Part shown: one piece after another, positions 1 through 64,000 of the stretch | Position numbering within the stretch: position 1 is the first letter of the stretch | Layout: every line of letters begins with the position of its first letter | Origin: Bacillota bacterium | GTDB taxonomy: Bacteria > Bacillota > JAAYKD01 | Reading direction: 5' to 3' | Length of the DNA: 64,000 bases | Assembly: GCA_963666425.2 (NCBI GenBank) | Contig: OY762825.2 | Span: 32,001-96,000 of the forward strand | Notes under the pieces: generated by a model | Databases searched by the model: none | What the model was told of the DNA's origin: nothing | The model's input: only the letters and a program-made list of their open reading frames with translations | Made by a program: the position numbers and the translations under genes

Positions 1-379
1 ATGTATTCGTTGCCTCAGGCGGTTTACCACGTATGAGAAAGTAGAAGAAATGGCCATGGTGGTAGTGAAGCGGGATGGCGGTCGAGAAGTCTTTGATCGC
101 AATAAAATCTTAAACGGCTTGCTGAAGGCATGTGAGAAGCGCTGTATCCCCATGGATACACTCAACGAAATGGTCAATGATATTGAACTGGAACTGCGCA
201 ATTCACTCAAACAGGAAATTTCCAGCCGCGTAATCGGCGAAGCAGTGATGCGTCGCCTGAAAGAAGTAGATTCGGTCGCTTATGTGCGGTTTGCCTCAGT
301 TTACCGCCATTTTGAGGATATTGATCATTTTATCCTAGAGTTGGAAAAATTAAGCGGTGAAAAGAAAACGGAAGTATAG
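1..379 (+). CDS. nrdR: Transcriptional repressor NrdR (5' truncated by window edge)
   Basis: Frame is open from position 2 (CIRCLRRFTTYEKVE), followed by the ATP-cone VVKRDG..FDRNK and the C-terminal VAYVRFASVY motif. Confidence 0.95.
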   Translation, partial: CIRCLRRFTTYEKVEEMAMVVVKRDGGREVFDRNKILNGLLKACEKRCIPMDTLNEMVNDIELELRNSLKQEISSRVIGEAVMRRLKEVDSVAYVRFASVYRHFEDIDHFILELEKLSGEKKTEV

Positions 380-389
380 CGGTGATTGA

Positions 390-1670
390 GTGATGAAGAA
401 AACACACAAAACCCTTTCGCCCAAGAGACGGTTAGCCAGGAAACGCCGCCGTTTCGCTCTGAAAGTTTTTATCTGCTTGTTGACAGCTGTTGGACTCCTT
501 TTTCTCATCCGGGGCGGTATCACACTTTACCGCAGTTTTAATCTGAAAATGATGCGCAGCGAACAATTCAGTGAAACAAAACTGATCGTCTCGCATCCAA
601 CCGAAGGCGTCATTTTGCGTGATGAAACGGTTGTAGTATCACCTTACAGCGGTAAATGGCAGGCTCTGTGCGCAGAAGGCAGCAACCTTACCGCAACTGG
701 GCAGGCAGCAGAGATTTACGATTATGCTGCCATGCGTAAGTATGAGGATGCCTTGCAGAAAATAACAGAAAATCGGCTCAACGATTTGAATAGCTTCCAG
801 TCCAAAACAGATTATTATACGAAAACAATGCAGGAAGTTGATACAGACATTGCCAATTTAGAAAAGCAAAAATCATCCGATAAGGTCAAGAATGATGCGG
901 ATGCGGTCAGTCGGCTCGAAAAGCAAATTGAAACCTTACAGGCAAATAAACTGACCCTACAGGCAGAGAAAGACGCACTATCGGACAATCAGGCAACCTG
1001 GGATGCCGAAGAAGATCTGATCCAAACGGCCCTTAAAAAGGATGCTAAGATTATTACAACCCCATATGAAGGCATTGTCAGTTTTCTCTGTGATGGATAT
1101 GAAGGATTGCTAACCACAACCAGTGTCGGTTCGATCACTTTGCAGGATCTGAAATCTTTTCAGAAGGCATCCGTAGTGCTGCATCAAACGAAAGAGGAAA
1201 TTACAGCGGGGTATCCGTTGTTTAAAGTGATCAAAACACCATGGTATTGGTGCACAGCTTATGATAAGAATTATGGGCTGCAATTGCAGGTGGGAGATAC
1301 AGTCGCACTGCTTTCGTCTCTGGGCAATCAAATTAATGCCACAGTGAACAGCATTGAGCAACTGGAAACAGCAGCGATCGTCACATATCGCTTTGATCAG
1401 CTGCTGCCGGAGACGCTTTCCGATCGTTTCCAGAGCATGGAGCTGATTGAAGCTCATGCAACAGGTTATGATTTGCCTTCAGATACTATTGTCAGCAAAG
1501 GCAAAATTAAAGGCGTCTATTGTGTGGAAAACGGTGTTGTTACCTTTCAAGCGGTAGAAGTATTGCAGGAACGAGATGCACGAGCCTATGTAACCGGCTT
1601 GAGCGGGACAAAAGAAATTATTCTCAATCCACGTTTCGCAATAGAAGGGATTCTGGTAAGTGGTGAATAA
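390..1670 (+). CDS. Membrane-anchored coiled-coil protein, HlyD/membrane-fusion-like
   Basis: Basic N-terminus, one TM helix, long coiled coil flanked by SPYSG and TPYEGIV hairpin-type motifs; sits upstream of yggS. Confidence 0.6.
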   Translation: MMKKTHKTLSPKRRLARKRRRFALKVFICLLTAVGLLFLIRGGITLYRSFNLKMMRSEQFSETKLIVSHPTEGVILRDETVVVSPYSGKWQALCAEGSNLTATGQAAEIYDYAAMRKYEDALQKITENRLNDLNSFQSKTDYYTKTMQEVDTDIANLEKQKSSDKVKNDADAVSRLEKQIETLQANKLTLQAEKDALSDNQATWDAEEDLIQTALKKDAKIITTPYEGIVSFLCDGYEGLLTTTSVGSITLQDLKSFQKASVVLHQTKEEITAGYPLFKVIKTPWYWCTAYDKNYGLQLQVGDTVALLSSLGNQINATVNSIEQLETAAIVTYRFDQLLPETLSDRFQSMELIEAHATGYDLPSDTIVSKGKIKGVYCVENGVVTFQAVEVLQERDARAYVTGLSGTKEIILNPRFAIEGILVSGE

Positions 1671-2358
1671 CTTGAGTAGTATACAAGAAAACGCAGATCA
1701 AATTCGAGCGGAAATTCAGGCCGCATGCCGCAGGGTGAATCGTGCTACCAGTGCCGTTACGCTGATCGCAGTCAGCAAAACAGTCGGTCCGGAGGCAGTA
1801 CAGCAAGCAATTGAGGCTGATTTGACGCATTTTGGTGAGAATAAAGCACAAGAATTCGTCAGTAAAGCGGCGGCTTTTCCTGATGCACATTGGCATTTTA
1901 TCGGACATTTACAAACCAATAAGGTCAAGGAGATTGTACATCGGGCGGAATTGATTCATTCGCTCGATCGCTTGGATCTGGCAGTGGAAATTCAGAAACG
2001 CGCCGGCAGCGACCGGGTGCATTGCCTGCTGGAAGTGAATGTCGCAGAAGAAAGCAGTAAATTCGGTTTGAAAATGGATGAGGTTGTGCCGTTTTGCCAC
2101 AGTTTAAGTCAGTTTCCTGTTATTGTGGTAGATGGATTGATGACCATTGCTCCTGCTGCCGGTTCGCCGGAGGAAATTCGCTCGGTGTTCCGCTGCCTAA
2201 GGCAGAAAAGAGAAGAATTGCAGGCTCTGCAGTTGGCACAAATCCCGTCTTTATGGCTATCGATGGGGATGACCAACGATTATCCGATTGCGATTGAAGA
2301 GGGAGCAGATTTTATCCGCATTGGCACCGGTATTTTTGGCAAACGTTTTTATCAATAG
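1660..2358 (+). CDS. yggS: PLP homeostasis protein YggS/YlmE
   Basis: LIAVSKT, FGEN, WHFIGHLQTNK, LSMGMTND and IRIGT motifs. Confidence 0.95.
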   Translation: MVNNLSSIQENADQIRAEIQAACRRVNRATSAVTLIAVSKTVGPEAVQQAIEADLTHFGENKAQEFVSKAAAFPDAHWHFIGHLQTNKVKEIVHRAELIHSLDRLDLAVEIQKRAGSDRVHCLLEVNVAEESSKFGLKMDEVVPFCHSLSQFPVIVVDGLMTIAPAAGSPEEIRSVFRCLRQKREELQALQLAQIPSLWLSMGMTNDYPIAIEEGADFIRIGTGIFGKRFYQ

Positions 2359-2380
2359 ACAAAGGAAAGGAATGATTTGA

Positions 2381-2968
2381 ATGGCTGGCATCTTAAGTAA
2401 ATTCTGGAATATGATCGGGCTGGGTGATGAAGAGGAATTGGAGGACGACTTCGATGAGGAAAGCGAAGTGACAGCCCCGATTGCGCAACCGTTGGAGAAA
2501 AAATCGGAAGGCGTCAGGATTTTGAGTAAGACGGGGAATCCTGTGCATACACCACCTGTCAGCAATGGCAATTCCGGCAGTAATCCATCCACCGGCAATA
2601 GCGCTCCAGTCAATAACGTGGTTTCCATGCCACCGAAAGGAAATACGATGATGAACGGTAATGAAAACTCCCGCCTGGTCGTCTATGCTCCCAATCGTTT
2701 TGAGGAAGTACAGGTTTTAGTCGATCATATGAAAGCAGATCGGCCGGTGATTGTATCCTTGGAAGGTCTGGACGGTGATCTGGCTCGTTCGATGTTGGAT
2801 TTCATTTGCGGTGCGACCTATGCTTTAGAAGGCAGTATGCAAAAAGTAAGCGGTAACATTTTCCTGGTAGCTCCCAGAGATGTGGATGTTTCCTCGAATT
2901 TAAAGGAAGCCTTACTGGCGCGTGATTCCCTGGTCCGCAAACACGATGATAAAGGAGAAATGTCATGA
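2381..2968 (+). CDS. sepF: Cell division protein SepF
   Basis: DFICGATYALEG..KVSGNIFLVAP; yggS-sepF-yggT-divIVA synteny. Confidence 0.93.
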   Translation: MAGILSKFWNMIGLGDEEELEDDFDEESEVTAPIAQPLEKKSEGVRILSKTGNPVHTPPVSNGNSGSNPSTGNSAPVNNVVSMPPKGNTMMNGNENSRLVVYAPNRFEEVQVLVDHMKADRPVIVSLEGLDGDLARSMLDFICGATYALEGSMQKVSGNIFLVAPRDVDVSSNLKEALLARDSLVRKHDDKGEMS

Positions 2969-3222
2969 TCGGCAGCGTGCTCTCAACCTTGATCGAAGTG
3001 ACGAAATGGTGCATATTGGTCCGGTTGTTTGCCAGCTTATTTTGGCACGCTCAAAAACCAGACTGGCTGCTGACGCTGGAAAGATGGACGGAGCCTCTGT
3101 TGGAACCTTTTCGCCGTATCCTGAAACCAATTGAATTCGGCAACGGCTACATTGATATTTCACCGGTGATTTTATTCTTTGTGCTCAGCTTGCTGCAGGG
3201 CGCCGTATCTTGGCTGTTCTAA
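2965..3222 (+). CDS. YggT/YlmG family membrane protein
   Basis: TEPLLEPFRRI and IDISPVI motifs; synteny. Confidence 0.9.
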   Translation: MIGSVLSTLIEVTKWCILVRLFASLFWHAQKPDWLLTLERWTEPLLEPFRRILKPIEFGNGYIDISPVILFFVLSLLQGAVSWLF

Positions 3223-3263
3223 TACGCTTTCAGGTTCATCGATGAAAAAAAGGAGGAATTCCC

Positions 3264-3746
3264 ATGCTGAGTCCAATGGATATTCACAATAAAGAATTTA
3301 AAAAAGCACTGCGCGGTTATGATGAAACCGAAGTGGATGCATTTTTAGATGAAGTGATCCAGAATTTTGAAAGCCTCTACCGTGAAAACACGGCTTTAAA
3401 AGAGAAGCTTTCCGAAAGCAGTGAACGAGTAGACGGCTTCCGGGGCATGGAAGATACCTTAAAAAAATCAATTGTGGTGGCACAGGAAGCGGGAGACTCT
3501 TTAAAAATGAATGCCAGGCGCGAAGGAGAGTTGATCGTCCGCGAAGCCGAGATCAAAGCCAACAAGATCATTGACGAAGCAATGAACCGAGCGCAGAAAT
3601 TAATAGCGGAGCATGACGCCGTGCGGAAAGATGCAGTTGTCTGCCGAGCACGCTTAAAAACAGTGCTGCAAGCGCAGCTGGAATTACTGGAAAGCGCCGA
3701 ATGGCAATTTCCCATGAATGATGAAATCAAACAAATCAAATCATAA
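3264..3746 (+). CDS. divIVA: DivIVA domain protein
   Basis: LSPMDIHNKEF..LRGYDETEVDAFLD followed by a coiled coil. Confidence 0.93.
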   Translation: MLSPMDIHNKEFKKALRGYDETEVDAFLDEVIQNFESLYRENTALKEKLSESSERVDGFRGMEDTLKKSIVVAQEAGDSLKMNARREGELIVREAEIKANKIIDEAMNRAQKLIAEHDAVRKDAVVCRARLKTVLQAQLELLESAEWQFPMNDEIKQIKS

Positions 3747-3820
3747 AAGCAACGGGATTGACAGTAACCAATCCGCAGATTGCGCTTTTTAAATTTCTCT
3801 CTGAAAGGTGTCGAACAATT

Positions 3821-4510
3821 TTGGCTGAAAAAGTAATCGGTATTATCGGCGGTATGGGACCGGAAGCCACCGCAGATCTCTATTTAAAAATCATTCACAA
3901 TACACCGGCTGACATCGACCAACAGCATATGCATGTCTTGATTGACGGCAATACTAAAATTCCGGATCGGACGGCCGCCATCATGCACGACGGAGAAGAT
4001 CCAGCTCCCTTTATCGCCGAAGCCGGCCGCAATCTCTTCCGCGCCGGCGCTGATTATTTGGCGATTTCCTGCAATACAGCGCATTATTTTTACGATGCGG
4101 TGCAAGCGGCAGTACCGATTCCGGTACTGCATATGCCGAAAATTTGCCTCGAGTATATCCAAGAGAAATATCCCAATTTAACCTGCTGCGGACTCTTAGC
4201 CACCAGTGCCACGATTGAAACTGGCTTATACCAGAGTTTAGCAGAGAAGGTTGGCTTGGAAATGCTGCATTCCGTACCGGAAATTCAAGAAAATCTTGTG
4301 ATGGCAGGCATTCGCAATATCAAAGCCGGCCGCAAAGAAGAAGGCGGCAAATTGCTGAAAGCGGCAGCTGATGCATTGATCGAACGCGGTGCGGAAGTGA
4401 TCATTGCCGGCTGTACAGAGATTCCCTTGGTTTTACAAAACGGGTCCATCCGTGTTCCCGTTGTGGATCCAACTCTGACTATGGCACTGAAAATTATTGA
4501 ATTGAGATAA
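3821..4510 (+). CDS. Aspartate/glutamate racemase family protein
   Basis: IGIIGGMGPEAT, catalytic CNTAH and GCTE motifs; TTG start at 3821 after GAAAGGTG. Confidence 0.9.
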   Translation: MAEKVIGIIGGMGPEATADLYLKIIHNTPADIDQQHMHVLIDGNTKIPDRTAAIMHDGEDPAPFIAEAGRNLFRAGADYLAISCNTAHYFYDAVQAAVPIPVLHMPKICLEYIQEKYPNLTCCGLLATSATIETGLYQSLAEKVGLEMLHSVPEIQENLVMAGIRNIKAGRKEEGGKLLKAAADALIERGAEVIIAGCTEIPLVLQNGSIRVPVVDPTLTMALKIIELR

Positions 4511-4537
4511 TTTACCAATCAAATCTTGCTCACAATT

Positions 4538-4568
4538 TCCCCGGTATTCTCCGGGGATTCTCTTTTTA
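4538..4568 (+). terminator. Putative intrinsic terminator
   Basis: TCCCCGG-tattct-CCGGGGA hairpin followed by a T-rich tract. Confidence 0.55.
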
Positions 4569-4596
4569 TTCATATGGGTTTTTCGGAGGAGTTCAA

Positions 4597-5061
4597 ATGG
4601 ATTTGCTGATTGCCTTGGTTATTTTGCTTAGTGACTTTCTCAGCAAACAATGGGTTATGGCAAACCTTGTTTACGCAGCAGCAACCCGCTTTTTACCGGG
4701 TCTGCTGCAGTTTCGTTATGTCTGGAACACCGGAGCAGCTTTCAGTATTCTGACCGGTCAGCGCTGGTTTCTTGTGGTCTTAGCATCACTGGCTGCTGCC
4801 GCATTGCTGCTGTTTCGCAGAAAAATCACCGGTGACGACCGACTGATGCGTGTAATCTGGGGTTTGGTTTTTGGGGGTACGGTTGGTAATTTGATCGATC
4901 GAATCCGTTTTGGCTATGTGATCGATTTTCTAGAATTCGATTTCATCACCTTTCCGGTGTTTAATCTCGCTGACTCTGCTCTGGTGCTCGGTATGGGGCT
5001 CTATCTTGGCCTGACTGTCTATGAGATCTATAAGGAGGGTAAAACAAATGGAGCTGCCTGA
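4597..5061 (+). CDS. lspA: Signal peptidase II
   Basis: NTGAAFS, GNLIDR, VIDF and FNLAD motifs. Confidence 0.96.
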   Translation: MDLLIALVILLSDFLSKQWVMANLVYAAATRFLPGLLQFRYVWNTGAAFSILTGQRWFLVVLASLAAAALLLFRRKITGDDRLMRVIWGLVFGGTVGNLIDRIRFGYVIDFLEFDFITFPVFNLADSALVLGMGLYLGLTVYEIYKEGKTNGAA

Positions 5062-6058
5062 TCAAGAAACAGACGAAAGAGAAGTTCTGCATTTTGTCGT
5101 TCCCACAGAAGCACGGGGAGAACGCTTGGATAAGTGGCTGACAGCTATGACGGACATGACACGTTCTCATATTCAGTTGTTGTTAAAAGAAGAACTGGTG
5201 ACGGTGAATGATCTGGTAAAGCCCGCTCGGACCGTTCTCAAAGGCGGCGAAGAGGTTTTACTGATCCTTCCCGAACCGGAGCCATTGGAATTGCTGGCGG
5301 AAGACATTCCGCTCGCAATTGTTTACGAAGACGATGAATTATTGGTAATCAATAAGCAAAGGAATTTAGTGGTACATCCCGCTGTGGGAAATTGGACTGG
5401 CACCTTGGTAAATGGCTTATTGGCTCATTGCAAAGTCTGGCCTGGCATCAATGGCACCATGCGGCCAGGTATCGTGCACCGATTGGACAAGGATACCAGC
5501 GGATTGCTGGTGGTTGCCAAGACGGAATTGGCGCAGAATTCGCTCAGCCAACAAATCAAAGACAGAACGGCCAAGCGCATGTATTTGGCTTTAACCTGGG
5601 CTAATTTTAAAGAAGAAAGCGGTATGATCAACGCTCCCATTGGCCGCCACCCGCTGAATCGATTGAAAATGGCGGTAGTAGCCAGCGGCAGACAAGCACA
5701 GACAGCTTATACCGTTCTGCAGCATTTCCCGCAAATGGATTTTCTCAAAGTGCAGTTGCTAACCGGCAGAACGCATCAGATCAGAGTCCATATGGCTTAT
5801 GCGCACCATCCAGTAGTGGCTGATCCGCTCTATTCCACCAAGGAGCAGCATTGGGGTCTAGAGGCGCAGGCCTTGCATGCCTATCGGCTCGGTTTCTTTC
5901 ATCCGCGCTCGAATGAATGGATGGAATTTACCGCCGCACCGCCGCAGGACTTTCAAAACGTTTTAAGAAAATTAGGCAGACCTTGGGTGGAAGGAGGAGA
6001 AGAAGATGCCAAACTCGACTTTATTATTGGACGAGATACAAATCCGACGAATCATTAA
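5048..6058 (+). CDS. rluD: RluA/RluD family pseudouridine synthase
   Basis: S4 domain, HRLDKDTSG, TGRTHQIRVH; ATG at 5048 after GGAGG. Confidence 0.9.
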   Translation: MELPDQETDEREVLHFVVPTEARGERLDKWLTAMTDMTRSHIQLLLKEELVTVNDLVKPARTVLKGGEEVLLILPEPEPLELLAEDIPLAIVYEDDELLVINKQRNLVVHPAVGNWTGTLVNGLLAHCKVWPGINGTMRPGIVHRLDKDTSGLLVVAKTELAQNSLSQQIKDRTAKRMYLALTWANFKEESGMINAPIGRHPLNRLKMAVVASGRQAQTAYTVLQHFPQMDFLKVQLLTGRTHQIRVHMAYAHHPVVADPLYSTKEQHWGLEAQALHAYRLGFFHPRSNEWMEFTAAPPQDFQNVLRKLGRPWVEGGEEDAKLDFIIGRDTNPTNH

Positions 6059-6539
6059 TCGCCTGGCACACGAAATTATCGAGAAAAACGGCGGCTGTAT
6101 GAATTTGGTTTTTGTCGGCATAAAGCGGCGCGGTCTTCCTCTGGCTCAACGTTTGGCTCAGGTGATGGAGAGTGTTGAGGGGATTCAGGTAGCCTGTTAT
6201 GAAATTGATATTACACCTTATCGCGATGATCATAAAAAACAACCACTGCAGGATTTCGAGTTCGCTGCTGCCGAGATCACCGGCAAAACCGTCGTTTTGG
6301 TGGATGATGTACTGCATACCGGCAGAACGGTCCGGGCTGCGTTGGACGGTGTGATGAAGTGGGGCAGACCGGAACGCATTCAATTAGCCGTGCTGATCGA
6401 TCGGGGCCATCGGGAATTACCCATCAGACCGGATTTTGTCGGCAAAAACATCCCAACCTCTAAATTAGAAAATATCGAAGTGGAAATCATGGAGATTGAC
6501 GGCAAAGACCAGGTGACCTTGAGTAAACCAAGCGATTAG
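6006..6539 (+). CDS. pyrR: Pyrimidine regulator/UPRTase PyrR
   Basis: VDDVLHTGRTVRAA and DRGHRELPIRPDFVGKN motifs. Confidence 0.95.
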   Translation: MPNSTLLLDEIQIRRIINRLAHEIIEKNGGCMNLVFVGIKRRGLPLAQRLAQVMESVEGIQVACYEIDITPYRDDHKKQPLQDFEFAAAEITGKTVVLVDDVLHTGRTVRAALDGVMKWGRPERIQLAVLIDRGHRELPIRPDFVGKNIPTSKLENIEVEIMEIDGKDQVTLSKPSD

Positions 6540-6559
6540 TTGACACTGGGAGCAGCCGC

Positions 6560-6583
6560 GGAACGGTCAGGACCATTGCCTGC
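6560..6583 (-). repeat. Degenerate single copy of the GTAG-type REP
   Basis: ggaacggtcaggaccattgcctgc matches ggaacggtcaagaccgttccctac at 20/24. Confidence 0.55.
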
Positions 6584-6665
6584 CACATAATTTTCAGTCT
6601 GCAACAGCCTCCGGTTACCTAACATACCCATTGCTGTAACTTCATTTTGGAAAGGAGGTATTCTT

Positions 6666-8405
6666 TTGGCTTTGGAAGGTTTGTCGATCCGTGCTTTAAC
6701 GGAAGAACTCAATGCAAAATTGGCCGATGCACGGGTTGACCGCATCTATCAGCATAGTACAACCGAAATGACTTTAGAGCTGCGCGCGCTCAAGGTTTCT
6801 TATAAATTGCTCTTATCCATTCATCCCCAGTTTGCCCGCGTGCAATTCAGCGACACGAAACGAAAAAACCCCCAATCGCCGCCCGCTTTTTGCCAATTGA
6901 TCCGCAAAAAATTGGAAGGCGCTCACATCATCGAAATCAAGCAGCCCAAGTATGAACGGCTGATTCGCTTTACCTTTGCCGCCATGGACGAGTTGGGCAA
7001 TCCGATCAAACTCTATTTGATGTGCGAGCTGATGGGAAAAAATAGCAATCTGATCCTGCTCAATCAGGAACTGAAAATCCTTGATGCCATCAAGCATGTT
7101 TCCTCCGATCAGAATCGCTACCGTGAAATCCTGCCCGGCCGCATTTATCTCACACCTCCTGAACAGACGAAACAACCGCCGGAAGCCTGGCAGCCTCCCA
7201 CAACGGATGAGGAACTGTCTCTCTCGGTTTTGGATTGGCTGCGCCGCCATTTGGATGGTGTCGGTCCGGCTACGCTGAAACTGCTGCTGCAGGCGGCGGC
7301 AATCGATCCCGATCGGCTGAGTGCTTTTCTGCAGCCACAGGATTGGCAGCATCTGCAGTCCTTAAGCCAAAAAGCCATGGCAGAACGACAGCCCGGCATG
7401 CTCTATCTGTCCGGTTCGATGCTTGCCCCCAATCTCAGCGCAGTCGCTTTTTCGCAAAACAGCGCCGACGGCTGCTGGCTGAGCGCTTCGCAGGCAATTG
7501 ACCTTTTTTATGATCATGCCGACCAGGAATTAAAGCTTAATTTGCTGCGCACCCGCGTCACTTCGGTCGTGCAGGCAGCTTTCAGCAAAGCGCAGCGTAA
7601 GTTGAGCGGATTACAGGAAGATTTACAAGCCGGCAAAGACGCAGATCAATATCGCCTCTGGGGTGAATTGCTCAAGAACGCGCCGGATCCGGGTTATAAA
7701 AGCGCCGAGATTCGGGTCATCAATTATTACGATGAAAACTTGGCGGAATTAGCGATTCCCCTCGATCATAAACTCTCATTGGCGCAGAATGCGCAGAAGT
7801 ATTTTAAGCATTACAGCAAAGCCCGTAAGGGTGAAAAAGTGATCCTCGAACAAATCAACCTGATCACTCTGGAGATAGAGTACCTGACTTCGGTACTTTC
7901 CGCCGCTAAGCAAACCGGGGAAACAGGTGTGCTGACGGAGATCATTGAGGAATTGATGGAGCAGGGATTCCTGGCACGCGAGCGTCAGCCGGGCAATCAA
8001 AAGAAGAAACCAAAGCAACCGACCGTGGCGCCTTTGCGCCTGCTGATTCAGGGCATACCCGTTTCTGTTGGACGCAATAACCTACAGAACGATTATTTGA
8101 CGATGGAGCTGGCTGCTGCCAATGACTGGTGGCTGCATAGTAAGGGTATCCCCGGTTCGCATGTGGTGATTCATCAGGCGAAACCAAAAGCAGCTGTGCT
8201 GGAAAAGGCCGCTGCACTGGCCGCCTGGTTCAGTCAGGCGCGCAGCAGCAGTTATGTGGAAGTAGATTATACTCAGCGGCGTTATGTCAAGAAATTTAAA
8301 GCAGCCCGTCCCGGCTCGGTTCACTATACGCAGCAAAAAACAATTTCTGTGGCTCCGCTCTCTCCCGAACAGCTTGCGGTGGAATCTGACACTGAAATTG
8401 GATAA
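6666..8405 (+). CDS. rqcH: Rqc2/RqcH (FbpA, NFACT) ribosome quality control protein
   Basis: ELMGKNSNLIL, NAQKYFK, GRNNLQND and WLHSKGIPGSHV motifs. Confidence 0.92.
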   Translation: MALEGLSIRALTEELNAKLADARVDRIYQHSTTEMTLELRALKVSYKLLLSIHPQFARVQFSDTKRKNPQSPPAFCQLIRKKLEGAHIIEIKQPKYERLIRFTFAAMDELGNPIKLYLMCELMGKNSNLILLNQELKILDAIKHVSSDQNRYREILPGRIYLTPPEQTKQPPEAWQPPTTDEELSLSVLDWLRRHLDGVGPATLKLLLQAAAIDPDRLSAFLQPQDWQHLQSLSQKAMAERQPGMLYLSGSMLAPNLSAVAFSQNSADGCWLSASQAIDLFYDHADQELKLNLLRTRVTSVVQAAFSKAQRKLSGLQEDLQAGKDADQYRLWGELLKNAPDPGYKSAEIRVINYYDENLAELAIPLDHKLSLAQNAQKYFKHYSKARKGEKVILEQINLITLEIEYLTSVLSAAKQTGETGVLTEIIEELMEQGFLARERQPGNQKKKPKQPTVAPLRLLIQGIPVSVGRNNLQNDYLTMELAAANDWWLHSKGIPGSHVVIHQAKPKAAVLEKAAALAAWFSQARSSSYVEVDYTQRRYVKKFKAARPGSVHYTQQKTISVAPLSPEQLAVESDTEIG

Positions 8406-8489
8406 ACCTCAGCATCTGGAGAGAAATACAGAAAGGAGATTGCCCTCTCCTTGTGGAATATTTATCTATTACAGGTATGGAGGATTAAG

Positions 8490-9371
8490 ATGCTGGTAAG
8501 TATGACTGGTTTTGGCCGCAGTGAATCCAAAGAGGGCGTGCGGAAATTAAGTATTGAGCTCAAGTCGGTCAACAATCGTTTCTTAGATATTTCGCTGCGC
8601 TGTCCGCGGGATTTGAATAGTTTGGAAGAAAAAATCCGTCAGACGATCTCCGGTTTTGCCAAGCGTGGGCGCATCGATTGTTCTGTTTCGTATCAATACA
8701 GCGGCGAGGACGCTTATGAAGTTCAGGTCAACCTACCTTTGGCTTTAGCCTATCAAAAAGGAGTCACCGCCTTAGCGGAAACCACCGGCTTACAGGAAAC
8801 GGTCACACTGTCACAGCTGCTGACTCTGCCGGATGTGGTTCATGTTGAGCGCCACAGTGAAGAAGTGGATGTCATCTGGCAGGAATTAGAGCCTTTGCTG
8901 CGCCAGGCACTGAGTGAGTTTGCAGCGATGCGCGCGCAGGAAGGGCTGCGTTTGGAGGAGGATTTCCGGCTGCGTCTGACATTGATCCAAACGATGTCAC
9001 AAAGCATTCTGGAAAGAGCCCCCTTGGTTGTGGCGGAATACAGTAAAAAGCTGCAAGCCAAAATGCTGGAACTGTTGAACGGTGTGCAGGTGGAAGAGAC
9101 CAGGCTGCTGACTGAAGTGGCTATGATGGCGAACCGCAGCGATATCACCGAAGAACTGGTTCGTTTGGCCAGCCATGTGCAGCAATTTTATCAGCTATTG
9201 GATGACAAGACAGAACCGGTCGGCAGAAAGTTGGATTTTTTGCTGCAAGAAATGAATCGTGAAGTCAATACCATCGGCTCCAAGGCGAGTGATTATGAAA
9301 TCGGGAAAACCGTAGTCAGCCTGAAAGCGGAGCTGGAGAAAATGCGGGAGCAAATTCAAAACATAGAGTAA
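8490..9371 (+). CDS. yloC: YicC/YloC family endoribonuclease
   Basis: SMTGFGR, KSVNNRFLD, GRKLDFLLQEMNRE and REQIQNIE motifs. Confidence 0.93.
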   Translation: MLVSMTGFGRSESKEGVRKLSIELKSVNNRFLDISLRCPRDLNSLEEKIRQTISGFAKRGRIDCSVSYQYSGEDAYEVQVNLPLALAYQKGVTALAETTGLQETVTLSQLLTLPDVVHVERHSEEVDVIWQELEPLLRQALSEFAAMRAQEGLRLEEDFRLRLTLIQTMSQSILERAPLVVAEYSKKLQAKMLELLNGVQVEETRLLTEVAMMANRSDITEELVRLASHVQQFYQLLDDKTEPVGRKLDFLLQEMNREVNTIGSKASDYEIGKTVVSLKAELEKMREQIQNIE

Positions 9372-9392
9372 AATGCCGGTGGAGGGTTTTTT

Positions 9393-9680
9393 ATGAGTGA
9401 AAACAGTATGGTGAATATTGGCTTTGGTAATTTTGTATCGACCGGAAAGATTATTGCAATTGTCAGTCCGGAATCGAACCCGATTAAGCGTATTGTTCAC
9501 GAAGCCAGAGAAAAAGGCATGGTGATTGATGCGACTTATGGCAGGCGAACCCGCGCCGTTGTCATCACCGACAGCGATCATATTATTCTTTCGGCAGTCC
9601 AACCAGAAACAATTGCCAATCGTCTGGATGCCAAAGAAGAGCGAGAAGAAGATGACGAAGAGAGGATACCTGCAAAATGA
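9393..9680 (+). CDS. remA: RemA/DUF370 regulator
   Basis: NIGFGN and [11 protein letters not shown] motifs; yloC-remA-gmk-rpoZ synteny. Confidence 0.92.
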
Positions 9681-10303
9681 AGCGTGGTGTTTTATTAGTC
9701 CTTTCTGCTCCATCCGGTGCCGGAAAAGACACTGTTTGTGAAGCTTTACTCAAGGAATTGCCCGATTTAATTTATTCCGTTTCTGCCACAACACGCCCAA
9801 AACGCCATTATGAAGTCGAAGGCGAAAGCTATTTCTTTATGAAACGCGCAGAATTCGAAGAAAAACTGGCTGAGGGTGGTTTCTTGGAACACGCAGATTA
9901 TTTAGGACATCTCTATGGCACACCGCGGGCTTTTGTGGAAAAACAGATTGAAGGCGGCAAATCGGTCATTCTCAAGATCGAAACAAAGGGAGCTGCAAAA
10001 GTAATGGAGACGGTGCACGACGGCGTCTTTATTTTCTTGGTTCCACCGACTTTTGATGATTTGGCCAAACGTTTAAACCATCGCGCCTCTGAATCCATCG
10101 AAGAAATTCAGAAAAGGCTGCAAAAAGCCAAAGATGAGCTGGCGACCGGTCAGAAGTATGAATATGTTGTTGTCAACGATACGGTGGCGCATGCGGTCGA
10201 GCAGATCAAAGCGATTCTTTTATCGGAACAACTCAGATGGCACAATATGTGCGACCTAGAGATATTTTCGCATGCCAATCCCATCCCCCAATGTAATGAT
10301 TAG
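9677..10303 (+). CDS. gmk: Guanylate kinase
   Basis: APSGAGK, SATTR and YGTP motifs. Confidence 0.96.
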
Positions 10304-10312
10304 ATAGGAGTA

Positions 10313-10558
10313 ATGAAAATGAGCCGAATCCCTTCTGATGAAATTTATAAACATGCCGACTGTAAGTATACCGCCTGCATCATCACAGCCAAGCGAGCCA
10401 GAGAACTGCAGAACGAGCAACCGAAAGATTCTACCAACAAGCCGCTGCTGCAAGCTTATGATGAATTAATGGATGGGGAATTGACTTATCGTCGCATGAG
10501 TCCCGAAGAATTAGCTGCGGCAGAAGCCAGCAAAGGAAAAGACGAAGCGTCACTCTAA
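10313..10558 (+). CDS. rpoZ: RNA polymerase omega subunit
   Basis: KY..IITAKRAREL and KPL..A..E motifs; follows gmk. Confidence 0.9.
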   Translation: MKMSRIPSDEIYKHADCKYTACIITAKRARELQNEQPKDSTNKPLLQAYDELMDGELTYRRMSPEELAAAEASKGKDEASL

Positions 10559-10635
10559 AGACGCTCTCAAGAGCGCTCAGCCGATGCAGCTGAAACAAAT
10601 GCAGAACAAGACAGCAAAGCAGTTGTTTTATAGAC

Positions 10636-10671
10636 AAAAAAAAGCAGGGGAGTGATCCTCTGCTTTTTTTT
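10636..10671. terminator. Bidirectional intrinsic terminator
   Basis: A8-GCAGGGGA-gtga-TCCTCTGC-T8 between convergent genes. Confidence 0.85.
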
Positions 10672-10683
10672 ATTGATCAACAG

Positions 10684-11379
10684 TTAGTTCACGGTGGCCT
10701 TTTCCACATAACTGCAACCGTCAGCATCCTGCAGTACCTTTAAGGCAAAGGGAAAGCTGTCGAATGCGGTGGCCATATAAAAATCCTGCGGCGGCGAAAA
10801 AGTAATGTTCTCCGGCTTAAAAAAGCGAGCGCCGGTACCACTGCGCAGGATTTCGATGGCAGCCTGCTGATCATAAGCACGGTTTTCCAATAAGCTTTGC
10901 ATATATTCGGCGCAGAAGGTGTCTTCCTCTGTGGGGTGCAGGTTTTCCTGTCCCATACAGACCAGGCTGACCTGTGCCGGATTTTGCCGACGGATATAGT
11001 CTACATTAGCTTTGGCGTTGGTCAAAGCGCCGACCAAGATTTCTTCTGCCAAAACAGCGGCACCGATGCCTTGCGTACCGGCACTGGTGCAGTGGATTAA
11101 GGTTTTGCCTTGCAGATCCTGCAGACTGATTTCATAAGGTGAATTACCAAAATCGAAGCCCGGCATTTTTCTGGAATGACGTTCGCCAGCTAAGAGCCAG
11201 TCGGGATGCGCTGCTTTCAAAGCCAAAGCATCTTCGATGGCGGCCACAGGGTAGATACGGCTGATCCCCTGACGGAATGCCTGACATTCAACGGTATAGG
11301 CGCGGAATACATCAATGATCACGACAATGCCTTTTGCTTGCGCCGCACCCGCGGTCAATTGTAAAATCTCAATCTTCAT
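10684..11379 (-). CDS. 2-phosphosulfolactate phosphatase (ComB) family protein
   Basis: VIIDVFRA, AGER, FDFGNSP, TSAGT and EDTFCA motifs. Confidence 0.88.
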   Translation of the reverse strand: MKIEILQLTAGAAQAKGIVVIIDVFRAYTVECQAFRQGISRIYPVAAIEDALALKAAHPDWLLAGERHSRKMPGFDFGNSPYEISLQDLQGKTLIHCTSAGTQGIGAAVLAEEILVGALTNAKANVDYIRRQNPAQVSLVCMGQENLHPTEEDTFCAEYMQSLLENRAYDQQAAIEILRSGTGARFFKPENITFSPPQDFYMATAFDSFPFALKVLQDADGCSYVEKATVN

Positions 11380-11547
11380 GCTGCTGCCTCCTGTTAACCC
11401 GGTTAAAAATGTCTATACCGGATTGATTATTTTGTCCTACTATTCTGGAAAAAAGAGAGAAATCCTGCCTTGCTTTCAATACAAAAATCATTCTTATGCT
11501 TCCTTTGCTGTCAAACATGAAAAATAAGCGATTCTTTAGAAGCAGCA

Positions 11548-11577
11548 GCAGGAAAATTGCGCAGAGATTGAGAATTA
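11548..11577 (+). promoter_or_regulatory. SigH-like promoter upstream of tilS
   Basis: GCAGGAAAA-N12-TGAGAATTA closely resembles the RNAGGAWWW-N11/12-RNNGAATWW consensus. Confidence 0.5.
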
Positions 11578-11603
11578 TAGTTGTATTTGGAGTGTGAAGA
11601 ACA

Positions 11604-12983
11604 ATGATCCAAAGAATCAGAGCAATTATCGAGACAAATCAATTATTCAATAAGGGAGAGAGGCTGCTGATTGGCGTATCGGGTGGCCCTGACTCCCTTT
11701 TTCTGCTTCTCGTTCTGCATGCTTTAGCCACGGATTTTCAATGGCAGCTTGCCGTCGCTCATCTCAATCATGGCCTGCGCGGGCAGGAAGCCTGTGAAGA
11801 AGAGGCATTCGTGCAGCAATGGGCAGAAAAATTAGGGCTGCCTTTTTTTCATCAGCGTACAGATATTCGGGCGTTGGCTCAAGTCAGAAAACTGGGGGAA
11901 GAGGAAGCCGGCCGTTTTGCCCGTTATACTTTCTTTCAGAAAGCGGCAGCCGAATTTCAGGCTACCGCGCTTGTTCTGGGCCATCAGGCAGACGATCAAG
12001 TGGAGAATTTTTTTCTGAGACTGCTGCGCGGCAGCGGCTCGGTTGGTTTATCGGCAATGCCAATCACGCGGCCGCTGACAGATCAGCTCCGCCTGGTTCG
12101 CCCCTTAGTTTCGATCAGCCACGCCGAAATCATCGCCTGGCTGGAAGCACATCAGATCGTCTATTGTCTGGATCCCTCCAACAACAGCAATGCCTATCAG
12201 CGTAACCAAATCCGCCATCATTTGTTTGGGCAACTGCGAGAAATCGCACCTGCTTTTGAACCGCACATTCTGCATACGCAGGAACTGTTGGCGGCAGATG
12301 AAGCCTACTTACAGGGTGCCATGGAGCAGGCTGCGGCGGCGTTGCCACAGGATCCTTTTGGCTTCTGCTCGATGGCGACAGCGGATTATTTGCGGATGTC
12401 TCCGGTTTTGCGTTCGCGCTGGCTGCGGCAGCAATTTTTTCTGCTCAAGCAAGGAGAAGAAAATCTGCAGTATCAGCATCATCAGGAAATTGAACGGCAG
12501 ATCAGAGCAAAAACCAGTGCTTGGCAATATTCCCTGCCGGGAAAAGTAATTTTCCGACTCAGCTGCGGCAGATTATTTCTGCTGCCAGCCGAGACAGTGC
12601 CGGTGCAGCTGGAGCGAACCTACACGCTGCCGCCGACAGACCAGTGGCCCTGCAGCAGGAGTCTTGCTGGCTGCGGCACACTCTTCTTTGCTTCTCTGCC
12701 GGCAGCCATGCGTAAGCAAGCCGGTGTGCTGGGTGAACAGGCCTTACAGCAGTCCTTCCATTTACGCAATTGGCGAAAGGGAGATCGGATCGCGCTGTCG
12801 AATGGTGGTCATAAGAGCGTGGCTGACTTCTGGCAGGAAAACTCTATCCCACTGCCCTGGCGCTTTCGATATCCGTTGTTTTTGCTGGGGGAGACGATTG
12901 TTTTTATTCCCGGTCTTTATACAGCGCTTGCTCTGCAGCCACAGCAGGCAGAAAAGCAAGTTTATCGCATTCTCCTGCAATAG
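11604..12983 (+). CDS. tilS: tRNA(Ile)-lysidine synthetase
   Basis: SGGPDS, HLNHGLR and RNQIRH motifs; tilS-hpt-ftsH synteny. Confidence 0.95.
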   Translation: MIQRIRAIIETNQLFNKGERLLIGVSGGPDSLFLLLVLHALATDFQWQLAVAHLNHGLRGQEACEEEAFVQQWAEKLGLPFFHQRTDIRALAQVRKLGEEEAGRFARYTFFQKAAAEFQATALVLGHQADDQVENFFLRLLRGSGSVGLSAMPITRPLTDQLRLVRPLVSISHAEIIAWLEAHQIVYCLDPSNNSNAYQRNQIRHHLFGQLREIAPAFEPHILHTQELLAADEAYLQGAMEQAAAALPQDPFGFCSMATADYLRMSPVLRSRWLRQQFFLLKQGEENLQYQHHQEIERQIRAKTSAWQYSLPGKVIFRLSCGRLFLLPAETVPVQLERTYTLPPTDQWPCSRSLAGCGTLFFASLPAAMRKQAGVLGEQALQQSFHLRNWRKGDRIALSNGGHKSVADFWQENSIPLPWRFRYPLFLLGETIVFIPGLYTALALQPQQAEKQVYRILLQ

Positions 12984-13090
12984 ACATAAAATTGTTAAGA
13001 ATAAGCACTTATCAGAATGAAGAAATTATGTTACAATAATATATTACAGGTGTAATACCGTCTCGGGAGTGAGAGGAAAGGAAAAATCCT

Positions 13091-13645
13091 ATGAATTTAG
13101 AGAACAACATCGAGCGTGTTTATCTTAGTGCTGAGACTTTGGCGGCAAAAGTAGAGGAAATTGGCAAGCAAGTCAGCAGCTTTTACGCGCCGGATGACGA
13201 ATTGGTAGTGGTCGGCGTTTTGAACGGGTCTTTTTGCTTTATGGCGGATCTGGTAAGGAAAATCCAGCAGCCTGTAACCGTGGAATTTTTCGGCTGCTCC
13301 AGTTATGGTAAAAGCACAGAAACCAGTGGCAATCTGAAGATCACCAAAGATCTGGATCATGATATCAACGGTAAAAATGTCTTGATAGTGGAAGATATTA
13401 TTGATTCCGGCTTGACACTGTTCCGTATGAAAGCCCTGCTGAGCAAAAGAAATCCCAAATCGATCCGGGTCGCGGTACTCTTGGATAAACCCAACCGCCG
13501 CAAAGTAGAGATCACGGGCGATTTCACCGGTTTTGAAATTGAAGATTACTTTGTCGTCGGGTATGGTTTGGACTATGCGGACAAATATAGAAATCTGCCT
13601 TACATTGGCATTTTAAAACCGCAGGCGTATGCACTGCAAAGTTAA
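13091..13645 (+). CDS. hpt: Hypoxanthine phosphoribosyltransferase
   Basis: VEDIIDSGLT and FVVGYGLDY motifs. Confidence 0.96.
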   Translation: MNLENNIERVYLSAETLAAKVEEIGKQVSSFYAPDDELVVVGVLNGSFCFMADLVRKIQQPVTVEFFGCSSYGKSTETSGNLKITKDLDHDINGKNVLIVEDIIDSGLTLFRMKALLSKRNPKSIRVAVLLDKPNRRKVEITGDFTGFEIEDYFVVGYGLDYADKYRNLPYIGILKPQAYALQS

Positions 13646-13687
13646 CCAACAGAGCAAACGATTTTTGATATTGAGAGGAGTATCCAT

Positions 13688-15538
13688 TTGAAAAAGTTAT
13701 TGCGTTCAGCACCGCTTTATTTGCTGATCATCCTAATTGCCGTCGCCGTTTTGAATTTCTTCATGACAGAACAGACGCAGCCGTTGGCACTGGAATATAA
13801 TACTTTCCGGGAGTATCTGAGCAACGGTCAAATCAGCGCAGTCGTCCAGACAGCTCAGGAAATCAACGGCAGCTTAACTGACGGCAGTACGTTTACCACC
13901 GTAATACCGGAAGCGGACGAAGAAGTGGTCAATAAGCTGATTTTAGAGAATACCGTCAAATATCAAGTGAAACTGCCGCCAGAAACACCCTGGTGGACCG
14001 GTTTGCTCAATACCTTATTTATGTTCGGCTTATTCATTGCTTTCTATTACTTCTTTATGCAGCAAAATAATGGCGGTGGCAATAAAGTGATGTCGTTCGG
14101 CCGCAGCCGTGCCAAACTGCAGCAAGGCGGCGCCAAGCAGATCACCTTTAAAGATGTCGCCGGTTACGAAGAGGTGAAGGAAGAACTGCAGGAAATCGTA
14201 GAATTCCTGCGGCAGCCAAAACGCTTTGTCGATATGGGTGCCCGTATCCCCAAAGGAGTCCTGCTCTATGGCCCACCGGGAACCGGTAAAACCTGGATGG
14301 CCAAAGCAGTAGCCGGGGAAGCAGGAGTTCCTTTCTTCAGCATCAGCGGCTCCGATTTTGTTGAAATGTTTGTTGGTGTTGGTGCCTCGCGTGTGCGTGA
14401 TTTATTCGAAACCGCCAAAAAGAGCGCTCCCTGTATTGTTTTCATCGATGAAATTGATGCGGTTGGCCGACAAAGAGGCGCCGGTCTGGGCGGTGGACAC
14501 GATGAACGTGAGCAGACACTCAATCAGCTGCTGGTGGAGATGGATGGTTTTGAAGCCAACGATGGTATCATCATCCTTGCCGCTACCAACCGTCCCGATA
14601 TTCTCGACCCTGCTTTGCTGCGCCCGGGCCGTTTTGACCGCCAGGTCGCCGTGGATCGCCCCGATGTCAGTGAAAGAGAAGCGGTTCTGCAGGTGCATGT
14701 GCGCAACAAACCATTGGCGGAAGGCATTAATTTAAAAATCATCGCGCGCTCGACGCCGGGTTTCACCCCGGCTGATTTGGAGAACTTAGTCAACGAAGCC
14801 GCTCTGCTGGCAGCCAGACGGGATAAAACGAAAATAGAAATGTCTGATATGGAAGAAGCCATCAATCGTGTGATTGCCGGGCCGGCCAAAAAATCACGGC
14901 TGATGAGTGAAAAAGAAAAGAAACTCAGCGCTTATCACGAAGCGGGACACGCCATTGTAGCGCATTATTTGACGGATTTTGATCCGGTACATATGGTGAC
15001 TATCGTTCCCCGCGGACGGGCGGGCGGCTTTACTTCCGTGGTACCGGAAGAAGACCGCTATTATGTCACAAAGAAAGATATTTATAACTCCATCGCCTAT
15101 GCCTTAGGCGGACGCGTGGCAGAAAGCATGGTCTTTGGCGAAGTATCGACCGGAGCCAGCAATGATTTGGAGCGCGTGACCGATATGGCGCATCGTTTGG
15201 TGACGGAATATGGCATGAGTGAAAAGCTCGGACCGATGACCTTCGGCAATAAACAGCACGAAGTCTTCCTCGGCAGGGATCTCTCTCAGGGAAGAACTTA
15301 TAGTGAAGAAGTAGCCGCTGTCATCGATGAGGAAGTGCGTTTGGTGGTGGATTCCTGTTACAAACAGGCGACCGCACTGTTGCAGCTGCATCGGGCGAAA
15401 CTGGATCTGCTGGCGGAAACCTTAATGGAAAAAGAAACCGTCAAGGGTGAGGAACTGAACGCTTTGTTTGCTCAGATCGCTGCTCTAACCGAGAACGGCC
15501 TCAAGACAGCACAGGGAGAGGATGAAACAATTGAATAA
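13688..15538 (+). CDS. ftsH: ATP-dependent zinc metalloprotease FtsH
   Basis: Two TM helices, [16 protein letters not shown] and HEAGH motifs. Confidence 0.97.
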
Positions 15539-16163
15539 CTTGCTTGATCTCACGGTCAACGATTTTTTACAGGAACTGTCATCTGATTCACCTGCTCCCG
15601 GTGGTGGTTCCGTCTCCGCTTTTGCCATAGCCATGGCAGCTTCTTTGACTGAAATGGTCGCAAATCTGACCTTAGGCAGAAAGAAATACGCCGAGGTTAG
15701 CGCAGAAATGACGGAATTGCTGGCGTTGGCAGCGAAGCATGCCTTAGCAGCCAGACATTTGGTAGATTTAGACAGCGAAGCCTACACGCAGGTCATGCAG
15801 GCTTATCAGCTGCCCAAAGAGACAGCGGCAGAGAAAAGCGCGCGTCGTGCAGCGATTTTAGCTGCCACCCGAAATGCCATCGAGGTACCCAAACAAACCG
15901 CCTCACTCGCTTATGAAGTCATGAAACTGGTGCAGGTTGCTTTAGCCAAAGGCAACAGCAACACGGCCAGTGACGGTCTGGTCGCTTCCTATTTGGCATT
16001 AGCGGGCTGTAAAGGAGCGATTGCCAATATCAGGATCAATCTGACCGGGTTGAAAGAGCCTGAGGAAGCGGCGGAGTATGATCAGTTTTGTCAGGATCTG
16101 CTGGTAAAAATGGAAGCGTTGGCACTGCAGGCAGAAATCCGAGCGAAACCTACCTTAGGCTAA
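15522..16163 (+). CDS. Cyclodeaminase/cyclohydrolase (FTCD_C) family protein
   Basis: SDSPAPGGGSVSA, MVANLT and GNSNTASD motifs. Confidence 0.88.
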   Translation: MKQLNNLLDLTVNDFLQELSSDSPAPGGGSVSAFAIAMAASLTEMVANLTLGRKKYAEVSAEMTELLALAAKHALAARHLVDLDSEAYTQVMQAYQLPKETAAEKSARRAAILAATRNAIEVPKQTASLAYEVMKLVQVALAKGNSNTASDGLVASYLALAGCKGAIANIRINLTGLKEPEEAAEYDQFCQDLLVKMEALALQAEIRAKPTLG

Positions 16164-16208
16164 CGCGAATTCAGTAATAGGAAAATCCTCACTAAAGGAG
16201 AGCATAAG

Positions 16209-17924
16209 ATGAAAATGTCAAAAATGTTCGGCCGGACGATCCGCGAAGTTCCTGCCGAAGCCGAGATAGACAGCCATAAACTCCTGCTGCGGGCAGGATT
16301 AGTCCGAAAAATGGCCTCCGGTATCTATCAATATGATCCACTGGCCTGGCGCTCGATGAAAAAGATTCAGGAGATCCTCCGCTCGGAGATGGATGGCGTG
16401 GGGGCGCAGGAAATCAATATGCCCCTGGCGCAGCCGGCCGAATTGTGGCAGGAATCGGGGCGTTGGTATAGTGTCGGTCCCGAAATGGCCCGCTTTAAAG
16501 ACCGCAGCGGCCGCGATATGGTCTTGGCCATCACGCATGAGGAAGCCGTTACGGATCTGGTGCGCAACGAAATTAACAGTTATAAGCAATTGCCACTGGC
16601 TTTGTATCAAATCCAGATGAAGTTTCGCGATGAAGCCCGCCCGCGCGCCGGTTTGATTCGGGTGCGTGAGTTTTATATGAAGGACGCCTATAGCTTTCAT
16701 CAATCGGAAGCAGATCTGGATGCTTATTATGAAGTAATGACGCAAGCCTATTTCCGTATTTTCCATCGCGCGGGTTTGGATGTGATTACTGTCAAATCGG
16801 ACAATGGCAATATCGGCGGTAAAGTCTCGCATGAGTATATGTATGTTACTCCCATAGGCGAAGACAGCCTGATTTTATGTGACCAGTGCAATTATGCCGC
16901 CAATCAGGAAGTTGCCGAGACTCAAAGCTGGGTAAACTCTCCGGCAGAAATGCTGCCTTTGGAGGAAGTATTTACGCCAGGCAGCAAAACGATTGCTCAA
17001 GTAGCCGCTTATCTGCAAGCCGAAGCGCAGGATTGTCTGAAAGCACTCTTCTATGTATCCAAAGGGCAATTGATCATGATTGCCATCCGCGGCGACTTGG
17101 AACTCAATGAATTGAAGCTGAAGAAAATTCTGGATGATGCCAATGTCCGTTTGGCCAATGAAGATGAAGTGAGCCGGGCAGGAATCGTAGCCGGATACGC
17201 TTCACCCATCGGTTATGAAGGCAGAATTTTAGTGGACGCTTCCATTGTGGCAGGTAAAAACTGGATCGCCGGTGCCAATAAAGCAGAACATCATCTGCGC
17301 AATGTCAATCTTGACCGTGATTTCAAGGCCGAAGGACCATATGATTTGGTTTCAGTCAAAGCCGGAGCGCTTTGCCCCGTTTGCGGCGGCTCTTTGCGGG
17401 AAGCGCGTGGCGTGGAGGTTGGCAATATCTTTAAACTGGGTACCAAGTATTCTTCCTCCATGAAAGCGACATTCTTAGATGAAAACGGAGAAAATCTGCC
17501 TTTGGTGATGGGCTGTTACGGCATCGGTTTAGGACGTTTGCTTTCCTGCACCATAGAAGAACATCATGATGCAGCCGGGATTATCTGGCCGATGACCGTC
17601 GCTCCTTATCACGTCTATTTATGTTCTGTCGGTGGCAATGATGATGTAGTGGCCAAAGCGGATCAACTCTATCAGGAAATGCAGGATGCCGGGATCGAAG
17701 TTTTATATGATGACCGCGATCTGCGCCCCGGGGTGAAATTTAACGATGCGGACTTGATTGGTCTGCCGATTCGTGTGATTGTTTCCGCTCGCAGCTTAGC
17801 TGCCGAGCAGGTAGAACTGAAAGAGCGCAAAAAACAGGAAGCAGTTAAATTGTCCTTGCAGGAAGCAATTCCCTTCATTCAGAATTTGATTCAAACTGAA
17901 TTGACCGCCTGGAAAAATCAATAA
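16209..17924 (+). CDS. proS: Proline--tRNA ligase with INS editing domain
   Basis: KFRDEARPR, REFYMKDAYSF and MGCYGIG motifs. Confidence 0.96.
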   Translation: MKMSKMFGRTIREVPAEAEIDSHKLLLRAGLVRKMASGIYQYDPLAWRSMKKIQEILRSEMDGVGAQEINMPLAQPAELWQESGRWYSVGPEMARFKDRSGRDMVLAITHEEAVTDLVRNEINSYKQLPLALYQIQMKFRDEARPRAGLIRVREFYMKDAYSFHQSEADLDAYYEVMTQAYFRIFHRAGLDVITVKSDNGNIGGKVSHEYMYVTPIGEDSLILCDQCNYAANQEVAETQSWVNSPAEMLPLEEVFTPGSKTIAQVAAYLQAEAQDCLKALFYVSKGQLIMIAIRGDLELNELKLKKILDDANVRLANEDEVSRAGIVAGYASPIGYEGRILVDASIVAGKNWIAGANKAEHHLRNVNLDRDFKAEGPYDLVSVKAGALCPVCGGSLREARGVEVGNIFKLGTKYSSSMKATFLDENGENLPLVMGCYGIGLGRLLSCTIEEHHDAAGIIWPMTVAPYHVYLCSVGGNDDVVAKADQLYQEMQDAGIEVLYDDRDLRPGVKFNDADLIGLPIRVIVSARSLAAEQVELKERKKQEAVKLSLQEAIPFIQNLIQTELTAWKNQ

Positions 17925-17932
17925 CAAGCATC

Positions 17933-17976
17933 AAATTGCGTGATTCTTTCCATAGGAGATGAATCACGCAATTTTA
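17933..17976 (+). terminator. Putative terminator after proS
   Basis: AAATTGCGTGATTC / GAATCACGCAATTT inverted repeat. Confidence 0.7.
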
Positions 17977-18172
17977 CATAGGTTTTATTATTTTCCTCTT
18001 GTTCTCTGAATTTGTTTGGGTGTATAATGAAACCATGGAGAAATCCCATACTTGCCAGAGGAGCGTAAGGAATCAACGCCATTCGCTCCGGAAGAAGAGG
18101 AAACTTGACCGAACCAGCAGATGGTTTATCGGTATGAAAGTAATAGAGATCGAAAGAGGAAGGAGTCTAGCG

Positions 18173-19921
<1,749 letters not shown>

Positions 19922-19932
19922 AAAATAAGAAC

Positions 19933-19994
19933 GAGCCAAGGGGACGGGGGTGTTGGCACATACTAATGTGCCAACACCCCCGTCCCCTTGGCTC
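19933..19994. repeat. Long palindrome P1 (29-bp arms, 4-nt loop)
   Basis: GAGCCAAGGGGACGGGGGTGTTGGCACAT-acta-perfect inverse. Confidence 0.95.
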
Positions 19995-20001
19995 CCTTGG
20001 T

Positions 20002-20373
20002 TCAGAATGACCTGACCATTGCTTCAGCACCGGCAACCGATAGGATGCACAAAGTAACACTTAAACCAATATAGATTAAAGCGCTGAAAGTCTGTCCGTT
20101 TTGAAAAAGCTGATGAGATTCTAGTGAAAAAGTAGAAAATGTGGTGAAACCACCGCACAAGCCTACTTTCAGAAATAAAATCATATGCTCATCGACATGG
20201 CTGGACTTCGCTGCGGTAGCTGCAATGAGACCGATGACAAACGAACCGGTGATGTTGATGATTAAAGTCGTGATCGGCAAGTTCATTTGAGATTTGATTG
20301 GCATCTGACTGAGCAGATAGCGGAAGATTGAACCCAAAAAGCCTCCGATGCCAACAAAGAAACAATTCAGCAT
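20002..20373 (-). CDS. crcB: Fluoride channel CrcB/FluC
   Basis: GGFLGSIFRY, INITGSF and GLCGGFTTFSTF motifs. Confidence 0.95.
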   Translation of the reverse strand: MLNCFFVGIGGFLGSIFRYLLSQMPIKSQMNLPITTLIINITGSFVIGLIAATAAKSSHVDEHMILFLKVGLCGGFTTFSTFSLESHQLFQNGQTFSALIYIGLSVTLCILSVAGAEAMVRSF

Positions 20374-20426
20374 AGTGATCTCCTTTATTTTTGTTGCTTA
20401 TGGGAGTAATGAATTCTCATTTTGCT

Positions 20427-20455
20427 AGCTTAACATTTTTCGAAAACAAAGTCAA
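20427..20455 (-). promoter_or_regulatory. SigA-like promoter of crcB
   Basis: Minus strand TTGACT-N17-TAAGCT. Confidence 0.45.
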
Positions 20456-20555
20456 TTCAAAACTGACTGCACCGCATCAATACGTTTCGTATGCAAAACC
20501 GAAAATAAAAGGGATCTCTGCTCGAAGAGAAGAATTGGAATAAATGAAATAAAAA

Positions 20556-20584
20556 TGTGCCAACACCCCCGTCCCCTTGGCACA
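20556..20584. repeat. Half palindrome P2
   Basis: TGTGCCAACACCCCCGTCCCCTTGGCACA, one arm of P1, itself an 8-bp stem hairpin. Confidence 0.9.
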
Positions 20585-20808
20585 GGGAACAAATTGAGGA
20601 ATTCTACGACTAACTAATATAACTTCTGCATCAGGTTGATAGGGAGCTGTCTGGCGTGAGGGAAAGGACGGATTTTCCAATTGGGGAGAAGAAAGGATGA
20701 TTTTATGAAACGCTTGGTTTTTTGGTTAGGCATGGACGATCGAATCAATGCCGTTTTGCATCAGCAGAGCCACGGTGGCGGGGGATTTTACTTAAAACAG
20801 GTGTCGAA

Positions 20809-21501
20809 ATGAAGAAGATTGCGATAATCCCGGTCTACAATGAGCAGAATAATATCATACAGGTGATGAATGATCTGAAGACGAATGCTCCTGATTTCGA
20901 TACTGTGATCATTAATGACGGATCAACCGATCATACGATTGAAGCGTGCAGGGGACATGGCTTCAATGTGATCAGTCTGCCAAGCAATGCGGGAATCGGT
21001 GCCAGTGTGCAGACAGGATATATTTATGCCTTGGAGAAAGGGTACGATATTGCTGTGCAATTTGATGGTGATGGGCAGCATGAAGCCAAGTTCTTAGGAA
21101 AATTGTATGATACAATGATTAGAACAGAGAGTGACATGGTCATTGGCTCCAGGTATCTCGCGAAGCAAGGTTTCCAATCCACAGCAATGAGAAGAATCGG
21201 CATTCGATTTTTGTCAAGCCTGATTAGAATTTTATATCGACAGAAAATAAGGGATGTTACCTCGGGACAGCGAATGGTCAATAGAAAAGTCATGGCTTTT
21301 TTTGCCGAATATTACCCTTATGATTATCCTGAACCGGAGACATTAGCTTTATGTATGCGGGAGAGATTTAAAGTGACAGAAGTGCCTGTCATCATGCGCT
21401 CTCGAAAAGATGGAAATTCTTCGATTGGCATCAGACAATCGGTTTATTATATGCTGAAGGTCAGTTTTTTTATTCTGGTTGGTTATTTTAAACAGTCCTA
21501 G
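20809..21501 (+). CDS. GT2 polyprenol-phosphate glycosyltransferase
   Basis: IIPVYNE, INDGSTD, QFDGDGQH, GSR and DVTSG motifs. Confidence 0.9.
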   Translation: MKKIAIIPVYNEQNNIIQVMNDLKTNAPDFDTVIINDGSTDHTIEACRGHGFNVISLPSNAGIGASVQTGYIYALEKGYDIAVQFDGDGQHEAKFLGKLYDTMIRTESDMVIGSRYLAKQGFQSTAMRRIGIRFLSSLIRILYRQKIRDVTSGQRMVNRKVMAFFAEYYPYDYPEPETLALCMRERFKVTEVPVIMRSRKDGNSSIGIRQSVYYMLKVSFFILVGYFKQS

Positions 21502-21543
21502 TAAACAAGAGAAGCCGCGAAGCGAAGAAGGAATAGGTGCAAA

Positions 21544-23397
21544 ATGAAGTCCTTCACAAATAGAATATCTGGATTTATTGTTTGGGTTTTATTTTCTTGC
21601 ACGTTGATTTACGCATCGATTTTTTTAAATTGGCAGCAAGAAAATCAGCAAAACAAGTTAACTGTAGTGATCTTTCTGATCATCGTTTTAATCCTGATAG
21701 CTGTGATCTGGCTGGTTCAGAATAGAAAAAAGGCAGGAACGGCAACCCTGACGCTCATGCAGGCACGTCCATCGTCTTTTCTGTTCGCGGGTCTCTTCAG
21801 TTTACTGGTTGGGTTTTTTTTCTTTGGCAAAACGTTTTTATATGAAGAAACCGGTTATTGGCTTTCTTTGGATCGTCTTCGTTATTTTCTTCTGCTTTGT
21901 ATCCCCATTTATGTCTACCTCCTATTCACTTTTACTATGCTCGATCGATTTAAATCGGTCATCGCGGAGCAGCCAAAGGAACCGGTGAGGCAGAAGGATA
22001 AGCTGAACTTAAAAACACATTACCTCTTGCTTTGGGTCCTGCAAATTGCCTTGCTTGGGGTTTATTTCTATGCCTTCTATCCAGGCAATATGTCTTATGA
22101 TACCTATAATCAGGTAAGTCAGCTGAAGGGTTTGATTCCCTTTAATACCTGGCATCCGATTGGCCACACGCTGCTGATTGGTTTATTACTGAAGATTTGG
22201 GATAATTACGCTGCGATTACCATTTTTCAGATACTCGTTTTTGCATCTGTTACTTCCGCCTTTTATGTCACTCTGTTGCGCAATCGAGTCAAATGGCAGA
22301 TCATTTATCTTCTAGCCGTCACCTTAAGTGCGATTCCATCTACCGGTATCAATGTAGTCACCCAATGGAAAGATATCCCTTTTACGGTCGGCCTATTGTG
22401 GGGCACGCTGATTCTGTTTAAAATGAGCCTGGAGAAGGCTTATTTCAGTAAGTTCAGTCACGGCGTTGAGTTTCTCTTCTGTTTGCTGACCGTCTCGTTG
22501 TTTCGTTATAACGGTATTCTTGCCTTCCTTGGTCTGTTGCTTTTTGCTTTCGTCTATGTAATAAAAAGCCATAACAAAATTCAGATTCGAAATTATACCC
22601 TATCGGCTTTGCTGATTATGACGGTTTTTTTTACGATCAACAGTGTGATTCCTGCTCGATTAAGTGCTGATCTGAATCCAGCGGGAATGAAACTGCGTCC
22701 GATCTATCAAGGTCTGGCTGCCGTTTATGCGAAGGGAGGAGAAGAAGACCTTAGCCCTGCCAGCTGCGCTTTGATCGAGTCTGTCTGCAGTCAAGAGCAG
22801 CTGGAGGATTATTACAATCCTTATTTTGCGGATATTATCTCGAACAATGTTCCTGATTTTTTGATCAACCTATCAGCAATTGATACCGCAGACGCCTTAA
22901 AAATGTATATTGAAGCTCTGCTTGTTCATCCGGAAGTGGTGATCGCGGATAAGTTGAATCTGGCAATTACGATGTGGTCGGTTACGAGCGACCAATTCAG
23001 TTACAATAACGCCTATACGACGGCGATTGAACCGGAAATGCAAAAGGTATTTGGCGTGACCAGAACCGGTAATGATTTAACAGAGGTGATTGAAAAAATA
23101 GCCGGAGCTACATTTCAAGAGAATTACTTTATCAATACGCTGATTTGGCGGCCGGGATTTTATCTGGCCTTGGAATTTATCCTGATGTTTTATTTAATCA
23201 TCAGAAGAGATAAAAGACTCAGCTTAATGATACCCTTGATTTGTAATGGTTTGATCGTTTTTTTGACGATGCCTGCTCAGGATTATCGCTATCTTTGGTT
23301 TATTGCGCTGCTTTTTCCATTTTTGGTTTTGGCCTGCAGTGTTCCATTACCAGAGGAAAAAATAGAGGATAGGAAAGGGAGAGATGTGCTTGGTTAA
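21544..23397 (+). CDS. Polytopic membrane protein, probable GT-C glycosyltransferase (DUF6020-like)
   Basis: Many TM segments; YPGNMSYD, WHP..HT, WKD and RYNG motifs. Confidence 0.65.
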   Translation: MKSFTNRISGFIVWVLFSCTLIYASIFLNWQQENQQNKLTVVIFLIIVLILIAVIWLVQNRKKAGTATLTLMQARPSSFLFAGLFSLLVGFFFFGKTFLYEETGYWLSLDRLRYFLLLCIPIYVYLLFTFTMLDRFKSVIAEQPKEPVRQKDKLNLKTHYLLLWVLQIALLGVYFYAFYPGNMSYDTYNQVSQLKGLIPFNTWHPIGHTLLIGLLLKIWDNYAAITIFQILVFASVTSAFYVTLLRNRVKWQIIYLLAVTLSAIPSTGINVVTQWKDIPFTVGLLWGTLILFKMSLEKAYFSKFSHGVEFLFCLLTVSLFRYNGILAFLGLLLFAFVYVIKSHNKIQIRNYTLSALLIMTVFFTINSVIPARLSADLNPAGMKLRPIYQGLAAVYAKGGEEDLSPASCALIESVCSQEQLEDYYNPYFADIISNNVPDFLINLSAIDTADALKMYIEALLVHPEVVIADKLNLAITMWSVTSDQFSYNNAYTTAIEPEMQKVFGVTRTGNDLTEVIEKIAGATFQENYFINTLIWRPGFYLALEFILMFYLIIRRDKRLSLMIPLICNGLIVFLTMPAQDYRYLWFIALLFPFLVLACSVPLPEEKIEDRKGRDVLG

Positions 23398-23731
23398 TTT
23401 CATTGCCTATATTTTTTTCACTGTGTTGGGACTTTTTATGATGAAATTTTCGGGTCACCCCATGCAGTTCAGCTTCAAGGATGGGTTCTTCAATTTTAAC
23501 ATCGGCAGCAAAATGTTTCTGGCGCTGATCTTTTATGTGACAAGTTTTTTGTTATGGACAGGCATCGTAGCCAAAAACGATTTAAGCTTTATCGTGCCAT
23601 TTTCTTCGGCAATTGTGAACGTGCTGGCTGTTGGCTTGGGAATTTTCTTTTTTCACGAAACAATGAATGTCTACAAGACAATTGGGATTATTCTGGCCAT
23701 TTTAGGGGTTATCCTGATGAATTATAAGTAG
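23384..23731 (+). CDS. Small DMT/EamA-SMR family membrane protein (possible lipid-sugar flippase)
   Basis: 115 aa, 4 TM helices, LS..VP and GIFFFHE..IGI pattern. Confidence 0.7.
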   Translation: MCLVNFIAYIFFTVLGLFMMKFSGHPMQFSFKDGFFNFNIGSKMFLALIFYVTSFLLWTGIVAKNDLSFIVPFSSAIVNVLAVGLGIFFFHETMNVYKTIGIILAILGVILMNYK

Positions 23732-23744
23732 AAATCAAGATAAA

Positions 23745-23803
23745 GCCAAGGGGACGGGGGTGTTGGCACAAACTATTTGTGCCAACACCCCCGTCCCCTT
23801 GGC
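23745..23803. repeat. Long palindrome P3 (28-bp arms, 3-nt loop)
   Basis: Same arm sequence as P1. Confidence 0.95.
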
Positions 23804-23821
23804 ACATTCTTTTTAAAGTCG

Positions 23822-23851
23822 AAAGGAATCTCATTGGCAAGAGAGGAATTT
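23822..23851 (+). promoter_or_regulatory. SigH-like promoter upstream of the EAL gene
   Basis: AAAGGAATC-N12-GAGGAATTT. Confidence 0.45.
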
Positions 23852-23952
23852 AAGTGCAAAGCTACAATCTACTAGTATTTTGATGAAAATTACTGAATCA
23901 GGCGATTGCTGATCAAATAGAAATAAAGCAGAGGAGCGAAAGGAGTGTTGTT

Positions 23953-26760
23953 ATGATACAACGCAGCACAGAAACAAAGCAAAGCTTTCTGTTGGAAGGC
24001 TTGAATAGAAAGCAAACTCGGCTATTGGTGATTGTCTTCATTGCTGTTATTTTTGCACTCAGCGGTCTTTATTTACGTTTTGCTTGGCAGCGTTATGAGA
24101 ACATCGCCTCATCGGAAGCGGTTATGTTGGCGCAGTCGCTGGTTACCTTAATACACTCCGAGGAGATTGCCGAACTATCCGGCAGCCTGGCGGATTTGGA
24201 AAAGCCAGCCTACAGAATGCTCAAAAGCAGCTTGATGCAACTGGTGAATACGACGAATCCAATTCATTTTGCTTATCTGATGCAAGAGCAGGCAGGCAGC
24301 ATTGTCATTCTGATGGACTCGGAATCACCCATCTCAGCCGATTTTTCACCGCCTGGACAAATCTATGAAGAAGCGGATGAAAGCTACCGGGAAGCTTTTC
24401 GCACAGGTAAGACGGTATTAACCGATCCGATCATCGATCGCTGGGGAACCTGGATCAGCGCTCTGGTTCCGATCAAAGATCGGCTTGACAATTCTGTCAT
24501 AGCCGCTTTTGGCATAGATTATGCCGCTTCAGAGTGGTATGCAGACTTGTGGAAGCAAATGATCCCCGACGCGATGATTGTTGCTTGCCTCCTGCTGCTT
24601 TTGCTGGCTTTGCTGCGTTCGAGGACACAGCAACTGGTTCTCACGCAGCTAAGTGAGAAATTGTCTTTTGATGAAAACTTCTACCACAGTGTGTTTGATC
24701 AGGCTCCGATTGGAATTGCCATTGTCAATGATAAGAGCTTTGTTATTCAATCGGAGTTTGGGTCGATGAATATCAATCCAATGTTCGAACATATTCTTGG
24801 CAGGACAAGTCAAGATTTAGGTAGGATAAAATGGACCGAGATCACGCATCCGGAAGACCTTGATAGCGATCTCAGTAAATTTGAACAATTTAAAAATGGT
24901 GTCATCAATGGCTATTCTTTAGAAAAGCGTTTCTTAAAGCCGGATGGTTCGAGCCTGTGGACAAATATCCACATCTCTCATCTCTTTGGAAACCATGATA
25001 AGCACTCAAAACACCTTTGTTTGCTGGAGGATATCAGTGCTCGCAAGTTAATAGAGAAGTCGCTCTTGGAAAGTGAACGCAGCAAATCGGTTTTGATTTC
25101 GAATTTGCCGGGCATGGCTTACCGCTGTAAATATGATCGCAGCTGGACAATGCTGTTTGTATCTCCCGGTTGTATTCCGTTAACCGGCTATCTACCGGAA
25201 AGCCTGGTGAACAACAGAGATTTATCCTTTAATGATCTGATCACGCCCGAATATCGCGAACCGCTTTGGCAAGAATGGCAGCGGACACTTATCGCGAGAC
25301 TGCCATTCAAGTATGAATATGAAATTACGGCTGCTAACGGAGAACGTAAATGGGTAATGGAGTTAGCGGAAGGAATTTATAACGAACAGGATGAAGTGGA
25401 AACACTGGAGGGCATTATTCTCGATATCTCAGACCGCAAAGCAATGGAGAATCATCTTAGATATAGTAATGAACATGATAGCTGGACTGGGTTATACAAT
25501 CGTGCTTACTTAGAAAATCTTTTACGAAACGATGCAAAAGCCCATAAAGCAGAGAAGAGAGCGCTCGTTGGTGTCAACCTGAGTACTGTGCAGCAGCTGA
25601 GCATGATCTATGGCTTCTATTACAGTCAAGAATTAATCAAAAAGGTCACCGAAGCAATGACTTTGCTGTGCAATGATCAATGCCAGCTTTTCAATACCTA
25701 TGTCAATCGGTTTATTTTCTATATCAAGGGTTATGAAGATAAGAACAGTTTAGTCGCTTTTAGCAATGTTGTTGTACAGGTGTTGGAATCGGTGTTTGCC
25801 ATTGAAAGAATTGGCGGTGGCATTGGAATAGTGGAAATAGACTCAAACAACGAGCAGGATCCGGACCGGATTCTGAAAGACTTGCTGATTGCATCTGAAA
25901 AAGCGTTTACTGTGATTGACCGTGATTTTGCTTTCTGCTTTTATGATGCGGAAATGGAAGCGCAGATTAACCGAGAAGAAACGATACGGCGGGAACTTGT
26001 GCAAATTGCCGCCGAGGAGAGACTGCAAAGATTATATCTGCAATTTCAACCGATTTTCGACCTAAAGACGAATCGCATCTGCGGCTTTGAAGCTTTGGCT
26101 CGCTTAAACAGCGAAAACCTGGGAAGTGTTCCTCCCATGGAATTCATCGCGATCGCCGAGAAAAACAAACTGATCATTCCTTTGGGTAACCAAATCATTC
26201 GGCAAGCGTTTCACTTTCTCAATCGACTGAAAGAAAATGGATATAACAATATCGACGTGTCCATCAACATTTCCGCCATTCAATTGCTGCGCAGTGATTT
26301 TGTGGAACGTTTATTCGAGCTGGTTGAGACAATGCAAGTAAACCCTGCCAATATCTGTATTGAGATTACAGAATCGATTTTTGTTTCGAGTTATCAGGCA
26401 GTCAACCAGGTGCTTGCTCAATTGAAGGCGATTGGCATGAGTATTGCGATTGATGATTTTGGAATTGAGTACTCATCTCTTGCCCGGGAACGTGAATTAA
26501 ATATCAACTGTCTGAAAATTGATAAATATTTTATTGATAAACTCCTCCTGTTAAAAGAAGAGGAAGCCATTACAGCCGATATTATCTCTATGGCACATCG
26601 CTTGGGTCACATTGTGATAGCCGAAGGAGTAGAATACGAAAAACAGCGACAGTATTTAAAAAAACACGGCTGCGATAAAATACAGGGTTATCTGATTGCG
26701 AAGCCATTGGATGAAGACGTGGCGATGGCGCTGCTCCACCAACAAGTCAGTCAAGGTTGA
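23953..26760 (+). CDS. Membrane sensor with PAS-PAS, degenerate GGDEF and EAL domains (probable c-di-GMP phosphodiesterase)
   Basis: Two TM helices, two PAS/PAC domains, D.WTGLYNR with YVNRF replacing GGDEF, FEALAR, DDFG, AEGVE and QGY motifs. Confidence 0.88.
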   Translation: MIQRSTETKQSFLLEGLNRKQTRLLVIVFIAVIFALSGLYLRFAWQRYENIASSEAVMLAQSLVTLIHSEEIAELSGSLADLEKPAYRMLKSSLMQLVNTTNPIHFAYLMQEQAGSIVILMDSESPISADFSPPGQIYEEADESYREAFRTGKTVLTDPIIDRWGTWISALVPIKDRLDNSVIAAFGIDYAASEWYADLWKQMIPDAMIVACLLLLLLALLRSRTQQLVLTQLSEKLSFDENFYHSVFDQAPIGIAIVNDKSFVIQSEFGSMNINPMFEHILGRTSQDLGRIKWTEITHPEDLDSDLSKFEQFKNGVINGYSLEKRFLKPDGSSLWTNIHISHLFGNHDKHSKHLCLLEDISARKLIEKSLLESERSKSVLISNLPGMAYRCKYDRSWTMLFVSPGCIPLTGYLPESLVNNRDLSFNDLITPEYREPLWQEWQRTLIARLPFKYEYEITAANGERKWVMELAEGIYNEQDEVETLEGIILDISDRKAMENHLRYSNEHDSWTGLYNRAYLENLLRNDAKAHKAEKRALVGVNLSTVQQLSMIYGFYYSQELIKKVTEAMTLLCNDQCQLFNTYVNRFIFYIKGYEDKNSLVAFSNVVVQVLESVFAIERIGGGIGIVEIDSNNEQDPDRILKDLLIASEKAFTVIDRDFAFCFYDAEMEAQINREETIRRELVQIAAEERLQRLYLQFQPIFDLKTNRICGFEALARLNSENLGSVPPMEFIAIAEKNKLIIPLGNQIIRQAFHFLNRLKENGYNNIDVSINISAIQLLRSDFVERLFELVETMQVNPANICIEITESIFVSSYQAVNQVLAQLKAIGMSIAIDDFGIEYSSLARERELNINCLKIDKYFIDKLLLLKEEEAITADIISMAHRLGHIVIAEGVEYEKQRQYLKKHGCDKIQGYLIAKPLDEDVAMALLHQQVSQG

Positions 26761-26790
26761 CGATACGAAACCGGTAAAGAGGTTACCCGC

Positions 26791-27981
26791 ATGACGAAAC
26801 AAGACTCTCATGGAAAATTACAAAAGCGAACTTTATGGCTCTGCTTTATTGCTTATATGCTGGTCTACACGGGCAGGCTGAACCTTTCGATTGCTTCGCC
26901 GCTGCTGCAAAATGGCGGTTTCCTCAACAAAGAGCAAATTGGCGTCCTGGGCAGTGTTTTCTTCTTTATTTATGCGGCGGGACGGATTATCAACGGCAAT
27001 ATTGGCGATCGAATTGCACCTAAACCGTTTCTTGCCTTTGGTATGTTTGCTTCTGCTCTCTGTAATTTGGCTATCGCAACGCTGCCGCCGATCTGGTGCA
27101 TGTATGTCCTGTGGGGCTGCAATGGTTTGTTTCAATCCATGCTTTGGGGTGCGGCGTTACGCAATGTCTCCCTGACCTACCCGTTGAAAGCCAAAGCTGA
27201 GCAGGCAGCCATGATTTTATCCGCATCGGTTGGTGTAGGTAATCTGCTGGCGATTGTTCTGGCCACCGGCATGGCGCAAATCAGCCTGCGCATGATCTTC
27301 TTTGTTCCGGGACTATTGATGCTGGTGATGAGCTTACTGCTCTTGCTCTTTTTGCCAAACAACAGGGCAGAGCAGAGTGCAGAAGTCAAGACAAGCTTTT
27401 CTTGTCTGCGCAATCCGAATTTGCTGAAAATGTTGCTGCCGGCGGCCATGCATGGCGTGGTAAAGGAAAACCTGACCTTGTGGACTCCGCTGCTGCTGAT
27501 GGATTTGTATCAATTGGATTTTTATAAAGTGAAGTATTATATTTTCCTGATGCCGCTGGCTACTTTGCTGGGGCGTATGTTGTTTCCTGTCTGGTATAAA
27601 CTGTGCAAAAACAACGAAACAAAGACACTGGTGAGCGCCTTTTTAGTTTGCATCGTCGCGCTGTTCCCGTTTCTCTTGTTGACACCGCCGATTTGGCTGA
27701 CCGGTATTCTTTTGGCTGTGGTCTGTATCTGCACTTCGGTGATCAATGCGGAATTGATGTCCGTTTATCCAATCAATTTTCAAAAAAGCAATCAGGTATC
27801 GACCGTATCGGGAATCTTGGACTGCGCCACTTACATTGGCTCCGCACTAGGCAGTGCAGCTTTTGGCTTCTTGATTATCGCCTCCGGTTACACTGCCATG
27901 ATCACCGTGTGGATTGTGCTGTGTATCTTGTCGGTCGGTATCTTATACCCTGTCAAATACGTAAAACTTAAATCCGCCTAA
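26791..27981 (+). CDS. MFS transporter (GlpT/OPA-like)
   Basis: About 12 TM helices, YTGRLN, G.IGDR and NGLFQSMLW motifs. Confidence 0.85.
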   Translation: MTKQDSHGKLQKRTLWLCFIAYMLVYTGRLNLSIASPLLQNGGFLNKEQIGVLGSVFFFIYAAGRIINGNIGDRIAPKPFLAFGMFASALCNLAIATLPPIWCMYVLWGCNGLFQSMLWGAALRNVSLTYPLKAKAEQAAMILSASVGVGNLLAIVLATGMAQISLRMIFFVPGLLMLVMSLLLLLFLPNNRAEQSAEVKTSFSCLRNPNLLKMLLPAAMHGVVKENLTLWTPLLLMDLYQLDFYKVKYYIFLMPLATLLGRMLFPVWYKLCKNNETKTLVSAFLVCIVALFPFLLLTPPIWLTGILLAVVCICTSVINAELMSVYPINFQKSNQVSTVSGILDCATYIGSALGSAAFGFLIIASGYTAMITVWIVLCILSVGILYPVKYVKLKSA

Positions 27982-27983
27982 AC

Positions 27984-28045
27984 ATGTACCAAGGGGACGG
28001 GGGTGTTGGCACAACTGTGCCAACACCCCCGTCCCCTTGGTACAT
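27984..28045. repeat. Long palindrome P4 (30-bp arms, 2-nt loop)
   Basis: ATGTACCAAGGGGACGGGGGTGTTGGCACA-ac-perfect inverse. Confidence 0.95.
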
Positions 28046-28152
28046 CCTGATCGGGAACATTCGGTTCGATTTTTCGTCTATCTTTTGTGATGCTTTAGTG
28101 CTAGAATACTCTTCGAGCATATATCAAGGCAATGACATGAAAGGACATCAAA

Positions 28153-29331
28153 ATGAATGTTCGAAAATTGAAATTCATAGTACTGTGTCTAACAACAATG
28201 CTGCTGTTGAGCGGCTGCAGTTTGTTCGGGAATGTAAAGCTGCCGCCCGCTGCTCCTCCAGGAAATGGTGAGCCGGAAGAATCGCCCGACCCCGTTCCAA
28301 CACCGAAACCAACAGAAACAACAGATGAAGTGAGAGCGAAGGCAATCTTGCAGAATATGACGCGGCAGGAAAAGATTGGTCAATTGTTTTTCGTCCGCTT
28401 AAGAAAAGATCAGGCATTTGAGGATATAAAAAACTATCATTTAGGTGGATTAATCTTGGTGGGGAATGACTTCGTCAACGAAAACAAGACAAGTATTAAA
28501 AATCTAATAACAAGTTATCAAACCGCCGCGTCAATACCAATGCTGATTGGAGTGGATGAAGAGGGCGGAACGGTCAATCGGCTCAGTATGTATCTGGCAT
28601 TTCGAGGGGTTCCATTTCATTCGCCAATGGATTTATACAACGAAGGTGGTTTTGCCTTAATCCGCAGTGATACCTTGGAGAAAGCGGAACTGTTACTGAG
28701 CCTTGGCATTAATGTAAACCTGGCTCCGGTTTGCGATGTTTCCACCGATCCAAATGATTTTATCTATGCGCGTTCTTTTGGCAAAGATGCTGCAGCGACT
28801 TCAGCCTATGTGAAAGCTGTCGTTGAAGTGATGGCAGAGAACAAGTTAGGCTGCGCTTTAAAGCATTTTCCTGGTTATGGCAACAATTCGGATACGCACA
28901 CAGGTGCAGCATTGGATGAGAGAGCGTATCAGACTTTTATCACCAGTGATTTTCTGCCCTTTGAGGCAGGCATCAAAGCGGGTGCGGGCAGTATCATGGT
29001 CAGTCATAATATTATCACGAGTGTGGATCAGGAACATCCAGCCTCTCTCTCTGCCGCGATCCATGAAATTTTGAGAAAAGATTTGGGTTTTACCGGGGTT
29101 GTGATGACCGATGATTTAAGTATGGATGCCATTAAGGGATACACAGGAGTCAGTGAGGCTGCGGTCCTGGCGATTCAGGCGGGCAATGATCTCTTGATTG
29201 CCACAAACTTTGAACAACAGATCCCCGCTGTTCTGGCTGCCGTTGAGCAGGGAACCATCTCTGAGAGCAGAATCGATGAATCGGTTATAAGAATCCTGGA
29301 ATGGAAACTCGCTCTCGGTGTGATCAAATAA
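28153..29331 (+). CDS. GH3 beta-N-acetylhexosaminidase lipoprotein (NagZ-like)
   Basis: LSGC lipobox, Pro-rich linker, VDEEGG, KHFPGYG..DTH and TDDL.M motifs. Confidence 0.88.
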   Translation: MNVRKLKFIVLCLTTMLLLSGCSLFGNVKLPPAAPPGNGEPEESPDPVPTPKPTETTDEVRAKAILQNMTRQEKIGQLFFVRLRKDQAFEDIKNYHLGGLILVGNDFVNENKTSIKNLITSYQTAASIPMLIGVDEEGGTVNRLSMYLAFRGVPFHSPMDLYNEGGFALIRSDTLEKAELLLSLGINVNLAPVCDVSTDPNDFIYARSFGKDAAATSAYVKAVVEVMAENKLGCALKHFPGYGNNSDTHTGAALDERAYQTFITSDFLPFEAGIKAGAGSIMVSHNIITSVDQEHPASLSAAIHEILRKDLGFTGVVMTDDLSMDAIKGYTGVSEAAVLAIQAGNDLLIATNFEQQIPAVLAAVEQGTISESRIDESVIRILEWKLALGVIK

Positions 29332-29339
29332 TACAAAAG

Positions 29340-29401
29340 TGTACCAAGGGGACGGGGGTGTTGGCACAAGTGTGTGCCAACACCCCCGTCCCCTTGGTAC
29401 A
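29340..29401. repeat. Long palindrome P5 (29-bp arms, 4-nt loop)
   Basis: TGTACCAAGGGGACGGGGGTGTTGGCACA-agtg-perfect inverse. Confidence 0.95.
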
Positions 29402-29523
29402 TTGGGCAAAACGATAAACCATCGCTCCCTACCGTGTGATTTTAGGCGTAAATGAAGGTAATCATAATTTGATGTGGAATTTGGCAACATAAAATATAAG
29501 ATAATGATACGAGGAGAGTACTT

Positions 29524-30006
29524 ATGAAAACATTAATAATTTATACATCGTTTCATCACAGCAATACAGAAAAGGTTGCACTTGCTATGGCGAAAGTGCT
29601 TGGGGCAGATACCGTGAAATCCAAAGACTTCAAAAAAGGAAAAATCAGCAAGTATGATACAATTGGGATCGGTTCTGGAATCTATGGAGGAAAAATTAAA
29701 AAGGATATAGCAGAAATAATAGATAGTGTTAATTGGGAAAACAAGAATGTTTTTGTATTTTCGACCAGTGGATGGGGGAGTATCAAGTATAACGATAGTA
29801 TGACCAGTATGCTGGAAAAGAAAAAGGCAAAAGTAATCGGGAGTTTTACCTGTAAGGGATTTGATACCTTTGGCATTCTTAAATTTTTCGGTGGAATAGC
29901 AAAAGGGCATCCGAATGCAGAAGACATCGAAAATGCGCAGAATTTTGCCCGAAATCTAATCGAGGCCAAGGGGACGGGGGTTGTGGCGCCAAACATTCTG
30001 TCTTAA
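29524..30006 (+). CDS. Flavodoxin family protein
   Basis: IIYTS.HH.NTEKVA, GSGIY, FSTSG and KGHP motifs. Confidence 0.88.
   Translation: MKTLIIYTSFHHSNTEKVALAMAKVLGADTVKSKDFKKGKISKYDTIGIGSGIYGGKIKKDIAEIIDSVNWENKNVFVFSTSGWGSIKYNDSMTSMLEKKKAKVIGSFTCKGFDTFGILKFFGGIAKGHPNAEDIENAQNFARNLIEAKGTGVVAPNILS
29965..29989. repeat. Degenerate half palindrome P6 inside the flavodoxin 3' end
   Basis: GCCAAGGGGACGGGGGTTGTGGCGC. Confidence 0.8.
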
Positions 30007-30125
30007 CGATTTTGTCAAAGAACGAAACTTAAAAAGTCATGCGAAAGAATGCAGGAATCGGATGAATCAATGCCGCCGTCCCTGTGGATCCATATTTAGC
30101 ACGAAAATGATAATTGCAAATTGTA

Positions 30126-30175
30126 AAAAAGGTGCTTGGTTCGCTGCATGATGTAACGAATCAAACACCTCTTTT
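30126..30175. terminator. Putative bidirectional terminator
   Basis: A-run-GGTGCTTGGTTCG...CGAATCAAACACC-T-run between convergent genes. Confidence 0.55.
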
Positions 30176-30316
30176 ATATTTCAGATTGATTGAACAGGAT
30201 TCCCTACGCTCTAATAATAACAATTTCAAAAAGAAAAGGAATTTTATTGCTTAATACACAAAGAATCAGAGCCTATCATATCTTATCACAATAGGAGAAC
30301 GCTTTTTTAGGGCTGT

Positions 30317-31087
30317 TTACCCGCATTCTATACTGATCTGATTAAATAATCTAAGTAGGTATTCAATTGAAGTTTTCTTTTTTTCCTCGCCTGACTTGTC
30401 TAGGATGATTCTGCCTTGATGCAGCATGATTAGGCGATTACCGTATTCTGTCGCGTATCTCAGATTATGCGTCACCATGATCGTCGTGATACCCTTACTG
30501 CGTACGATTTTATCCGTCAATTCCATGATGATTTCCGCGGTTTTGGGGTCTAGTGATGCAGTGTGCTCGTCTAAAATTAAAAACTCAATCGGTGTGATGG
30601 TCGACATCAAAAGTGCCATCGCTTGACGCTGACCGCCGGACAGCGAACCGACCATCACATCCAGCTTATCTTCTAACCCGAGTCCGAGCTGCCGCAGGTT
30701 TTCACGGTAATACTCGATCCGCTTATTATTTGTGCCAAGACCGAGGTCGAACGGTTGTCCCTTATTGTCTGCCAGGGACATGTTTTCTAAAATCGTCATC
30801 TCTGAACACGTACCCATTGCGGGGTTTTGATACACCCTGCCAATACGCTGATAGCGCTTGAAATCTTTCATTTGCGTGATGTCTGTTTCACCAATCAATG
30901 TTTTTCCCGAATCGATTTCGATACAGCCGCAAATAATGTTGAGCATCGAAGTCTTGCCGCTTCCGTTCGAGCCAATTACGGACACAAATTCTCCGTCTTT
31001 GATCGCGAGATTGAAGTCTATAAAAAGACAGGTTTCGTTGATCGTGCCTGGGTTGTAGATTTTTGAGATACTGGTCAGATTAAGCAC
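30317..31087 (-). CDS. ABC transporter ATP-binding protein (probable tryptophan uptake)
   Basis: GSNGSGKT, LSGGQRQ and LDEHT motifs; likely GTG start at 31087. Confidence 0.9.
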   Translation of the reverse strand: MLNLTSISKIYNPGTINETCLFIDFNLAIKDGEFVSVIGSNGSGKTSMLNIICGCIEIDSGKTLIGETDITQMKDFKRYQRIGRVYQNPAMGTCSEMTILENMSLADNKGQPFDLGLGTNNKRIEYYRENLRQLGLGLEDKLDVMVGSLSGGQRQAMALLMSTITPIEFLILDEHTASLDPKTAEIIMELTDKIVRSKGITTIMVTHNLRYATEYGNRLIMLHQGRIILDKSGEEKKKTSIEYLLRLFNQISIECG

Positions 31088-31958
31088 GATTCTTCCCCCT
31101 TGAATGCCGTTCTTGCCCAATGATCAGAATGATTAAAAACAGGGCTGCGGTCACAAGTTTCATGTCTGTTGCAGCAAGTCCGCAGGCAATTGCGATTGCT
31201 ACACAGGCCTTGTATAAGATACTCCCAATAATCACCGCGCTTGTTGGTTTAACCTTGGGCATACGCTGAAATAGATTGATTCCTATGATGACCGACGCGA
31301 GACCGATGACTACGGTTCCGGTACCCATTGAGATTTCGAAAAAACGCTGTTGCTGTGCCATGACACTTCCGCTCAGCGCGACTAGCGCATTGGCTATAAC
31401 GAGACCCAGAATCTTTATCGTGCCCTTGTCCTTTGCGAGTGAGGTGACAACCGTTGAATTGTCACCCACCGCACGCAGCAAATAACCAGATTTTGTTTTT
31501 AAGTAGCAATCTAATAGGAATTTAGCAAGCAGTACAACGATGCAGATAATCATCAGCGTTTTATAGGGTGCGAGTAGGCCGGAAAATATCTGATCAACAA
31601 ATCTATTTTTGAAGATGGTTGTCATGCTGAAGATCGGCACATTCGCCTTACCCGCAATATGCAGATTAATTGAATACAGCGCGGTCATCGTGATGATTCC
31701 CGAGAGTAAATCGCGGACCTTTAGTTTAACATGGATCAGCCCGGTAACAAAACCCGCTGCGCCACCCGCAGCAAAAGCGACCATCATCGCGAGGATGGGA
31801 TTGCACCCGTTTGCTATGAGGTTTACCGTTACCGCAGCACCCAGGGGATACGTTCCGTCGACGCTCAGGTCAGGGAAGTCTAAAATTTTGTAGGTGATGT
31901 AGACGCCGATTCCAATAATCGCATATATCATTCCCTGTTCCAGTATGCCAATTAACAT
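31080..31958 (-). CDS. ABC transporter permease
   Basis: DFPDLSVDG and LRAVGDN motifs; hydrophobic. Confidence 0.9.
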   Translation of the reverse strand: MLIGILEQGMIYAIIGIGVYITYKILDFPDLSVDGTYPLGAAVTVNLIANGCNPILAMMVAFAAGGAAGFVTGLIHVKLKVRDLLSGIITMTALYSINLHIAGKANVPIFSMTTIFKNRFVDQIFSGLLAPYKTLMIICIVVLLAKFLLDCYLKTKSGYLLRAVGDNSTVVTSLAKDKGTIKILGLVIANALVALSGSVMAQQQRFFEISMGTGTVVIGLASVIIGINLFQRMPKVKPTSAVIIGSILYKACVAIAIACGLAATDMKLVTAALFLIILIIGQERHSRGKNRA

Positions 31959-32096
31959 AGCCACTGCTACCTCAATCCATAAACCAAACCAAATCACAAT
32001 CTGGCTTGATTATTCTTTTATTTGGTGATGTATCTTATATCCCAGGTCAGTTTACTGCTATTGATAAGCCTGCTCCGCCTTTTGAAAATGTTCAAA

Positions 32097-33059
32097 CTAT
32101 TTAGTTACATCGTTCGCAGTGGCGGCCATTTCCGTTGGCAGTGTCAGCCCCAATTCAGTCATGACCGCCGAGTTGATGTATAGTTTACTTTCTTTGATCA
32201 CTTCGTAAGGTAGGCTAGATGCTTTTGCCTCACCCTTTAGCACCTTTGCCGCCATCTTACCTGTCTGCTTACCAAGTTCAAGATAATCAAGCCCCTCTGC
32301 TGCAGCACAGCCGGATTTAACCTGTTCAATTTCACTGCCGAATACCGGGATTTTTTTCTCTTTTGCCGCTTCCAGGATCACGGGAAGGGAGCCAACAACC
32401 GTATTATCCGTCAAGTTCGAAATACAATCAACCTTGCTGAGCAAATTTCCAATTGCAAGCGGGATATCTGACGCAGTGCTGATCCCGCTGTCTATGATTT
32501 CAAAGCCATATTTCTCAGCAAGTTGTTTGTAAATTTTAATGGCAGATTCGGAATTGACTTCGCTTGTGGTATAGAGGATACCGATTTTCTTTGCTTCCGG
32601 CATTATTGCACGAATGAGCTTTAATTGCGCTTCCACCGGGAGCATATCGCTGGTTCCTGTGATGTTGCCTTTATCGAGTTGTGCGGCGATCGGATCGGTT
32701 ACCGCGGTAAAAATGACCGGTATGTTCTTGCTTTCTGCTGCGTTGTATGCTGCCTGTGCCATTGGTGTCGCAATTGCACAGATCAAGTCAACCTTTTTTG
32801 AAATGAAGGCTTGGGCGATCAGGTTGGAGGTTCCACCGTCAAAGTTTGCATCTTGATAATCTACCGTTAAGTTTTTGCCTTCTATAATGCCCGCTCCTGC
32901 TAAACCTGCCAGAAAGCCCACGCGACAGTTATCTAGTGATGGGTGCGGACCAAACTGTCCGATTCCGATTCTATACTCGGTTTTTACCTGGTTGTTGCAA
33001 CCCGACATAACGCTAAGTACTAATATTGTTACACATATCATTGCTAAGAACTTTTTCAT
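32097..33059 (-). CDS. ABC substrate-binding lipoprotein (TrpX-like)
   Basis: MSGC lipobox, HPSLD, AVTDP, NITGTSD and TDNTV motifs; upstream Trp T-box. Confidence 0.88.
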   Translation of the reverse strand: MKKFLAMICVTILVLSVMSGCNNQVKTEYRIGIGQFGPHPSLDNCRVGFLAGLAGAGIIEGKNLTVDYQDANFDGGTSNLIAQAFISKKVDLICAIATPMAQAAYNAAESKNIPVIFTAVTDPIAAQLDKGNITGTSDMLPVEAQLKLIRAIMPEAKKIGILYTTSEVNSESAIKIYKQLAEKYGFEIIDSGISTASDIPLAIGNLLSKVDCISNLTDNTVVGSLPVILEAAKEKKIPVFGSEIEQVKSGCAAAEGLDYLELGKQTGKMAAKVLKGEAKASSLPYEVIKESKLYINSAVMTELGLTLPTEMAATANDVTK

Positions 33060-33149
33060 TTTTCATTACCTCTTTCATAATTTAGTTTGATCTGCAACTA
33101 TTTTCACAATTCCACCAGCCATCAATCATAAAAGACCATCCCCTTTACA

Positions 33150-33428
33150 CATAAAAAAATCCCAAGTATCTTACAGAATAAGATACTTGGGACGAAATTT
33201 CAGCTTCGTGGTACCACCCAAATTGGTTTTTTACAAAACCCACTCAATACACATACAAACATATGTGCCTAATTGATAACGGGTTTGGTTCCCGTCAGCG
33301 CCTACTCTCATGATGATTTCAGGCTGCCCTCAAAAGTCCATTCACTGCTCCGCCATATGCCGCAATCCCACCAAATGCAGCTCTCTGAAATACGGTGTTG
33401 AACAGTTACTCTTCTTTATCGCCAGTTT
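33150..33428 (-). ncRNA. T-box riboswitch, Trp (UGG) specifier
   Basis: Minus strand: AGAGA and GGTGGGA stem I motifs, specifier GAA-TGG-ACT (33338-33340), AGTA, CCGTTA, T-box AATTTGGGTGGTACCACG, terminator CCCAAGTATCTT/AAGATACTTGGG plus T run. Confidence 0.9.
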
Positions 33429-33447
33429 TGTCAATTCAATTGCTCCG

Positions 33448-33476
33448 ATGGTAGCATACAATTCTGTTGGTGTCAA
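33448..33476 (-). promoter_or_regulatory. SigA promoter for the T-box leader
   Basis: TTGACA-N17-TACCAT with TG extension. Confidence 0.7.
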
Positions 33477-33545
33477 TATCTATTTTTTGCTTCGATATTG
33501 ATTGAACAGAGCTATCTTTGTTTTAATAAAAATAATTTCAAAAGG

Positions 33546-33575
33546 AAAGGAATCTTATTGCCAAGAGAGGAATTT
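33546..33575 (+). promoter_or_regulatory. SigH-like promoter, near-copy of 23822-23851
   Basis: AAAGGAATC-N12-GAGGAATTT. Confidence 0.4.
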
Positions 33576-34093
33576 AAAATAAAAAGAACGATATAATCAA
33601 ATTTTAAGGAATAGATACTAAATCAGACAAGAAGATAAACAAGCGAAGTAGCCATTATGCAATCATATAAGAGGATTTTCTGGGCTGAGATAGTTTCGAA
33701 CTAAAGTGATTGACTCAAAAAGCAATTAACTATTCCTCTCTTTGTGTTTATAAGAAAAATCAAATAAATCGAGGGGGATTCTAGTTGTAACATAAAAGTT
33801 TCTACTGTGCAAATTTTGATAAATAGGGAGTAATGAGATGGAGAATTGATATTTACGAATGTACCTATCCCAATCCACGCTTCTCTTGTGACCGAACAAA
33901 GAAAAAACAAAGATCTATATAAAAAATCATGAGATTTTTTGAAAAGTATTTTAGCATGGCTTGGATTTTTTGAAAAAAGGTGATTTGAATAAAATATCCT
34001 ATAGTTCTCTTCGAAAAAGAAAAAGGTTTTAAGGTTACGACAATACTCTTTCTTTCGGATGGTGGCTTTTCAGTTGTTGTTCCGTATCATAAT

Positions 34094-34867
34094 ATGGGAA
34101 AATGTATATTAATGAAAACACCTGTTGTATATAGAAGCCCAGAAACCGTCAAAGTGCCTCTAGACTCATTAATTCAAGAGTTTTACGCATCTCAGAGACC
34201 GAAGCTAAGCATCCATCATGATGGCTTCTGCCAGTTTTCATCAGATCTTCAGGGCTCAATTCGTTCAGGTAGAGATCCTGAAACAGGAGAACCTAAAGGA
34301 ATTGGTATATTTATTTCTCCATTGAATAAACCAATAACGACTGGACCAACATTTGGAATTAATTTATGGGGGTTAAATGATTTTAAGGCTTGGACTAATG
34401 TAAAAAAAGACGAAAGCCCGTTAAGGTTTCACGAGTACTATAGTCGTAAATCTGTTGCTACTACACATGATTCATATCTTATTGAAGGTTATCTTTTTCC
34501 TAAAAAAGAAGCAGGCCCCAATATTGTGATTTCAAATGGTAAATACTATTTGTCAGTTAGGCATAAAAATTTTGAAATTCCGGGGACTGTTTTCAGATAT
34601 TCTATTATTCCGGAGTTTAATAATGATTATTTAATTGGAATTATGGTTAGCAAATCTAAAGTGGGATTTAAAACAGAATCCGGCTTTTCGCTTGGAGGAC
34701 CTAGTCAAATTGTTGGATATGATAATATGGGACATCAAATTGGACATTCGCTAAATGCAATTTATCCCGTACCTGACACAGCATACTTACCTGAAATGAG
34801 TCTTGATTACGTGGCTAAAGAATGTCATGACGAGGTACTGAATGAAACTAAGTTGGAACCCCAATGA
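34094..34867 (+). CDS. Hypothetical protein (frame open from 33989; start uncertain)
   Basis: 257-aa AT-rich ORF with no family recognised. Confidence 0.6.
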   Translation: MGKCILMKTPVVYRSPETVKVPLDSLIQEFYASQRPKLSIHHDGFCQFSSDLQGSIRSGRDPETGEPKGIGIFISPLNKPITTGPTFGINLWGLNDFKAWTNVKKDESPLRFHEYYSRKSVATTHDSYLIEGYLFPKKEAGPNIVISNGKYYLSVRHKNFEIPGTVFRYSIIPEFNNDYLIGIMVSKSKVGFKTESGFSLGGPSQIVGYDNMGHQIGHSLNAIYPVPDTAYLPEMSLDYVAKECHDEVLNETKLEPQ

Positions 34868-35083
34868 TACGAGGTGTTATCTCTCTTTTCTATAACACTT
34901 TTTCGGATTTTGCTTTAAAAAACAATAAATTACGTAAGTGATAGTTACAGATAAGTAATGTATGGTGGGAAATTTAACTTGCACTGCTATTTTCAACTTA
35001 TGGAGAAAAAATTAAACTTATTGCAATATTTGACATTTCACGGTATTATTAAAATTTAAATAAAAAAGAAAGGATTTGCTATA

Positions 35084-35740
35084 GTGGCACTAATTATTTG
35101 CCCTGAATGTGGAAAAGAAAATGTAAGCGATTCTGCACCTACTTGCCCTAAATGTGGTTTTGCTATTAGAGAACACTTTGAAAATATTGAAAAAATAAGG
35201 ATTGCAAATGATCAGGAAATCCAAAAAAGGAAGCAAACTGAGGAAAAAAGGCTTAAGGATATTGAAAATGTAAAACAACAAGAGCGGCGAAGAATGGCAA
35301 GTATTACCATTCCTGAAAAACCAAGATTTCCTAAAGCTGCTTTCATAACCGGAAACATTTTTCTTATTATGGGTGGTTATTTATTGTATGACAGTAGTTT
35401 TTTCACTTTACTTTTAATTATAATTGGCTTGGTAATTTTAAGATATGGATATTCTTTATACAGCAAAAAGCAATCAGAGTATAAACTTGCCTTATCAAAT
35501 TTTGAAGAATATCAAAAACAAAAAATCAAAGAACAAGATGAAGCAGAAGCACAATTAAAACAAAATGCTAAAAATCGAATGGAAGCTGCTAACAACGTAC
35601 CCAAATGCCCATACTGCCATTCTATAAACATAAAATTCATATCAATGATAAATCGTTTGATAAGTGTAGGAATGGTTGGCATTGCAAGTTCTAAAATCGG
35701 TAAAACAATGGAATGTAGAAATTGTGGATATAAATGGTAA
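35084..35740 (+). CDS. Zinc-ribbon membrane protein
   Basis: CPECG..CPKCG, coiled coil, two TM helices, CPYC..CRNCG. Confidence 0.75.
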   Translation: MALIICPECGKENVSDSAPTCPKCGFAIREHFENIEKIRIANDQEIQKRKQTEEKRLKDIENVKQQERRRMASITIPEKPRFPKAAFITGNIFLIMGGYLLYDSSFFTLLLIIIGLVILRYGYSLYSKKQSEYKLALSNFEEYQKQKIKEQDEAEAQLKQNAKNRMEAANNVPKCPYCHSINIKFISMINRLISVGMVGIASSKIGKTMECRNCGYKW

Positions 35741-35884
35741 GTAAGAAACGATTTAGATTTTGATTCATTGACGAAATATGGAGAACTCATGCAAATACCC
35801 CTATCCCCGTAGCATTTTCCGCTTTTCAATATAAACAACACTTAGCTGTGATCCACTGACCTAAATAATACGAGGAGGGACAAT

Positions 35885-36436
35885 ATGGGAAACAGAACTG
35901 GAACCTATGTCGCCTTCGACGGATTGGGCGAAACTGACCCTACCAAGTCCGACTTTAGATACTATGCAACAATTCAGGCATGGTGTGCGAATAGTAAAAT
36001 TGAATTTAACATTGTAAACAGTCACGAAAAAACATATGCTGTCCGTGATTCAAGTTCAAAGGCTACTCTTTATGCTCGAATTCAGGAGCGATTGCGAGCA
36101 TCAAAGAATATGCTTGTCATTCTTACAAAAGACACACGCTATACAGGTAGCGTGCTTTCGTATGAAATTGAGCAGGCAATAGATAACTATCAGATACCGT
36201 TGATTATTGCGTATCCCAGTTTTTCATCGATACTCAACGTGGATTCTCACAGCGATATATGGCCAAAATCTCTTGCTGATCGCATCAACAGAGACAGTAC
36301 AGAGGCTATACATATCGCTTTCAAGAAAGACTGTATTTTAGATGCTATCTCACAATTTTCAGTAAACGGCAAGCACCTAAGTAATGGGAAGAATTACTAC
36401 GGTCGAGAAGCATACATCCAATGGAGATTAATATAA
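35885..36436 (+). CDS. TIR-domain protein, ThsB-like
   Basis: TYVAFD, NSHE, IQERLRASKNMLVIL and catalytic-type YEIEQA motifs. Confidence 0.8.
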   Translation: MGNRTGTYVAFDGLGETDPTKSDFRYYATIQAWCANSKIEFNIVNSHEKTYAVRDSSSKATLYARIQERLRASKNMLVILTKDTRYTGSVLSYEIEQAIDNYQIPLIIAYPSFSSILNVDSHSDIWPKSLADRINRDSTEAIHIAFKKDCILDAISQFSVNGKHLSNGKNYYGREAYIQWRLI

Positions 36437-36451
36437 TAGGGAGGATGCAAA

Positions 36452-37294
36452 ATGATGAGTAGCGTTAAGAAAATGATATCTTCACTTCCTAAAATCTTTA
36501 TTGACAGCTTAAAGGTTGCTTTCACGATACTTGGTGGGTTAAGTATTATTTTGAGTTTCACGGCGTTCTCACTTGATAGTGTGGGCAAACTGACTGCTCA
36601 AATTGGGGTGGTTATTTTTGTATACGTTATACTTGTTGTTGGAACGATGCGCGTGAAGCATAATCATACGAAAAACGGGATTACATTGAAAATACGCGGC
36701 ATAAAGGTCATTATTAAAGAGGGCGATATATTTACCGCTACTGGTTGGAAGCTGATCCCCTTCAATGAGCATTTCGACACTCAGGTGGACGATGTAATCA
36801 TTGCTCATAGCTCGCTTAACGGAAAATATATTGACTCTCTTTGCGATGATGATGTGAAAGCGCTAAATAGGGCTATTGCTGATGATAACAAAAGCCCTTT
36901 ACAGAGATATGATCCGTCCGATTGTGCAAAAATACGATATGAGTTGGGGACAATCAAGATCTTTCAAGAAGTTATGATGTTGGCCTTAACCCACTTCAAC
37001 GAGCAAAACGAGGCGCACACAAACCGAGCCGAATATGAACATACTCTTCGAAAGATGTGGAAAGAAATCCGCCGTACATACCAAGGAAAACCGATTAACA
37101 TTCCGCTAATCGGAGGTGGGTTAACACAACTCGACGATATGACGGAAAAGCCAAATGAGCAACTACTTAATTGTATTCTCTGTACTCTTCGAACGAGTAG
37201 CGTCACTTTTGACGAAAGTGTTCTTTTAACTATTATTCTTACGAAAAAGGCACTAGAAACGATAGACCTTTACGAATTAAAAGGAGAAAAATAA
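36452..37294 (+). CDS. Two-TM plus Macro-domain effector, type II ThsA-like
   Basis: Two N-terminal TM helices, then EGDIF, IPFNEHFDT, SLNG, YELGT and PLIGGG motifs. Confidence 0.8.
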   Translation: MMSSVKKMISSLPKIFIDSLKVAFTILGGLSIILSFTAFSLDSVGKLTAQIGVVIFVYVILVVGTMRVKHNHTKNGITLKIRGIKVIIKEGDIFTATGWKLIPFNEHFDTQVDDVIIAHSSLNGKYIDSLCDDDVKALNRAIADDNKSPLQRYDPSDCAKIRYELGTIKIFQEVMMLALTHFNEQNEAHTNRAEYEHTLRKMWKEIRRTYQGKPINIPLIGGGLTQLDDMTEKPNEQLLNCILCTLRTSSVTFDESVLLTIILTKKALETIDLYELKGEK

Positions 37295-37296
37295 TT

Positions 37297-37812
37297 ATGA
37301 CCTACAGAACAAGAACGTACATTGCGGCAGATTGGGACAATGACAAAGATGCAGTAGAAAAACTGCGTGAATGGAATGACGGTAAGAAATGGAGTTTATC
37401 GTTTACTGATGCCCACGACCTTACTCAGTCACGAGATGATAGCTTGAATTGTAGTATCAAAGCATCCCTTGCTTTAAGAATGGATGCTTCAAAGACATTT
37501 GTTTTGATTGTTAGCAATAATACGAAAAGCCGTAGAGCTGGAGAATGTACCTATTGCTCGAGTTTCAATAACGGCAAGTGTAAAACAGGGCATACTATCA
37601 ACAATGATAGTTTCATCGAATATGAGTGCAAAAAGGCAGTTCGTGACAGTGAAAATATCAAACTCGTTGTTCTATATAATGCTGCAACAGTGGATAAGAG
37701 TAAGTGTCCTGATGCTATTAAGGCTTACGGTACACATTCACCAATGCAAAAAATGGAAGATGGCAAACATTATTGGGATTATCAATCCGTTAAGACAGCA
37801 TTAGGGTTTTAA
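37297..37812 (+). CDS. TIR-domain protein, ThsB-like, with Cys/His insert
   Basis: TYIAADW, FTDAHD, IKASL..RMDASKTFVLIV and FIEYEC motifs. Confidence 0.78.
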   Translation: MTYRTRTYIAADWDNDKDAVEKLREWNDGKKWSLSFTDAHDLTQSRDDSLNCSIKASLALRMDASKTFVLIVSNNTKSRRAGECTYCSSFNNGKCKTGHTINNDSFIEYECKKAVRDSENIKLVVLYNAATVDKSKCPDAIKAYGTHSPMQKMEDGKHYWDYQSVKTALGF

Positions 37813-37961
37813 TAGGAGATGGCCCCTGGGGAGAAAGATGCAAAATTCTTTGCTTAAACATATAGAAAAGACTAAATTTTGTCAAAGAAATACAAAAAAC
37901 TAATTAGCAAATACCCTATTATTCGTAGTTTTTTTAATTTCGAAAACCCTAATTGTGGAGT

Positions 37962-38080
37962 GCGATTCTAAGAAACAGATTCTTGCTCTACTATTAAAGG
38001 ATTCGGATCTTCGCCTGCCGAAAGAAAAATTGTATTAATCTCTACCAAATCCATCGATTCTCGGTTTGGACTATGGTATT
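37962..38080 (-). pseudogene. Decayed 5' fragment of the D-2-hydroxyacid dehydrogenase gene
   Basis: 24 bp identical to 40884-40907; translates LSAGEDPNPL then, after a frameshift, ICFLES versus LSAGEDPIPL..ICFSES. Confidence 0.7.
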
Positions 38081-38134
38081 TCATGTGAAATATTCAGAGT
38101 TTTTTCAAAATAATGAATGGGAGGCATGCGTAAA

Positions 38135-39079
38135 ATGAGTGATTTATTCAAAGTAGCGAATCTTTCAGTTGAGCAGGGGAAGAAAATCCAAGGCTTTTTA
38201 AAAGTTTATAACAGTGAAGTAGAGATGCCAATTACCTTAATCAATGGTGCAAAACCAGGAAAAACTGTAGTAATTACCGGGGGAACCCACGGTGGTGAAT
38301 ATCCGGGTGTTGAAACGGCTATCCGGCTCGCATCCCAGTTGAATCCAGCGGAAATCAGCGGTAAAATCGCCATCGTTCATCCTGTCAATGTCAGAGCCTT
38401 TTTAGCCAAAACACAATATGTGGGCCCTGACGACGGGAAAAACCTCAACAGAATGTTCCCCGGAAATGCCACAGGTACTTTTACGGAACGAATCGCCTAT
38501 ACCATCACGACAGAACTCTTCTCCCAAGCTGATTTTTATATGGATTTGCATGGCGGAGATATTCATGAAGCACTGGTACCTTTTGTGATTTATTCGCTTG
38601 CAGGAAAGCCTGATGTTCAAAAAACATCAGAAGAAGCATCGGCCGCGATGGGAATCAAGTTTCTTGTCGGCTCCATGTCGGTCACCGGATCCTTTGGTTC
38701 GGCAGCTTCTTCGGGAATTCCGGGCTTTTTAGCGGAAATCGGGCAGTGTGGCTTATGGAACGAAGAAGAAGTTGGGATGTATCTTCGGGGAGTCAAAAAT
38801 GTCCTCAAGTACTTAGGAGTACTGCCGGGTAAACCGGAAAATTTGGGTTCCACCGTGATCCTGCCAAAGATGATTGGTTCTAACGCAGAACAAACCGGCT
38901 GTTGGTATCCAACCGTGAAACCGGGTGATTTGGTTGTGAAGGGGCAAAAGCTAGGGGAAATTCGTGATTATTTTGCGAATGTTCTCGGAGAGTATCTTGC
39001 TTCACAAGATGCGACCGTATTGTATGTTATCAGTTCGCTTGCGATCAATATCGGTGAACCGATTGTTGCGATCGGTTAG
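38135..39079 (+). CDS. Succinylglutamate desuccinylase/aspartoacylase (M14) family hydrolase
   Basis: GGTHGGE, NLNRMFPG and DLHGG motifs; biotinyl-like tail. Confidence 0.88.
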   Translation: MSDLFKVANLSVEQGKKIQGFLKVYNSEVEMPITLINGAKPGKTVVITGGTHGGEYPGVETAIRLASQLNPAEISGKIAIVHPVNVRAFLAKTQYVGPDDGKNLNRMFPGNATGTFTERIAYTITTELFSQADFYMDLHGGDIHEALVPFVIYSLAGKPDVQKTSEEASAAMGIKFLVGSMSVTGSFGSAASSGIPGFLAEIGQCGLWNEEEVGMYLRGVKNVLKYLGVLPGKPENLGSTVILPKMIGSNAEQTGCWYPTVKPGDLVVKGQKLGEIRDYFANVLGEYLASQDATVLYVISSLAINIGEPIVAIG

Positions 39080-39086
39080 GCTAGGG

Positions 39087-39755
39087 ACGCGGAACGGTCA
39101 AGACCGTTCCCTACCTTGCGTTATTTTGATTAATTAACAGGACGAATTAATTGAAAAGAATTAAGTGCGGAACGATTGAGAATGTTATGCAGTTGCGCGT
39201 AGGTAGGTTAACTCCGTACGAAAGAATGGCACGTTAAGTCGGAGAACGCGGAACGGTCAAGACCGTTCCCTACCTTGCGCATTGGTAAGGATTGAATAGG
39301 TTGAATCAATTAGTAAGAGTGAAGTACGGAACGGTTGAGAATGTTATGCAGTTGCGCGTAGGTAGGTTAACTCCGTACGAAAGAATGGCACGTTAAGTCG
39401 GAGAACGCGGAACGGTCAAGATCGTTCCCTACCTTGCGCATTGGTAAGGATTGAATAGGTTGAATCAATTAGTAAGAGTAAAGTACGGAACGATTGAGAA
39501 TGTTATGCAGTTGCGCGTAGTTAGGTTAACTCCGTAAGAAAGAATGGCACGTTAAGTCGGAGAACGCGGAACGGTCAAGATCGTTCCCTACCTTGCGCAT
39601 TGGTAAGGATTGAATAGGTTGAATCAATTAGTAAGAGTGAAGTACGGAACGGTTGAGAATGTTATGCAGATGCGCATAGTTAGGTTAACTCCGTAAGAAA
39701 GAATGCACGTTAATTTGGAGAACGCGGAACGGTCAAGACCGTTCCCTACCTTGCG
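39087..39755. repeat. Tandem array of 159-bp units, each starting with a GTAG-type REP hairpin (BIME-like)
   Basis: Units start at 39087, 39246, 39405, 39564 and 39722; each contains GGAACGGTC-AA-GA(C/T)CGTTCC-CTAC. Confidence 0.95.
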
Positions 39756-39795
39756 CTTTTGTGATTCATTGATAAGTGTAGAGTGAGGATCAGTT

Positions 39796-39838
39796 AAAAA
39801 AGAGGCTGCAGCTATTGTTCATAGCTGCGGCCTCTTTC
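39796..39838. terminator. Bidirectional terminator
   Basis: AAAGAGGCTGCAGCTAT-tgttc-ATAGCTGCGGCCTCTTT. Confidence 0.75.
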
Positions 39839-40047
39839 ATATACGATTACGATGCAAGATTTTTCTGCATTTATCTAGTGAGAATTTATCCTAATTATAC
39901 GGTGCAAGGTTTTTTTGCGTTTATACGATGAAAATTTACCCTATTTTACAAGACGAGTTTTCTCTCTTCATAGGGTGCAAGGACTACAAATTCATCAAGA
40001 GTGTTAGTAATGCACCTTAACCCGCTCTGACGCGTTCTAATTCGCCC

Positions 40048-40986
40048 TTAATACCCCAACTTGTAATCCACCAAACCACGCAGAGGTTCTTTTTTTAGAT
40101 AATGCTCCACATTTTCCACAAAAATCGCGGCGGCACGTTCGGTGTAGTCTTCCATGTCACCGGCTACATGCGGGGTCAAAATTACATTGTCCAGCTGCCA
40201 CAGTGGGCTGGAGACCGGCAGCGGTTCCACCTGGAAGACGTCCAGAGCGGCGGAAGCAATGCGTTTATTTTGCAAGGCAACAATCAAGGCTTCTTCGTCC
40301 ACTACCGGACCACGGGCAATGTTGATCAGGGAAGCGGTTGGTTTCATGGCGGCAATCGCGGCGGCGCTGACTAAGCCGGTGGTTTCGGGGGTTAAGGGGC
40401 AGCAAACGGCCACATAATCGGAAGCGGCCATAAAGTCAGTCAAATGGTCATTGTGATAAATACGTTCCACATGTTCGGCTGCTTTGTTGCTGTTGCGCAA
40501 GCCAATCACATGCATACCCAAAGCGGCGGCTTTGTCGGCCAGCACCTGCCCAATGCCACCCAAGCCAATGATGCCGAGTGTTTTGTCTTTCAGCATCGAC
40601 TGACCAAACTTCTGCCATTTGCTGGCCCGTTGGTTTTCCAGCACATAGGGTAATTTACGGTTCAAGGCAAACATCATGGCCAAGACATATTCGGAGATGC
40701 AGTCGCCGTGCATGCCACGTACGTTGGTCAAGAGAATCTTACGTTGTTCCAGTTCCTCCAGCGGAACATTGTTGACCCCGGCACTGGAGACCTGCAGCCA
40801 TTTCAAATGGGGGGCAGCCTGCAGCGAAGCGGCGGTAAAGCGCGATTCCGAGAAACAAATTTCCGTATTTTTCAATAGAGGAATCGGATCTTCGCCTGCC
40901 GAAAGAATAGTCAGATCGATATCCCCTAAACTTTTTAATTTGTCGGTCTGGGCTTTGGTCATGGGATGGTATGAGAGAATCTTCAT
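40048..40986 (-). CDS. D-2-hydroxyacid dehydrogenase family protein
   Basis: SAGV, GLGGIG, INIARG, LDVF..EP and TPHVAG motifs. Confidence 0.92.
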   Translation of the reverse strand: MKILSYHPMTKAQTDKLKSLGDIDLTILSAGEDPIPLLKNTEICFSESRFTAASLQAAPHLKWLQVSSAGVNNVPLEELEQRKILLTNVRGMHGDCISEYVLAMMFALNRKLPYVLENQRASKWQKFGQSMLKDKTLGIIGLGGIGQVLADKAAALGMHVIGLRNSNKAAEHVERIYHNDHLTDFMAASDYVAVCCPLTPETTGLVSAAAIAAMKPTASLINIARGPVVDEEALIVALQNKRIASAALDVFQVEPLPVSSPLWQLDNVILTPHVAGDMEDYTERAAAIFVENVEHYLKKEPLRGLVDYKLGY

Positions 40987-41056
40987 GTTGAAAACTCCTT
41001 TCCGTTGTGTTGTCACTTATTTCGAGTTATGAAGTAAAAAATCCTTTAAGGAGGGC

Positions 41057-42154
41057 ATGTCAATGAAAGAGAAACTGCGTAGTTATCTGAATAACCTAAT
41101 GCTGATTCCCGGTGTTTCCGGTCAGGAACAAAGAGTTGTCAAAGCCTTATATGAAAAATTCCTCCCGTTGGCCGATTCCGTGGAAGTGGATGCCTTTGGC
41201 AATCTGATTGCGGTCAAAAAAGGCAAAAAAGCTGGTCCGAGCCTGATGATCACGGCGCACAGTGACGAAATCGGCGCCATCGTCAAGAGCGTGGAAAAGA
41301 GCGGCTTCATCCGTTTTGAAAAAATCGGCGGCACCGTGGATTCCCTTTTACTGGGCAGACAAATTGGCATCAACGGCCATTTTGGTGTGGTCGGAGTCAA
41401 AGCCGGTCATTTGATGAGTGAGAAAGAGAAGAGCGAAGTCATCAAGCACCGCGATCTCTATATCGATATTGGCGCCAACAGCGACGCGGAAGTGGCTGAA
41501 ATGGGGATTAAAATCGGCGATCCCATTTATCAATGGCCTTATTTTCATAGTTTCACGAATACCGACCGGGTCTGCGGTAAGGCCCTGGACGATCGGATCG
41601 GCTGTGCTGCCATGTTGGTTTTATTCGAACAGCTGCAAACCACCGATTTCGCCGGAACCTTGTACGGCGTGATCACGGTGCAGGAAGAAGTGGGTCTGCG
41701 CGGTGCGACCATGGTCAGCAATCGGCTGATGCCCGATTTTGCCATCGCTTTGGATACCATGCCGGCCGGTGATACCCCGGATGTGAATTATATCAAAGAA
41801 CTGCCGGTTGCCATCGGCAAAGGTCCTGCCATTCAGGTCTTAAGCGGCAGTGGTGCCCGCGGTATGCTCTTAAATCCCATCATGAAGCATATCCTGATTC
41901 AGTGCTGCGAAAAAGCCGGTGTGCCTTATCAACAGACGGTGTTCATTGGCGGTAATACCGATGCCGCAGCCATTCATTTAGCCGGACACGGCATTGTCAC
42001 CGGCGCCTTAACCATTCCGCGCCGCTATTCTCATTCCCCCATTGAAGTAATGGATCTGAATGACGCAGCCGGCACGGTGGCGATTCTGCTGCAAATCGTC
42101 AAGGATATTCATCTGTATGCCAAGGTAAAGTTTATCGATACCATCGATTTATAA
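41057..42154 (+). CDS. M42 family aminopeptidase
   Basis: AHSDEIG, KALDDR, QEEVGLRGA and RYSHSP motifs. Confidence 0.92.
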   Translation: MSMKEKLRSYLNNLMLIPGVSGQEQRVVKALYEKFLPLADSVEVDAFGNLIAVKKGKKAGPSLMITAHSDEIGAIVKSVEKSGFIRFEKIGGTVDSLLLGRQIGINGHFGVVGVKAGHLMSEKEKSEVIKHRDLYIDIGANSDAEVAEMGIKIGDPIYQWPYFHSFTNTDRVCGKALDDRIGCAAMLVLFEQLQTTDFAGTLYGVITVQEEVGLRGATMVSNRLMPDFAIALDTMPAGDTPDVNYIKELPVAIGKGPAIQVLSGSGARGMLLNPIMKHILIQCCEKAGVPYQQTVFIGGNTDAAAIHLAGHGIVTGALTIPRRYSHSPIEVMDLNDAAGTVAILLQIVKDIHLYAKVKFIDTIDL

Positions 42155-42183
42155 AAACAAGCCGCCCGTAATTTTTAAAAAGC

Positions 42184-42223
42184 GCAGCCGATGAAAATAA
42201 TCAATTTCGTCGGCTGCTTTTTT
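42184..42223 (+). terminator. Intrinsic terminator
   Basis: GCAGCCGATGAAA/TTTCGTCGGCTGC followed by T6. Confidence 0.8.
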
Positions 42224-42372
42224 GTGTTGCAATGTGCTACAGGGAGAAAGAAGGAAAGGGCAGCACTGTTGTGGAAGTAATCTATATCGCGTACTTTTTT
42301 AGATTGTCGTGTTGCAGATGACCTGAAAATCGAAACAAACATTCGATTTTAGTATAAGAAATCAGATAAAGG

Positions 42373-44049
42373 ATGGAAGTAAAAATGTCTATTGGTCAAA
42401 GTATTAAATTAATCCCGTTGGGCGGCTTGGGTGAGTTGGGTAAGAATATGATGATCGTCTGTGTGGGAGACGATTGGGTGATCATCGATTCCGGCTCCGC
42501 TATGCCGGAAGATGGTATGCTGGGAATTGATGTTGTCATCCCGGATGTCAGTATTCTCCTGGAAAACCAGGACAAGATCAAGGGTTTGATCTTAACACAT
42601 GGTCATGAGGATCATATCGGCGCTTTGCCGTATCTGCTGGAGCAGCTCAATTTGCCGGTTTACGGCACCAAGCTGACTTTAGCAATGGCGCGTTTTTATC
42701 TCAACGAATATGATTATTTCGAACCGGTGCAGATGAATACCATCGAAGCCGGCAAACCGTTTATGTTGGGACAGATGCTCTGTGAATTGATTCATGTTAA
42801 TCACGATATCGGCGATGCCTGCGGCGTGGCGATTAAAACCGAAATGGGCTGGATTATTCATACCGGTGATTTTAAAGTCGATTATACGCCGGTGGATGGC
42901 AAACGCACCGATCTGGATCGTTTTGGGACCTTAGGCCGCGAAGGGGTTTTGGTTCTGCTTTCCGATTCTGTCAACGCGGAATACATGGGCAGCACGCTTT
43001 CGGAAAAAGCAATTGGCGACCAGCTCTCCGGCATGATTCGTCATGCGGCGGGGCGTGTGATCATCCATCTCTATATCACCGATTTGGTGCGTGTGCAGCA
43101 GGTGCTGACCATCGCTGAAGAAACCGGCCGCCGCGTCTCCATTCCAACCGAGCAACTGCTGAATGTGATGGAGCGGGCGGAGAGCGCCGGTTGTCTGACC
43201 TACAGCCGCCGTAATGTGGCTTCGGCACAGAATAAGAATCACCGCGGCAATGTCAAAAGCAAACCCGGCATCGTTTTACTGGCTTCCATTCCGGGCGAGC
43301 CTTATCTGAGCCCCTTAAGCGGTGAGAGCGGTCAGCGCTTTCCATTGGAAAAAGAGGATACGGTCATTCTGACCGGTTCGTATCATGCCGGCACTGAGAA
43401 AACTTTCATTCGCACCATCGATATGCTCTATCGTCAGGGAGCAGAGCAGGTTTATGACTTGATTTCGCGCAATCATATCAGTTCGCATGCCGGACAGGAC
43501 GAGCTGAAGCTGGTGCTGTCGCTGACCAATCCCAAGTATTTTATCCCCATTCACGGCGAGATGCGCCATATGATGCAGCACAAATACCTGGCTGAGCAGC
43601 TGGGCTGGCTGGATGAGAATATTTTCATTCTGACCAACGGTGAAGTCTTAGAATTCAGCGACCTGGGCGCCGCCATTACCGACCGGGTACCGGCTGAAAA
43701 AGTATTGGTGGACGGTTTAGGTGTGGGAGACATCGGCAATGTGGTGCTGAAAGACCGGAAATTATTGGCACAGGATGGCGTGGTGATTGTGGCTCTGGCC
43801 CTGAAACGGCGCAGCAAACAATTGGTCGGCTTACCCGAACTGATTACCCGCGGTTTTGTTTATACCAAAGAATCGGAAGCGTTGATTGATGATGTGACAT
43901 CAAAACTGGCCGATTTTGTGCGGGCAACGGATATGAAGAATTACGATCCGGCACTTTTCCGCGGTCTCGTCAAGGATGCCGTATCGAAAATGCTGTTTGA
44001 GAAAACCAGGCGCAGACCGATGGTGCTGCCGGTTATTCTGGATATTTAA
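42373..44049 (+). CDS. rnj: Ribonuclease J (divergent)
   Basis: PLGGLGE.GKNM, THGHEDHIG, HTGDFK, PIHGE and RRPMVLP motifs. Confidence 0.88.
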   Translation: MEVKMSIGQSIKLIPLGGLGELGKNMMIVCVGDDWVIIDSGSAMPEDGMLGIDVVIPDVSILLENQDKIKGLILTHGHEDHIGALPYLLEQLNLPVYGTKLTLAMARFYLNEYDYFEPVQMNTIEAGKPFMLGQMLCELIHVNHDIGDACGVAIKTEMGWIIHTGDFKVDYTPVDGKRTDLDRFGTLGREGVLVLLSDSVNAEYMGSTLSEKAIGDQLSGMIRHAAGRVIIHLYITDLVRVQQVLTIAEETGRRVSIPTEQLLNVMERAESAGCLTYSRRNVASAQNKNHRGNVKSKPGIVLLASIPGEPYLSPLSGESGQRFPLEKEDTVILTGSYHAGTEKTFIRTIDMLYRQGAEQVYDLISRNHISSHAGQDELKLVLSLTNPKYFIPIHGEMRHMMQHKYLAEQLGWLDENIFILTNGEVLEFSDLGAAITDRVPAEKVLVDGLGVGDIGNVVLKDRKLLAQDGVVIVALALKRRSKQLVGLPELITRGFVYTKESEALIDDVTSKLADFVRATDMKNYDPALFRGLVKDAVSKMLFEKTRRRPMVLPVILDI

Positions 44050-44068
44050 GTTATTTAACTAAGAAATG

Positions 44069-44095
44069 AAAGCTGCCGTTAGCGGTAGCTTTTTT
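44069..44095 (+). terminator. Intrinsic terminator
   Basis: AAAGCTGCCG/CGGTAGCTTT followed by a T run. Confidence 0.75.
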
Positions 44096-44145
44096 CTTGT
44101 ATAGTTCTTATCGCTTGTGGTATAATCAGCTTATGCATTAGAAAA

Positions 44146-46662
44146 TTGACAGAGGTGATTGATTTGACCGAGACCAAAAAACGCCGCAGAAGAAAGTCGG
44201 CACCAAAACCTTTTTTCAGCGAAGGTTTTTTGCGTTCCGCAAAATGGCTGCTGCCTTTGGTGGGCTCCTTTGTTTTAATTTACATCGGCATCAGTTTGTT
44301 TTACGATAAAACAGGCAGTATCGGCAGCGTGTTGGCCGATTTTTTCCGTTATATGTTTGGCAGCGCAGCCATCCTGCCGATTGCTACCTTATTATATGTT
44401 TGTCTGGCTGTTTTATTGGCGCGCCCAAATGGCATCCGCGCCGGGTTGTTGATTGGTATTGTCATTTTGAATTTTGTTGTGATGATGTCGGTCGCCTTAG
44501 GGTTTTGGTTTCAGCGGCAAGATATTATGGCGGAAGAGTCCTTTCGCCGGGCGGGTGGAATTCTCGGCTCTTCCTTGCTGAATGCTATTTTACAGATTGT
44601 TGGCACCGCCGGCAGCGTATTGGTCTTGCTTTTACTGGTTTTTGTGGCGGTTTGTCTCATCAGTCACCTGGCACCGTCCTATTTCCTGACGCTGTTTGGG
44701 CGGCAAATCAAGCGCTTATTCCAGGCCAGACCCAAAATCAGCCTACCTGTTTTTAACAAAAATCAACAGACTCAAAATGCTGTCCAACCCGCAGAAGCGA
44801 AACAGCTGCAACTGAGTATAGCGGCCAATCGGCAGCCGGCAGAGGCTGCCGCAGAAATTTCACCGGAGAAACGGCTGAGTTCCATTCGGATTGCGGGAGA
44901 GAAGATACAGCAGTCAGGCTTATCTGTTTCGCCGGCCAACGAAGTGATGCAATTGACTCCGGATTCGGAGTTGATTTATCAGCAAAACACAGCGCAGCTG
45001 AATTTAGACGCAGAAGAACCCGCGATGCAGCCGCCAAAGCCTCGCTTCACCGTGGAGAGTATCGCCATGGATGCGGCACCGCCAACCGCTGGCAATCCTG
45101 TTGCCGCTGTTCCGGAGCGGATGTCTAGCGGTAAAGCGATGAACTCACCGCAGCGCAAAGAAAATCCGTTGACTGTCGTCGGAAAAAGCACTGCTAAAGA
45201 TGATGTGGAAACAAGTGTGATGCCGCAGCATAAAGTAGCTGCCTATATCAAACCACCCCTGGAATTGCTTGCCGCCGGTTTAGCGATGCCGAAGAACCGC
45301 ATGGCGGAGTTAGAAGAGAAAACCGATCAATTGGAACAGACACTGGCCGTTTTTGGCGTCAAAGCCAAAGTGGTGCATGTCAGCTGCGGCCCGGCAATTA
45401 CCCGCTATGAACTACAATTAGCGCCGGGAATCCGCGTCAATAAAGTGGCGAATTTAGCCGATGATATAGCGCTGAGCCTGGCAGCGACCGGGGTACGGAT
45501 TGAAGCGCCGATTCCCGGCAAGCCTGCTATTGGCATTGAAGTACCGAACAAAGAGGTCGCCATTGTGGCCATCCGTGATGTCTTATCTTCCCCTGAATTC
45601 CAGAATTCCGATAAAGGGGTGATCGTGGCGCTGGGCAAAGATATCGCCGGTAGGACAATTGTGACGGATTTGACCAAGATGCCGCATCTCTTAATCGCCG
45701 GTGCTACCGGTTCCGGTAAAAGCGTCTGCATGAATTGTATTATTACCAGTTTATTGTATCGCTTTTCTCCACAGCAAGTGAAAATGATCATGATCGATCC
45801 CAAGGTGGTGGAAATGATCAATTATAACGGCATTCCGCATTTGTTGTCACCGGTAGTGACCGATCCTAAAAAAGCGGCCGGCGTGCTGCGTTCCGTGACC
45901 AAAGAAATGGATCGGCGTTACGAATTGTTTGCCGTGCTGGGTGTCAAAAGCATTGGTCAATTCAATGAACGAGTCAATTTAAGCGGCGAGCGCGAAGCGC
46001 TGCCCTATTGGATTGTTTTTATCGATGAATTGGCGGATCTGATGATCGTGGCCAAAGAAGATGTGGAAGAATCGATTATCCGCATTGCTCAATTGGCGCG
46101 GGCCTGCGGTATTCATTTGGTGATGGGCACGCAGCGGCCTTCCGCCGATGTAATCACCGGCACAATCAAGGCCAATATTCCTTCCCGTATTGCTTTTGCG
46201 GTTTCCTCCGGCACCGACTCCCGTATCATTTTGGACATGAACGGCGCCGAGAAATTGTTGGGCCGCGGCGATATGCTGTTTCAGCCAATGGGTATTCCCA
46301 AACCGATCCGCATCCAGGGAGCCTATATTTCCGAAAAGGAATTGGATGCGGTGATTGCGCATGTCAAAATGCAGGGTGCACCCGTCTTTAACGAGGCTAT
46401 TCTGACGCCGGAAGAATTGGAAAACGAAGAAACCGATACGGGTGATCTGGATGATTTCTTCCTGCAGGCAGCCCGCATCGTGATCGAATCCGGGCAAGGT
46501 TCGGTTTCCTATTTGCAGCGCAGATTAAAAGTGGGTCACAGCCGGGCAGGCCGCCTGATGGATCAATTGGAAGAATACGGCGTGGTCGGTCCGGCGCAGG
46601 GCAGCAAGCCGCGGGAAGTGACGATGTCGAAAGAACAATTGGAGAACAAATTCAGTGAATAA
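44146..46662 (+). CDS. ftsK: DNA translocase FtsK/SpoIIIE
   Basis: N-terminal TM helices, AGATGSGKS, IDELADLM and gamma domain LQRRLKVG..RA; start may be TTG at 44164. Confidence 0.96.
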   Translation: MTEVIDLTETKKRRRRKSAPKPFFSEGFLRSAKWLLPLVGSFVLIYIGISLFYDKTGSIGSVLADFFRYMFGSAAILPIATLLYVCLAVLLARPNGIRAGLLIGIVILNFVVMMSVALGFWFQRQDIMAEESFRRAGGILGSSLLNAILQIVGTAGSVLVLLLLVFVAVCLISHLAPSYFLTLFGRQIKRLFQARPKISLPVFNKNQQTQNAVQPAEAKQLQLSIAANRQPAEAAAEISPEKRLSSIRIAGEKIQQSGLSVSPANEVMQLTPDSELIYQQNTAQLNLDAEEPAMQPPKPRFTVESIAMDAAPPTAGNPVAAVPERMSSGKAMNSPQRKENPLTVVGKSTAKDDVETSVMPQHKVAAYIKPPLELLAAGLAMPKNRMAELEEKTDQLEQTLAVFGVKAKVVHVSCGPAITRYELQLAPGIRVNKVANLADDIALSLAATGVRIEAPIPGKPAIGIEVPNKEVAIVAIRDVLSSPEFQNSDKGVIVALGKDIAGRTIVTDLTKMPHLLIAGATGSGKSVCMNCIITSLLYRFSPQQVKMIMIDPKVVEMINYNGIPHLLSPVVTDPKKAAGVLRSVTKEMDRRYELFAVLGVKSIGQFNERVNLSGEREALPYWIVFIDELADLMIVAKEDVEESIIRIAQLARACGIHLVMGTQRPSADVITGTIKANIPSRIAFAVSSGTDSRIILDMNGAEKLLGRGDMLFQPMGIPKPIRIQGAYISEKELDAVIAHVKMQGAPVFNEAILTPEELENEETDTGDLDDFFLQAARIVIESGQGSVSYLQRRLKVGHSRAGRLMDQLEEYGVVGPAQGSKPREVTMSKEQLENKFSE

Positions 46663-46691
46663 CGATATCAACAAACAATAAGGAGTAAACA

Positions 46692-48548
46692 ATGGCTTTT
46701 TTACCGATAACTGCAGCCGAAATGCAGGCAAGAGAATGGGATGAATGTGATTTTATTATGGTCTGCGGTGACGCTTATGTGGATCATCCCAGCTTTGGCA
46801 GCGCGATTATCAGCCGCATGTTGGAAGCGGAAGGGTTCCGGGTGGGGATGATTGCCCAACCCAACTGGAAAGACGATAAACAATTTACGCAGCTCGGCAG
46901 GCCGCGTTTGGGCTTTTTGGTTTCCAGCGGCAATTTAGATTCGATGCTGAATAATTATACGGCCAATAAAAAGCGGCGCAGCGAAGACGATTATGCGGCC
47001 GGCGGAATCGGGGGTAAAAGACCGAATCGGGCGGTGACGGTTTATTGTCAGATCATTCGGCGCTTATATGGCGATGTACCGATTGTACTCGGCGGCATCG
47101 AAGCGAGCTTACGTAAAATGGCGCATTACGATTACTGGGACGATAAAGTGATGCAATCTATTTTAGCGGACAGCAAGGCCGATCTGCTGATTTACGGCAT
47201 GGGCGAGAAACAGACGAAGGAAATTGCAAGATATGCGCGAAGAGGCGTACCCCTGACCAAATTGCACGAAATTGCCGGCAGCGCCTATCTGCAGGATGAG
47301 TTCAGCCCGGAAGAGAATACCGTCGAGCTTCCTTCCTATGAACAGGTTGTCAATGACAGAAGAAGTTACGCCACAGCATTTCGCCTCAGCGAACTGGAAC
47401 AAAATCCTTTTTCCGGGAAGAAGCTGGCGCAAAAACAGAAAACCAATTGGCTGATCGTCAATCCCCCGGCGAAACCGCTTTCTACCGCCGAATTGGATGC
47501 GGTCTACGATCTGCCTTATGAACGAGCCTGGCATCCCAGCTACGATGCTTTGGGTGGTGTTCCGGCGCTGCATGAAGTGGAATTCAGCATCACCAGTCAT
47601 CGCGGCTGCTTTGGTGGCTGCAATTTTTGTGCTATCACCAGCCATCAGGGCAGAATCATCCAAGCCCGCAGCCATGAGAGTATTTTGCGTGAGATTCGGC
47701 TGATGACCAACTCCCATCGCTTTAAAGGTTATATTCACGATATTGGGGGACCCAGCGCCAATTTCCGCATTCCATCCTGTCAAAAACAATTGACGGTGGG
47801 AACCTGCAGTAACCGTCAATGTTTGTTCCCCGAACCTTGTCCCAATTTGGATGCCGACCACAGCGATTATTTTGCCCTGCTGCGGGAGGCACGCGTGATT
47901 CCCAAGGTAAAGAAAGTTTTCGTCCGTTCCGGCGTACGTTATGATTACTTGCTGGCGGATCCCAAGGGCAGAGCCTATTTGAAGGAACTCTGTCAGTACC
48001 ATATCAGCGGACAATTAAAAGTGGCGCCGGAGCATGTGGCCGATTCGGTGATGCAGACTATGGGCAAACCCGGTGTCAGCGTCTTCAATCGCTTCCGCAA
48101 AATGTACGAAGAAGTCAATCGGGAATTGGGCAGAGATCAGTTTTTGGTGCCTTATTTCATGACATCTCATCCCGGCTGCTCCCTGCAGGACGCCGTGACA
48201 CTAGCAGAATATGTGCATGATCTCGGCTTTCAGCCGGAGCAGGTACAGGATTTCATCCCAACTCCAGGCAGTGTTTCCACCGCAATGTATTACACCGGCT
48301 TGAACCCGATGACCGGGGAAGCCGTAACCGTGGTCAAAACAGCAGAAAAACGCAAACTGCAGCGCGCATTGCTGCAATACCGCCGTCCGGACAATCGTGA
48401 CGAAGTCTTGAAAGCCTTACATCAGGCAGGCAGAGAAGACTTAATCGGTTATGATAAAAACAGTCTAATCCGTCCTACGGGCAACGTGCAGCCTAAAAAA
48501 ACACGGCGCAGCGGCTATAAAAAACCAAATCTGGGGGCTAGAAAATGA
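46692..48548 (+). CDS. YgiQ family radical SAM protein
   Basis: GDAYVDHPSFG and RGCFGGCNFC motifs. Confidence 0.93.
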   Translation: MAFLPITAAEMQAREWDECDFIMVCGDAYVDHPSFGSAIISRMLEAEGFRVGMIAQPNWKDDKQFTQLGRPRLGFLVSSGNLDSMLNNYTANKKRRSEDDYAAGGIGGKRPNRAVTVYCQIIRRLYGDVPIVLGGIEASLRKMAHYDYWDDKVMQSILADSKADLLIYGMGEKQTKEIARYARRGVPLTKLHEIAGSAYLQDEFSPEENTVELPSYEQVVNDRRSYATAFRLSELEQNPFSGKKLAQKQKTNWLIVNPPAKPLSTAELDAVYDLPYERAWHPSYDALGGVPALHEVEFSITSHRGCFGGCNFCAITSHQGRIIQARSHESILREIRLMTNSHRFKGYIHDIGGPSANFRIPSCQKQLTVGTCSNRQCLFPEPCPNLDADHSDYFALLREARVIPKVKKVFVRSGVRYDYLLADPKGRAYLKELCQYHISGQLKVAPEHVADSVMQTMGKPGVSVFNRFRKMYEEVNRELGRDQFLVPYFMTSHPGCSLQDAVTLAEYVHDLGFQPEQVQDFIPTPGSVSTAMYYTGLNPMTGEAVTVVKTAEKRKLQRALLQYRRPDNRDEVLKALHQAGREDLIGYDKNSLIRPTGNVQPKKTRRSGYKKPNLGARK

Positions 48549-49879
48549 AATTCTCGATGATCTCTTTGGGCTGCACCAAAAACCTGGTCGACAGCGAAAT
48601 GATGATGGGTGTTTTGGCGAACGCCGGTTATACTTATGCGCAGCCGGAAGAATCCGAAGTAGTGGTCGTCAATACCTGCGGTTTTATCGAATCGGCTAAA
48701 CAGGAATCGATCGATCAGATTCTGGAAATGGCCGAACTGAAAAAAACCGGAGCGTTAAAGTATCTCTTGGTGACTGGCTGTTTGGTGCAGCGCTATGCCA
48801 AGGAATTGGCAGCGGAACTACCGGAAGTGGACGCTTTAATCGGTGTGGGTGATTTCCCTTCTGTGTTGAAGATCTTGGAGCAGATCCGCCAGCAAAAACA
48901 GCAAGTGGTAGCGGTCAGCGAGCCTGAGAATTATTTGTTTGATCATACCATGCCGCGTATGCAGGCAACGATGCCGGCGATCGCATATGTTAAAATTGCC
49001 GACGGCTGCAATAACCGCTGCAGCTATTGTGCCATCCCAATGATCCGCGGTCATTACCGCAGCCGCACGGTGGAAGATATTCTGGCAGAATGCCGCGAAC
49101 TGGTGGCGAACGGCGTGCGCGAGATTTGTCTGATTGCGCAGGACTGCACGCTCTATGGCCAAGACCTTTACGGCGAATATGCTCTCGGCCGTCTCTGCCG
49201 CGAACTGGTGCAAATAGCAGAACTGCACTGGCTGAGAATTCTTTATTTCTACCCGACACATTTTACCGACGACTTTATAGAATTGATGGCAAGCAATCCC
49301 AAGATGTGTCAGTACATCGACCTGCCGCTGCAGCATTGCCAGGACAGCATTCTGCAAGCCATGCATCGCACCGGCAGCAAAGCGGAAATTCTCGCCCTGA
49401 TTGCCAAATTGCGCCAGGCGATGCCGGATTTGGTTTTACGCACCAGTTATATCGCCGGTTTCCCGGGGGAAACCGCAGAGGATGCCGAAGCACTGCGTCA
49501 ATTTATTTTACAGACGAAATTTGATCATGTTGGTGTCTTCACTTATTCGGCCGAAGACGGTACCGGCGCGGTTGCTATGCCAATGCAAGTGGAAGAAGCA
49601 GAAAAACAGCGGCGGCGCAATTTGCTGATGGAAGCGCAGCAAAGTGTGGTGCAGGAAAAATTGCAGCGTTGGCTGGGCAAGGAGATTGAGGTCCTCTTGG
49701 AGAAAGAAGTGTCCGAACAGTGTTGGCTGGGACGTTTTCGCGGTCAGGCACCCGATATCGATGGCCTGGTGATTTATCAGGGCAACGGTGTGGTGGGGAG
49801 CTTTGTCAAGGCGAGAGCAATCGCAATTCAAGGCTATGATTTAGTGGCAGAAGCAATTAAAGGAGATGGCATCGCATGA
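48545..49879 (+). CDS. rimO: Ribosomal protein S12 methylthiotransferase
   Basis: SLGC.KNLVDSE, NTCGFI, GCNNRCSYC and a TRAM-like tail. Confidence 0.93.
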   Translation: MKFSMISLGCTKNLVDSEMMMGVLANAGYTYAQPEESEVVVVNTCGFIESAKQESIDQILEMAELKKTGALKYLLVTGCLVQRYAKELAAELPEVDALIGVGDFPSVLKILEQIRQQKQQVVAVSEPENYLFDHTMPRMQATMPAIAYVKIADGCNNRCSYCAIPMIRGHYRSRTVEDILAECRELVANGVREICLIAQDCTLYGQDLYGEYALGRLCRELVQIAELHWLRILYFYPTHFTDDFIELMASNPKMCQYIDLPLQHCQDSILQAMHRTGSKAEILALIAKLRQAMPDLVLRTSYIAGFPGETAEDAEALRQFILQTKFDHVGVFTYSAEDGTGAVAMPMQVEEAEKQRRRNLLMEAQQSVVQEKLQRWLGKEIEVLLEKEVSEQCWLGRFRGQAPDIDGLVIYQGNGVVGSFVKARAIAIQGYDLVAEAIKGDGIA

Positions 49880-51117
49880 ATGCGGAATTAATATCCGTCG
49901 GCACAGAAATTCTCTTAGGCCAAATCGTCAATACCAATGCCGCCTGGTTGGCGCAGCGTTTGGCGGATTTTGGCATCAATGTTTATCGTCAGATTACCGT
50001 AGGTGACAATGCGGCGCGCTTGACGGCCTGCATCCGCGAATCGATGTCGCGGGCTGATATTTTGATTTTAACCGGCGGTCTCGGCCCCACCGATGACGAC
50101 CTGACCCGGGAAGCGGTGGCGGAAGCAACCGGCCGCGAATTGGTCCTGGATGAAGGTCAGTTGAATTGGTTGATCAACCGTTTTCAATCCCGTCATGGCA
50201 AAATGACAGAGAATAACCGCAAACAGGCACTGAAACCACTGGGATCGATGCTGTTGGAGAATCCCAATGGCACAGCCTGCGGTTATGCCGTACCTTACCA
50301 GGATAAATGGCTTTTTTTGCTGCCCGGACCGCCTTGGGAAATGGACGCGATGTTCGAGAACCAAGTTGTACCGCTGCTGAAAGAACTGTATAATTTGGAA
50401 CAGCATTTATTCTCCCGCAATCTCAAATTCTTTGGAATCGGCGAATCGCAATTGGAGACGGAAGTACTCGACCTGATGCGCAGCCAGGTCGATCCTACCA
50501 TGGCGCTATATGCCGGCATGGGAGAAACCAAAATGCGTCTGACCACCAGAGCCGCCAATCGTGAGGTAGCGGATCTGAAATTTGACGCGCTCACTGCCGA
50601 AATTGCCAAACGTGTGGGAGAACACATTTACGGTACAGATGAAGATACGATCTTTTTCGCCGCAGCCAATCTGTTGTTGGCGCGTGGGGAAACCTTAGCG
50701 ACGGCAGAATCCTGCAGCGGCGGTCTTTTAGCCAGTTCGTTTACCGATATTCCCGGTAGTTCCGGTTATTTCCGGCAAGGTTGGGTCACTTACAGCAATG
50801 AAAGCAAAATGCAGCAGCTGCGAGTCAAGCCGGAGACGCTGGCGACCTTCGGCGCGGTCAGCGAAGAAACGGTGCGCGAGATGGCGGAACAGGCCAGAGC
50901 GATCAGCGGAACGGATTATGCCATTGCGGTCAGCGGCGTAGCCGGGCCAGGCGGCGGGACGGCCGAGAAACCGGTTGGCTTGGTTTGGCTGGCGGTTGCG
51001 TCCGGCAGCACTACCATGAGCAAGCAATTGAATTTGAGCGGTTCACGCAGTCAGATCAAAATGAGAACCGTAAAAAATGCCGCTTATCTCTTATGGCAAA
51101 CCCTAAAAACAAAATAA
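49876..51117 (+). CDS. cinA: Competence/damage-inducible protein CinA
   Basis: GTEILLG, GGLGPT.DD, AESCSGG and GVAGP motifs. Confidence 0.95.
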   Translation: MNAELISVGTEILLGQIVNTNAAWLAQRLADFGINVYRQITVGDNAARLTACIRESMSRADILILTGGLGPTDDDLTREAVAEATGRELVLDEGQLNWLINRFQSRHGKMTENNRKQALKPLGSMLLENPNGTACGYAVPYQDKWLFLLPGPPWEMDAMFENQVVPLLKELYNLEQHLFSRNLKFFGIGESQLETEVLDLMRSQVDPTMALYAGMGETKMRLTTRAANREVADLKFDALTAEIAKRVGEHIYGTDEDTIFFAAANLLLARGETLATAESCSGGLLASSFTDIPGSSGYFRQGWVTYSNESKMQQLRVKPETLATFGAVSEETVREMAEQARAISGTDYAIAVSGVAGPGGGTAEKPVGLVWLAVASGSTTMSKQLNLSGSRSQIKMRTVKNAAYLLWQTLKTK

Positions 51118-51171
51118 AGATTAGAAATTTGACGGCCTGGATTTTAAAAAGGGAAGGAGGATTGAGAAAGC

Positions 51172-52029
51172 ATGAATTTTCTCAATCTTCCTTTTACGTT
51201 GACTGGCGAAACCACGGCCAGAGCCCTGGCGCGTTTACAACCGCAAGACGGCAGCAACAATGTGCTCTCGCTGCGTGACTTGGAATTCATTGATCCTTTT
51301 GGCTTGGTTCTAACCTTGTCTTATCTGCGCTACCTCGCTATGGTGGTGGAGCGGGTCGGCTTATATCTGCCGCAAAACGATCAAGTCTTATCCTATTTGC
51401 AGCGCAGCGGATTTTTAAGTGAAGCCGAAAAGTATGCCACCCTGATTCCCAGCCAGCGCCTGCATTTTTTGCCACAAAGCGGGGAAGAACCCTGGCTGAT
51501 TCCCATCACCGTGATGAAACAGGAAGAAGATGTGGCGGGCTTAGTAATGATGATGATGAAAAATATGCAGCGTATGCTGCAAAACGGTGAAAAATCTCTC
51601 AGCCGCGATCAGCTGCAGATTTGCACGCTGCTGTCGGAAGTCTGCCAAAATGTGCCGCAGCACAGCGGTGATTTTGGCATCGTCGCCGCACAAAGTTATC
51701 GCAGCAAGCAAACAGGCGGCCGCAGCATCCATTTTGCCATCGCCGATTTGGGAATTGGTCTGCGCGGCAGCCTTTCCATTCATCATCCGGTGCGGGATTG
51801 GTCGGATGAAGCGGTGATCCGCTATGCTTTGCAGCAGGGTGTCTCCGGTACCAATGAAGCCGGCCGTGGTTTGGGTTTGACCCAGGTGGTGAAGGCCTTA
51901 GAACGCATGAATGGTGTTTTTTATCTGCGCTCAGGCAACGGGCTCTATGTGCAGAATAATTTTAGACAAGTTTACTACCCTTGCGGGTTTTTCCCGGGTG
52001 TACAAGTCAGTTTGGTAATTCATAGCTGA
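51172..52029 (+). CDS. STAS-like plus GHKL/HATPase_c domain protein
   Basis: L.FIDPFG, E..QN..H, IADLGIG and GRGLGL motifs; no HisKA domain. Confidence 0.65.
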   Translation: MNFLNLPFTLTGETTARALARLQPQDGSNNVLSLRDLEFIDPFGLVLTLSYLRYLAMVVERVGLYLPQNDQVLSYLQRSGFLSEAEKYATLIPSQRLHFLPQSGEEPWLIPITVMKQEEDVAGLVMMMMKNMQRMLQNGEKSLSRDQLQICTLLSEVCQNVPQHSGDFGIVAAQSYRSKQTGGRSIHFAIADLGIGLRGSLSIHHPVRDWSDEAVIRYALQQGVSGTNEAGRGLGLTQVVKALERMNGVFYLRSGNGLYVQNNFRQVYYPCGFFPGVQVSLVIHS

Positions 52030-52156
52030 CGAAGACAAGATGAAACGTGAATTTTTGCTTCGGGTAGCTAAATATTCGCTGCATGAGAAGGAGAAATTCC
52101 AGTAATTGACGAACTGATACGTCGTGTGCAGAAATGAGAAGAAGGGGAGAGCAAGA

Positions 52157-53218
52157 TTGCAGATTGTACTCGTGATCAATCCGGGTTCCACTTCAACAAA
52201 AGTTGCGCTCTATTGCGATTATGTCAAAGCAGCGGATCAGACTTTTTACCATACAGCGGAGGAACTGGCGGGTTTTGCCCAAACCATCGATCAATTGGAG
52301 TTCCGGCTGGAGCTGATTAAAGCATGGCTGCCGCTGGTTCTACCCGTTGGGGAAACTTTAACAGCAGTGGTTGGACGCGGTGGTATGCTGAAGCCTTTGC
52401 ACAGCGGCGTCTATTCGGTCAATCAAGCAATGCGGCAGGACTTAATATCCGGTGTTTACGGCATTCATGCATCCAATTTAGGCGGTTTATTGGCAGAACG
52501 CTTAGCGGCTTTGCATGCGGTAGAAGCGTTTATTGTCGACCCGGTTTCGGTTGATGAATTTGATCCGGTCGCGCGATTCAGCGGCTTACCGGAATTACCG
52601 CGTGTCAGCATGCTGCATGCGCTGAATATCCGAGCCATTGCCCTGCGTCATGCCCAATTGCAAAAACAAAAATACGAAACGCTGAACCTGATTGTGGCGC
52701 ATCTGGGCGGCGGTTTTTCCATTGCTCCCATTACAGGCGGCCGGGTGATTGATGTCAACAATGCCAATCAGAACGGTCCTTTTTCGGCCGAACGCGCCGG
52801 TACCCTGCCGGTTTATTCGCTGGTCCGTTTATGTTACAGCGGTCAGTATACTGAGAATGAAATGATTAAAAAGATCAACGGCAAAGCCGGCCTGATCGCT
52901 TATTTGGGAACCGGCGATCTGCGTGTGGTGGAACAGCGGATTGCAGCCGGTGACCGCCGCGCAGCAGAAGTCTATATGGCCATGATTTATCAGATTGGTA
53001 AGGAAATTGGCGCCATGGCGGTCACCCTGAAAGGGAAAGTGGACGCGATTCTGCTCACCGGCGGTATGGCGCACAGCGATCAGCTCTGCTGCGGTATCGA
53101 GGAATTGGTCAATTGGATTGCAGCGGTTTATCGATACCCGGGCGAGGACGAGATGCGTGCTCTGGCCGAGGGTGTTTTTCGGGTATTGAAGGGCGAGGAA
53201 ATCCTTCGCACTTATTAA
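52157..53218 (+). CDS. buk: Butyrate/branched-chain acid kinase
   Basis: INPGSTSTK, HASNLG and HLGGG motifs; TTG start after GGGGAG. Confidence 0.93.
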   Translation: MQIVLVINPGSTSTKVALYCDYVKAADQTFYHTAEELAGFAQTIDQLEFRLELIKAWLPLVLPVGETLTAVVGRGGMLKPLHSGVYSVNQAMRQDLISGVYGIHASNLGGLLAERLAALHAVEAFIVDPVSVDEFDPVARFSGLPELPRVSMLHALNIRAIALRHAQLQKQKYETLNLIVAHLGGGFSIAPITGGRVIDVNNANQNGPFSAERAGTLPVYSLVRLCYSGQYTENEMIKKINGKAGLIAYLGTGDLRVVEQRIAAGDRRAAEVYMAMIYQIGKEIGAMAVTLKGKVDAILLTGGMAHSDQLCCGIEELVNWIAAVYRYPGEDEMRALAEGVFRVLKGEEILRTY

Positions 53219-53254
53219 TATCATAGAACCTATAGAGAGAAAAAATAAGGAGAG

Positions 53255-54169
53255 ATGGGAAATTTGATCAAATCATTTGATGAATTACTCGAGCAGATCA
53301 GTCAGTTGCCCAAGCGTCATATCGCGGTTGCGGCAGCCCATGATGAAGATGTGCTGGAGGCCGTTTGTCATGCCGTTCAATCGGGTTTGGTGGATGCTAC
53401 CCTGGTTGGCAAAAAGGAAGAAATCCTGCAGATCGCCGCAACGCATGGTTTTAACCTGCAAAGCATGGAAATTGTTGATGCGGTGGATAACATCGACGCA
53501 GCCCGCAAAGCGGTGGAATTGGTTTCCAGCGGTAAAGCGCACATGCTGATGAAGGGCATTGTCGACACCGCTAATTTATTGCGTGCGGTCTTGGACAAAC
53601 AAATTGGCTTAAGGACAGATCACTTGCTCTGCCATGTGGCAGTGATGGAGATTCCAGGGCTGGACCGGTTGATTTTTATGACCGACGGCGGTATGGTGAT
53701 TGCACCTACTCTGGAACAAAAAGTGGATATGCTGAAGAACGCCTTCTCTGTGGCGCGCGGGTTCGGCATCAGTCAACCAAAGGCGGTGCCTTTAACCGCC
53801 TTTGAACATGTCAATCCTAAAATGCTTGCCACAGTTGATGCGGAAAAGCTGCATGAACTGGCGCTGGCGGGTGAATTTGGCGATGCCATGGTCAGCGGTC
53901 CGCTGGCTTTCGACGCTGCTTTGGTAGCAGCTGCGGCACAGCATAAAGGGATCAGCGATCCGGTGGCAGGGCAGGCGGATATTATTTTAGTGCCGTTTAT
54001 TGAAGTCGGCAACGTGATGTACAAATCTTTAGTCTATTTTGGTAATACCAAAGTGGCTGGCATCATTGTCGGTGCCAGAAAACCTATTGTCTTGACCTCC
54101 CGCTCCGATACTCCGGAAGCGAAATACCGTTCGATTGCGGTCGCTTCTTATTTAGCGAAAGAGCAGTAG
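53255..54169 (+). CDS. ptb: Phosphate butyryltransferase
   Basis: LMKG, GPLAFD, GN.MYK and LTSRSD motifs. Confidence 0.9.
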   Translation: MGNLIKSFDELLEQISQLPKRHIAVAAAHDEDVLEAVCHAVQSGLVDATLVGKKEEILQIAATHGFNLQSMEIVDAVDNIDAARKAVELVSSGKAHMLMKGIVDTANLLRAVLDKQIGLRTDHLLCHVAVMEIPGLDRLIFMTDGGMVIAPTLEQKVDMLKNAFSVARGFGISQPKAVPLTAFEHVNPKMLATVDAEKLHELALAGEFGDAMVSGPLAFDAALVAAAAQHKGISDPVAGQADIILVPFIEVGNVMYKSLVYFGNTKVAGIIVGARKPIVLTSRSDTPEAKYRSIAVASYLAKEQ

Positions 54170-54178
54170 GCGCACCTG

Positions 54179-55252
54179 ATGGAAAAAAACTTAATCCTGG
54201 CAATCAATCCCGGTTCTACTTCGACCAAAATCGGTATCTTTCGCGAACGGACGCTGCTGGCAGAAGAAACGCTGCGTCATACGGCGGAGCAGCTGCAGCC
54301 GTACCCGCTGATTATCGATCAGTACGAATTCCGCTATCAGGCGGTCAAGGTGTGTCTCGCGCAACATGGGTTCGATTTGCAGCAATTCGTGGCGATTGTT
54401 GGCCGCGGTGGTATGATGAAGCCGATTGCCGGTGGAACTTACCTGGTCAACGAGGTGATGAAAGAGGATCTGCGCATTGGTTATGCCGGTCAGCATGCTT
54501 CCAATCTGGGCGGCCTGCTGGCGGATACCTTTGCTGCCGAAATCGGGGTGCCGGCTTATATTGTTGATCCCGTTGTGGTGGATGAACTGCAGCCGATTGC
54601 CCGCTATACCGGCATGCCGGAATTGACACGGCGCAGTGTTTTTCATGCTTTGAATCAAAAAGCAGTCGCTTACCGGGCGGCAAAATCACTGGGCAAAGCT
54701 TATACTGAGACGAATTTTATCGTGGTCCATCTGGGCGGCGGTATTTCTGTGACGGCACATGCACATGGCAAAGCCATTGATACCAATAATGCGCTCGATG
54801 GGGATGGACCTTTCTCACCCGAGCGGGCTGGGTCTTTGCCGGTGGAAGGCGTGATTCGTCTTGCCTACAGCGGCAAATACACCGAAGCGCAGCTACGCAA
54901 GCATTTTGTTGGCCAGGGCGGTTTGATCGCTTATCTGGGCAGCAACGACGGACGCGAGATCATGGCTCGTATCAACGCCGGTGATGCGAAGGCTAAAGAA
55001 GTGTTTGAAGCCATGGCCTATCAGATTGCCAAGGAAATCGGCGCGGCTGCGGTTGTGCTCGACGGCAAAATCGACGCCATCCTGCTGACCGGTGGCTTAG
55101 CTTATAGTAAAATCCTGACGGATTACATCCAGAATAAGGTCCGTTTTCTGGCACCGGTGAAGATTTATCCTGGTGAAGATGAATTGCTGGCTTTGGCGGA
55201 AGGCGCTTTGCGCGTTTTACAGGGACAGGATGAGGTGAAGATCTATGTTTGA
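54179..55252 (+). CDS. buk: Butyrate/branched-chain acid kinase, second paralog
   Basis: INPGSTSTK, FHALNQKA and GPFSPER motifs. Confidence 0.93.
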   Translation: MEKNLILAINPGSTSTKIGIFRERTLLAEETLRHTAEQLQPYPLIIDQYEFRYQAVKVCLAQHGFDLQQFVAIVGRGGMMKPIAGGTYLVNEVMKEDLRIGYAGQHASNLGGLLADTFAAEIGVPAYIVDPVVVDELQPIARYTGMPELTRRSVFHALNQKAVAYRAAKSLGKAYTETNFIVVHLGGGISVTAHAHGKAIDTNNALDGDGPFSPERAGSLPVEGVIRLAYSGKYTEAQLRKHFVGQGGLIAYLGSNDGREIMARINAGDAKAKEVFEAMAYQIAKEIGAAAVVLDGKIDAILLTGGLAYSKILTDYIQNKVRFLAPVKIYPGEDELLALAEGALRVLQGQDEVKIYV

Positions 55253-55919
55253 TCATCGTGTCACCGTTTTTGTGGGACCCTACGGCAGCGGTAAAACGGA
55301 ATTGGCTTTGAATGCCGTGCAGCAAATCGCTCCGGCTTATGACCAAATCGCCATCGTTGATTTGGACATTGTCAAGCCTTATTTTCGGGCAAGAGAGTTC
55401 CGCGCTAAATTGATCAGCCGCGATATTCGGGTGATTTTGCCGCAAGGAGAAATGGCCGATGCGGATCTGCCTGCCATTTCACCGGTGATCTACACGGTTT
55501 TTCAAAATGAAAAATTGAAGGTGATTATGGATGTGGGCGGCGACGACGCAGGAGCAACTGCCTTGGGGCAGTACCGCGACCAGTTCCGCGCCACGGATCA
55601 TGAGATCTTGTTTGTGGTCAATACACGCCGGCCTTTTTCGCAAACGGTGGAGGAGATCATCAATATGAAGGAACGCATCGAATGGCGTTCGCGTATCCCC
55701 ATCACGGCCATTGTTGCCAATACGAATTTGAGTATGGAAACAACGGCTGAGGTTATCTTGGAAGGTTACAAAATTGTGCAGCAGGTAGCAGAGCGCTGCG
55801 GTTTACCCATTGCCTTTGCGGCGGTGGATCGTGCTTTTGGTGACGTGGTGGCGCCACATATTGCCGAACCGCTATTTTTAGTGGATCGACAAATGCTCCC
55901 GCCGTGGGAACGAATATAA
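55245..55919 (+). CDS. P-loop NTPase associated with 2-oxoacid oxidoreductase operons
   Basis: GPYGSGKT, DLDIV.PYFR and DVGGD motifs. Confidence 0.75.
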   Translation: MFDHRVTVFVGPYGSGKTELALNAVQQIAPAYDQIAIVDLDIVKPYFRAREFRAKLISRDIRVILPQGEMADADLPAISPVIYTVFQNEKLKVIMDVGGDDAGATALGQYRDQFRATDHEILFVVNTRRPFSQTVEEIINMKERIEWRSRIPITAIVANTNLSMETTAEVILEGYKIVQQVAERCGLPIAFAAVDRAFGDVVAPHIAEPLFLVDRQMLPPWERI

Positions 55920-55946
55920 GAAGCAGAGAGAGTAGGAGGAGGAATT

Positions 55947-56153
55947 ATGGCTAACAAGGTGACGATTTTTGAAGACCGTTGTAAAGGGTGTGGTCTTTGT
56001 ACCACTGCCTGCCCAAAAAAGATCCTGGTCATGGGTAAACAAATGAATATCAAGGGATATTATCCCGTCACAGTCAGTGATCCGGAGCAATGCATCGCCT
56101 GTGCGATGTGCGCCAGAATGTGTCCGGATTGTGCGATACAAGTAGAAAAATAG
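55947..56153 (+). CDS. 2x[4Fe-4S] ferredoxin subunit of 2-oxoacid oxidoreductase
   Basis: CKGCGLC...CP and CIACAMC...CP. Confidence 0.93.
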   Translation: MANKVTIFEDRCKGCGLCTTACPKKILVMGKQMNIKGYYPVTVSDPEQCIACAMCARMCPDCAIQVEK

Positions 56154-56179
56154 AAAAGAGAAAAGAAGGAGGAAACCAA

Positions 56180-57238
56180 ATGGCTGAGAAAATTTTAATG
56201 AAAGGCAATGAAGCCTTGGCGGAGTCTGCCATTGTTGCCGGTTGCCGTTATTTTTTTGGTTATCCCATTACACCGCAAAATGAAATTCCAGAATATATGG
56301 CGAGAAAATTACCGACCATCGGCGGCGCCTTTGTGCAAGCCGAAAGCGAAGTAGCAGCAATCAATATGGTCTATGGTGCGGCAAGCACAGGCGTGCGCTG
56401 CATGACCTCTTCTTCCAGCCCCGGCATCAGCCTGAAGCAGGAAGGCATCTCTTATTGTGTTGGCTCTGAATTACCCTGCGTGATCGTGAATATGATGCGC
56501 GGCGGTCCCGGTTTGGGCAGTATCCAACCCTCCCAGGGCGATTATTTCCAGGCAACCAAAGGCGGCGGCCATGGTGATTATAAATTGCTGGTTTTAGCGC
56601 CTGCCTCCATCCAGGAAATGGTCAATTTGACCATGCAGGCCTTTGATCTGGCAGACAAATACCGCAATCCGGTGATGATTTTAGGCGACGGTATGCTCGG
56701 CCAAATGATGGAACCGGTCACGATTGAACCGACAGTAAGCAATAAGGTAGAAAAACCCTGGGCAGTGGTAGGCACAGAAGGCAAGCGCAAACCGAATATT
56801 ATCAACTCTCTCTTTATTCAAGCGGAAGACTGCGAAAGACACAACCTGCATCTGCAGGAGAAATTCGCCCTGATTGCCAAGAATGAAGTGCGCTATGAAA
56901 TCATCAATGAAGATGCCGAATACTTCCTGGTTGGCTACGGCACCACCGCACGTATCATGCGCAACGTGATGAACATGGCCAGAAAACAAGGTCATGCGGT
57001 TGGTCTGATTCGCCCGATCAGCTTATTCCCCTTCCCAGACGAAGCGTTTGAAAAAGTGATCGGTCATGCCAAAGGATTCCTCACCGTAGAGATGAGCGCA
57101 GGCCAAATGGTCGAAGATGTGCGCTTAGCCGTCAACGGCCGGCAGCCGGTGGCTTTCTACGGCCGTATGGGCGGTATGGCGCCGGAACCCAATACGATTT
57201 TAGCAGAACTTTATAAGCTGATCGAAGGAGGAAAATAA
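56180..57238 (+). CDS. vorB: 2-oxoacid (ketoisovalerate-type):ferredoxin oxidoreductase alpha subunit
   Basis: GYPITP, QAESE and TSSSSPG motifs; ATG at 56180. Confidence 0.85.
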
Positions 57239-57239
57239 A

Positions 57240-57986
57240 ATGGCAATTGTTTATCAAAGACCAAAAGCCTTGGTTGATGTCACGACACATTATTGCCCCG
57301 GCTGCACCCATGGCATCATTCACCGTTTGATTGCCGAAGTCATGGACGAATTGGATATTGCCGGCCAGACAATTGGCATTGCTCCGGTTGGCTGCGCGGT
57401 GTTTGCCTATAACTATTTCAACTGCGATATGGTGCAGGCTGCCCATGGCAGAGCACCGGCCGTAGCGACCGGTTTAAAGCGCGCTCTGCCGGACCGCATG
57501 ATCTTCTCTTATCAGGGCGACGGCGATTTAGCTTCCATCGGCACAGCCGAAATTGTGCAGGCGGCACATCGCGGCGAAAATATCACCGTGATTTTCGTCA
57601 ACAATGCCATTTACGGTATGACCGGCGGCCAAATGGCTCCTACCAGTCTGCTGGGACAAAAAACAACCACGTCTCCTTACGGCAGAAAAGAAGAGCTGGC
57701 CGGCAAGCCCATCCGCGTTGCTGAAATGCTTGCCACCCTGGATAGCTCTGCCATGATCAGCCGTGTGGCGGTCAATACGCCTGCCAACGTGATCAAAGCC
57801 AAAAAAGCGATCAAACAAGCGTTCCTGACCCAGCAAAAGGGCCTTGGTTTTTCGCTGGTTGAAGTTTTATCCACCTGCCCGACCAATTGGGGTCTCAATC
57901 CGATTGAAGCCTTAAAATGGTTGGAAGACAACATGATTCCTTACTACCCCCTGAAAGACTTTAAAGTTCCAGAGGAGGTAAAGTAA
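57240..57986 (+). CDS. 2-oxoacid:ferredoxin oxidoreductase TPP-binding beta subunit
   Basis: YCPGC, HGRA, GDGD and [11 protein letters not shown] motifs. Confidence 0.92.
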
Positions 57987-58523
57987 ATGACACATGAAAT
58001 TATCATTGCCGGATTTGGCGGCCAAGGTGTGATGCTGATGGGTCAGCTGATGACCGAAGCCGGTTTACAGGAAAAGAAACAAGTGACCTGGCTGCCTTCC
58101 TATGGACCAGAAATGCGCGGCGGCACAGCCAATTGCTCCGTCGTCATTTCTGATGAAGAAATCGGCAGTCCGATTGTGCTCAACCCCAGCGCGGCGATTG
58201 TGATGAATATTCAAGCCTTTGAGAAATTCGCTCCTTTGGTCAAACCAGGCGGCATGCTCTTCGTCAACAGTTCTTTAATTGAACAGGTCTCTCTCCGCAG
58301 CGATATCAAACAATACCGCATCCCAGCCAATGAATTGGCGGAACAAATCGGTAATGGCAGAGTTTCCAACATGGTGATGCTGGGAGCCTTCTTAGGTGCT
58401 ACCGGGGCGGTAACTCAAGAGTCTATTCTGACTGCGATGAGCCATAAACTGCCGCCGCAGCGTCAGAATTTAATTCCGGTCAACCAAAAAGGGTTGGAAG
58501 CCGGCGCTGCCTATATCAAATAG
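57987..58523 (+). CDS. 2-oxoacid:ferredoxin oxidoreductase gamma subunit
   Basis: AGFGGQG and SYGPEMRGG motifs. Confidence 0.92.
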   Translation: MTHEIIIAGFGGQGVMLMGQLMTEAGLQEKKQVTWLPSYGPEMRGGTANCSVVISDEEIGSPIVLNPSAAIVMNIQAFEKFAPLVKPGGMLFVNSSLIEQVSLRSDIKQYRIPANELAEQIGNGRVSNMVMLGAFLGATGAVTQESILTAMSHKLPPQRQNLIPVNQKGLEAGAAYIK

Positions 58524-58647
58524 TCTGCAGAGGAACGAAAACCTCGCTGCTATGATGAAAAGCAGCCGCAACGTCAGAATTAAGTTCCAGTCAAACAAAA
58601 GGACTGGAAGTTGGCGCTGCCTAGATCAAATCGTGTAGAAAATAAGT

Positions 58648-58684
58648 AAAAACCTCACTGCTTGTTTTGGCAGTGGGGTTTTTC
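58648..58684 (+). terminator. Intrinsic terminator
   Basis: AAAAACCTCACTGC/GCAGTGGGGTTTTT. Confidence 0.75.
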
Positions 58685-58713
58685 TATAAAAATGCCAAGA
58701 TTAAAGAAGCGGC

Positions 58714-58742
58714 TTGAAAATTCGCAGCGCAGGGAGTATGAT
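58714..58742 (+). promoter_or_regulatory. SigA-like promoter of deoB
   Basis: TTGAAA-N17-TATGAT. Confidence 0.6.
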
Positions 58743-58781
58743 AAGAGAAAGAAAAATAGCAGGGAATGAAGGGATGATTGC

Positions 58782-59948
58782 ATGAGAACCATCATCATTG
58801 TCTTGGATAGTGTGGGCTGCGGCGCTTTGCCGGATGCAGCCATCTATGGCGATCAAAACGCCAATACGCTGGCGCATGTGGCAGATGCGGTGGGGGGGCT
58901 AAAGATCCCTCAGCTGCGCGATCTGGGCTTAGGCAATATTTTGTCGCTCGCCGGAGGAGCAACAGTGGCGTCACCCAGCGCCGCTTACGGTAAAATGGCG
59001 GAGGTTTCGCCCGGGAAGGATACCATCACCGGTCATTGGGAGATGGCAGGCCTAAGGTTGGTGCAGCCTTTTGCGGTTTATCCCGGCGGCTTTCCGGTGG
59101 AGTTGATAGAGCGCCTGGAAGCGGCCATCGGCCGAAAAACTTTGGGCAATGTCGCCGCATCTGGCACGGACATTATCGTACAATTGGGTCCGGAGCATCA
59201 GAAAACCGGTTATCCGATTGTCTATACCTCAGCGGACAGTGTGATGCAAATTGCGGTTCATCTGGAGACGGTGCCCTTGGCACAGCTTTACGCATGGTGC
59301 GAAATTGCCCGCCAACTCTGCCGCGGCAGCTATGAGGTCGCGCGGATCATCGCCAGACCTTTTATCGGTTCGCCGGGGGCATATTTTCGCACGGCCGAGC
59401 GGCACGACTACCCGATTAATCCGGGTGGCAATCATCTGCTGACCTTGCTGCAGGAACGCGGTATTCCGGTTTATGCGGTTGGTAAAATTGCCGACGTGTT
59501 TTGTAATGAGGGTGTCACCGCTTCCTATAAAACAAAAGATAATCTGGATGGCATGCAAATAACCGAAAAGCTGCTGTTGGAGAAAAGGGAAGACTGTTTG
59601 ATTTTCACCAATCTGGTGGAGTTCGATTCGCTTTACGGTCACCGCAATAATCCCAGCGGCTATGCCGGCGCGCTGGAAGAATTCGACCGGTTTTTACCCC
59701 GTTTGCTGCAAAATCTGCAGGCGGATGACTGGCTGATCATCACAGCAGATCATGGCTGTGACCCAACCAGCGTCGGTACGGATCACAGCAGGGAATATGT
59801 GCCGCTGCTGCTTTACGGTCCCAATATCTTGCCGGGAGCCCTCGAGACCCGGAGTTCCTTTGCTGATTTGGGAACCACCATCGCTTACCGTTATGGTTGT
59901 ACAATGCCGCTGCATGGCACCTTGATTCCTGTTCAGTCTAGAAAATAG
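58782..59948 (+). CDS. deoB: Phosphopentomutase
   Basis: LDSVG.G, GKDT..GHWE, YTSADS, TADHG.DP and DHSREYVP motifs. Confidence 0.95.
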   Translation: MRTIIIVLDSVGCGALPDAAIYGDQNANTLAHVADAVGGLKIPQLRDLGLGNILSLAGGATVASPSAAYGKMAEVSPGKDTITGHWEMAGLRLVQPFAVYPGGFPVELIERLEAAIGRKTLGNVAASGTDIIVQLGPEHQKTGYPIVYTSADSVMQIAVHLETVPLAQLYAWCEIARQLCRGSYEVARIIARPFIGSPGAYFRTAERHDYPINPGGNHLLTLLQERGIPVYAVGKIADVFCNEGVTASYKTKDNLDGMQITEKLLLEKREDCLIFTNLVEFDSLYGHRNNPSGYAGALEEFDRFLPRLLQNLQADDWLIITADHGCDPTSVGTDHSREYVPLLLYGPNILPGALETRSSFADLGTTIAYRYGCTMPLHGTLIPVQSRK

Positions 59949-60145
59949 CTGCAGAGCACCTTGATTCCTGTTCAGTTTAGAAAATAGCTGCATGGCACCT
60001 TGATTCCTGTTCAGTCTAGAAAACAGCTGCATGGCACTCTAATTCCCGTTCGATCAATAAAATAGCTGCATCGCACTCTAATTCCCGTTCGATCGATAAA
60101 ATAGCTGCATCGCACTCTGATTCCCGTTCAGTCAGTAAAATAGCT
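59909..60145 (+). repeat. Six tandem 39-bp copies of the deoB 3' end
   Basis: Unit GCTGCATGGCACCTTGATTCCTGTTCAGTCTAGAAAATA, starting at 59909, 59948, 59987, 60026, 60065 and 60104. Confidence 0.95.
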
Positions 60146-60146
60146 T

Positions 60147-60182
60147 AAAAAGGCGGTACTTCGTGTGGAAGTACTGCCTTTT
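60147..60182. terminator. Terminator hairpin after the deoB repeats
   Basis: AAAAGGCGGTACTTC-gtgtg-GAAGTACTGCCTTTT. Confidence 0.8.
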
Positions 60183-60234
60183 GATTTGGTTGATTCGATT
60201 TTGTCACGTTTGCACCATTGTGGTTTGATTTGTA

Positions 60235-60800
60235 TATAAAACTTCAACGTTACAATAATGATATGCTGTGTTGATAAATTTATGGCGAAAATGTAGGGAA
60301 CGGTCTTGACCGTTCCGCCGTAACAATTCACCATTCCGTTGTAGATTTTTACTATTCCAATGTGATAATTCCATCGCGGTTTAGTTTGCACTTAACACTT
60401 CAACGTTGCAAGAATGAAATGCAGTGTTGATCGCTATGTTGCGGAACGGTCAAGACCGTTCCCTACAACTGTTCCAATGTGAATGTTGATCATTACAATG
60501 TGAATCGTTACGGTATGGAATTACCGTTTCGGCGTGGTTTGTACTTAACACTTCAATGATGCGATAATGTTGGATTGATTATTGTATTACAGCGTGGTTT
60601 GCACTTAACACTTCAACGTTGCAAGAATGATATGCAGTGTTGATAAATTTATGGCGAAAATGTAGGGAACGGTCTTGACCGTTCCGCCGTAACAATTCAC
60701 CCTTCCAATGTGAAAATTCCATCGCGGTTTAGTTTGCACTTAACACTTCAACGTTACAATAATGATATGCTGTGTTGATAAATTTATGGCGAAAATGTAG
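60235..60800. repeat. REP mosaic (GTAG-type REP plus shared linkers), left part
   Basis: GTAGGGAACGGTCTTGACCGTTCC at 60293 (+), 60443 (-) and 60662 (+), interrupted copy at 60797; recurring linker CTTAACACTTCAACGTTRCAA..TGTTGAT. Confidence 0.9.
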
Positions 60801-60833
60801 CCAGCTATCAAACGTCAAGTGGCAAAACGAAAA

Positions 60834-62006
60834 TTATATTCTGGGAACATAAGGCTTTTTATCCCTTAAAACAGCAAAAACAATGTTGCATAATTTATGT
60901 GTAACAGCTCCAATTGCCGTCATATAATCTTTTCCTTCGTCGCGTTTCTTCTGGTAAAAAGCAGACATGACCGGATCTTTTTGCGCGGCAACCGTTGCGG
61001 CATTCCAGAGCGCTCTGCGCAGATAAGGTGAGCCTCGCTTCGACATCGTGTTGTGCGTTGAAGTGAAATTACCGGATTGCTTAATCGAAGGGTCAATACC
61101 GGCAAATGCCGCCAGTTTCTTTGGATTTTCGAAATTATCAATATTGCCGATTTCCGAGTAGATCACCGCAGCCGAGGTGACTCCAACACCAATAATGGTA
61201 TCCAGATAGCATTCACATTGGGAATAGATCTGCTCAATCTTATTCTCAATTGCGTCAATCTGTTCTTCAATGAATTGAATCAGATCCACGGTTTGGTGTA
61301 ATTCAAAGCATAGAGCAGCGTTCGCTCTATTCACACCAACAGTGTGTCTGCAGGCGCTGCGGATCTCCAGCGCTTTTTCCTCACCGAAACTGCCGCGGGA
61401 ATGCTTCGCTAAAAAATCAGCCAACCGCTTTGTGCCGAGCTTCAGAATGGCATCCGGTGACGGATACTTGCTGAGCAACTCCAGCGAAGTTTTACCGAAA
61501 ATATTGGAAAACAGCTTGTGATATTCCGGAAAAAGGTGATCCAGCACGCCAATTACATGGTTTTTGTGCTTTGCAATCTCATCAACCAGAGAACAGCGGA
61601 AACGGCATAACTCGCGTAAATTCTGGACATCCTCCGTTTGTACCGCTACGTCGGAATAACGTCCCATGCGGATCACATCCGCGATATAACCGCAATCCAC
61701 CGTATCCGTCTTGGTTTTACGGACAGACATGCGCCGTATGGCGTCGGTGAGCAGGGGATTGACCACATGCAATTCAATTCCTAAATCGAGTAAAACACAA
61801 TAAAAATTCAGCCAGTAATGACCGGTGGCTTCCATGCCGACGCAAATTGCATCTTGCTTTTGGTAAAGAGCGACCTTCTGCAAAAACAATTGAAAGCCCT
61901 CTTCGGAATTTTCAAATGCAAACGAGGGAGCCAGCGCTTGACCACTGGCGTCCACCGCGATCGCCTGGTGACGGAATTTACCGATGTCTACGCCAAAAGT
62001 AATCAT
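60834..62006 (-). CDS. IS110 transposase/recombinase (DEDD RuvC-like plus Tnp20)
   Basis: GVDIGK, MEATGHY, KTD..D, AFAGIDP..QSG and YLRRAL motifs. Confidence 0.96.
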   Translation of the reverse strand: MITFGVDIGKFRHQAIAVDASGQALAPSFAFENSEEGFQLFLQKVALYQKQDAICVGMEATGHYWLNFYCVLLDLGIELHVVNPLLTDAIRRMSVRKTKTDTVDCGYIADVIRMGRYSDVAVQTEDVQNLRELCRFRCSLVDEIAKHKNHVIGVLDHLFPEYHKLFSNIFGKTSLELLSKYPSPDAILKLGTKRLADFLAKHSRGSFGEEKALEIRSACRHTVGVNRANAALCFELHQTVDLIQFIEEQIDAIENKIEQIYSQCECYLDTIIGVGVTSAAVIYSEIGNIDNFENPKKLAAFAGIDPSIKQSGNFTSTHNTMSKRGSPYLRRALWNAATVAAQKDPVMSAFYQKKRDEGKDYMTAIGAVTHKLCNIVFAVLRDKKPYVPRI

Positions 62007-62049
62007 TTACAGCAACTCCTCAAACTGGAATGCGGCAAAGGATGATCTC

Positions 62050-62192
62050 TCTGACGCTGACAGTTGCAACCTCGCGTGAAATACAAGGATTTTACCCTAT
62101 CCAGCCAATACGCAGATTTCTGTCAGATCAGAGGCAACACTCTACATCACAGGAACGATTCCCAGGGAACAGTACGTTGACCTCTGCCTGAC
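62050..62192 (-). ncRNA. Predicted IS110 bridge RNA (target- and donor-binding loops; ends approximate)
   Basis: ACTGTTCCCT and ATGTAG match the REP target; TTGGCT and GCGAG match the IS circle junction; each pair flanks an inner hairpin. Confidence 0.75.
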
Positions 62193-62298
62193 AAAATTAT
62201 ACCACAAAGGGCAAACCCCTTGGATACTTAAAGAGTGGCTTTGGCTCGCTTCCTGTACCCTGTAAATGAGTTACCTTGGCACTACTAGTATATACGAG

Positions 62299-62820
62299 GG
62301 AACGGTCTTGACCGTTCCGCCGTAACAATTCACCATTCCAATGTGAAAATTCCATCGCGGTTTAGTTTGCACTGAATATTTCAACGTTGCAAGAATATTA
62401 GGTTGTCTTGATCGCTATATTGCGGAACGGTCAAGACCGTTCCCTACAACTGTTCCAATGTGAATGTTGATCATTACAATGTGAATGTTGATCATTACAA
62501 TGTGAATCGTTACGGTATGGAATTACCGTTTCGGCGTGGTTTGCACTTAACACTTCAACGTTGCAATAATGAAATGCAGTGTTGATCGCTATGTTGCGGA
62601 ATGGTCAAGACCGTTCCCTACAACTGTTCCAATGTGAATGTTGATCATTACAATGTGGATCGTTACGGTATGGAATTACCGTTTCGGCGTGGTTTGTACT
62701 TATCGCTTCGATGATGCGATAATGTTGGATTGATTTTTGCATTACAGCGTGGTTTGCACTTAACACTTCAACGTTGCAATAATGAAATGCAGTGTTAATA
62801 AATTTATGGCAGAAATGTAG
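62299..62820. repeat. REP mosaic between the two IS110 copies
   Basis: REP remainder at 62299, reverse REPs at 62424 and 62598, interrupted REP at 62817; same linkers as 60235-60800. Confidence 0.9.
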
Positions 62821-64000
62821 CCAGCTATCAAACGTCAAGTGGCAAAACGAAAATTATATTCTGGGAACATAAGGCTTTTTATCCCTTAAAACAGCAAAAA
62901 CAATGTTGCATAATTTATGTGTAACAGCTCCAATTGCCGTCATATAATCTTTTCCTTCGTCGCGTTTCTTCTGGTAAAAAGCAGACATGACCGGATCTTT
63001 TTGCGCGGCAACCGTTGCGGCATTCCAGAGCGCTCTGCGCAGATAAGGTGAGCCTCGCTTCGACATCGTGTTGTGCGTTGAAGTGAAATTACCGGATTGC
63101 TTAATCGAAGGGTCAATACCGGCAAATGCCGCCAGTTTCTTTGGATTTTCGAAATTATCAATATTGCCGATTTCCGAGTAGATCACCGCAGCCGAGGTGA
63201 CTCCAACACCAATAATGGTATCCAGATAGCATTCACATTGGGAATAGATCTGCTCAATCTTTTTTTCAATTGCGTCAATCTGTTCTTCAATGAATTGAAT
63301 CAGCTCCACGGTTTGGTGTAATTCAAAGCATAGAGCAGCATTCGCTCTATTCACCCCAACTGTGTGTTTGCAGGCGCTGCGGATCTCCAGCGCTTTTTCC
63401 TCACCGAAACTGCCGCGGGAATGCTTCGCTAAAAAATCAGCCAACCGCTTTGTGCCGAGCTTCAGAATGGCATCCGGTGACGGATACTTGCTGAGCAACT
63501 CCAGCGAAGTTTTACCGAAAATATCTGAAAAAAGCTTGTGATATTCCGGAAAAAGATGATCCAGCACGCCAATTACATGGTTTTTGTGCTTTGCAATCTC
63601 ATCAACCAGAGAACAGCGGAAACGGCATAACTCGCGTAAATTCTGGACATCCTCCGTTTGTACCGCTACGTCGGAATAACGTCCCATGCGGATCACATCC
63701 GCGATATAACCGCAATCCACCGTATCCGTCTTGGTTTTACGGACAGACATGCGCCGTATGGCGTCGGTGAGCAGGGGATTGACCACATGCAATTCAATTC
63801 CTAAATCGAGTAAAACACAATAAAAATTCAGCCAGTAATGACCGGTGGCTTCCATGCCGACGCAAATTGCATCTTGCTTTTGGTAAAGAGCGACCTTCTG
63901 CAAAAACAATTGAAAGCCCTCTTCGGAATTTTCAAATGCAAACGAGGGAGCCAGCGCTTGACCACTGGCGTCCACCGCGATCGCCTGGTGACGGAATTTA
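62821..64000 (-). mobile_element. IS110-family element, copy 2 (runs off window)
   Basis: Same right end CCAGCTATCAAACGTCAAG directly after AAATGTAG; near-identical to copy 1. Confidence 0.93.
62854..64000 (-). CDS. IS110 transposase, copy 2 (5' end beyond window)
   Basis: Four amino-acid differences from copy 1 in the visible part (N/D, R/K, D/E, N/K). Confidence 0.95.
   Translation of the reverse strand, partial: KFRHQAIAVDASGQALAPSFAFENSEEGFQLFLQKVALYQKQDAICVGMEATGHYWLNFYCVLLDLGIELHVVNPLLTDAIRRMSVRKTKTDTVDCGYIADVIRMGRYSDVAVQTEDVQNLRELCRFRCSLVDEIAKHKNHVIGVLDHLFPEYHKLFSDIFGKTSLELLSKYPSPDAILKLGTKRLADFLAKHSRGSFGEEKALEIRSACKHTVGVNRANAALCFELHQTVELIQFIEEQIDAIEKKIEQIYSQCECYLDTIIGVGVTSAAVIYSEIGNIDNFENPKKLAAFAGIDPSIKQSGNFTSTHNTMSKRGSPYLRRALWNAATVAAQKDPVMSAFYQKKRDEGKDYMTAIGAVTHKLCNIVFAVLRDKKPYVPRI

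Follow-up and report, generated by a model that had tools for sequence, protein, structure and literature searches.

Two copies of one IS110-family element lie in the 64,000-nucleotide stretch analysed here (the window), each immediately behind the head of a REP, a short imperfect palindrome with a GTAG head that is present in high copy number and grouped between genes. The question raised by this locus is what places the element there: a guide of its own, the REP system, or duplication of repeats that already carried it. A first reading of the letters alone (the sequence-only reading) had proposed that a guide, ATGTAG, confines the element to one REP subclass, CTACAT, as an intergenic landing site.

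A single insertion bond in the REP

Direct reading of the window confirmed that CCAGCTATC... stands directly after both AAATGTAG ends, at 60800 and 62820. The insertions and the REPs used for comparison are as follows.

39087..39756, no strand: tandem array with a period of 159 bp, five empty CTACCT (AGGTAG) REPs
60293..60316, plus strand: empty REP, GTAG head and 20-nt hairpin, preceded by AAAAT
60662..60685, plus strand: second empty REP, with flanks nearly identical to those of copy 1
60793..60800, plus strand: left flank of IS copy 1, the REP head AAATGTAG
60801..62298, minus strand: IS copy 1, a 1498-bp insert comprising 1496 bp and one copy of the 2-bp core (read from the sequence and from genome-wide comparison)
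60834..62006, minus strand: recombinase gene, 390 aa (PF01548, E 1.5e-40; PF02371, E 8.1e-26; both past the cut-offs)
62299..62318, plus strand: REP hairpin GGAACGGTCTTGACCGTTCC, right flank of IS copy 1, whose 3' arm is the left target
62813..62820, plus strand: left flank of IS copy 2, AAATGTAG
62821..64000, minus strand: IS copy 2, truncated by the window's end

As had been claimed, neither the REP at 60293 nor that at 60662 carries an insertion. Because both of these paralogues read AAATGTAG|GGAACGGTCTTGACCGTTCC, the insert amounts to 1496 bp and an extra AG, and the same comparison bears out that copy 1 splits the GTAG head from the hairpin and duplicates AG alone. The core of copy 1 is AG on the plus strand and CT on the element's strand, on which the left flank reads as the core CT followed by the right target ACATTT; in the empty-site comparisons the AG/CT core flanks the element on both sides. 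At the other end, the terminus ...ATACGAG of copy 1 is followed by GGAACGGTCTTGACCGTTCC. The ends of the element, CCAGCTATC... and ...ATATACGAG, were found by direct reading to lack terminal inverted repeats. Copy 2 extends to C1:96318 of this genome (G000), where the hairpin comes next, and shows 14 differences from copy 1 over 1498 positions.

Genome-wide, there are ten full copies, 98.9-100% identical. Their tabulated flanks give GTAG|IS|GGAAC(G/A)GTCTTGAC(C/T)GTTCC, with the same bond used in 10/10 copies and a single orientation in 10/10. Likewise, the PF01548 matches in this genome number ten, and every one of them is this element with an intact 390-aa frame. The only one of 40 other genomes searched that has the element is the sister species G001, with one copy, 97% identical and inserted at the same bond; G028 gave matches of merely 29-39 nt. 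The site in G000 orthologous to the G001 insertion (approximately C1:2003203-2003230) reads AAATGTAG|GGAACGG and is empty. A junction shared by 10/10 genomic copies and one sister-species copy is far beyond chance, and the claim of insertion at one base of the REP holds, with a core of 2 bp.

We also compared positions 59000-62810 with Logan contigs from four runs (X2, X4, X5 and X6), which end inside the REP arrays. The shorter side of the listed contig joints over this interval measures 22-26 letters, and these joints connect REP to REP. None of the contigs spans 60293, 60662 or an IS junction as far as unique sequence, and in these assembled contigs, broken as they are inside REP arrays, no circle junction, excision product or joint across the element was seen. 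In run X2, a 1529-nt contig over 60793-62320 has a depth of 59.7 vs about 5.3 for the neighbouring gene, which suggests that the element is multi-copy in that sample too. The G001 contig carrying the orthologue of the gene at 58782-59948 breaks off within the REP array, some 100 nt short of the copy-1 site.

The recombinase matches NF033542, 'IS110 family RNA-guided transposase', with 261.9 bits (cut-off 140). It also distantly matches the transposase structures of IS621 (8wt6, E 1.2e-20) and ISCro4 (9t56) at E values of about 1e-20, and the 8wt6 match of 77.5 bits lies chiefly over the C-terminal domain. From these family and structure matches, the protein is assigned as a DEDD/Ser recombinase of the IS110 family, IS110 group.

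The REP sites of the genome comprise 163 empty and 10 occupied ones in 30 arrays, and fall into three main hairpin variants distinguished by compensatory changes. The minimal 11-mer CYGTTCC-CT-AC occurs 121 times, in 117 strict and 4 variant REPs, vs about 3 occurrences expected by chance. Since this minimal target is found in this genome only within REPs, the REP arrays are the sole landing sites, which supports the earlier view of REPs as an intergenic landing site.

A bridge-RNA-like fold in the left end

The left end of the element contains a bridge-RNA-like fold, with the following predicted parts.

62007..62298, minus strand: 292-nt left end, non-coding, located upstream of the recombinase gene and containing the fold
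62196..62204, minus strand: extended -10-like motif TGGTATAAT, about 9 nt upstream of the first stem (consensus match by eye only)
62129..62186, minus strand: target-binding stem-loop, its two target guides in an internal loop; outer stem CAGAGGUC / UUGCCUCUG; inner hairpin GGGAAUCGUUCC
62164..62173, minus strand: left target guide ACUGUUCCCU (REP 3' arm and CT, same sense)
62142..62148, minus strand: right target guide GAUGUAG, complement of CT-ACATC (CTACATC on the plus strand)
62057..62126, minus strand: donor-binding stem-loop, outer stem CUGACAG / CUGUCAG

The guide ATGTAG is thus real, in that the target loop within the element's non-coding end holds GAUGUAG. This right guide forms six pairs with CTACAT and four contiguous pairs with CTACCT. 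The left guide ACUGUUCCCU matches ACTGTTCCCT at 10/10 positions, and ACCGTTCCCT at nine with one rU:dG wobble. Ten contiguous left-guide matches and six right-guide matches in the correct order were equalled in only 3/200000 shuffles of the left end. The copy at C1:706182 has G for A at 62171, so that its left guide reads ACCGUUCCCU, a perfect match to the major REP; in the guide this is a change of U to C, by which the position that wobbles against the commonest REP becomes Watson-Crick paired.

The donor side can be matched in part. A candidate left donor guide, UGGCUGG (62107..62101), lies opposite TAGCTGG of the right end, matching it if one wobble is allowed, but the AU that comes next mismatches the CT core; in an alternative register the core is matched, with just four further bases. 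The candidate right donor guide GCGAG (62075..62071) lies opposite CT-CGT at the start of the left end. Among relatives, AGCYGG changes in step in the RNA and the right end, as read by eye.

An alignment of 19 homologous left ends shows compensatory changes in 16/23 predicted pairs. Both the outer stem and the inner hairpin of the target loop covary, and the guides seen in the window lie in the internal loop. Folded as a single sequence, the left end gives z = -2.6. In the relative L019/L020, the flank TATCCCTC-CT-TAGT matches, by eye, the element's own loop sequences UAUCCCUCCU and ACUAAG. An Rfam scan of 59000-64000 (E <= 1) listed no bridge-RNA family, the one match being a chance match to IS128 (20.3 bits vs 80), and no minus-strand promoter in the left end came out of a sigma-70 scan, which did not list the TGGTATAAT motif. 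Relatives have similar ...GATAAT / TATAAT motifs at the position of TGGTATAAT.

Taken together, we consider it very probable that this is an IS110-group element of about 1.5 kb, with ten intact copies, whose left end encodes a bridge RNA that directs the recombinase to REPs. The target loop of the bridge RNA would read a single REP on both strands, and strands would then be exchanged at the CT within the CTAC (= GTAG) head of that REP, leaving the element between head and hairpin, inserted in a fixed orientation with CT on either side. We infer expression of the RNA, a circular intermediate and catalysis by homology with IS621, and what was shown comprises the junctions, the comparison of occupied and empty sites, the protein family, the guide complementarity and a conserved, covarying RNA fold.

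REP subtype and guide matching

If the right guide acts as a 6-nt unit, AUGUAG, it could confine the element to CTACAT REPs and leave the CTACCT and CTACAA REPs immune. The window agrees with this idea in that the two copies, like the two predicted free sites, are CTACAT, whereas the five CTACCT REPs near 39 kb (39091-39745, plus strand) and the three reverse REPs at 60443, 62424 and 62598, which read CTACAA, are all empty, as the sequence-only reading had correctly recorded. The guide complementarity does extend to AU, and ATGTAG precedes 7/10 genomic copies as well as the G001 copy. However, the remaining three (C1:560956, 1537835 and 1540106) follow AGGTAG, that is, CTACCT, and the divergence of their flanks relative to that of the ISs marks them as independent events. 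The tabulation of flanks that upheld the common bond therefore contradicts the restriction to one subclass, by insertions of the very kind that the sequence-only reading had named as counting against it.

Occupancy leads to the same result, with 7/85 for ATGTAG (7 occupied, 78 empty) vs 3/61 for AGGTAG (58 empty; Fisher p = 0.52), and p = 0.21 for ATGTAG vs all other subtypes. TTGTAG (CTACAA) is occupied in 0/16 cases, no departure from expectation (p = 0.59). As the arrays consist of tandem repeats, subtype is also confounded with membership in an array, and IS621 requires just CT and AC on the right side (PMC11208160). CTACAT-only targeting as a strict rule is refuted, and we regard confinement by a 6-nt right guide as very improbable. 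The guide-match score is somewhat higher at occupied than at empty sites (one-sided Mann-Whitney p = 0.024, an exploratory value from non-independent sites), and better guide matching is at most a weak trend. The bases after CTAC (AT, CT or AA) can extend the right-guide duplex and are not required.

Among hairpin types, GGAATGG..CCATTCC is occupied in 0/46 cases vs 10/127 for the others, which is not significant (p = 0.064); its emptiness is predicted because it would form two adjacent wobbles with the guide. The two occupied, compensated hairpin variants (CG and CA types) fit either recognition by sequence or recognition by structure, with the hairpin as a possible structural gate.

Improbable alternatives: site choice by the REP system, passive copying

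The REP system itself might pick the site, if a RAYT-like tyrosine transposase nicked beside GTAG, the element used the nick and the apparent guide were a captured REP fragment. The insertion point does lie next to the GTAG head, and the genome has a 179-aa Y1 transposase gene with REPs on both sides (Y1_Tnp match at C1:533030-533401, past the Pfam cut-off), whose best family is NF047646, 'REP-associated tyrosine transposase'. We nevertheless give this explanation hardly any credence: the NF047646 score of 68.8 bits is below the cut-off of 80, the guides lie in the variable internal loop of a conserved, covarying fold and track the quite different targets of relatives, and RNA guidance is an established property of the recombinase family (PMC11208160).

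Eight of the ten copies occur in direct pairs, 199-774 bp apart, within tandem REP arrays (P = 0.004 for pairing within arrays). In each of the four pairs, divergence is much greater in the flanks than in the ISs; in the pair 1537835/1540106, the left flank is identical at 88/108 positions and the ISs show 0/1498 differences. Because of this disparity, the insertions are taken to be independent. That an insertion or insertions were merely copied with the REP tandem units by segmental duplication, the shared junction then reflecting no target choice, would suit this pairing and the identity of copies 1537835 and 1540106, but it has next to no probability given the flank divergence in 4/4 pairs, the fact that each of the two window copies has a closer relative at another genomic locus (3 and 6 differences) than in the other one (14), the unrelated flanks of six occupied arrays and the G001 copy at a site empty in G000.

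A further reading is co-evolution of the element with the REP family in this genome, the element having been retargeted to REPs from a clade that mostly uses CCTCCT and re-inserting locally. We hold this only tentatively and think it rather unlikely. Its basis is that occupancy tends, at most weakly, to rise with guide complementarity, that the best-matched single site is occupied, that the doubly wobbling hairpin type stands at 0/46 and that the U-to-C change in one copy removes a wobble with the commonest REP. New copies would, on the co-evolution reading, land preferentially less than 1 kb from an existing copy, like a locally re-inserting copy-and-paste intermediate. A decayed left-end relic was observed in the unoccupied hairpin type, at the corresponding position, and within the same reading it hints at an earlier guide variant.

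Comparison with known IS110 systems

The REP targeting described here is of the known IS621 / ISPpu10 type, and the picture of how IS110 elements use REPs is unchanged by this element. According to the IS621 report (Durrant et al. 2024, PMC11208160), the natural target of IS621, ATCAGGC-CT-AC, is the CTAC end of an E. coli REP, an rG:dT pair is tolerated and the 4-bp right guide can be extended to 7 bp. Several features are shared with E. coli IS621 as described there (citing Choi et al. 2003 for the element): a two-domain DEDD/Ser recombinase with a CT core, a left-end guide RNA, here a predicted one, with a target loop and a donor loop, a natural target made of a REP hairpin arm and the CT-AC of the CTAC end, tolerance of a non-canonical G:T/U:G pair with the commonest REP variant, and a right guide that lengthens past 4 bp. 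Unlike IS621, the present element has a protein that is merely a distant relative, a different REP family and a Bacillota host. It also differs in its left end of 292 nt, in a -10-like motif about 95 nt inside rather than across the circle junction, and in a right-guide complementarity that is naturally 6-7 nt.

ISPpu10, ISPpu9, ISPa11 and ISRm19 represent the 'type 1' REP association (Tobes & Pareja 2006, PMC1525189; preprint 10.64898/2026.03.19.712850). As in that group, insertion duplicates CT, a stem-loop in the target DNA provides the left target as its 3' arm, and the targets are grouped in intergenic arrays; unlike the present element, those four come from Pseudomonas and Sinorhizobium. 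The genome offers a clean natural example of bridge-RNA targeting outside the proteobacterial models, in which 10 copies stand beside 163 empty targets and the REPs vary in both hairpin (three variants) and head flank (several). Its natural insertions show that a left-target wobble and a right-target mismatch at position 5 are both tolerated, which may help to judge the off-target rules of bridge recombinases.

Comparison of the protein gave 515 relatives. The nearest sequence relatives are IS110-family elements of Bacillota MAGs and isolates (L016-L095), with at most 64% protein identity. They share with this element the left-end RNA fold, the CT core, the left-end start CGTATA... and the right-end ATAGCYGG. 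By eye, most of them have ...CCUCCU at the position of the left guide and are located after CCTCCT, not in REPs. This CCTCCT target resembles, again by eye, a reversed ribosome-binding site followed by a start codon.

Insertion between the head and the hairpin of a REP

The sequence AAATGTAG ends at 60800 and 62820, and direct reading found the same element start, CCAGCTATCAAACG..., after each. At the paralogous sites 60293 and 60662, AAATGTAG is joined directly to the hairpin GGAACGGTCTTGACCGTTCC with no element. Because these empty paralogues show the uninterrupted site, the insertion parts the GTAG head from the hairpin, with one extra AG. This confirms the sequence-only reading, which placed both insertions after AAATGTAG and had copy 1 part the head from the hairpin with AG alone duplicated. 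The REPs it described as empty are indeed so in the sequence, namely the CTACAT REPs (ATGTAG on the other strand) at 60293 and 60662, five CTACCT REPs on the plus strand at 39091-39745 within a tandem array of 159-bp period, and three reverse CTACAA REPs. The features of copy 1 are as follows.

60801-62298: copy 1, 1498-bp insert ending in ...ATATACGAG, with GGAACGGTCTTGACCGTTCC from 62299 (direct reading)
62006..60834, minus strand: recombinase ORF, 390 aa, with PF01548 and PF02371 matches
62173..62164: predicted left guide, RNA sense ACUGUUCCCU
62148..62142: predicted right guide, GAUGUAG, 15 nt downstream of the left guide, complement of CT-ACATC

REPs in 39087-39756 and 60200-62820 lie inside longer tandem units, of 159 bp near 39 kb and about 120-370 bp around the insertion sequences (ISs), so the REP 'subtype' is largely an array property. 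Another tandem repeat (59909-60145; 39-bp period, 6.1 copies, 87% matches) begins inside the last codons of a phosphopentomutase-like ORF (58782-59948); after it, near 60150-60175, comes a hairpin with a T run.

The element has the layout of the IS110 group, in which the guide RNA precedes the gene. On the element strand the order is REP hairpin, CT, 292-nt non-coding left end, gene, 33-nt right end, CT and ACATTT, and the termini have no inverted repeats. The recombinase passes the NCBIfam model NF033542 'IS110 family RNA-guided transposase' (261.9 bits, cut-off 140) and matches the solved IS621 and ISCro4 transposases with E about 1e-20.

Genomic copies share one REP bond but not one REP subtype

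A blastn search with copy 1 against the genome holding the window (3.21 Mb, 18 contigs) found 10 full-length copies, 98.9-100% identical, and one 82-bp fragment. The 10 PF01548 matches in this genome coincide with these 10 copies, in all of which the 390-aa frame is intact. Tabulating the flanks of all copies, as the sequence-only reading had proposed, gave the same REP bond in 10/10, GTAG-IS-GGAAC(G/A)GTCTTGAC(C/T)GTTCC, in one orientation relative to the REP. A search of 40 other genomes found the element only in a sister species of the same genus, as one copy, 97% identical, at AAATGTAG-IS-GGAACGG. Its left flank is orthologous to C1:~2003180-2003210 of our genome, which is element-free and reads AAATGTAG-GGAACGGTCTTGACCGTTCC, providing a direct comparison of an occupied and an empty site. 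This copy and window 60801-62297 differ at 2 of 292 nt in the left end and at 37 of 1173 nt in the gene; the predicted RNA region is thus the better conserved part. Copies at distant loci are identical (560956 = 707990; 1537835 = 1540106 = the C17 copy), which points to recent activity.

We counted 163 empty sites with GTAG and hairpin in the genome.

Occupancy of REP sites by bases before GTAG and by hairpin type
Class; occupied; empty
AT (CTACAT); 7; 78
AG (CTACCT); 3; 58
TT (CTACAA); 0; 16
Other bases; 0; 11
..ACGG../..CCGT..; 8; 105
..ACAG../..CTGT..; 2; 10
..ATGG../..CCAT..; 0; 45
Hybrid hairpins; 0; 3

The proposed restriction to CTACAT REPs fails, because 3 of the 10 copies sit in CTACCT REPs, and Fisher tests on occupancy gave p = 0.21 for AT versus the rest, 0.52 for AT versus AG and 0.59 for AT versus TT. 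For the ..ATGG../..CCAT.. hairpins versus the other types, the occupancy difference had p = 0.064. The only insertion trace in this hairpin type, which holds no intact copy, is an 82-bp left-end relic (86% identical) adjoining a GGAATGG..CCATTCC-type hairpin at C1:1593457-1593539, with an intact copy about 90 bp away.

Predicted guides and targeting

The left guide ACUGUUCCCU equals the REP 3' arm plus core of the ACAG/CTGT hairpin type; against the commonest type it has a single rU:dG wobble. In the copy at C1:706182-707680, A>G at the equivalent of 62171 changes it to ACCGUUCCCU, which matches the commonest hairpin arm perfectly, without the wobble. The guide ATGTAG predicted for CTACAT targets is present in the left end as GAUGUAG. 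Of 200000 shuffled left ends, only 3 had a left match of 10 nt followed by a right match of 6 nt.

Transposase relatives were confirmed in 515 of 587 candidate stretches; the best 80, which we kept, reach 64% identity and come mostly from Bacillota MAGs and isolates. Aligning the window left end with 18 of these, hand-picked for non-redundancy and sufficient upstream sequence, revealed compensatory changes in 16 of 23 predicted pairs. The covarying pairs delimit an internal loop, bounded by an outer stem and by an inner hairpin, and then form a second long stem; the two guide strings of the window element lie one on each side of the first internal loop. In the relatives L019/L020, with boundaries set from two identical copies, the flanks TATCCCTC-CT and CT-TAGT match by eye the loop strings UAUCCCUCCU and ACUAAG. 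A candidate donor loop places UGGCUGG opposite the right-end TAGCTGG and GCGAG opposite CT-CGT, with an ambiguous register over the core; AGCYGG covaries between RNA and right end in relatives. By eye, relatives with 44-51% protein identity (L019/L020, L047/L048, L060/L079, L082/L094) start directly after CCTCCT, where the reverse-complemented flank has AGGAGG and, a few bases further on, ATG; they carry ...CCUCCU at the left-guide position, as if they inserted at the ribosome-binding sites of genes.

As published for IS621 (PMC11208160), the left guide binds the bottom strand on the left side of the core and the right guide binds the top strand on the right side, and both duplexes include the core; one position tolerates an rG:dT pair, and four base pairs of the right guide are used, although seven are better. 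The natural target of IS621, ATCAGGC-CT-AC, is the CTAC end of a REP, as is the target of our element, which most likely pairs both guides and the core in the same manner. The corresponding 11-nt string, CYGTTCC-CT-AC, has 121 occurrences in the genome versus about 3 expected by chance, all of them in REPs (117 strictly defined, 4 variant), which leaves REP arrays as the sole landing sites. Bases past CTAC would provide 2-3 optional extra pairs; CTACCT sites, with just 4 contiguous right-guide pairs, are still used. In a post hoc one-sided Mann-Whitney test on non-independent sites, occupied sites had slightly higher summed complementarity scores than empty ones (p = 0.024). The site with the best match of all carries a copy.

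Paired copies are probably separate insertions

The occupied arrays number six (C1 at 92.3, 557, 701, 1530 and 1580 kb; C17 at 11 kb), and 8 of the 10 copies form four direct pairs, which could have arisen by passive copying together with the tandem units. This is unlikely, because in all four pairs divergence is far greater in the 100-nt flanks than in the ISs, and each window copy resembles a copy at another genomic locus (3 and 6 differences) more closely than it resembles its partner. The left flanks are identical at 78/101 positions in the window pair, 88/108 in the pair 1537/1540 and 74/105 in the pair 1590/1591, against 14, 0 and 1 IS differences in 1498, respectively. The 173 REP sites fall into 30 arrays; when 10 sites were drawn at random among them 20000 times, 2.6 copies were expected to have another no more than 1 kb away in IS-free coordinates, and 8 were observed to do so (P = 0.004). 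Pairing of separate insertions within 1 kb suggests local re-insertion.

Relation to known REP-associated elements

REP association has been reported for ISPa11 (6/6), ISPpu9 (7/7), ISPpu10 (7/7) and ISRm19 (4/4) (Tobes & Pareja 2006, PMC1525189). A 2026 preprint on ISPpu10 (10.64898/2026.03.19.712850) describes a duplicated CT and a left target formed by the 3' arm of the target stem-loop, which it proposes as a second layer of specificity. Our element shares this CT duplication and hairpin-arm geometry and therefore belongs to a known kind of REP targeting; the specific new idea of a one-subclass restriction is not upheld.

The genome also encodes Y1 transposases. Two genes (PF01797; 245-aa ORFs) at C8:4493-4825 and C1:435734-436066 had no REPs within their 3.3-kb loci. 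They are distinct from a 179-aa ORF at C1:~533 kb, which has REPs on both flanks and the best family 'REP-associated tyrosine transposase' at 68.8 bits, under the curated cut-off of 80.

What the first reader, a model, noticed from the sequence alone, without database searches (positions are those of the whole stretch)
62050..62192. Readable IS110 bridge RNA programmed against a Firmicutes GTAG-REP
Seen: the 290-nt non-coding end upstream of the transposase (minus strand) contains GAGGTCAAC-gt-ACTGTTCCCT-[GGGAAtcgTTCCT]-gtg-ATGTAG-agt-GTTGCCTC. ACTGTTCCCT (62164-62173) matches the left target plus core ACCGTTCCCT at 9/10 (one U:G wobble). ATGTAG (62142-62147) is the exact complement of core plus right target CTACAT. 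A second loop has TTGGCT (62103-62108), a GGAT/ATCC stem, then GTATTT and GCGAG (62071-62075). These match the circle junction CTGG-CT-CGT with one wobble each. Known: IS621 bridge RNAs use this two-loop layout with a CT core and target E. coli REPs. Inference: this is a natural RNA-guided recombinase from a distant lineage, with its own guides and possibly reprogrammable.
Basis: partly seen in the sequence, partly recalled or inferred. Interest (0 to 1): 0.88.

Follow-up and report, generated by a model that had tools for sequence, protein, structure and literature searches.

The report
Bridge RNA of a REP-targeting IS110
The non-coding left end of this insertion sequence encodes a two-loop guide RNA of the known IS110 "bridge RNA" kind, and its guides match the repeated hairpin sequence into which all ten genomic copies are inserted, so it is a well-supported but ordinary new member of a known family.

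Summary
They belong to a 1,496-bp IS110-family element (window 62296-60801, minus strand). It has 10 copies in the genome, each inserted at a CT core at the 3' foot of one REP hairpin.

The target-binding loop reading is right. ACUGUUCCCU matches the left target plus core, and AUGUAG is complementary to the core plus right target. That layout arose in 6 of 100,000 shuffles.

In 71 homologous elements the stems covary. The guides also covary with the element's flanks and ends.

Two corrections to the donor loop:
- The conserved hairpin is AGGG/UCCU, not GGAT/ATCC.

One copy carries LTG U-to-C, an exact match to the majority target.

Expression is not shown, and the host phylum is not established.

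Bridge RNAs are already known to be general in IS110, including a tested element from Caloranaerobacter azorensis. Verdict: new member of a known kind, moderate-low interest. In passing: most relatives target Shine-Dalgarno sites.

The parts
62299..62318 (-). REP hairpin of the target (GGAACGGTC-AA-GACCGTTCC). Its 3' arm is the left target.
   Evidence: About 130 such hairpins in the genome: 118 followed by CTAC (empty sites), 10 by the element.
62297..62298 (-). Left copy of the CT core.
   Evidence: CT bounds all 10 copies on both sides.
62007..62296 (-). Left non-coding end (LE, 290 nt) that encodes the bridge RNA.
62289..62294 (-). -10-like hexamer TATATA at LE positions 3-8. With TTGACG in the right end it would form a junction promoter (16-nt spacer) in the circular form.
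   Evidence: Read. Homologues have TTGACT-N17-TATAAT across the same junction. Function not tested.
62199..62227 (-). 5' stem-loop. Its 3' strand overlaps a conserved TGnTATAAT-like motif (TG 62204-62203, hexamer 62201-62196).
62130..62185 (-). Target-binding loop: stem AGAGG-U-CAACG / UGUUG-CCUCU enclosing the guides and a small hairpin (62163-62151).
62164..62173 (-). Left target guide ACUGUUCCCU, same sense as the left target plus CT.
   Evidence: In copy G000:C1:706181-707689 position 62171 is C.
62142..62148 (-). Right target guide GAUGUAG, complementary to CT+ACAT(T/C). It is followed by the handshake positions AG (62141-62140).
62057..62126 (-). Donor-binding loop: outer stem CUGACAG/CUGUCAG, inner stem UGC/GCA, hairpin AGGG-UAAAA-UCCU (62098-62086).
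   Evidence: The single-sequence MFE prefers another fold.
62101..62107 (-). Left donor guide UGGCUGG, same sense as TAGCTGG at the right end (one G:T wobble), followed by AU (62100-62099).
   Evidence: the register is fixed by covariation in 63 of 64 homologues.
62071..62082 (-). Split right donor guide: AU (62082-62081) and GCGAG (62075-62071), pairing CT-CG-T-AT at the LE start. It is followed by handshake GU (62070-62069).
60834..62006 (-). IS110-family recombinase gene, 390 aa.
60801..60833 (-). Right non-coding end (33 nt) with the -35-like TTGACG (60818-60813) and the left donor TAGCTGG (60807-60801).
60794..60800 (-). Right copy of the CT core (60800-60799) and the right target ACATT.
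62821..64000 (-). Second copy of the same element. It runs off the window, so its left end lies outside it.

Best explanation
The region is the bridge-RNA gene of an active-looking IS110-group insertion sequence.

The RNA, about 170 nt, comprises a 5' stem-loop, a target-binding loop and a donor-binding loop.
[quoted passage not shown] The DEDD/Ser recombinase bound to this RNA would recombine the circular RE-LE junction with an empty REP at the CT core.

Shown here: the anatomy, the ten identical insertion sites, the stem covariation and the guide-to-DNA covariation.

Inferred from IS621 and CazIS110-1: RNA expression, protein binding, catalysis and reprogrammability.
For: Protein:
- Pfam DEDD_Tnp_IS110 (1.5e-40) and Transposase_20 (8.1e-26).
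- NCBIfam NF033542 'IS110 family RNA-guided transposase', 261.9 bits against a cut-off of 140.
- PDB hits IS621 and ISCro4 at about E 1e-20, with the acidic residues and the SG serine aligned.

Element:
- 10 of 10 copies are 1,496 bp with intact 390-aa ORFs. All sit at CT after the same hairpin and in the same orientation.
- LE is 290 nt and RE 33 nt, with an ATA...TAT short inverted repeat around the donor.

Structure, on 72 sequences:
- RNAalifold predicts 16 pairs, 14 with compensatory changes.
- A 24-pair manual structure has 89.8% of cells paired, against 71.1% in shuffles. Its covariation score is 0.572 against 0.222 (0 of 500 shuffles reach it) and 0.07-0.14 when partners are slid.

Guides:
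- LTG against the left flank: 5.0 of 7 matches in 54 unique pairs, against 3.49 +/- 0.14 permuted (0 of 10,000).
- RTG against the right flank: 3.32 of 5 in 59 pairs, against 1.71 +/- 0.13 (0 of 10,000).
- LDG hexamer equals the RE tip in 63 of 64 loci, over three variants.
- RDG matches the LE start over five positions in 58 of 60 loci, with a G:T wobble in the other 2, over five dinucleotide variants.

Other:
- Within this genome one copy has LTG U-to-C, making an exact match to the majority target.
- Near-identical recombinases in relatives carry different guides.
- The window layout arose by chance in 6 of 100,000 shuffles.
Against: - No transcript is shown. The only RNA-library evidence is two contigs from one metatranscriptome (61812-62078 and 62110-62320). 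One runs into the flank, and DNA carry-over cannot be excluded.
- Rfam has no matching family.
- The free-RNA MFE does not form the donor loop. The consensus fold is 8-12 kcal/mol above the MFE, and LTG/RTG, LDG and RDG are about half or more paired in the ensemble.
- The window's own copy has A at 62064 where the nine others have G, which loses one pair of the donor-loop inner stem.
- The LDG does not cover the core C as it does in IS621.
- The TBL handshake A faces G at donor position 7.
- 3 of 10 sites (ACCT) have an RTG mismatch.
- The permutation tests do not remove relatedness among loci. Three LE starts were hand-corrected, and the LE start of L040 was picked automatically from two candidates; for L040, L062 and L083 the start used agrees with the RDG, so those three are not independent for the RDG count.
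Confidence: 0.88

Rival explanations
1. The left end is only a promoter and 5' UTR that regulates recombinase expression, as described for the ISPpu9 5' UTR and its small RNAs. On this view the target-like strings are footprints or chance.
For: The region lies directly upstream of the ORF and its GAGGAG ribosome site (62021-62016). Alternative pairings exist between the segment 5' of the target loop, the donor-loop 5' strand and a region 3' of the donor loop. The search listing for the ISPpu9 paper shows such regulation exists in the family (abstract only).
Against: A footprint or chance origin does not explain why the guides change together with the flanks across 54-59 independent guide/flank pairs. 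It also does not explain why the donor guides track three RE-tip and five LE-tip variants, or the 6-in-100,000 layout test. A regulatory role is not exclusive of guiding.
Confidence: 0.03
2. The family uses a bridge RNA, but the window's own copy is impaired. It has A at 62064 and a competing extended target-loop stem, so it depends on RNA made by the other nine copies in trans, or acts mainly through a target-loop-only RNA.
For: Nine of ten copies have G at 62064, which restores a C:G pair. With that G the constrained consensus fold gains 3.7 kcal/mol (-54.4 against -50.7). [quoted passage not shown]
Against: Only one base pair in a three-tier stem is lost. The ORF is intact. All the guides of this copy are identical to those of eight other copies.
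Confidence: 0.07
3. One reading: TTGGCT (62108-62103) pairs CTGGCT including the core, closed by a GGAT/ATCC stem.
For: In this element alone the match is 5 of 6 plus a wobble and includes the CT core, as the LDG of IS621 includes the core C.
Against: In homologues the same register gives about 3 of 5 by my reading of the rows (no call computed this), while the shifted register gives an identical hexamer in 63 of 64 loci with covariation. The aligned hairpin in the family starts after AU.
Confidence: 0.05

Closest known systems
IS621 of E. coli and its 177-nt bridge RNA (Durrant 2024, PMC11208160; Hiraizumi 2024, PMC11208158; passages read)
   Same: - DEDD plus Ser recombinase, long LE, short RE and a CT core.
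- Inserts into REP elements.
- RNA order: 5' stem-loop, then target loop, then donor loop.
- LTG is same-sense and includes the core. RTG is complementary and includes the core.
- Split RDG with a G:T wobble at donor position 12 and AU pairing positions 13-14.
- GU handshake after the RDG, AU after the LDG, and T-A-T at donor positions 12-14.
   Different: - The protein is only distantly related (E 1e-20, matches mainly in the C-terminal domain).
- The LE start is about 110 nt from the target loop.
- There is no linker base between the LTG and its hairpin.
- The RTG is naturally 6-7 nt.
- The RDG spacer is 3 nt longer.
- The LDG stops before the core.
- The TBL handshake is AG.
CazIS110-1 of Caloranaerobacter azorensis (bioRxiv 10.1101/2025.10.25.684509; passages read)
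   Same: An IS110 element with 10 genomic copies and a two-loop bridge RNA. I recall the host as a Firmicute; no call checked this. It was shown active in vitro and in E. coli.
   Different: Its sequence could not be compared here, so whether it belongs to the same clade is unknown. Its target is not given in the passages I read.
ISPpu10 and ISPpu9 of Pseudomonas putida (bioRxiv 10.64898/2026.03.19.712850, abstract; PMC12288879, listing)
   Same: IS110 elements that insert next to a REP or intergenic stem-loop. For ISPpu10 the target-encoded stem-loop adds specificity. Here the left target is itself the 3' arm of the REP hairpin.
   Different: Different phylum and different guides. A role of the hairpin in recognition was not tested here.
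IS1111-group elements and seekRNA (Siddiquee 2024, PMC11187229; listing only)
   Same: Same recombinase family and the same principle of RNA-guided target choice.
   Different: IS1111 elements carry the RNA in a long RE and have long subterminal inverted repeats. Here the RNA is in the LE and the repeat is 3 bp.

Membership tests
IS110 family, IS110 group (bridge recombinase elements) | [quoted passage not shown] | tested here: met
   both domains full length. NF033542 equivalog, 261.9 bits against a cut-off of 140.
IS110 family, IS110 group (bridge recombinase elements) | Catalytic acidic residues and the conserved serine | tested here: met
   GVDIGK, GMEATG and KTDTVD align with the matching motifs of IS621 and ISCro4. 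The S of KQSGNF aligns with the ESG serine of IS621 (S241, if the chain numbering is offset by 2).
IS110 family, IS110 group (bridge recombinase elements) | Site-specific insertion at a 2-nt core present at both junctions, with no long terminal inverted repeats | tested here: met
   CT at both ends of 10 of 10 copies, all in the same target. Only ATA/TAT flanks the donor.
IS110 family, IS110 group (bridge recombinase elements) | LE much longer than RE (the IS1111 group is the reverse) | tested here: met
   LE 290 nt, RE 33 nt.
IS110 family, IS110 group (bridge recombinase elements) | [quoted passage not shown] | tested here: inconclusive
   TTGACG, a 16-nt spacer and TATATA can be read across the junction. 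Homologues have TTGACT-N17-TATAAT. No circle and no transcript was observed.
Bridge RNA | Two internal loops closed by stems that are conserved with compensatory changes | tested here: met
Bridge RNA | LTG same sense as left target plus core; RTG complementary to core plus right target; both covary with the flanks | tested here: met
   Window. Family.
Bridge RNA | LDG and RDG match the RE tip and the LE tip | tested here: met
   63 of 64 loci for the LDG and 58 of 60 (+2 wobble) for the RDG. In the window each has one wobble.
Bridge RNA | LDG pairing extends into the core, as in IS621 (A123-C130 reaches the core C) | tested here: not met
   The LDG is followed by AU opposite CT. 62 of 64 homologues also have an extra T between the LDG match and the core. 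This is a variant of the layout, not grounds to exclude membership.
Bridge RNA | The RNA is made, binds the recombinase and dictates recombination specificity | not testable with these tools
   Only two contigs of one metatranscriptome cover parts of the LE.
REP (repetitive extragenic palindrome) as the target | Short imperfect palindrome in many clustered copies, with a GTAG-type tail and an associated Y1 (RAYT-like) transposase | tested here: met
   About 130 hairpins; 61 of 91 gaps on C1 are under 400 nt; 118 have CTAC (= GTAG on the other strand). One of 3 Y1_Tnp matches (C1:533030-533401) has the hairpin on both sides. Extragenic location was not checked. The link between REPs and RAYTs is recalled.

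The most novel reading that the evidence does not exclude
This element is a naturally re-programmed offshoot of a Bacillota-wide IS110 clade. In most members the left target guide is anti-Shine-Dalgarno-like (...CCUCCU), so they insert inside the ribosome-binding sites of genes. The guide was switched to REP-type hairpins at least three separate times, while the donor loop stayed fixed. In addition, a three-way alternative pairing around the donor-loop stem, together with a conserved TGnTATAAT-like motif just 5' of the target loop, may let integrated copies make and gate their own bridge RNA. That would differ from IS621, which depends on read-through transcription.
Probability: 0.3. Interest if true: 0.6.

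Novelty: new member of a known kind. Interest (0 to 1): 0.35.

Why it matters
It adds a fully readable natural bridge RNA, with all four guides, both substrates and about 118 empty genomic targets, from a lineage far from IS621.

It also shows a guide polymorphism within one genome (U/C at 62171) that mirrors a C/T polymorphism in the target. In relatives, near-identical recombinases carry different guides. This is natural evidence for programmability.

It shows that the donor-loop geometry (no core pairing by the LDG, a longer RDG spacer) can differ from IS621, which bears on designing scaffolds from other orthologues.

It does not change what is known. Bridge RNAs are already regarded as general in IS110, NCBI names this protein family 'RNA-guided transposase', and an element from Caloranaerobacter azorensis has been tested.

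Tried and rejected
- Rfam, at E-value threshold, over 60000-64000: no bridge-RNA family. The only row is IS128 at 62735-62966, 20.3 bits against a gathering score of 80, E 0.57, taken as chance.
- Two-hexamer promoter scan: no minus-strand site in the LE.
- An internal promoter was considered because a -10-like hexamer is conserved in 60 of 60 sequences, with TG in 53 of 60. The same bases form the 3' strand of a covarying hairpin, so a 5' stem-loop explains them. I leave the promoter open.
- Reads: all runs are contigs. The RNA-library contigs do not prove transcription. The 'joint' 60798 to 62297 in X1 and X3 (one contig each, sides of 20-21 nt) is indistinguishable from any of the about 118 empty REPs, so it is no evidence of excision. 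No circle junction was seen.
- Single-sequence folding does not recover the donor loop. I rely on the family consensus instead.
- Host phylum: no Spo0A_C match. No tool gave a name, so it is left open.
- Rows dropped:
  - Of the 80 loci, 4 duplicates (L016, L044, L061, L063), 4 with under 212 nt upstream (L023, L046, L064, L071) and L081 (large insertion in the donor-loop hairpin) were left out of alignment A1.
  - L014 was left out of the tree because of an internal stop.
  - The LE starts of L027, L062 and L083 were hand-corrected.
- Supplements of the bridge-RNA papers are closed, so I could not check whether this clade or Shine-Dalgarno targeting is already tabulated there.
- Two literature searches found no paper linking IS110 to Shine-Dalgarno or ribosome-binding-site targeting.

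Full report
**What is there**

On the minus strand the window holds a 1,496-bp element (62296-60801). It has a 290-nt non-coding left end, a 390-aa ORF (62006-60834) and a 33-nt right end.

The ORF carries both IS110 domains. It scores 261.9 bits on NCBIfam NF033542 'IS110 family RNA-guided transposase'. Its only solved relatives are the ISCro4 and IS621 recombinases, at E about 1e-20. The acidic motifs and the SG serine are aligned with them.

The genome holds exactly ten copies, all 1,496 bp and all with open 390-aa frames. A second copy starts at 62821 and runs off the window.

**Target**

All ten copies sit in the same orientation immediately after a hairpin, GGAAC(G/A)GTC-AA-GAC(C/T)GTTCC. 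They are bounded by CT on both sides and followed by AC(A/C)T.

About 130 such hairpins exist in the genome:
- 118 are followed by CTAC, that is, empty sites.
- 10 are followed by the element.
- They are clustered, with a median spacing of 184 nt on C1.
- One Y1-transposase-like frame is flanked by them.

I could not establish the host phylum. The closest relatives of the recombinase are in Bacillota records, but the genome has no Spo0A_C match.

**The observation**

Every string is at the stated coordinates.
- ACUGUUCCCU (62173-62164) equals the left flank plus core at 9 of 10 positions for eight sites. The difference is U opposite a bottom-strand G. It matches at 10 of 10 for the two ACTGTTCC sites.
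- AUGUAG (62147-62142) is the exact complement of CTACAT at seven sites.
- With the preceding G, the guide is 7 nt. It matches CTACATC exactly at one site and CTACATT with a G:T wobble at six.
- Three ACCT sites carry one mismatch.

The combined layout arose in 6 of 100,000 dinucleotide-preserving shuffles of the left end.

**Relatives**

A scan of one genome per species returned 515 confirmed relatives, of which the best 80 (43-64% identity) were kept.

Their ends could be placed from conserved terminal motifs, independently of the target guides. The right end reads TTGAC-N-ATAG(C/T)(C/T)GG(T) before CT. The left end starts NN-TATAAT after CT. Across the circle junction these motifs read as a TTGACT-N17-TATAAT promoter. 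In the window the equivalent is TTGACG-N16-TATATA.

I aligned the 212 nt upstream of the start codon for the window and 71 loci. Nine loci were dropped: 4 duplicates, 4 too short and L081.

Stem support:
- RNAalifold found 16 pairs, 14 with compensatory changes.
- A 24-pair structure that I wrote (target-loop stem and hairpin, donor-loop inner stem and hairpin) has 89.8% of cells paired against 71.1% in shuffles.
- Its covariation score is 0.572 against 0.222 (0 of 500 shuffles reach it) and 0.07-0.14 when the partners are slid.
- The donor-loop outer stem is not aligned consistently by MAFFT. In a cognate versus non-cognate test the best helix is 7.94 against 5.70 +/- 0.17.

**Guides against DNA**

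- Left target guide against left flank, 7 non-core positions, 54 unique pairs from 60 loci: 5.0 matches against 3.49 +/- 0.14 after permutation (0 of 10,000).
- Right target guide against right flank, 5 non-core positions, 59 unique pairs from 64 loci: 3.32 against 1.71 +/- 0.13 (0 of 10,000).
- Donor side: the hexamer before the AU in the donor loop (AGCUGG, AGUUGG or AGCCGG) equals the last hexamer of the right end in 63 of 64 loci. The exception, L018, has the same GGCUGG as the window.
- The right donor guide matches CT plus the first three bases of the left end in 58 of 60 loci, with a G:T wobble in the other 2, over five dinucleotide variants.

Caveats:
- Relatedness among loci is not removed by the permutation.
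- Three left-end starts were hand-corrected.
- For L040, L062 and L083 the start used agrees with the donor guide (hand-corrected for L062 and L083; for L040 picked automatically from two candidates), so these three are not independent for that count.
- Several loci (for example L029, L045, L080, L086) have a left flank that does not fit their guide.

- The family covariation fixes the left donor guide of this element as UGGCUGG (62107-62101). It pairs with the strand opposite TAGCTGG (60807-60801) with one G:T wobble, and it is followed by AU (62100-62099).
- The family hairpin is AGGG-UAAAA-UCCU (62098-62086), not GGAT/ATCC.
- GUAUUU (62084-62079) corresponds, letter for letter by the residue names given in the IS621 structure paper, to the linker G-U, the pairing A-U and two flipped U's.
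- So the right donor guide is split: AU (62082-62081) pairs donor positions 13-14, and GCGAG (62075-62071) pairs positions 12-8. The wobble is at position 12, as in IS621.
- The spacer is 3 nt longer than in IS621.
- Unlike IS621, the left donor guide does not reach the core.
- 62 of 64 relatives have an extra T between the guide match and CT. The window, L012 and L077 lack it.
- In the window (as in L033) the left target guide abuts its hairpin with no linker base.
- A hairpin at 62227-62199 precedes the target loop. It covaries in relatives (6.76 against 5.60 +/- 0.14), which matches the 5' stem-loop of IS621 in position.

**Within-genome variation**

Among 27 variable positions in the ten copies, five lie in the left end.
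- Position 62171 is C in copy C1:706181-707689. This turns the guide into an exact match to the majority target.
- Position 62064 is A only in the window's copy. The G of the other nine copies adds a C:G pair to the donor-loop inner stem.

**What is not shown**

- Expression is not shown. Two contigs of one metatranscriptome cover 61812-62078 and 62110-62320. They are contigs, one runs into the flank, and DNA carry-over cannot be excluded.
- Rfam holds no matching family.
- Free-energy folding of the single sequence prefers an extended target-loop stem that uses the donor loop's 5' strand. The consensus fold is 8-12 kcal/mol higher.
- Cognate versus non-cognate tests give some support for that extension (5.74 against 4.61 +/- 0.13). 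They also support a long-range helix from the same 5' segment to a region 3' of the donor loop (6.42 against 5.13 +/- 0.12). Mutually exclusive folds may therefore exist.
- The conserved TGnTATAAT-like motif may be a promoter, part of the 5' stem-loop, or both. The two-hexamer scan finds nothing there.

**Comparison and novelty**

The layout, the strand rules, the core, the REP target and the short ATA/TAT repeat are those described for IS621.

Durrant et al. predicted bridge RNAs in 85.7% of ISfinder IS110s (passage). CazIS110-1 from Caloranaerobacter azorensis has been shown active with its predicted bridge RNA (passages). ISPpu10 shows that a target stem-loop can add specificity (abstract).

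This is therefore a new member of a known kind, with a variant donor-loop geometry.

**Seen in passing**

- 37 of 48 unique left target guides in the relatives end in ...TCCT or ...TCCA, and 18 of them end in CCTCCT or CCTCCA.
- 23 of 56 unique left flanks end in CCTCCT.
- 33 of 57 unique left flanks read, on the other strand, as AGGAGG-like plus a start codon and an ORF of at least 60 codons leading away from the element. The rate at control positions is 14% of 2,200.
- Most of the clade thus appears to insert into Shine-Dalgarno sites.
- On a FastTree of 75 recombinases, the REP-type guides (window; L022/L024; L033) need at least three changes. Near-identical proteins carry different guides (quick tree, midpoint root only).
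- Two searches found no paper on this. The supplements are closed.

Noticed in passing
Loci L013-L091 (left flanks), e.g. L016, L017, L035, L041: Most relatives have an anti-Shine-Dalgarno-like left target guide (...CCUCCU). They sit inside an AGGAGG-like site 5-18 nt upstream of a start codon that reads away from the left end. This holds for 33 of 57 unique flanks, against 14% at control positions. REP-type targets (window, L022/L024, L033) are the minority and are scattered on the tree.
   Followed up: partly
G000:C1 92790-96320, 706181-709497, 1537834-1541612, 1590165-1593368: Eight of the ten copies lie as four same-orientation pairs about 190-770 bp apart, inside REP arrays. Only two copies are single.
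   Followed up: no
window 62195-62186, 62126-62120, 62063-62057 and about 62035-62025: The segment just 5' of the target loop can pair either with the donor loop's 5' strand or with a region 3' of the donor loop. Both pairings score above non-cognate controls across the family, which suggests mutually exclusive folds.
   Followed up: partly
G000:C1:533030-533401: A Y1_Tnp (RAYT-like) frame of 233 aa, 28.6 bits, has the REP hairpin on both sides (at 532747 and 533984). The two stronger Y1_Tnp matches have none within 1.5 kb.
   Followed up: partly
L030, L031, L043-L045, L074, L087, L090, L091: In these loci the left target guide ends in A-U where the flank core is C-T. The first core position is therefore unpaired in the target loop, as it is in the donor loop of the whole clade.
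   Followed up: no
L029, L045, L054, L070, L080, L086, L088: The left flank does not fit the element's own left target guide, while the right flank partly does. Possible causes are rearrangement, half-matched insertion or MAG chimeras.
   Followed up: no
L081 (donor-loop hairpin); L030, L031, L043-L045 (left end): L081 has an insertion of about 90 nt in the donor-loop hairpin. The other loci have 85-100 extra nt between the left-end start and the 5' stem-loop.
   Followed up: no
window 60300-62700: The REP hairpins lie within longer composite repeat units of about 150-200 nt, in both orientations (BIME-like arrays). Other REP hairpins in the window are at 39091, 39250 and 39726.
   Followed up: no
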